32,211 nucleotides of DNA from Candidatus Woesearchaeota archaeon. GTDB taxonomy: Archaea; Nanobdellota; Nanobdellia; SCGC-AAA011-G17; GW2011-AR18. This document shows, one piece after another, positions 1 through 32,211 of this stretch; position 1 is the stretch's first letter; each line of letters begins with the position of its first letter. The translations under genes were made by a program, and so were the position numbers. The stretch is taken from positions 1 through 32,211 of the forward strand of contig CAYHUT010000001.1 in the NCBI GenBank assembly GCA_964359835.1, in the 5' to 3' direction. The notes beneath the pieces are model-generated. The model was not told where the DNA came from, did no database searches, and worked only from the letters and a program-made list of their open reading frames with translations.

Positions 1-161
1 GAAATCTGCTGATTTCCCAGCATACTGAATTCCACATATTTATTTGTGGTTGACATCTGTCAACCACCATTCAATAGAACACTAGAAGACCAAAGGTCTT
101 CGATGTGCCAAAGTTGCATAGCAACTTTAAGCATGGTGGAATTCATTATTTAAACATTTTT
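1..161 (+). repeat. Diverged copy (A) of a multi-hairpin structured element also found at 17792-17993 and 18457-18636. Candidate ncRNA or MITE-like element, possibly truncated by the window edge.
   Basis: Stems read directly: 26-35/136-145 (TGAATTCCAC/GTGGAATTCA), 47-55/58-66 (TGGTTGACA/TGTCAACCA), 85-91/95-101 (GAAGACC/GGTCTTC), 110-117/121-128 (AAAGTTGC/GCAACTTT). Alternative pairing 64-70/133-139 (CCACCAT/ATGGTGG). Unpaired flanks align with the B copies. Ends in a T5 run at 157-161. Confidence 0.55.
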
Positions 162-223
162 AGGATGCGGAGCAAAATAATAATTCTAACTGCACTAGCC
201 ACACTTCTCAAATCACAACAACA

Positions 224-231
224 TTTAAAAA
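224..231 (+). promoter_or_regulatory. TATA-like box for hef, implying a leaderless or very short leader transcript
   Basis: TTTAAAAA centred about 26 nt upstream of the hef ATG at 253. Confidence 0.35.
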
Positions 232-252
232 GCCTATTGCAACAATCTATCT

Positions 253-2451
253 ATGGATATTCAGAATTTCACTCCAAGAGCATACCAAGAATCAATTCTA
301 AAAAGCTGTTCAGTAAAAAACACATTAGTGGTCTTGCCAACAGGAATGGGTAAGACAAAAATAGCAGTTTTAACAGCAATAGACCGCATAAAACGCTACC
401 CTAACTCAAGAGTACTATTCCTCACACCAACAAAGCCATTAACCTCACAAATTCAAAAAGAATTCCAGGAATGCACTGACATAAAAAATGAAGAAATCTT
501 ACTTTTCACAGGTGCAATCTCACCAAAAAAACGTTCTTTATTAGAAAAAGATGCAAGAATAATTGTCTCAACACCTCAAACAATCTCAAATGATATTATC
601 AACGAAAGAATAAATCTAGAAAACTTTTCATTAGTAGTATTTGATGAAGCCCACAGGGCAACAGGAGATTATGCTTACACTTGGATTGCAAAAAATTACA
701 TGCAAAAATCACAATATCCGAGAATTCTAGCACTAACTGCTTCTCCAGGCTCAAATCTCGAAACAATAAAAGAAATTTGTAAAAATCTATCTATAGAAGA
801 AATTGAAGCAAGAACAGATGAAGATGAAGACGTAAAGAAATATGTCCAAGAATTAAATATTAATTGGATTAAAGTAGACTTGCCAGATGAATTTAAAATA
901 ATCCAAAGATTTCTAGAAGATGCAAAAAAAGATAGAATAGAATCATTAAAAACATTAACTAATATAAATGCCTCAAATTTTTCAAAGAAAGATATCATAG
1001 AAATGCTCGGACAGCTTCAAGGTAAAGTGGCTCACGGTGAACGTGATTTCCAACACTTAAAAGGAATTTCTTTACTCGCAGAACTAATGAAAATAGAATA
1101 TTCATTTGACCTTCTAGAAACCCAAGGAATTGAACCCCTATTCCAATACCTCCAAAGACTTTTCAAGGAAGCTGAAACAACAAAAACAAAAGCAACAAAA
1201 AACATAGCAAAAGACTCCAATATCCTTTCAGCATTCGCAAAAACAAAGGAACTTTCAAATAAAAAAGTGCAACATCCTAAATTAATAGAGCTAAAAAAAA
1301 TAATAGAAAGAAAAATATTAGAAGATCCAAATATAAAAATAATGATTTTTAATCAATACAGAGAATCCGCTAAAAACATCGAAGAAGTTTTAAAAACAAT
1401 ACCAAATATTACTCCAAAAATATTCGTTGGTCAAGCAAAGAAAATTGAAACAGGATTATCGCAAAAAAAACAAATTGAAATGTTAGATGATTTCAAAAAA
1501 AATATTATCAATTGCATAATCTCAACATCGATTGGTGAAGAAGGTTTAGATATTCCTAAAGTAGACTTAGTAATTTTTTATGAACCAATTCCAAGTGCAA
1601 TCCGCTCAATTCAAAGACGTGGAAGAACAGCAAGAACAGAAAAAGGTGAAGTTATAATTTTAATGACTAAAAACACAAGAGATGAAATTTCACATTGGAT
1701 TTCAAGAAATAAAGAAAAAAGTATGCATAAAACATTAAAAGATCTAAAATCAAAATTATCATTAGAACCCCAAGAACAGTCTCAACTAGCTAAGTTCGAA
1801 ACAAAACAATTTAAGATTTTAGCAGATTCTCGAGAAGGCAACTCAACAATTTTAAAAGAACTAATGGAACTTGGATTAAAAATTGAAACAAAATCTTTAG
1901 ATGTTGCTGATTATATAATTTCAGACAGAGTAGGAATAGAAAGGAAAACCGTTCAAGATTTTGTAAATTCAATTATAGACAAAAGAATATTAGGTCAACT
2001 AAAAAACCTTAGAAATAACTTTGAAAGTCCTATTCTAATTATAGAAGGTGATGAGGATATTTATTCAGTTAGAAATATTCATCCAAATGCAATTCGCGGT
2101 ATGCTCGCAACAATTGCAATCTCATTCTCAGTTCCAATTTTATACTCAAAATCACCACAAGATACTGCTGCAATAATCAAAGTAATTGCAAGAAGAGAAC
2201 AAGAAGATGAAAAAAAAGAATTTTCATTAAGATTAAAAAAGAAACCATTGACAACCAAAGAGCTTCAAGAATTTATAGTAGAATCACTGCCAGGTATTGG
2301 TCCAGCCTCTGCGAAGCAGCTATTAAGAGAAATTGGCTCAATTAAAAAAATCGCAAATTCAAATCACGAATTATTAAAAAAAGTTGATGGAATTGGCCCA
2401 AAGCGTGCTGAAGAAATCCAAAAGATTTTAGAAGAGGAATATAAAGATTAA
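253..2451 (+). CDS. hef: Hef-type helicase/nuclease: SF2 helicase fused to an ERCC4/XPF nuclease and an HhH2 domain
   Basis: 732-aa ORF. Helicase motifs PTGMGKT, FDEAH, TASPG and QRRGRTAR. C-terminal ERCC4 motif GIERKTVQDF. Two helix-hairpin-helix motifs, LPGIGPASAKQLL and VDGIGPKRAEEI. Confidence 0.93.
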   Translation: MDIQNFTPRAYQESILKSCSVKNTLVVLPTGMGKTKIAVLTAIDRIKRYPNSRVLFLTPTKPLTSQIQKEFQECTDIKNEEILLFTGAISPKKRSLLEKDARIIVSTPQTISNDIINERINLENFSLVVFDEAHRATGDYAYTWIAKNYMQKSQYPRILALTASPGSNLETIKEICKNLSIEEIEARTDEDEDVKKYVQELNINWIKVDLPDEFKIIQRFLEDAKKDRIESLKTLTNINASNFSKKDIIEMLGQLQGKVAHGERDFQHLKGISLLAELMKIEYSFDLLETQGIEPLFQYLQRLFKEAETTKTKATKNIAKDSNILSAFAKTKELSNKKVQHPKLIELKKIIERKILEDPNIKIMIFNQYRESAKNIEEVLKTIPNITPKIFVGQAKKIETGLSQKKQIEMLDDFKKNIINCIISTSIGEEGLDIPKVDLVIFYEPIPSAIRSIQRRGRTARTEKGEVIILMTKNTRDEISHWISRNKEKSMHKTLKDLKSKLSLEPQEQSQLAKFETKQFKILADSREGNSTILKELMELGLKIETKSLDVADYIISDRVGIERKTVQDFVNSIIDKRILGQLKNLRNNFESPILIIEGDEDIYSVRNIHPNAIRGMLATIAISFSVPILYSKSPQDTAAIIKVIARREQEDEKKEFSLRLKKKPLTTKELQEFIVESLPGIGPASAKQLLREIGSIKKIANSNHELLKKVDGIGPKRAEEIQKILEEEYKD

Positions 2452-2984
2452 AATTTATACTCTTCCACTTTCCCATAAACAGCGCTCTGGTTGTTCAAAG
2501 TGCTTTTATACAATGTAAATGAATTAATCTTAAATTTAATTTTTTCAACATTAATCTTTTTCAAGTCAGTTAAAAACTCTTTCTTAAATTTAATTAATTT
2601 AACACGTCCAATAGTTAAATGCGTTTTAAACTGCACATCAGATTTGGAAAATAACAAAGTCTCCTCATCAACAAATCTCGCTAATTTTATAACCTCTTCT
2701 TCAGGCTTTAAACCAACCCATAAAACATTTGGAGATTCTAAAGAAGGAAATGCTCCAAAACCATTTAAATTAGCAGAAAACTCTTTAAACTTTATTATTC
2801 TAAGCAACTCTTTCAATTCATCCAACTTAGAATCATCAACTTCTCCAAGAAATTTCAAAGTCAAATGTAAATTTTTCTTATGAACCCAACTAACCTTGCC
2901 ATTATTTTTATTTAAACTTCTTTGTAAATCATACAAATAATCTTTTACATTGTCCGGTAAGTCAATTGCTATAAACAATCTCAT
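2448..2984 (-). CDS. thpR: RNA 2',3'-cyclic phosphodiesterase / 2'-5' RNA ligase family (2H phosphoesterase)
   Basis: 178 aa. Two H-x-T-x motifs (HLTLKFLG, HLTIGRV) at the typical spacing. N-terminus MRLFIAIDLP is typical of the family. Its stop overlaps the hef stop (convergent, 4 nt). Confidence 0.88.
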   Translation of the reverse strand: MRLFIAIDLPDNVKDYLYDLQRSLNKNNGKVSWVHKKNLHLTLKFLGEVDDSKLDELKELLRIIKFKEFSANLNGFGAFPSLESPNVLWVGLKPEEEVIKLARFVDEETLLFSKSDVQFKTHLTIGRVKLIKFKKEFLTDLKKINVEKIKFKINSFTLYKSTLNNQSAVYGKVEEYKF

Positions 2985-3714
2985 TGTTAAACTCCTTTGC
3001 TAATCTAACAATTAAAGAGGTTGTTAACTTGTTTATATCCTTATCTGGATTACCTTCAACAATATCCACGAACTTTAAATTCTTCATCCTCTTTATTCTA
3101 GAAATGAAATATAATAAATCAGCACTTGAAATCCCTCCAGGTTCGATGTAACCCGTTCCGGGTGCAAAGCTAGGGTCGCAAACATCAATATCAATGCTCA
3201 AATACAAGGCATTCCATTCAATTGCCCTCTCCATAATTAAAGTGCAAACATCTTCAACACCCAATTCAATTATCTTGCGAATGTCAAAATAAACAATCTT
3301 CTTAAGATTCAAATAATCTTGTTCCTCTTTTGAAATATTTCTCAGGCCAATCAAAACAATTTTTGAAGCATCTAATTTTCCATCTTCAATTAAAACGCGC
3401 AAATAATCCTCATGTGTTGGTGGTTTGAAATTACTCTGTAAATCCGGATGTGCATCAAAAACTATTATTCCAGAATTTAAATTATTAAAAGCAAATGCAT
3501 TAAAACAAGAATAGGTTATTGAATGGTCTCCGCCAATAATCAAAGCTTTTTTAACATTTTTCAAGGAATCAAATATCGATGAATTAGTCTGCCCAATATT
3601 ATCCTGAAAACAAGAAATCATTTTAATACTTTTAGAAACAGCAGCAGGCATCTTCTCACAGCCCAAATTCTTTCCAAGAGAACCTTTACTAAAAGCTATT
3701 CCGAATATTTCCAT
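2962..3714 (-). CDS. Arginase/agmatinase/formiminoglutamase-family ureohydrolase; substrate not assignable
   Basis: 250 aa with the Mn-binding motifs GGDHSITY, DAHPDL and SIDIDVCDP. Short for the family. The 3' end overlaps the thpR start by 23 nt. Confidence 0.8.
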   Translation of the reverse strand: MEIFGIAFSKGSLGKNLGCEKMPAAVSKSIKMISCFQDNIGQTNSSIFDSLKNVKKALIIGGDHSITYSCFNAFAFNNLNSGIIVFDAHPDLQSNFKPPTHEDYLRVLIEDGKLDASKIVLIGLRNISKEEQDYLNLKKIVYFDIRKIIELGVEDVCTLIMERAIEWNALYLSIDIDVCDPSFAPGTGYIEPGGISSADLLYFISRIKRMKNLKFVDIVEGNPDKDINKLTTSLIVRLAKEFNNEIVYSN

Positions 3715-3782
3715 TGTAGTTCATTATCATAAATTCTTTTTTAGCGAAGTTGCCGGGACAGGTTAGGAGCACAAGGCCACCA

Positions 3783-4949
3783 CTAGCCGAACATACTAAC
3801 AGCATCTTTTTCTAATTCATCAACAACATTCACTTTTTCAACAGCCTTAACAAAATCATCAGTTAAAACCTTATATCTATTCTCGCGAATTGCAAAATAA
3901 CCCGCTTCAGTACAAACTGATCTTATATCTGCACCTGAAAAATTCTCAGTCTTATCTAATAAACTATCAAAATCAATTTTATCTAAACTCATTTCTTTTG
4001 AGTGAATATTAAAAATATGTTTTCTTCCTTCCTTTTCAGGCAATGGCACTTCAATCAATCTGTCAAATCTACCTGGACGAAGTATAGCGGGGTCTAAAAT
4101 ATCAATTCTATTTGTTGCAGCAATTATTTTTACATTATCTAAATTATTAAAACCATCAATCTCAGCAAGAAGTTGCATGAAAGTTCTTTGAACCTCACGT
4201 TCTCCAGAAGTTCCAATATCCAACCTCTTGGCAGCCAATGCATCAATCTCATCAATAAAAACAATTGCAGGTTTTTTCTCTCTAGCTAATTGAAAAATAT
4301 CACGAACTAACTTTGCACCGTCTCCAATATATTTTTGCACTAATTCAGAAGCAACGATCTCAATGAAAGTGGCATTGCAGCTGCTCGCAACAGCTTTAGC
4401 AAGCAAAGTCTTGCCTGTTCCAGGCTCGCCATAAAGTAAAACGCCTTTAGGGGGGATAATACCTATTTTTTTAAATAATTCAGGTTTTTCTAGAGGTAAT
4501 TCTACAACTTCCTTGAGTTCATTAATTTGTTTGTCAAGTCCGCCAATAAAATCCCATTTAATAGTCGGTCTTTCAACAGTTACAAAAGATTCAACATCAA
4601 AATTTTTAATCTTTTCAAGTTTTTTTATAACAGTCAAAGATTTCTGTTCAACTAAAATAGAATCGCCTGAATCAACACTAACACCATTTGCAATATTAAC
4701 ATAAAAACAATTACCGTTAGGTATCTTTATAATTGCCTTGCCATCAACAACCTTTTTAACATCACAAACAAGTAAAGGAGTCTCTTTAAATTTAGCCATT
4801 TCAGTCTTCATATGGAATAAACTGGCCTTTAAGAACTTATTTTCCTCTTGTAAGCTCAAAAGCTCCTTATTATTAAAAAATTCTTTTATTTCGTTTCTTA
4901 TTTCAGCATTAGGAATTTTTTGAGACTCTTCATTCTTAGTTTTTAACAT
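3783..4949 (-). CDS. pan: Proteasome-activating nucleotidase (AAA+ ATPase)
   Basis: Walker A GEPGTGKT, Walker B VFIDEID, N-terminal coiled coil then an OB-like segment. Start placed at Met36 of the track ORF (ATG ending at 4949), giving 388 aa, the usual PAN size. A TTTATTAA-like box lies ~35 nt upstream. The start at 5054 is not excluded. Confidence 0.9.
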   Translation of the reverse strand: MLKTKNEESQKIPNAEIRNEIKEFFNNKELLSLQEENKFLKASLFHMKTEMAKFKETPLLVCDVKKVVDGKAIIKIPNGNCFYVNIANGVSVDSGDSILVEQKSLTVIKKLEKIKNFDVESFVTVERPTIKWDFIGGLDKQINELKEVVELPLEKPELFKKIGIIPPKGVLLYGEPGTGKTLLAKAVASSCNATFIEIVASELVQKYIGDGAKLVRDIFQLAREKKPAIVFIDEIDALAAKRLDIGTSGEREVQRTFMQLLAEIDGFNNLDNVKIIAATNRIDILDPAILRPGRFDRLIEVPLPEKEGRKHIFNIHSKEMSLDKIDFDSLLDKTENFSGADIRSVCTEAGYFAIRENRYKVLTDDFVKAVEKVNVVDELEKDAVSMFG

Positions 4950-5063
4950 TTTAGTACCCTTAAACAAAAAGTCTAAAAAATTAATAAACCTTTCTATTAT
5001 TTCGAGAAAATTCATCCAAAAAACACTAAAAACCTTTTTTAACTCCAAAATCAAACAAATAAA

Positions 5064-5378
5064 ATGAAAGATTCAACAATTACTAAGTTTTGTTTTGCTA
5101 TTTTTTTAATAGGAATTTTAATATTAATGGCAATAACAAATAGTTTAGAAACACCTAAAACTGCAATAATCCAAAAAATCAACAGCAATACAAAAATCCT
5201 AAATATTACCGTCAAAATAGATAACAAAACATACACAGTATTCACTTTCCAAAAGAACTCTATGGCAATCAAGGAAGGCGACTATATCCAAATTGAAGGA
5301 ATAATAAATAACAACCTAATAACTCCAAAAAAGATATCAAAACTTACAATTTCTACTAAAGGATTGATACAACAGTGA
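5064..5378 (+). CDS. Hypothetical small membrane-anchored protein: N-terminal TM/signal anchor plus a beta-rich, possibly OB-like domain
   Basis: 104-aa ORF. Hydrophobic segment FCFAIFLIGILILMAI followed by a polar beta-like sequence. Preferred over the antisense 5051-5272 ORF, which is a featureless hydrophobic string. Confidence 0.45.
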   Translation: MKDSTITKFCFAIFLIGILILMAITNSLETPKTAIIQKINSNTKILNITVKIDNKTYTVFTFQKNSMAIKEGDYIQIEGIINNNLITPKKISKLTISTKGLIQQ

Positions 5379-5401
5379 ACTTTGTTGTATTTTACAAAGT
5401 T
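5378..5401 (+). terminator. Hairpin at the stop codon of the 5064-5378 ORF, followed by a T-rich tract
   Basis: 8-bp stem 5378-5385/5394-5401 (AACTTTGT/ACAAAGTT) with an 8-nt loop. Confidence 0.3.
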
Positions 5402-5405
5402 TACT

Positions 5406-5446
5406 TTGAGGATTTTGAGGTATATAGTATTATTCAAAATCCTCAA
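5406..5446. promoter_or_regulatory. 12-bp perfect inverted repeat; terminator or operator between the 5064 ORF and the 5531 gene
   Basis: TTGAGGATTTTG (5406-5417) and CAAAATCCTCAA (5435-5446), with a 17-nt spacer. Confidence 0.35.
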
Positions 5447-5530
5447 CAGAATAATTGTATTACACAAGAGATAAATATATAAATCAGTAAGTGGAATTAA
5501 GAGCATAAACTAATATTCGGAGGAAAAAAG

Positions 5531-6265
5531 ATGGATCATATCAAACGTAATGTTTCTAAACTTGTTGACGATGTAGAGAGTAAACAAGATGGCCCTTTTA
5601 CAAAAATTATTCCAGCATTAATAAAAAAAGGCTTAGAGAATGTAAACCTTTCTATGTTTACTGAAGAGAAGAGAAAAGAACTTTTTAATGCGGCTGGTGA
5701 AGAATATGTAAAAAGGAATCAGGTTATGGATGCAATTAGAACATTCAAAATGACTGATAATAAACAAAGACTTATGGAAATTGGTGATGAACATGCCAAA
5801 GTCGGTTTATTCCAACAAGCAATTGAAGCTTATAGATTAGCAGAAGCAAAGGATAAATTATTAAAAGTTGGTGATAAATGTTTGGAAGAAGGACATATTA
5901 CTGAAGCAATTGCAGCTTTCAAAATTCTAGGTGATGAAGAAAGATTAAACAAAGTCGGAGATCACTGCCTTGAAAAAGGAAAAATAGATTTTGCAATTGA
6001 AGTTTATTCAGCTCTTGAAAATAAAAACAAACTTTTAAGTCTTGGTGACAGATGTTTCAGGGAAAAACAATTTACTCATTCCGCTAAAGCATTTGAATTA
6101 GCAGATGATAAAGAACGCTTAAACAGAGTTGCTGAAGAATTCATGAAGATGGGTCTTCTTGCAAATGCACTAAGAGCATATGAAGCTGGTGACAATCAAA
6201 TGATGGTCCAATTCATCAAAGAAAACTTTGCTGAAAAAGGCATGGCTGCAAAGGTTTATATTTAG
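5531..6265 (+). CDS. Hypothetical protein built from tandem 29-aa helical repeats (TPR-like, family not recognised)
   Basis: 244 aa. Residues 81-225 are five exact-period 29-aa units with pattern L..(V/I)GD......G.....A..A(Y/F)..(A/L)....... One looser unit precedes them. DNA period is 87 nt over 5771-6205. Confidence 0.7.
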   Translation: MDHIKRNVSKLVDDVESKQDGPFTKIIPALIKKGLENVNLSMFTEEKRKELFNAAGEEYVKRNQVMDAIRTFKMTDNKQRLMEIGDEHAKVGLFQQAIEAYRLAEAKDKLLKVGDKCLEEGHITEAIAAFKILGDEERLNKVGDHCLEKGKIDFAIEVYSALENKNKLLSLGDRCFREKQFTHSAKAFELADDKERLNRVAEEFMKMGLLANALRAYEAGDNQMMVQFIKENFAEKGMAAKVYI

Positions 6266-6344
6266 TTCAAACTTAGACGAGAGGTCTGCAACGTAAGTGA
6301 GGAACTCATAGTTAAGTGAGAATTAAATTTCTTTTTTTATATTT

Positions 6345-6749
6345 ATGAATCCTGAATCAGACTATATTTTATTTGTAAAGGCCCTCTTAACTAAAGGCTT
6401 TGATACATTTAATCTAGAAAATTTCTCAGAATATCAAAAAAAAGACATTGAAAAAGCAGCTGAAACATTTATTGAACGTTCTTTATTCATAGATGCAATT
6501 CATACATATTATATGCTAAGAAACACAAACAAATTAAATGAGGTCGGAGAATTCTGTTTAAAAAATAAACAAAATGAATATGCATACGAAGCATTTAAAC
6601 TTGCAGATAATAAAGAAGGTTTAACAAGAACAGGCGATGCGTTTCTAGCAAATGCAGAAATTGAGAAAGCTCATTCAGCATTTAAACTTGCACAAAATGA
6701 TATAATGATTGCATTTATTGAAGCTAACTTCAATCAAGGTTTTAAATAA
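6345..6749 (+). CDS. Shorter paralog of the 5531-6265 repeat protein, with three repeat units
   Basis: 134 aa. The N-terminal region, the repeats (LNEVGEFCLKN..AYEAFKLADNKEG, LTRTGDAFLAN..AHSAFKLAQNDIM) and the C-terminal FIEANF tail all align with the upstream protein (tail FIKENF). Confidence 0.7.
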   Translation: MNPESDYILFVKALLTKGFDTFNLENFSEYQKKDIEKAAETFIERSLFIDAIHTYYMLRNTNKLNEVGEFCLKNKQNEYAYEAFKLADNKEGLTRTGDAFLANAEIEKAHSAFKLAQNDIMIAFIEANFNQGFK

Positions 6750-6809
6750 TGGAAAATCTTTCCAATAAATTCAACAAACCTTTATTAATTCTTAATACCA
6801 ATATCTTAA

Positions 6810-7988
6810 ATGATAATAGAAACCTTAATAGCAATAACAATTGGCATCTTAATAGGCATAATTTCGGGTTTAATTCCGGGTATTCATGTAAATCTAATTT
6901 CATCATTATCCATTCTATTTTACAATGAAATTTCAAACAAATTTCCAGCAATTCTAATAATAATCGCATTGACAGCAATGCTTACAACAGCCATTTTCTT
7001 GAATTTTATACCTTCTTTAATTTTGGGTGTCCCAGATCCTGAAAAAACACTAATGATGAAACCTTTACATAGGGCAATATTAAAAGGTAAAGCTTACTTA
7101 ATTATAAAGCAAATATCAATATCTTTAATAATAACATCATTAACTTGCATTGTGCTCTTGCCATTAGCATATTTAATTATAAAAAATACAAGTATATTCA
7201 CAAAATTCATTCCTTATATATTAATGGTGGTTATTATTTTAAATTTTAAAAAAGAAAAAAATAAATTATTAGGTATTACAATCACACTTTTAGCGGGTAT
7301 TCTTGGAATAACAACATTTTCAATCGAACAGCTAAAGGAGCCTTTACTGCCTTTGCTATCAGGCCTATTTGGAATAAGTTCAATTATTGACTCAATTAAT
7401 CAACAACCTAAATTCAAGAAACAATTTTTTTCAATACACACAAGAATAAATAAAAAAGAACTAATAAAAATTCCTTTCTACACATCATTGGTTTCACTTT
7501 TTTCATTTATACCAGCGGTTTCCTCATCTCAATTTGTAAATATAATAAAAAAAGATGAAAAGACATATGCATTAACCTGTTCATCATTTACAATTTCAAC
7601 AGCTTTAATTAGTTTCATAACTGTTTATACATTAAATAAAGCGAGAAATGGGGTAGCAGTTGCATCAATATCTTTTTTAGCTAACATCAACCAAATAAAT
7701 TTAATAATTATTGTCTCAACGATTTTAATCTCAACAGCAATAGCAACGCTCTTATTAATTAAATTTTCAAAAATAATTTTAAAAAATATGAATTTAATAC
7801 CTTATAAAAAACTTTCAATAAGCGTATTAATATTAATTATAGTTTTAACAATAGTTATAGCTGGTTTCTGGGGGATTATAATAGCAATATTAGCAACCTG
7901 CTTAGGTTTAATTTGCTCGAAACTGGAATTAAATAGAAATTACTTAATGGCATCATTAATAATCCCCACAATTTTTTATTTTATTTAA
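6810..7988 (+). CDS. Polytopic membrane protein, TctA/DUF112-like (tripartite tricarboxylate transporter large subunit family)
   Basis: 392 aa, about 10 hydrophobic segments. N-terminal GIISGLIPGIH resembles the G..PG(I/L) signature of TctA/DUF112. Family call made from motif memory only. Confidence 0.5.
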   Translation: MIIETLIAITIGILIGIISGLIPGIHVNLISSLSILFYNEISNKFPAILIIIALTAMLTTAIFLNFIPSLILGVPDPEKTLMMKPLHRAILKGKAYLIIKQISISLIITSLTCIVLLPLAYLIIKNTSIFTKFIPYILMVVIILNFKKEKNKLLGITITLLAGILGITTFSIEQLKEPLLPLLSGLFGISSIIDSINQQPKFKKQFFSIHTRINKKELIKIPFYTSLVSLFSFIPAVSSSQFVNIIKKDEKTYALTCSSFTISTALISFITVYTLNKARNGVAVASISFLANINQINLIIIVSTILISTAIATLLLIKFSKIILKNMNLIPYKKLSISVLILIIVLTIVIAGFWGIIIAILATCLGLICSKLELNRNYLMASLIIPTIFYFI

Positions 7989-8395
7989 GGTTTGAGTTTT
8001 ATCTTCTTCGCAAAATAACCGCCAAATTCCAGGATTAAATAACAAACTAATACAAATAAAATAGATTCCAAATAGAAGCCTAAACCAATTCCTATTCCAG
8101 CACAAGCAATTAACCATATACTTGCGGCTGTTGTTAAACCTGAAACAGTCTCAGCACTATTCATTATTGCACCAGCCCCTAAGAAACCAATACCTGTAAT
8201 AATTGCAGCAAGCATTTGAGTATTATCTTTTCCATATTGTAGGGAAATTAAAGAAACAAGAGTTGAACCTAAACAAACAAGCATAATTGTCCTAAAACCT
8301 GCTGGTCTATGTCTTCTTTCCCTTTCATAACCAATTAAACCACCAAGAATAACTGCTAAAACTAATTTAAGTAACACCTCATTAACCATAATCAA
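7985..8395 (-). CDS. mgtC: MgtC/SapB-family membrane protein
   Basis: 136 aa. LAVILGGLIGYERERRHRPAGFRT plus four TM segments is the characteristic MgtC N-terminal domain. Confidence 0.85.
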   Translation of the reverse strand: MIMVNEVLLKLVLAVILGGLIGYERERRHRPAGFRTIMLVCLGSTLVSLISLQYGKDNTQMLAAIITGIGFLGAGAIMNSAETVSGLTTAASIWLIACAGIGIGLGFYLESILFVLVCYLILEFGGYFAKKIKLKP

Positions 8396-8432
8396 AAAAG
8401 ACTAAACTAATTAATAAACCTTACTAATAGCT

Positions 8433-8513
8433 ATAAAGACAAAGGTTGATTATAATTTGTTTGTCTTTATCTATCTATTAACCGACACATCTATGCTTTA
8501 ATAATGTCGGTTA
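8433..8513. promoter_or_regulatory. Two adjacent inverted repeats in the divergent intergenic region between mgtC and the 8577 ORF
   Basis: ATAAAGACAAA (8433-8443) / TTTGTCTTTAT (8460-8470), 11 bp with a 16-nt spacer. TAACCGACA (8479-8487) / TGTCGGTTA (8505-8513), 9 bp with a 17-nt spacer. Confidence 0.4.
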
Positions 8514-8576
8514 CTAATAAACAAAAAGTATTATATAAGAGTAACACTTATAATAATCATAAAGAGGTATAAAATC

Positions 8577-8789
8577 GTGCTAAATAATATAACGTTTTAT
8601 TTAATTTTGGGTAAACCTTTAATAATGTATCTGGGCATATTGACATTTCTTTCATTGATAACAACTGCAATAATAGGGTATTTTTTAAAAATAGGAAAAA
8701 TTAAAATTAAATATCATCTTCTCGCAGTAATAATCACAATTACATTGGCAATAATTCACGGTTTACTGGGGATATTATTATATTTTTAA
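8577..8789 (+). CDS. Hypothetical small membrane protein (2-3 TM)
   Basis: 70-aa ORF with a GTG start. Strongly hydrophobic segments. Lies 12 nt upstream of the flavoprotein gene on the same strand. Confidence 0.4.
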   Translation: MLNNITFYLILGKPLIMYLGILTFLSLITTAIIGYFLKIGKIKIKYHLLAVIITITLAIIHGLLGILLYF

Positions 8790-8801
8790 AGGCAGAACAA
8801 A

Positions 8802-9713
8802 ATGAAACATGAAATATATGATGAAAAGTGTAAAGGAAAAATCTGTTCTCTAAAAAACAAGCCAATTAAAATATTAGGAATTTCATCAGGAAAAAGAGAT
8901 ATGCATGCCTGTGCGCGTGAAGATCCTGTTAGTTTATTCTATTTGAAATTAGTTCTAGAAGAAATAAAAAAACAGGGTATAAATGTTGAATTAATAGATT
9001 TAAGATATTTAAAGATAAATCCTTGCAAGGAATGTTATAGCACCAATCCTGCACAATGCCGTTTTAATAAAAAAACAAATCAATGTGATTGTTATTCTTT
9101 TAAAGAAGATCATTTCTACAGCAAAGGTAAATTTATTAGCATGAAAGAAGCCTACGATAAATTAAATAAAGATGATTTTTTTAGGATTTATAATTCTGAA
9201 GGAGAATTTGCAGAAGGCGATGAAATGTGGAAAGTTTATAAAGCAATGTTAGAAGCCGATGGAATAATCTTTGCAACATCAACAGCATACTATTCAAGGC
9301 CAGCATTACTACAAACAATGTTTTCTCGTTTATGTGCTATTGATGGAGGGGTAGAAGAATTGTGTGGTGATGGAAAGAACCTTGGCAATTCAATTAAATA
9401 CTCAAAAAATCCAAATGCAAAATATAATCAAAGATTATATGGGAAATTCTGCGCATTCATAAATTGTAGCAAAGAAGGCGATTCAGTTACTCCTGATTTA
9501 TTAAAAGCATGCATAATGATGGGTATGAAAACCATTCCCCTGGGCATAGCTTATAGTGTAAATTGGTATGATGATCCGACAAACCGATTAGATACCCTAA
9601 AATCTAAACAAGATAAGTACACCCTATCATTAATTGAACATATGGCTAAAAAAATAGTAGAAGAAATAAAAAATTCTCCAAGAGTTTATGGGAAATACGC
9701 AAAAACAGTTTAA
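8802..9713 (+). CDS. Iron-sulfur-flavoprotein-like / NADPH-dependent FMN reductase family protein with a Cys-rich insertion
   Basis: 303 aa. Flavodoxin-like beta1 ILGISSGKRD, Isf-like Cys cluster NPCKECYSTNPAQCRF...CDC, and ADGIIFATSTAYYSRPALLQTMFSRL matching the FMN_red core. Confidence 0.55.
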   Translation: MKHEIYDEKCKGKICSLKNKPIKILGISSGKRDMHACAREDPVSLFYLKLVLEEIKKQGINVELIDLRYLKINPCKECYSTNPAQCRFNKKTNQCDCYSFKEDHFYSKGKFISMKEAYDKLNKDDFFRIYNSEGEFAEGDEMWKVYKAMLEADGIIFATSTAYYSRPALLQTMFSRLCAIDGGVEELCGDGKNLGNSIKYSKNPNAKYNQRLYGKFCAFINCSKEGDSVTPDLLKACIMMGMKTIPLGIAYSVNWYDDPTNRLDTLKSKQDKYTLSLIEHMAKKIVEEIKNSPRVYGKYAKTV

Positions 9714-10666
9714 ATCCAATCATTCTTATGAAAATAAAGATATAATGAAGTTACAGCAACAACCATAACTGCAAGAATCATAAAAAAACCATATTCCCAA
9801 ACCAATGCCGGCATAAATTTAAAGTTCATACCATAAAGACCTGCAATTAATGTGGGAACTAAAATTAAAGCGCCCCATGCACTTAATTTTTTCATAGTAA
9901 TATTAAGATTATTTGAAACATGTGACATGTAAGATTCTAAATTAGATGAAATTATCTCTCTGTATGTAGAAGACAAATCAGTTAATTCATTTAAATCAGA
10001 ATAAAGTCTTCTAAATTCAATCAAATCCTCTTTTTTCAATAAAGTTCCGAATTCGTTTTCAATTGAATAAACAACATCCCTATTGGCTAATAAAGATTTA
10101 TAAAAATAAATTAATATTTTTTTAATCTTGAAGATTTTGTTTAATACTCCCTTATCAGCATCTTTTGAAAAAATCTTAGCTTCAACATTATTAAGTTCAT
10201 CACTTATATTATCTAAATAGCTAAAATATTCTGAAAAAATCTCGTCCATGATGCGATATAAAAGATAAACTGGACCTTTCTTAAAACATTGAGTTAATTT
10301 TTCGTTAGTATAACTATTTATTTTATCAATTGAATTCAAATTTTGGCGATGAATTGTAATAAAATCATTTGTTTTTTTAGATAGTAAAGCAATCAGTGTT
10401 GATGTGGAAATCTTTTCATTTTCTAAGATGGGAACACTTATAACAACAACACTATAATCTTTAAGTTGAAAAAAAGTAGGTCTTCTATTATAATCTAAAT
10501 AATCCTTTAAATCACTAACAACTATTTGTGTTAAATTTGAAACTTTGTGCAAATCTAAATCATTGGGATTAATAATATCTAGCCACACAAAAATATTTTT
10601 TTTATTTAGATCAACAAAAGAACCTTCAACTACCTTATTGCCTAATAACCTCTTTATTTTAAACAT
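9710..10666 (-). CDS. corA: CorA-family Mg2+/Co2+ transporter
   Basis: 318 aa. YGMNF signature between two C-terminal TM helices, with a long soluble N-terminal domain. Confidence 0.9.
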   Translation of the reverse strand: MFKIKRLLGNKVVEGSFVDLNKKNIFVWLDIINPNDLDLHKVSNLTQIVVSDLKDYLDYNRRPTFFQLKDYSVVVISVPILENEKISTSTLIALLSKKTNDFITIHRQNLNSIDKINSYTNEKLTQCFKKGPVYLLYRIMDEIFSEYFSYLDNISDELNNVEAKIFSKDADKGVLNKIFKIKKILIYFYKSLLANRDVVYSIENEFGTLLKKEDLIEFRRLYSDLNELTDLSSTYREIISSNLESYMSHVSNNLNITMKKLSAWGALILVPTLIAGLYGMNFKFMPALVWEYGFFMILAVMVVAVTSLYLYFHKNDWI

Positions 10667-10710
10667 GCTATAATCTATAAATACCTATATAAAAACATTT
10701 GGATTATAAC

Positions 10711-13700
10711 TTAACCAAACCATTTCCCCAAACCTTCTTGTTTATCATCATCCTTTCCAAATACTAACTCAATTCTTTGTTTAGTTAAATCTAAAGTTTG
10801 TTTTAAGTATTCAGGTAAATGATATTTCTCAGCTAAACTAATACTAGGTGCTAGGTATTTTACAACAGACCCTTCAGATATAGTAAACAATATTTTACCA
10901 TTGCATTTTGAACAAATACCTTTTAGGGGTGGTCTCCTAAATTTCTCATTACAATCAACACATCTAAATTGTTGCATTGAAAATTTTCTTAAATTGCCTT
11001 TAATATCTTTCATGAAATGCCTTTCAATAATTAATCTAGCAACATCATTTTCATCAACACATCTTAAAATCTCTGCTATTTTCATCTGTCCAAAAACTTT
11101 ATCTTCCATAGTGGGTATTAATTTATACTGACTGCAAATAACACCCATATTAATATCAGTAGTATTATGTGTAAAACCAAAACCTTCATACTGTTTATCA
11201 GTACTTAAAACCTGTTTAATTGTTAGCATCTTAAATTCATATGCTGGTTTATATTCCATACAAGCCTCATAAAATTCCAAGGGATATTCCCAAACAATAT
11301 CCATATCAAAAACCATGTCATCTACTTCTTTAGGAACAAGTAATGAAGTTAAAACAAGTGGTTCATCCTGCGTAGCACCCCTATGATTACTTAACATCTC
11401 TCTTGAAAAATTTAAAAATGCATCTAACACCAACATTACCCCCGCCTCATCACCATCAGTGTCTCTCCTCATAATACTATGCAGATAGGGGTGTGCAAAC
11501 ATACCTTGTGTTTTTGAAAAACCTACAATCCTACAAACAATTCCGGCAGCAGTATGTGGACTTAACCCAATTAATAAATGTCCAACTAAATCTTCTCTTG
11601 TTTTAATGTTATAATATCTTGGCAATTCATACAAATTTTCAAGTAAATCATCAATAAAATTGGCAACATTTGTTAAAACCTTATCCGCACCTTCATCAGG
11701 GGATTCAGGACAAGCAGGCAAAATTAAATCTTGACATCTTAATTCAATAATCTGTTCATCATTAATTAATTCCTTGCCATAAGTATCATGGGTATAGCCT
11801 ATTAATTTTAATTTAGCAATAGAAGTCTCAACCTCTTTAGGCTTAAAATGAGTGATTGCTAATTCAGTCATATCATATCTTGTTGTGCCATCTTTGTTAA
11901 CATAGACATTATTTGCCGCCCTCAATATACCTTTAACAAGATGTTCAGGGATATGGTCTTTATTTGATGTTCCGCGAACACCTTTAATCATCTCGGGAAT
12001 ATTCCTAACTTTGGATTTTTTAACAGCACTATTAAAATATTCATTAATATCAATTACACTATCCTTGTAAGTTTTTGCATCATGTTCACATTTTTCATCA
12101 ATTTCACCGCAAGATTTACAAAAATATTTTTGTTTAGCCATCGAATCACACCTATGGCATTTTCTATAGATTGTTTCTTTTTTACAGCTTTCACAATAAA
12201 AGAAAGGGAACTGTCCAGTGATTTTTCCAGTATTAATTGCTGTTTGGAAACATCTTAATCTTCCTCCTTCTTTTCCAACAGGAAATAAAATATGGGGGGT
12301 TCCAATTAACTTCCTCATCTTTGCCTTCTCAGGTCTGCCCATCCTAGCACCAATAAATAAACCAGATTTATCTCTTAACAAAACCTCAGAAACACAATTA
12401 ATTATATCAATTGTTTTTTTATTATCCTCAATTTTACAAATGCAAGTGTCATAACTAAAATTCCTTGAATAAAAACCTAAGCCAATTCTGAATGCATCCG
12501 CCCAGTCCCCTTCAATTAAAACATATTCATTGCTAACAACCCTATGTGGGCAGCCTATTAATTCTAGAACTCTTTTTGGATCTTCTTCTTTTAAATCTTT
12601 GTTCAAATCAATAACAAAGGGAATTATAACATTTCCATCTTTTACAACCATATGATTAATCCAATCTAATAGAGCAACTATTTGTTTGTTATTTAGATCT
12701 CCCCAATGATAAGTATATCTTGGATGAAGAGGGATATTATATTTTTTAGATAAATTATAAGCATCTTTACAACTTAATAGGTGTTTTAATATATCTCCGC
12801 CAACTAAAACCTTTATTTCTTCTTTAGATAAACCACTTGCTTTTTGTAATTCTAAAACCCACCATTCTTCACAATAACCAGGTGGAACAAGAATATGGCC
12901 CCTATTTAAAAAATCACCATAATTTATTAAAATGTCTCCTAAAAAAATAATCTCTTCCATCTCTAAAACTGCTTCTTTAGCTTTTTCAATAGAATCAACA
13001 AAAATTACACTTCCGTTTTTCAATTTTACAATAGGGCCTTCAATTGAATCACAAGTAGTTATTGTAGTTGCTTTTCCAGGTCTTTCCATTTTTAGTTGGG
13101 TTCCTATTGCAATATAATTATTTAAAATAAAAAGTGTAGCAGGATTAACTGCATCACTTGAAAATCCCGAAGTACGTGCCCTGCCAAATCTTAATCTAAA
13201 CGCTCCAGTCCTCATAGGATAGCCTAAAACAGGCCTTCCCGCAACCATATCTTTTATGAAAGTATAGTCTGGAGAAACCTTAACAGAACTATCTTTTTTT
13301 ACCTTTCCGTGTGCTTTAACCTCTTTCTGTAATTTTACAAACTCTTCTAAAAAAATCCAATGGTCCATTCCAAAATCTTTATACCATTTCTGGAATTTAC
13401 CCCAAAACTTTGCAAACTTCTGGCTTAAACCTTCAGCCATAACCAGGCAAAAACCATTCCTAAGTTTATTTGTTTCAATTCGGGGTGCATCTTTATAGTT
13501 GGGAACCTCTATTTTCTCGCTTGCATCGCCATCTATCTGCAAGGGTAAATGTCTTGTTAAAAACTCAGATTCTTTGCTAGAAGGTAAATACTGTAAATTA
13601 GTAATTCTTTCATGAAAATATTCTAATTCGCAGGGAGTTCTTTTAATTTCTAGTTCGGTGGGATCATAAACATCATAACCAAATCTCATCCTTATATAAT

Positions 13701-14217
13701 CACATAATGCTACAAAAATACAAGTAGCAGTAGTTCCCGCACTTCTAATTGGTCCCCCAAAAAATAAACAAAAATATTCCTTTCCATCAGCCCTCTTCTT
13801 CAACTCCAATTTTACAAAACCCTCTAATGGTGAAGAAACTACACCATTGGTGATATAAGCAAGACCAGTACGCAAGGCAACTTCCATTGCCTCTTTTTTA
13901 TCAGTAAATTTACAATATTTTTCATTAGCTACCTCTTCGGCAATTAAAAAAGCAATTCTCCAATCTTGTGAACCATATTTATCTTCTAATTCAATAATTC
14001 CCTGACTCAAACCAGAATTTTTAATCTGCGGTGCTACAATAGAAATTAATCCCTCAACTCTTTCAGCCATATTTGTTGCTAAAGGAATACTAACTTTGTC
14101 AATAGGATCAAAACCTTTAGCTCTTGCTTTGCCAGCTAAGCCATAGACCCTCTGAACTTCAGATTCTATCAAAGAAAAATATTCCTTCATTTTTTCAGAA
14201 GCTTCTACGTCAGTCAT
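10711..14217 (-). CDS. polC: DNA polymerase II (PolD) large subunit DP2
   Basis: 1168 aa from the ATG at 14217. The track ORF runs to 14340, but that extension lies inside polB. Cys clusters CESCKK..CHRC..CKSC and CVDCNEKF..CSKC and the overall length fit DP2. No intein-sized insertion. The start ATG overlaps the polB TGA. Confidence 0.93.
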   Translation of the reverse strand: MTDVEASEKMKEYFSLIESEVQRVYGLAGKARAKGFDPIDKVSIPLATNMAERVEGLISIVAPQIKNSGLSQGIIELEDKYGSQDWRIAFLIAEEVANEKYCKFTDKKEAMEVALRTGLAYITNGVVSSPLEGFVKLELKKRADGKEYFCLFFGGPIRSAGTTATCIFVALCDYIRMRFGYDVYDPTELEIKRTPCELEYFHERITNLQYLPSSKESEFLTRHLPLQIDGDASEKIEVPNYKDAPRIETNKLRNGFCLVMAEGLSQKFAKFWGKFQKWYKDFGMDHWIFLEEFVKLQKEVKAHGKVKKDSSVKVSPDYTFIKDMVAGRPVLGYPMRTGAFRLRFGRARTSGFSSDAVNPATLFILNNYIAIGTQLKMERPGKATTITTCDSIEGPIVKLKNGSVIFVDSIEKAKEAVLEMEEIIFLGDILINYGDFLNRGHILVPPGYCEEWWVLELQKASGLSKEEIKVLVGGDILKHLLSCKDAYNLSKKYNIPLHPRYTYHWGDLNNKQIVALLDWINHMVVKDGNVIIPFVIDLNKDLKEEDPKRVLELIGCPHRVVSNEYVLIEGDWADAFRIGLGFYSRNFSYDTCICKIEDNKKTIDIINCVSEVLLRDKSGLFIGARMGRPEKAKMRKLIGTPHILFPVGKEGGRLRCFQTAINTGKITGQFPFFYCESCKKETIYRKCHRCDSMAKQKYFCKSCGEIDEKCEHDAKTYKDSVIDINEYFNSAVKKSKVRNIPEMIKGVRGTSNKDHIPEHLVKGILRAANNVYVNKDGTTRYDMTELAITHFKPKEVETSIAKLKLIGYTHDTYGKELINDEQIIELRCQDLILPACPESPDEGADKVLTNVANFIDDLLENLYELPRYYNIKTREDLVGHLLIGLSPHTAAGIVCRIVGFSKTQGMFAHPYLHSIMRRDTDGDEAGVMLVLDAFLNFSREMLSNHRGATQDEPLVLTSLLVPKEVDDMVFDMDIVWEYPLEFYEACMEYKPAYEFKMLTIKQVLSTDKQYEGFGFTHNTTDINMGVICSQYKLIPTMEDKVFGQMKIAEILRCVDENDVARLIIERHFMKDIKGNLRKFSMQQFRCVDCNEKFRRPPLKGICSKCNGKILFTISEGSVVKYLAPSISLAEKYHLPEYLKQTLDLTKQRIELVFGKDDDKQEGLGKWFG

Positions 14218-15863
14218 TCTCCCTCGCTCCTGAAATTCATTATTCTTACTTCTCTTGTTTTTAAATTTATAATTGGAATTTTTCCAGGATGTGGAACAAT
14301 TCCTCTCTTTTCCTGATCTTCTGTTTGAGTAACCCAACAAGAACTATTAATTAAGTTAATATTTTTATAACTAGCAACAGTAATTTGATGTATATGTCCC
14401 GAAACAAAAATATCTGGAACCTTGTCAATAACAAGTGAATCAATTTTAGGATCGGGAATATACAATGAAGAACCGTGGGTAGGTGCGAGGTGTCTTTTTT
14501 GCAATAAAGTTTTCATAATTAAATCACATCTCGCCAGCCCCCCTTTAGATCTAACAAAGGGTAAACAATCCGCATAATAAGGGAAGCTAAAACCGTGATA
14601 CATCAAAACATCAAACCCTGGAAAACTTGCAGATGAATGAATATTAATAGTTGCAGGATTGCTAACAATTATTAAATTTGGAAGAGTGGTAAGTGCCGCC
14701 GCATATTTCAAATCAAAAACAGGCTGCGGTTCTGCTAATCGCATTGCATCATGATTCCCTCCGCAGATAATCACTTTAATTCTTTCGGGAATCATCGCAA
14801 GATATCTTGTTAATTCTTCATACTGCCTATAAACACCATCTATATTCAAATCTTTTTCCTGCCCTGGATAAATACCTACACCCTCTACTAAATCCCCCGC
14901 AATGAAAAGATAACCAATTTTAGAAGCAATCTCTCTTTGATTATCATTTCCAAACTCGCCCCTAAGCCATTTGATGAATTTCATAAAATCATCTGCCAAA
15001 AAATATTTTAAACCAATATGAAGATCACCAGTAAAAACAGCATATACTTCATCTGGACTTTTTTTTAGTTCATGATATGTAGGTATTTCTGGAAAAAATA
15101 AACTATTAACAAAAACAACCTTATCTTTGTAGAAACCAATTATTCCAATTACCTCATCCTGAACAAGAGCGCTACATAATTCAAACAATTCAGGTTTACT
15201 TTTGGTTATAATTACACTTATAATTCCCGTCGGATCTTCCAACTTCAGGATTATATTCCCATTCTTTGTCTCAGACTTTTCTAAAATCAACCCAATTAAA
15301 GCTGCCTGTTCATTATCTGTTTTTTTTAAAAGCCTGTTAATTGAAATAGCGCCTTGTAATTCCGTTCTCTGCAGCAAAATATTTTTTATAGATTCATATC
15401 TTGATTTAAAATAACCAACAAAATCTTGTACTGAATTTGATTTTTTATCATCTTTATAAGATTTTAAAACAACAACATTATACATTGATTCTTCTTTTTG
15501 CGGAATAACACTTTTTTCAATCTCGGGTTCCTTATAAATTTCATCCATTATCTTTTTTTTATCATCATCTAAATTATAATTCATAATATCTAAAAAAGTA
15601 TTATAAACCATGGAATCTCGACCCTTTTCCATCTCAACCCTAGACTTTTCAAACTCCTGCCAGTTAATTCCTTCTTGTTTTTCTTCAGAATTTAACAATA
15701 AAAACAAATCATTATTTAAAACAACAGGACCATTTTCAGTTATCTTTTTTGTTTTTGTTACAAAAGCTTCGACATCAAAAGTTTCTGGAATTAAATTTAA
15801 AAAATCCGGACTAACTAAAAAGTTATTTTCCATTAATGTCTTTACAACAAAAGCCTTCTCCAT
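14214..15863 (-). CDS. polB: DNA polymerase II (PolD) small subunit DP1 (Mre11-like phosphoesterase fold)
   Basis: 549 aa from the ATG at 15863, which is preceded by GGGGA. A GTG at 15872 is an alternative start. Calcineurin-like phosphoesterase motifs GDLHIG, GGNHD and SGHIH. Confidence 0.92.
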   Translation of the reverse strand: MEKAFVVKTLMENNFLVSPDFLNLIPETFDVEAFVTKTKKITENGPVVLNNDLFLLLNSEEKQEGINWQEFEKSRVEMEKGRDSMVYNTFLDIMNYNLDDDKKKIMDEIYKEPEIEKSVIPQKEESMYNVVVLKSYKDDKKSNSVQDFVGYFKSRYESIKNILLQRTELQGAISINRLLKKTDNEQAALIGLILEKSETKNGNIILKLEDPTGIISVIITKSKPELFELCSALVQDEVIGIIGFYKDKVVFVNSLFFPEIPTYHELKKSPDEVYAVFTGDLHIGLKYFLADDFMKFIKWLRGEFGNDNQREIASKIGYLFIAGDLVEGVGIYPGQEKDLNIDGVYRQYEELTRYLAMIPERIKVIICGGNHDAMRLAEPQPVFDLKYAAALTTLPNLIIVSNPATINIHSSASFPGFDVLMYHGFSFPYYADCLPFVRSKGGLARCDLIMKTLLQKRHLAPTHGSSLYIPDPKIDSLVIDKVPDIFVSGHIHQITVASYKNINLINSSCWVTQTEDQEKRGIVPHPGKIPIINLKTREVRIMNFRSEGE

Positions 15864-15881
15864 TTTCCCCACAATAAAAAA

Positions 15882-17084
15882 TTATAAATTAAGACCTTCT
15901 TTTAATGTCTGTTTAATAATTGGAACAGTTGAACCGGGTATTGCCAAAGTTATCTCTCTTGTTCTACCATATCTTCCTTTTGAAACAACCTTTGCATTGA
16001 TCATCCCCATCATATCTAATTCTGCAATAATATCAGATATTCTTCTTTGTGTAAGGGGTTTCAATCCAACTTTAGCTGATAAATCTTTATAAACTTCAAA
16101 AATATCCCCAGTAAATATCTGGTTATTTCCTTTTTCAGTCAATAAAAATATTGAAAAAAGAGTCAATTGAAATTGTTTTGGTTGAGTATTAACAACATCA
16201 AAAACCTTGTCCCGTTCTATTTTATCTTCAGCTTCATCAATATCTTCCATTTCAACAAGTTTTTTGTTTTTTCTTTCAGCCAATTCACCTGCCACCCTCA
16301 TTAATTCAATGGCTCTTCTTGCATCGCCATGTTCTCTAGCAGCATAAGCTGCACATTTTTCAATAACACCGACCTGAATAACCCCTTCAGAAAAACTTTC
16401 TTTACACCTTTGTAATAAGATATCCTTTATTTGCAAGGCATCATAAGGTGGAAAAACCAATTCTTCCTCACTTAATGAACTTTTAATTCTAGGATCAACA
16501 TTATCCATAAATAATAAATCATTGGATATACCTATAATTGTCAACTCTGAATTTTTTAATTCTGAATTAATTCTTGTTAAATTATATAAAATTTCATCGC
16601 CTGCTTTTTTTACTAGCTGATCAATTTCATCTAAAATTAAAACAACTAATTTTTTTTCACTATCAATATGTCTTAAAAATATTTTATAAACCTCATCTGT
16701 TGGCAACCCCGTCGCAGGTATTTGTTCTCCCATCTCTCTATAAATTTGAGCTATCATTCTATATTCAGTATCTGCTACTCTTTTCAATTTACAATTTAAA
16801 TATACAAAAACAATGGGTAAATTTTTTTCTTTGGCTATTTTATTAATTTCATCACTAACATGTTTTGTTACTAAAGTCTTGCCAGTTCCGGTTTTACCAT
16901 ATAAAAATAAATTAGAAGGCTTTTCCATTCTTAAACATGGAGAAAGAATACTTGCAACATATTTAATTTGTTCATCTCTATGTTGAATATCCTGCGGTGT
17001 AAAATTATTTTGTAAAACTTTTTTATTAATTATTAACGGATTCTTATCTAAATAAGTATTAAAATATCCTTTCAAATCAACCAT
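15882..17084 (-). CDS. cdc6: Orc1/Cdc6 replication initiator
   Basis: 400 aa. Walker A GKTGTGKT, Walker B LILDEID, C-terminal winged-helix region. Lies directly next to the AT-rich ORB-flanked region. Confidence 0.93.
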   Translation of the reverse strand: MVDLKGYFNTYLDKNPLIINKKVLQNNFTPQDIQHRDEQIKYVASILSPCLRMEKPSNLFLYGKTGTGKTLVTKHVSDEINKIAKEKNLPIVFVYLNCKLKRVADTEYRMIAQIYREMGEQIPATGLPTDEVYKIFLRHIDSEKKLVVLILDEIDQLVKKAGDEILYNLTRINSELKNSELTIIGISNDLLFMDNVDPRIKSSLSEEELVFPPYDALQIKDILLQRCKESFSEGVIQVGVIEKCAAYAAREHGDARRAIELMRVAGELAERKNKKLVEMEDIDEAEDKIERDKVFDVVNTQPKQFQLTLFSIFLLTEKGNNQIFTGDIFEVYKDLSAKVGLKPLTQRRISDIIAELDMMGMINAKVVSKGRYGRTREITLAIPGSTVPIIKQTLKEGLNL

Positions 17085-17133
17085 TTTTTTACCTTCTTTT
17101 CCCTATTTTATTAGATATTAACAAAAAAGTTAA

Positions 17134-17160
17134 CACCCACACCTATATTTCGTGTGGAAC
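17134..17160 (-). promoter_or_regulatory. ORB-like origin recognition box 1
   Basis: Minus strand reads GTTCCACACGAAATATAGGTGTGGGTG. The TTCCA...GAAA core followed by a G-rich string is the layout of archaeal ORB elements. Confidence 0.6.
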
Positions 17161-17724
17161 TTCTTTTTAACCATTTCGCTTCTATTTCACATTTAATTAG
17201 ATAACTATATCCAAATCTTAATTTAAAAGAAATTAGATGAAAATAATTAAAATAAAAATAAAAAATTAATATATTTTAAAGATAAAACAACAAAAGAATA
17301 AAAAATAAAAATAAATTAATATTTTTAATATAGCTATTAGAAAAGATATAATTTATTAATTAATATATTATATATAATATAAATAATATAGTATATAATA
17401 TATATAATATACTATAGAAAAATTTATAATATAAAAAATTAAAAACTCAAAATTTGACAATACAAAAATTAAAAAAAAACCAAAAAGCTCAAAATTTTAA
17501 TATTTATTATATCTTTTATTTACTTTTTTAATATTTATTATTAATATAATATAAATTAAATATATAATTAATTAATATAAATTGCCACTTATTTTAAATA
17601 ATATTAAAATATCTTTAATTTATTATTAATATTTATTTTATAAAAATAAAACAACAAAAACTAAATTTAATACAAAAAAACTTCAAAACAAACCCCCTTT
17701 TTATAATATTCCATATGCAATCAA

Positions 17725-17752
17725 GGTGGGAGGGTCCACACGAACTAAAGGT
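17725..17752 (+). promoter_or_regulatory. ORB-like origin recognition box 2, inverted relative to box 1
   Basis: GGTCCACACGAACTAAAGGT (17733-17752) matches the reverse complement of 17141-17160 at 17 of 20 positions by hand alignment. A G-run GGTGGGAGGG abuts it at 17725-17734. Confidence 0.6.
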
Positions 17753-17791
17753 TCATTTTTAATATATTTTTAACAAAAACCAGTAAATTAT

Positions 17792-25577: not shown

Positions 25578-26098
25578 AATTCACCTAAGTCTTCCCCAAT
25601 AATTATATAAGAATTACCCCAAAAACCATTCCTATCAAATTCACCCCTAACTAAACTTATTCTTTTAGAATATTTTTCAAATCTAAACATCTCTTCATTT
25701 CTTAAGCCTTCCAAATTTTCAGGCATGTAAAGGGTAGGCCCATACTCTTTTATTTGCTCCATTAAATTAAATAAGTGGCATAAAAGATAATCATTAGCTA
25801 AGGGATTTATTGAATTTTTATTAGAATTATGGCACAATGTTGTTGCAATTTTAACATTTAAACTGGGTTTTATTAATATGCTTCCATTGGCATCTCTTGA
25901 AGTTATATTCAAATCAGATGTATAAGGTATAAATGCCTTATTACAGCATTTTTCATTATAAGTTCTATAAAGTCTCATTCTTGTTTCTTTGATTCTAGTT
26001 TCTTTGCTAATATATAACTCATAAATCTCTAGAAAATCTTTCTTTTTACTAATTTCTCTAAGACCAAATTTACCTGGAAAAGGAATAACAGTTGCCAT
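25574..26098 (-). CDS. Hypothetical protein (no recognisable family)
   Basis: 174-aa ORF. A TTTATATA box on the minus strand lies ~35 nt upstream. Its stop overlaps the stop of the convergent 24900-25577 gene. Confidence 0.5.
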   Translation of the reverse strand: MATVIPFPGKFGLREISKKKDFLEIYELYISKETRIKETRMRLYRTYNEKCCNKAFIPYTSDLNITSRDANGSILIKPSLNVKIATTLCHNSNKNSINPLANDYLLCHLFNLMEQIKEYGPTLYMPENLEGLRNEEMFRFEKYSKRISLVRGEFDRNGFWGNSYIIIGEDLGEF

Positions 26099-26143
26099 TT
26101 TAAAGTAGTAAAAATGACAAGCATTACAGCTATATAAACCTTC

Positions 26144-26683
26144 TTAAGCCGCCTTTTTATGCCTGGCAGCAATACTAACCATTTTACTCTGCACAAGCCC
26201 GCCCCTTTCCTGACTAATAAGCTTCTTTATAGCTTTCATATCAATTAAAGTGGCTTTAATCATTGCAAGTAAATCTGCTTTTCTTCTATCACTAAATTCC
26301 TCTCCAACATCCTCAATATAAATTGTCATATTTTCATATATTAAATTTAAATCTTCAAATGTCGCTTTTAATATTGATTCCTGTTTCATAAGATTATCTT
26401 GTATTACTTCAATATCAACATGATCTTGTTTATTCTCTCCAATATTATCTAATCTTGTTATGGCATAATTAAGTCTTTGGTGGTATAATTCCATTTTCTT
26501 TTTAATTGTTTCATAATTTTTTGCAACGTATTGTACAAATTCAAGTGGATTTTTTAATCCCTTATTTAGTTGTATTTCAACGCCATCAACAAAATTAGAT
26601 TTGTCATCTTTAACACTTTCAAGAAATTCAATAATTGGGTGCCACGTCTTTGGGATAATTGGTTCGATTATTAGTTTTGCCAT
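26144..26683 (-). CDS. Hypothetical helical/coiled-coil protein (no recognisable family)
   Basis: 179-aa ORF on the same strand and directly upstream of the 174-aa ORF. Confidence 0.5.
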   Translation of the reverse strand: MAKLIIEPIIPKTWHPIIEFLESVKDDKSNFVDGVEIQLNKGLKNPLEFVQYVAKNYETIKKKMELYHQRLNYAITRLDNIGENKQDHVDIEVIQDNLMKQESILKATFEDLNLIYENMTIYIEDVGEEFSDRRKADLLAMIKATLIDMKAIKKLISQERGGLVQSKMVSIAARHKKAA

Positions 26684-26891
26684 ATTCCATTCAGTATTAA
26701 ACTTATTATTAAGGTTTTTGCATATCTAAAATATATAATTATTGTGCTTAAAAGATTTAATCAAAGCTTAAAGTATTTAGCATGATAAAAAAGTATAAAA
26801 AATGTACTAAAAAGTAGATTTAATTTTTAGTTTTATTAATTATATTTTCAATTACCACAAACTAATTAAACTTAAATGACATACGCCAAAT

Positions 26892-27147
26892 ATGGCAAAC
26901 GAAAATCAAAAAGAATACATGGTAGTTTACAAGACAATATACAACACTGGAACTAGGTTGTTCAATACCTGACTCAGATTACACACAAGATATTCATTAT
27001 TTTAAAGCTATTGATGATCAACAAGCAAGGGGCATAGCTGATTCTTCAGAAACAATAAGGACAATAGTAAATGGAAGATTTCCAAAAACTTCTCCAGAAT
27101 TAGAGCGCTTATTAGAAATCCGTGATTTAGAACTACCTAAAAAGTAA
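26892..27147 (+). pseudogene. Small gene that appears interrupted: a 26-codon ATG ORF (26892-26972) overlapping a 73-codon stop-to-stop frame (26926-27147) with no ATG/GTG/TTG start
   Basis: Hand translation. Frame 1: MANENQKEYMVVYKTIYNTGTRLFNT*. The +1 frame reads ...GCSIPDSDYTQDIHYFKAIDDQQARGIADSSETIRTIVNGRFPKTSPELERLLEIRDLELPKK*, which looks protein-like. Confidence 0.35.
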
Positions 27148-27262
27148 TTTTCCTCTATTTTCATATACAAATTCTACCTAATATTCATTAAGTATGTAAA
27201 ATATCAAAATACCTTAGCCAAAACCCCTATTTTTAAGCAAAAAACATTAATTTTATATAGTT

Positions 27263-27291
27263 ATTAAATTATAGATGGTATATAATTTAAT
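27263..27291. promoter_or_regulatory. 11-7-11 inverted repeat just upstream of the recombinase gene: candidate recombinase core site (dif/att-like) or autoregulatory operator
   Basis: ATTAAATTATA-GATGGTA-TATAATTTAAT, perfect 11-bp arms, 24 nt upstream of ATG 27315. It overlaps a TATA-like GGTATATAAT. Confidence 0.35.
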
Positions 27292-27314
27292 CATTTATTC
27301 ACAAAAGAGGAACA

Positions 27315-28160
27315 ATGGAACAGGAAGAAATAATAACCTTCGAAAAATTCTTAACAAACTTTACTAAGAAAAGCAATAAAAAACTAGGAGAAAGAACAAT
27401 TCACGGACTTTTAACACTTGCAAAGTTTATAGAACATTCTGAATCAACGGAAACACTTGAAGCTCTAGTCCAAAAACATAAAACCTACCTAGAAACAAGA
27501 AATTACCCAATTGCAAATTATTCTTTATGGCTTTACTTAAAATCTTTAGGATATTCTGATAAATTTGTAAAAGACATTATAAGTTTTAGAAAAAGAAACA
27601 TAACTGCTTTAAATGATGAAGAAAAACTTGCAGAATCTGTTTTATCTAAAAAAGAGCTTCTTTTCTTGGTTGATAATATCCCAAATATTAGAGACAAATT
27701 AATTGTTATGGTTCTTTATGACACAGGGGCTAGAATATCTGAAATTACAAATCTTAAGCTAAAAGATGTGGATCTTGAAACAAATGAAATTCACGTTATG
27801 GGTAAAGGCAGAAAACCAAGAACAGTTTATGTTAATAGTGGAACATCTCAATTATTAAAAGATTTAATCAAAAATCAAAATGTTTCATCACCAAATTCCT
27901 TAATATTTACAATAAAACCAATAACAGTTTGGTATAATTTGAAAAAATATGGCAGAGAATTATTATCTCGTGATTTACACCCCCATATGTTAAGGCACTC
28001 TAGATTACAACATATGGCTGATGAAGGCATTGATTCCTTTTCAATAAAATCTTATGCAGGCCATGCCGATATAGGCACAACACAGATTTATGTAAAAGCC
28101 TCAAAATATCAAGGCAAATTAGCTTTTCAAAAAGCAGGAAACATATGGAAGAAGAATTAG
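27315..28160 (+). CDS. Tyrosine recombinase / integrase (XerA-like or mobile-element integrase)
   Basis: 281 aa with the full catalytic set: R in DTGARISE, K in GKGRKPR, H-x-x-R in HPHMLRHS, H in YAGHAD, Y in TTQIYV. N-terminal SAM-like core-binding domain. Confidence 0.88.
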   Translation: MEQEEIITFEKFLTNFTKKSNKKLGERTIHGLLTLAKFIEHSESTETLEALVQKHKTYLETRNYPIANYSLWLYLKSLGYSDKFVKDIISFRKRNITALNDEEKLAESVLSKKELLFLVDNIPNIRDKLIVMVLYDTGARISEITNLKLKDVDLETNEIHVMGKGRKPRTVYVNSGTSQLLKDLIKNQNVSSPNSLIFTIKPITVWYNLKKYGRELLSRDLHPHMLRHSRLQHMADEGIDSFSIKSYAGHADIGTTQIYVKASKYQGKLAFQKAGNIWKKN

Positions 28161-28690
28161 CTGAAATTTTTATTGCAGGAGATTCAAGGTATAATTTGTT
28201 TGAATTGGAAGCTGTTAATTCATTCTTTGTTAATAAAGCATTGATTATAAAAAAAGAGGAGATAAATTTTAATCCTAAATTTAAAGAAGTAGATATACGG
28301 GGCCCTCAAAAGTTGCAAAAAGCAATTGCTCTTGAAATTTTAAAAAATAAAGGCTTGATATTTGAAGGTTTTGAAAAGAATCTTAGTTATGGGAGACCAG
28401 ATATTCTTGCAAAAGACAAAGATGGAAAATTAATAGCAGTAGAATGCGGTCCATGTAGATTATCTAAGGCAATAGACTACTTTAGAATTGAAGATTTGAC
28501 TGAACTATGGCTCGTTCACGCTTATTCTAATGAAAATCATTTATATATAATTAAAAAAGGTACAAATTTTAAAACTTTTTTAGAAAATTACAATAAGAAA
28601 ATAAAAGAACAGATCAAGAAAATTAAATCTCCAATGGATAATTTTAACAAACCTGAAGAAAATAATGAAAATCTCACGCCTAAACACTGA
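28145..28690 (+). CDS. Hypothetical protein with a PD-(D/E)xK-like nuclease motif
   Basis: 181 aa. YGRPDILAKDKDGKLIAVECGP has the PD...(D/E)x(K) spacing of restriction-endonuclease-fold proteins, but the Lys position reads G. The start overlaps the recombinase 3' end by 16 nt. Confidence 0.4.
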   Translation: MEEELAEIFIAGDSRYNLFELEAVNSFFVNKALIIKKEEINFNPKFKEVDIRGPQKLQKAIALEILKNKGLIFEGFEKNLSYGRPDILAKDKDGKLIAVECGPCRLSKAIDYFRIEDLTELWLVHAYSNENHLYIIKKGTNFKTFLENYNKKIKEQIKKIKSPMDNFNKPEENNENLTPKH

Positions 28691-28710
28691 AAAATTTCAA
28701 AGAAATTTTT
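28690..28710 (+). terminator. Hairpin plus T-run at the stop codon of the 28145-28690 gene
   Basis: AAAAATTTC-AAA-GAAATTTTT, a 9-bp stem whose 3' arm ends in T5. Confidence 0.4.
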
Positions 28711-28808
28711 GGTGTGCCGCAGATTTTATCTGTTAGCATAATTTAATCTTTGCTTAAAGGTTTTAATTCATATTAAAGACTAAATGTTTTAAGAAAAAAC
28801 TAAAAGAT

Positions 28809-30020
28809 TTAAGCATTTTTAATAGGGTTAAATAACTCGCCCAATTTTGTAGAATTCAATTTATTTATTTCTTCTTCGATTCTGTTAGTAATTGTAATTA
28901 AATCTATATAATATACTAATGAAAAAATATATGGTTTATCCTTTTCAAAGTTAATCTTCAATTCTTCTCCTTTGATTACTTTTCTCAAAATTTCATGCTT
29001 CAATTGTTCAAAATTATTTTTTTTCGAGTGAAGTATATACCCTTGTTGTAATAACTTAATCATACTATTAACATTCTCTATTTTATTTTGTAATCTTACT
29101 AGATTCTCTTTTAATTTTTTAGTCTCTTTTGATTTAATTTTTGAGTATAAATTTATGAAATATGTCTCGGGTAAAGGAGTTAATAAATAAGAAGGTATTA
29201 CTATTTTTTTCTTAGTTAATTCTTCTTCATGCCCTTTAGCATTATCTTTTATCTCTTTGATAGTTATTAAAATACTTTGTAATAACATTTCTTGTTTCTC
29301 TCTATTATCATTTGATTTTAATTGTCTATCTAATAAATATAATGCTGCTTCAAAAATAATTGCTCCGATTGCTATTAATATTGCTATCCAAGCTAAATCA
29401 TTATTACTTTTTGTTAGATCTAAACTTATTGTTTCTGCCCTACTAATCACCAAAAATTCAAAAGGTGCTAAATAATACATATTAACTTTTTTAGAAGGAA
29501 AAATTATGGTATTTCCATTGGCAGGCGTTATTTTTCCTGATTTTTCATCTAAAATATTTATATTACCTGTCCATAAACCTGCCTCAGGAATTCTTACCGC
29601 CTTCAAGGTAAAATTATTATTATAAGAGTCCATACAAAAATAATCTGCACTATTTTCAATATGACTAGAACAATTAAATCTATATTCTTCATTATCTTTA
29701 AGTTTAGAAATAAATTGAATATATTGTGAAGGAACTAAGGCAATTTTTTTACCAGTAGGTGTTTCTAAAGTTATATCCACAGCTATGCTCTCATTATTAC
29801 AATCTCCATAAGCAATAAGATACAACTCATTTAATAATAAATTATCAAATTCTCTAAATCCTCCCTCTATTTGATAATTGCTTTTTTCACCCAATCTATC
29901 TACATCTGATTGATAAGCGACTAGTTTAACTCTTGCCTCATAAATACATCCAAATACTGCCTGTGGTAAAATAAATATTATTAATAAGAAGGTTATAGAG
30001 ACTATTAATTTTTTATTCAT
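28809..30020 (-). CDS. Hypothetical single-pass membrane protein: signal peptide, ~190-aa extracellular domain, TM helix, ~170-aa cytoplasmic coiled-coil domain
   Basis: 403 aa. N-terminal LIVSITFLLIIFILPQAVFGC is signal- or lipobox-like. Cys-containing beta-rich ectodomain, TM helix WIAILIAIGAIIFEAALYLL, Lys/Glu-rich helical tail. Confidence 0.55.
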   Translation of the reverse strand: MNKKLIVSITFLLIIFILPQAVFGCIYEARVKLVAYQSDVDRLGEKSNYQIEGGFREFDNLLLNELYLIAYGDCNNESIAVDITLETPTGKKIALVPSQYIQFISKLKDNEEYRFNCSSHIENSADYFCMDSYNNNFTLKAVRIPEAGLWTGNINILDEKSGKITPANGNTIIFPSKKVNMYYLAPFEFLVISRAETISLDLTKSNNDLAWIAILIAIGAIIFEAALYLLDRQLKSNDNREKQEMLLQSILITIKEIKDNAKGHEEELTKKKIVIPSYLLTPLPETYFINLYSKIKSKETKKLKENLVRLQNKIENVNSMIKLLQQGYILHSKKNNFEQLKHEILRKVIKGEELKINFEKDKPYIFSLVYYIDLITITNRIEEEINKLNSTKLGELFNPIKNA

Positions 30021-30100
30021 ATTCTATAATAGATCTAAGGTTTAATAAAGGTTTGCCTCTTTTTTCATTTAAAATTTTTTAATCTAAAGAAAAAATAAAA

Positions 30101-30460
30101 TTATTGAGATTTTAAAGAATAAACAGTTACATCATGCTCATTATGAGCAGAGCCAACAGTAATTGATTCTTTTTTTACCTTTCCCTTACTCATTAAATAA
30201 TTAAGTGCTCCAAGAACATCCTCTTCTTTAAAATCATAACCCGCCTTAAATTGCATATATTGCACAATTGCTCTTTCAGCAACTTGTCTATATTTGTATA
30301 CTTGTCTAAAAAAGATACTTGGAGAATTCCCCATTGTTCTCACTTTCTTTTGCCATTCTGGATCAAGTACTCTCACTATTTCTTCTGCAGCTTCTTTAAC
30401 AATAATACTCTCTAGTTGGTCCCTTGCGGAGATTATTTTTCTTAAATCAACATTTGCCAT
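30101..30460 (-). CDS. Hypothetical small protein, possibly winged-helix
   Basis: 119-aa ORF. The C-terminal EEDVLGALNYLMSKGKVKKESI resembles a recognition helix plus wing. Confidence 0.45.
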   Translation of the reverse strand: MANVDLRKIISARDQLESIIVKEAAEEIVRVLDPEWQKKVRTMGNSPSIFFRQVYKYRQVAERAIVQYMQFKAGYDFKEEDVLGALNYLMSKGKVKKESITVGSAHNEHDVTVYSLKSQ

Positions 30461-30606
30461 ATTTTTAATATACCATAAACCAATATAAACATTTATTCTC
30501 TAAAAAGGTTATTTAGAACAATATAATAAAATTTTTAAGGATTAATATAATTCCAAGCAATAGCTGCCCAAAAATATAATTTTCCAGCTTAGCAAAGAAG
30601 CATTTT

Positions 30607-30792
30607 CTAAAAAGAAACACCGCAATAACCCCGTTCTTTTATTAATTTCTCCCTCTCAAGATACATAAAACCAGGAATAACTAAAGCGAAACCGATTCTT
30701 GTCAAGGCTTCTCTTCTTGCATATTTTTCCTCACTTTTATCAGCAATAGTTTCATTATTATTTTGGACTATATCTTCCAAATCATCTGCCAT
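30607..30792 (-). CDS. Hypothetical 61-aa protein with an acidic N-terminus and one hydrophobic helix
   Basis: Start taken at Met22 of the track ORF (ATG at 30792): MADDLEDIVQNNNE...RIGFALVIPGFMYL.... It overlaps the upstream gene's 3' end by 11 nt. Confidence 0.4.
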   Translation of the reverse strand: MADDLEDIVQNNNETIADKSEEKYARREALTRIGFALVIPGFMYLEREKLIKERGYCGVSF

Positions 30793-31360
30793 AAAATCCC
30801 TCGACCCTAAATCCAAGTTCATCAGCTTTATTTTGAACATATTCTTCCAGACCAATATTTAATTTTCTTGCAGCTCTTTCAGCAAATTTCCTGCTGTTAA
30901 TTCCAACAGTTTTTTTCATAATAGAATTGATTCCTCTTTCACCAATAATCTTGGAATTATTAACATCATATACAATTGCCTGCACAGTAAGCGGAATACC
31001 AAAAAAATAATTATTAATTGTGGGTTCAATCCCCATTTCCCTCATAGGTCTTATCCTATCTAAAGGTGTAAACATCATCAATTTTTCCGTGCTTGAAAAT
31101 AGATAATTTCCATTTTTGTCCTGTTTATTATACACCCACCAACCATAAGATTTTATATTTTCATTAGGTTTTTCAACAAAAAATCTTAAACTTAATTCAG
31201 GTTTTTTATTGCCATAAAGTTCGCTTATTATTGTCTTATAAACAAAACCACCAATCATCCAAAGTCTGCCTTGAGAGTTACTCTTAACAACATGTACACT
31301 TTCTTCAAAATCCTTATTATCCTTTGTCCATTTTAAGAATGCATTAGTAACCTCATCCAT
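30782..31360 (-). CDS. Hypothetical protein with a weak nucleotidyltransferase-like (pol-beta fold) N-terminal pattern, catalytic Asp pair not evident
   Basis: 192 aa. LWMIGGFVYKTIISELYGNKKPELSLRFFV resembles the hGG-x(n)-DxD strand-turn-helix region of NTases, but the DxD position reads S-L-R. A TTATAAAG box lies ~25 nt upstream on the minus strand. Confidence 0.45.
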   Translation of the reverse strand: MDEVTNAFLKWTKDNKDFEESVHVVKSNSQGRLWMIGGFVYKTIISELYGNKKPELSLRFFVEKPNENIKSYGWWVYNKQDKNGNYLFSSTEKLMMFTPLDRIRPMREMGIEPTINNYFFGIPLTVQAIVYDVNNSKIIGERGINSIMKKTVGINSRKFAERAARKLNIGLEEYVQNKADELGFRVEGFYGR

Positions 31361-31438
31361 GCCTATTCAGAAAAACAATGCTTTATAATAATTTATCTAC
31401 AAGAAAAGATATTTAAATAATATCATAATCATCTAATT

Positions 31439-31747
31439 ATGCATTCAGGAAAAAAATCATTAAAAGATGAGATTAAGAGAATGAAAGCTTCTATGAAGGA
31501 TTTGCAAAAGCCAGAAAAAGGAGTGATCAAAGGTGGGAAATTAGTAATAAAAACAAAAAGAAAATTAAGTCCCAATCTATGTATGGCTTGCAAAAAAGAT
31601 GCTGGTAAAAATTTTGTTTTCATTTACAAAACTAATCACGAATTAAAAGGAAAAATGTGCACAATATGCCACATAGAAATGCAGGAAGAAAAACGCAAAA
31701 AAGAAAATGAGAAAATTATGAACGAAGAATTTAAACCAATCAAATAA
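31439..31747 (+). CDS. Small basic zinc-ribbon protein
   Basis: 102 aa, Lys-rich. CMAC...x26...CTIC. ATTTAAAT box centred ~25 nt upstream of the ATG. Confidence 0.55.
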   Translation: MHSGKKSLKDEIKRMKASMKDLQKPEKGVIKGGKLVIKTKRKLSPNLCMACKKDAGKNFVFIYKTNHELKGKMCTICHIEMQEEKRKKENEKIMNEEFKPIK

Positions 31748-32113
31748 CTATTTTCTTTTCTTACTGGCTTGCAAGGCTATAATCTGTTCAAGAATTTTTT
31801 TTCTTCTGTCTTCATCTTCTACTAATTTATTAATTAAACCATCTAATACTGCCTCTTTATTAGACACATTAGTATTAAAGACAGCAGCTATTTGTTTTGC
31901 GATTTTTAAATCTGACTCTTCCAAAGAAAACTCTTGTGCTAATAATTTTGATTCAACTTCTTCAATCCTTGCATTTATTCCCACAACTTTAATACATTCC
32001 ATACAATATATTGGAATGCCTGGGGTAGTAAGGAAATTAGCATAGAATTTTTTACCACATTTGCTGCAAATTGTTGGATATTTCTCTTGTGTTCTTTTTG
32101 CAAATGGTGTCAT
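31748..32113 (-). CDS. CxxC-x17-CxxC zinc-ribbon domain protein with a helical C-terminal tail
   Basis: 121 aa. CSKC, then exactly 17 residues (GKKFYANFLTTPGIPIY), then CMEC. The IPIYC context is typical of the CxxC-x17-CxxC domain. Confidence 0.6.
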   Translation of the reverse strand: MTPFAKRTQEKYPTICSKCGKKFYANFLTTPGIPIYCMECIKVVGINARIEEVESKLLAQEFSLEESDLKIAKQIAAVFNTNVSNKEAVLDGLINKLVEDEDRRKKILEQIIALQASKKRK

Positions 32114-32135
32114 ATATCCTTCCTGAAAATCTTAG

Positions 32136-32192
32136 TATATAAACCTATCTTTTTAATGATACTGTATAGTTAACGTCAGATAGGTTTATATA
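32136..32192. promoter_or_regulatory. 15-bp perfect inverted repeat, each arm carrying a TATA-like box: likely divergent promoter pair
   Basis: TATATAAACCTATCT (32136-32150) / AGATAGGTTTATATA (32178-32192), with a 27-nt spacer. The left arm lies ~25-30 nt upstream of the minus-strand ATG at 32113. The right arm points toward a gene beyond the window end. Confidence 0.5.
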
Positions 32193-32211
32193 GTATTGTC
32201 TTCTTATTTTT

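What the first reader, a model, noticed from the sequence alone, without database searches (positions are those of the whole stretch)
1..161. Third, diverged copy at the window start keeps both hairpins through compensatory substitutions
Aligning 80-130 with 17907-17965, the unpaired flanks are conserved: cac-N-AGAA, gtg-Y-cAAAGTT and AACTTT-aa-S-cat. An upstream aaatc..ct.tgattt(t)cccag block at 2-20 also matches 17853-17874. The stems differ in pairs.
- Hairpin 1 is GAAGACC/GGTCTTC here and AGAAAATCT/AGATTTTCT in the B copies (G:C vs A:T and C:G vs T:A at matched positions).
- Hairpin 2 is AAAGTTGC/GCAACTTT here and AAAGTTTCT/AGAAACTTT in B (G:C vs T:A).
- The enclosing long-range helix is also replaced rather than lost: CCACCAT/ATGGTGG or TGAATTCCAC/GTGGAATTCA here, AATCACATC/GATGTGATT in B.
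Pairing preserved while sequence drifts is the classic signature of selection on structure. All three copies are on the plus strand. Each ends about 90-160 nt upstream of a plus-strand gene (hef, PRC-barrel, lonB) and upstream of that gene's TATA-like box, so they are not simple 5' UTRs.
Basis: partly seen in the sequence, partly recalled or inferred. Interest (0 to 1): 0.8.

Follow-up and report, generated by a model that had tools for sequence, protein, structure and literature searches.

The report
Small two-hairpin repeat in a DPANN archaeon
The start of this contig carries one copy of a roughly 55-base two-hairpin DNA repeat that occurs four times in this small archaeal genome fragment but is missing from the same spots in its closest relatives, so it behaves like a small mobile palindromic repeat and not like a conserved regulatory RNA.

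Summary
The core observation holds. Window 80-134 and the B copies (17907-17967, 18550-18610) share a two-hairpin module: CAC, hairpin 1, TGTGYC, hairpin 2, RCAT. Every stem difference between them is compensatory. A covariance model built from B alone finds A as its best non-self hit in about 1 Mb of related DNA (20.2 bits). It also finds a fourth copy, C, at 28685-28739.

The contig is a whole 32-kb contig of a Woesearchaeota-like DPANN MAG. A is absent upstream of hef in relatives with 90%, 83% and 71% Hef identity. B1 and B2 are absent from the cdc6-PRC-lonB spacers of three relatives. C is present in one relative and absent in two others whose flanks are conserved. The native gene promoters are conserved without the elements. 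Both strands fold equally well. The module sits inside the loop of a larger palindrome in all three sequence types, and C shows no target duplication.

My best reading (about 0.5) is a lineage-restricted REP/MITE-like palindromic repeat that varies by insertion or deletion. Compensatory differences between copies are already known for such DNA repeats. A structured RNA family remains possible (about 0.2). No transposase was found, and copy number in the rest of the genome is unknown.

The parts
1..20 (+). Module alpha in copy A: small hairpin GAAATC-TGCT-GATTTC followed by CCAG. It is cut by or abuts the contig start.
   Evidence: Sequence. The pattern AAATCNNNNGATTTYCC occurs only here and at 17855-17871 in the window (expected 0.26 with 1 mismatch allowed) and in none of 101 loci. 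Generic alignment is not significant.
26..35 (+). Copy A, 5' arm of the enclosing perfect 10-bp inverted repeat TGAATTCCAC (the host hairpin).
   Evidence: MFE fold; sequence.
46..67 (+). Copy A, extra hairpin GTGGTTGACA/TGTCAACCAC. It has no counterpart in B or C.
80..134 (+). Copy A of the two-hairpin module (beta). Layout: CAC-TA-[GAAGACC aaa GGTCTTC]-GA-TGTGCC-[AAAGTTGC ata GCAACTTT]-AA-GCAT.
   Evidence: The B-only covariance model R1 hits 80-134 at 20.2 bits, E 6.5e-4 in the window and E 0.021 in 1.04 Mb, where it is the only non-self hit.
136..145 (+). Copy A, 3' arm of the enclosing inverted repeat GTGGAATTCA. Sequence shared with the sister genome's hef upstream region resumes right after it, at about 147.
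17792..17995 (+). Copy B1, the whole repeated unit. It comprises a 5' module at 17792-17825, a B1-specific 49-nt segment that includes module alpha at 17854-17874, outer helix arms at 17879-17890/17981-17993, and inner arms at 17897-17905/17972-17980. It lies just right of the ORB-flanked oriC spacer.
   Evidence: Repeat families D1 and D15; fold; absent from L006, L013 and L014.
17907..17967 (+). Beta module inside B1. Layout: CAC-GA-[GAAAATCT actta AGATTTTC]-TG-TGTGTC-[AAAGTTTCT aaa AGAAACTTT]-TA-ACAT.
18457..18640 (+). Copy B2, the whole repeated unit. Domain I is the hairpin 18466-18513 (CAAGGCAC...GTGCCTTG with the inner pair CTACATTC/GAATGTAG). Domain II is identical to B1. It is inserted between the arms of a palindrome that is uninterrupted in L006 (AATTTAAT-TT-ATTAAATT).
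18550..18610 (+). Beta module inside B2, identical to the one in B1.
28685..28739 (+). Copy C of the beta module. Layout: CAC-T-[GAAAAATTTC aaa GAAATTTTTG]-G-TGTGCC-[GCAGAT ttt ATCTGT]-TA-GCAT. Its CAC TGA supplies the last codon and the stop of ORF181 (28145-28690). It lies in a spacer between convergent genes.
   Evidence: R1 (B-only) scores 27.1 bits, E 4e-6; sequence. The orthologue at L006 20598-20652 carries compensatory changes. The module is absent from L016 and L021, where the site reads CCTAAA^TAGTTTAGG.

Best explanation
Positions 80-134 are one copy of a 55-61-nt two-hairpin module with the layout CAC, hairpin 1 (base GAA../..TTC), TGTGYC, hairpin 2, RCAT. The module occurs four times on the + strand of this 32-kb contig from a Woesearchaeota-like DPANN archaeon: A, B1, B2 and C.

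I read it as a lineage-restricted palindromic DNA repeat of the REP/BIME/MITE kind. It spreads or is lost as a unit and is found nested in the loop of a pre-existing palindrome, probably a terminator hairpin at a gene's 3' end in at least two cases. Stems differ between copies but stay complementary, because the hairpin itself is what is recognised or copied when such repeats propagate. That hairpin could form in single-stranded or cruciform DNA and possibly also in any transcript. It is not a conserved regulator of hef, PRC or lonB.

Shown here:
- the shared module and its compensatory differences;
- four copies in 32 kb;
- presence/absence against relatives at all four sites;
- nesting inside larger inverted repeats;
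- no target duplication at the C site;
- equal foldability of both strands.

Inferred, not shown:
- that the indels arise by transposition-like copy-and-paste and not by some other route;
- the enzyme responsible (none is encoded in the window);
- that the host palindromes are terminators.
For: 1. Family membership. The B-only model R1 finds A (20.2 bits) and C (27.1 bits) in the window. A is the only non-self hit in 1.04 Mb. The only tandem perfect-hairpin pairs in the window are A, B1 and B2, and none of 21 such pairs in 1.14 Mb of relatives carries the junction motif. The structural alignment gives 96.6% of cells paired, 9 pairs with double changes, and Y:R covariation between TGTGYC and RCAT.
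2. Presence/absence.
   - A is missing upstream of hef in L008 (Hef 90%), L009/L010 (83%) and L011 (71%), while the hef promoter region is conserved.
   - B1 and B2 are missing in L006 (LonB 91%), L013 (71%) and L014 (70%) despite full synteny.
   - C is present in L006 and absent in L016 and L021, with the right flank conserved.
3. Recent copying. B1 and B2 are identical over 114 nt and lie 643 bp apart.
4. Nesting.
   - C sits in the loop of CCTAAA-TAG-TTTAGG as seen in L016.
   - B2 sits at the centre of AATTTAAT-TT-ATTAAATT as seen in L006.
   - The beta modules of A and B lie inside the perfect inverted repeats 26-35/136-145 and 17897-17905/17972-17980.
5. DNA-like character. The minus strands fold as well or better: -58.1 vs -54.4, -54.6 vs -49.4 and -70.2 vs -66.9 kcal/mol. 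Stems are perfect Watson-Crick with 3-5 nt loops. The hairpin-1 loop of C reads AAA in the window and TTT in L006, which is its own complement, as a spacer flip in a DNA palindrome would give.
6. No Rfam family matches.
7. Restricted range. The combined model R2 finds nothing in about 1.1 Mb from over 80 related Woesearchaeal loci.
8. Literature. A Woesearchaeal genome is reported among the archaea densest in MITEs, at 105 per Mb, or about one per 9.5 kb (PMC11602168). REP types differ at positions that keep complementarity (PMC3333891). REPs are insertion targets of IS elements (PMC1525189).
Against: - No transposase or other plausible mobilising enzyme is encoded in the window. The only recombinase is a tyrosine integrase at 27315-28160 that is conserved in relatives lacking A and B.
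- No target-site duplication or shared target sequence could be defined. The left flanks are AGAA, ATCC and TAAA.
- The beta module itself has no terminal inverted repeats.
- Only three independent sequence types are known, and the copy number in the rest of the genome is unknown.
- The B1 site is a messy replacement rather than a clean insertion.
- For C, the ORF181 tree groups L006 with L016 (76.8% identity, against 70.6% between the window and L006). The presence/absence pattern there needs either a loss or recombination, not a single gain.
- A few G.U pairs fall on the + strand (A 105.134, B outer helix, C). This mildly favours strand-specific folding.
Confidence: 0.5

Rival explanations
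1. This is a family of structured non-coding or cis-acting RNAs. The + strand would be transcribed and the two hairpins with their enclosing helix would be the functional fold, for example a small RNA or a stabilising or terminating 3'-end structure.
For: - The folds are very stable.
- Orthologous C copies carry a compensatory G:C to A:U change and a G.U to G:C change, plus a third compensated hairpin downstream.
- Y:R covariation links TGTGYC and RCAT.
- All four copies share the + orientation.
- Several G.U pairs exist only on the + strand.
- The B outer helix ends in a T5 run, and B2 and C lie just 3' of + strand genes.
Against: - The minus strands fold equally well.
- Loops are only 3-5 nt, with no conserved loop or internal-loop sequence.
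- No Rfam match was found.
- A, B1 and B2 are absent at the orthologous sites of all relatives, and C is absent in two.
- Nothing similar turns up in about 1.1 Mb of related genomes.
- B1 has no co-directional gene upstream, because it abuts oriC.
- Four copies in one orientation has a chance probability of 0.125 or more, since B1 and B2 are not independent.
- No expression data are available.
Confidence: 0.2
2. These are unrelated local hairpins, such as terminators or AT-rich palindromes, that resemble each other by chance or convergence. B1/B2 would be a simple segmental duplication, and any two hairpins laid in register look 'compensatory'.
For: - Plain A-versus-B alignment does not stand out from other genomic windows.
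- Two competing, non-collinear upstream matches show how easily such similarities arise.
- These genomes do carry hairpin-plus-T-run structures after genes.
- The structural alignment was fitted by hand.
- The C copy in L006 scores higher on the minus strand with the B-only model.
Against: - The B-only model picks A and C out of the window, and picks A alone out of 1.04 Mb.
- A, B and C share about 17 junction and terminal letters at equivalent structural positions.
- None of 21 background tandem-hairpin pairs has that junction.
- Module alpha recurs upstream of both A and B1 and nowhere else in 1.2 Mb.
Confidence: 0.1
3. These are double-stranded DNA sites bound by a protein: Orc1/Cdc6 (B1 lies next to the origin), the neighbouring tyrosine recombinase, or a transcription factor recognising palindromic half-sites such as AAAGTT...AACTTT.
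For: - B1 lies about 150 nt from the right ORB box of an oriC-like spacer.
- The 5' end of B's module (TCCCACGAGAAA) matches the ORB core TTCCACACGAAA at 9 of 12 positions, by inspection.
- The arms are perfect palindromes.
- C lies directly after the integrase-ORF181 operon.
Against: - A and C match the ORB core poorly and lie 17 kb and 11 kb from the origin.
- Half-site spacing differs between copies: 7 nt between AAAGTT and AACTTT in A against 9 nt in B. C's hairpin 2 has a different sequence altogether.
- Relatives keep oriC, the integrase operon and the gene promoters without the elements.
- Palindrome spacers of 3-5 nt do not fit tyrosine-recombinase core sites (established knowledge).
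Confidence: 0.07

Closest known systems
REP / BIME / REPIN elements of bacteria (mobilised by RAYT Y1 transposases)
   Same: - Both are short intergenic palindromes.
- Both are often found at gene 3' ends and combined in mosaics of hairpin modules.
- Copies differ at stem positions that keep complementarity (PMC3333891).
- Both vary in presence or absence between strains.
- Neither has terminal inverted repeats or target duplications.
- REPs are themselves targets for nested insertion (PMC1525189).
   Different: - There is no GTAG-type 5' tetranucleotide. The conserved letters here are CAC, TGTGYC and RCAT.
- The two hairpins are different and sit in tandem. REPINs instead pair a REP with an inverted REP.
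- The host is an archaeon.
- No RAYT gene was seen.
- Copy number is unknown: only 4 copies in 32 kb have been seen.
Prokaryotic MITEs, including those reported at high density in DPANN/Woesearchaeal genomes (PMC11602168)
   Same: - Both are small (about 120-200 bp for the composite A and B units), non-coding and intergenic.
- The composites are bounded by inverted repeats: 10 bp perfect in A and 12-13 bp in B.
- They are absent from empty sites in relatives.
- The density here is about one per 8 kb, similar to the 105 per Mb reported for a Woesearchaeal genome.
   Different: - No target-site duplication could be shown.
- The conserved 55-nt core has no terminal inverted repeats.
- No parent IS or transposase was identified.
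- The B repeat unit extends beyond its inverted repeats.
IS200/IS605-derived non-autonomous elements (PATEs) and the subterminal hairpins of that IS family
   Same: - Both rely on hairpins rather than terminal inverted repeats.
- Insertion occurs without duplication (seen at the C site).
- Copies share one orientation.
- The family is common in archaea (my own knowledge).
   Different: - There is no shared target tetranucleotide 5' of the copies: AGAA, ATCC and TAAA.
- A lies on the other side of oriC from B and C yet has the same orientation. That does not fit a lagging-strand bias.
- No tnpA or tnpB was found in the window.

Membership tests
MITE | Terminal inverted repeats | tested here: inconclusive
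   The composite units have them: A 26-35/136-145 is a perfect 10 bp, and B has 17879-17890/17981-17993. The conserved 55-nt core has none, and the B repeat unit extends about 90 nt beyond its 5' arm.
MITE | Target-site duplication flanking each copy | tested here: not met
   The C site read against L016 shows no duplication of 2 nt or more. The B1 and B2 junctions show only ambiguous T-rich repeats (TTTTTAT/TTTTTRT) that may belong to the element. The left end of A is missing.
MITE | Multiple copies plus empty sites in related genomes | tested here: met
   There are four copies in 32 kb. Empty sites were found for A, B1, B2 and C in relatives.
MITE | Ends related to an autonomous IS/transposase in the same or a related genome | not testable with these tools
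   No transposase is present in the window. The other contigs of this MAG could not be reached: the genome-contig scan found no relative and the exact-protein look-ups failed.
REP/BIME | Imperfect palindrome of 20-40 nt with a conserved 5' tetranucleotide (GTAG in E. coli) | tested here: not met
   The hairpins are 17-23 nt perfect palindromes. The conserved letters are CAC, TGTGYC and RCAT, and no GTAG is present.
REP/BIME | High copy number and association with a RAYT (TnpA_REP) gene | not testable with these tools
   Only one contig of the genome is available.
IS200/IS605-derived element (PATE-like) | Insertion 3' of a conserved target tetra- or pentanucleotide, without duplication | tested here: not met
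   The absence of duplication at C is consistent with this family. The 5' flanks, however, differ: AGAA, ATCC and TAAA.
Structured RNA family (Rfam-type) | Match to a curated covariance model | tested here: not met
   There were no gathering-threshold hits in the window. Only chance-level hits (E above 2) appeared in the two regions.
Structured RNA family (Rfam-type) | Covariation among independent homologues and conservation at orthologous sites | tested here: inconclusive
   Nine pairs show double changes, but on a hand-fitted alignment of only 4 sequences and 3 types. One compensatory pair is seen between the C orthologues. The copies are not conserved at orthologous sites.
Structured RNA family (Rfam-type) | Strand-specific transcription | not testable with these tools
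   No expression data are available. The folding energies give no strand preference.
Archaeal origin recognition box (ORB / mini-ORB) | Match to the genome's own ORB consensus, and location at oriC | tested here: not met
   The ORB boxes at about 17128-17160 and 17725-17755 are conserved in L006. Only B resembles the core (9 of 12 positions, by eye). A and C do not, and they lie far from oriC.

The most novel reading that the evidence does not exclude
The 55-nt two-hairpin module is a new kind of minimal mobile unit in DPANN archaea. It has no terminal inverted repeats and makes no target duplication. It specifically enters the loops of pre-existing hairpins such as terminators and other palindromes, building nested palindromes. 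It would move as single-stranded DNA through an HUH/Y1-type or other unidentified enzyme, or as a mobile structured RNA module.
Probability: 0.15. Interest if true: 0.65.

Novelty: new variant of a known kind. Interest (0 to 1): 0.4.

Why it matters
If this reading is right, the region is not a hidden riboswitch-like regulator of DNA-repair and protease genes. It is an example of how small palindromic repeats colonise the short spacers of a streamlined DPANN genome.

Three points are useful beyond this case:
- Compensatory stem differences between paralogous palindromes do not on their own show RNA-level selection.
- The repeats mark recent insertion/deletion events around the replication origin and could serve as strain markers.
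- If the apparent preference for hairpin loops holds up, it would point to a targeting mechanism that spares genes in very compact archaeal genomes.

The family is so far seen in one lineage only, so the wider significance is modest.

Tried and rejected
- Rfam gave nothing, both at gathering thresholds and with permissive E-values on both regions. There are no tRNA or tmRNA genes.
- A genome-contig scan with the shared A/B motif returned five hits. Four are in unrelated bacteria and look like chance. The fifth, in a Nanoarchaeota contig (L004), has only hairpin 2 and scores 26 bits with R2. I did not count it, because the locus was chosen by the pattern itself.
- Viral-contig scans returned one coding-region chance hit and nothing else.
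- A metagenome scan with a B-specific pattern found nothing.
- Exact-protein look-ups for the window's own Hef and LonB failed. The contig could not be extended, and it is in any case the complete record.
- Generic alignment of the upstream regions gave two mutually exclusive, non-collinear matches and was dropped as evidence.
- I considered and rejected several identities on sequence or layout, by inspection plus the Rfam results:
  - hammerhead or other small ribozymes (three-way junction, but no CUGANGA/GAAA core);
  - H/ACA and C/D sRNAs (no boxes or K-turn);
  - BHB introns (no bulge-helix-bulge at the boundaries);
  - integron attC (a single imperfect hairpin with a GTTRRRY core);
  - DGR TR/VR (no RT, non-coding);
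  - dif/Xer sites (spacer too short);
  - ORB (only B resembles it).
- The idea that the L006 sequence at the B1 site is partly homologous to B1 was not robust.

Full report
**Context.** The window is a complete 32211-bp NCBI contig. Its LonB and Hef proteins are each recorded once, on a contig of exactly this length. The nearest named relatives are Woesearchaeota/Nanoarchaeota (DPANN) MAGs. G+C content is about 30%.

The gene order is hef (253-2451), then PolD DP2 and DP1, then cdc6/orc1 (15882-17084, minus strand), then a 1-kb spacer with 15-21% G+C, then a PRC-barrel gene (18143-18412), then lonB (18732-20603). The spacer has the anatomy of an archaeal oriC. Two inverted ORB-like boxes lie at about 17128-17160 and 17725-17755 and flank the AT-rich stretch. 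Both boxes are conserved in a relative.

**The observation.** The folds are much more stable than dinucleotide shuffles: A -54.4 kcal/mol (z -7.7), B1 -49.4 (z -5.7), B2 -66.9 (z -9.7). B1 and B2 are identical over 114 nt of the core, so they count as one observation.

**Is A related to B beyond chance?**
- Plain local alignment is weak. It gives 33 of 44 identities, score 27 against 18 +/- 2.5 for shuffles (6 of 1000 reach it). Several unrelated windows of the same contig score as high.
- A covariance model built from B alone (R1) and run without filters over the window ranks A 80-134 at 20.2 bits (E about 6.5e-4). That is above every background hit.
- In 1.04 Mb of window plus 84 related loci, A is the only non-self hit reported. 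With the default filters used for that search, C was not reported.
- The same unfiltered search revealed a fourth copy, C, at 28669-28766 (27.1 bits, E about 4e-6).
- A simple scan shows that A, B1 and B2 are the only tandem pairs of perfect hairpins of 7 bp or more in the window. The 21 such pairs in 1.14 Mb of relatives never carry the junction motif.
- I therefore accept that A, B and C share a real module.

**The module.** All types fit one layout: CAC, 1-2 nt, hairpin 1 (base GAA../..TTC), 1-2 nt, TGTGYC, hairpin 2, 2 nt, RCAT. The length is 55-61 nt.
- CAC can pair with the GUG that overlaps the junction.
- UGY can pair with RCA, and the Y and R covary: C:G in A and C, U:A in B.
- On a hand-made structural alignment (A6), 96.6% of cells pair and 9 of 25 pairs show double changes. 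No shuffle or slid control comes close.
- Two caveats apply. The alignment was fitted to the structure, and any hairpins laid in register look compensatory. The informative parts are therefore the conserved junction letters, the Y:R pair and the orthologue comparison below.

**The upstream block.** Positions 2-20 against 17854-17874 are not significant by generic alignment, and a competing non-collinear match scores higher. The block is nevertheless itself a hairpin, RAAATC-N4-GATTTY-CC. That exact pattern occurs only at these two places in the window and nowhere in 101 loci. I treat it as a suggestive second shared module. B2 lacks it. B1 carries it in a 49-nt segment that replaces the 3' arm of the B2 domain I hairpin. 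The copies are therefore mosaics of hairpin modules.

**Comparative evidence.** This is what decides the interpretation.
- A syntenic 50-kb contig from a sister population (L006/L008; LonB 91%, Hef 90%) lacks B1 and B2. Its cdc6-PRC spacer is about 250 nt shorter and its PRC-lonB spacer is 139 nt against 319 nt. The ORB boxes and the PRC and lonB promoter regions are conserved.
- Two further relatives (L013 and L014, LonB 71% and 70%) keep the synteny and also have spacers too short to hold B.
- Upstream of hef, L008, L009/L010 (83%) and L011 (71%) have no A. Homology with the window resumes right after A's 3' arm, at about position 147.
- C is conserved in L006 at 20598-20652. It shows a G:C to A:U compensatory change and a G.U to G:C change in hairpin 2. 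The hairpin-1 loop reads AAA in one genome and TTT in the other.
- C is absent in L016 and L021, although the right flank (...TTTAGGTNTTGCTTAAA...) is conserved.
- In L016 the site reads CCTAAA^TAGTTTAGG, a 6-bp hairpin with the stop codon in its loop. In the window and L006, 54 nt sit exactly at ^ with no duplication. The module's CAC TGA supplies a new last codon and stop.
- The ORF181 tree groups L006 with L016. The C pattern therefore needs a loss or recombination, not one clean gain.
- The B2 site in L006 is the centre of the palindrome AATTTAAT-TT-ATTAAATT.
- Within A and B, the module itself lies inside perfect inverted repeats. In all three sequence types the module is nested in the loop of a larger palindrome.

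**DNA or RNA?**
- The reverse strands fold as well or better.
- Stems are almost all perfect Watson-Crick pairs with 3-5 nt loops.
- No Rfam family matches.
- A few G.U pairs occur only on the + strand, and one C.A occurs where the minus strand would have G.U. This is too little to decide.
- All four copies face the same way. With B1 and B2 not independent, that is not significant.

**Range.** The combined model R2 finds only the four window copies and the L006 C copy in 130 kb of close relatives. It finds nothing in about 1 Mb from 84 related loci, 80 of them Woesearchaeal loci from JGI metagenomes (best hit 15.8 bits, E 3.3). Pattern scans of GTDB genomes, IMG/VR and JGI metagenomes gave only chance-like hits or nothing. 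The family is therefore lineage-restricted.

**Interpretation.** The best-supported reading is a REP/BIME/MITE-like family of palindromic DNA repeats that are gained and lost as units and nest in other palindromes.
- The literature held here reports a Woesearchaeal genome among the archaea densest in MITEs, at 105 per Mb. That compares with four copies in 32 kb here (PMC11602168).
- It also reports that REP types differ at positions that keep complementarity (PMC3333891), and that REPs are insertion targets (PMC1525189).
- Strict membership fails or cannot be tested. No target duplication was found, the core has no terminal inverted repeats, there is no GTAG, and no transposase is encoded in the window.
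- I therefore call it a new variant of a known kind rather than a member of a named family.
- The structured-RNA reading stays alive at about 0.2, mainly because of the compensated C orthologues. Chance resemblance of terminator hairpins and protein-binding sites are less likely.

**What remains unknown.** The open points are the copy number elsewhere in the genome, the left end of A (which is cut by or abuts the contig end, possibly because the assembly broke at a repeat), the mobilising enzyme, and any transcription.

Noticed in passing
window 17085-18142 (boxes at about 17128-17160 and 17725-17755): There is an oriC-like spacer next to cdc6/orc1 and the PolD genes. Two inverted ORB-like boxes (CCCACACCTATATTTCGTGTGGAAC and GGGTCCACACGAACTAAAGGT) flank a roughly 540-bp stretch of 15-21% G+C. 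Both boxes are conserved in L006.
   Followed up: partly
L006 19676-20575 versus window 28625-28690: The sister genome (and L016) carries a second tyrosine-integrase gene flanked by a 16-bp direct repeat, AAATCYCCAATGGATA, inside the 3' end of the ORF181 homologue. The window has the uninterrupted form. This looks like a minimal integrase-only element, integrated in one genome and absent or excised in the other.
   Followed up: partly
window 24750-24835: There is a cluster of G+C-rich palindromic repeats (GACACGTCTACGACGTGTC, TAGACGTCTACGACACGT and similar) about 70-150 nt upstream of a winged-helix (DUF6293-like) gene at 24900-25577. It looks like an operator array.
   Followed up: no
window 24167-24542: Three diverged direct repeats of about 55 nt (AACTCTCACTTT...), 64-71% identical, lie in a 730-nt non-coding spacer. 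Their nature is unknown.
   Followed up: no
window 8396-10710: A CorA-like Mg2+ transporter gene and an FMN-reductase-like gene sit between MgtC and PolD DP2. They are absent at this position in L006, L013 and L014, so this is a lineage-specific insertion of about 2.3 kb.
   Followed up: partly
window 28740-28800 and L006 20653-20715: Downstream of copy C there is a further conserved hairpin (TTTTAAYTCATRTTAAAG) with a compensatory U:A to C:G change between the two genomes. It is also present in L016, which lacks the C module.
   Followed up: partly
window 1: The contig begins exactly at the first base of the small alpha hairpin of copy A. This fits an assembly break at a repeated sequence, which would mean more copies exist elsewhere in the genome.
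   Followed up: no
L008 8406-8768: The sister genome has a cysteine-rich 120-aa gene on the minus strand inserted between the conserved 94-aa winged-helix gene and hef. The region upstream of hef is therefore a variable hot spot in this lineage.
   Followed up: no
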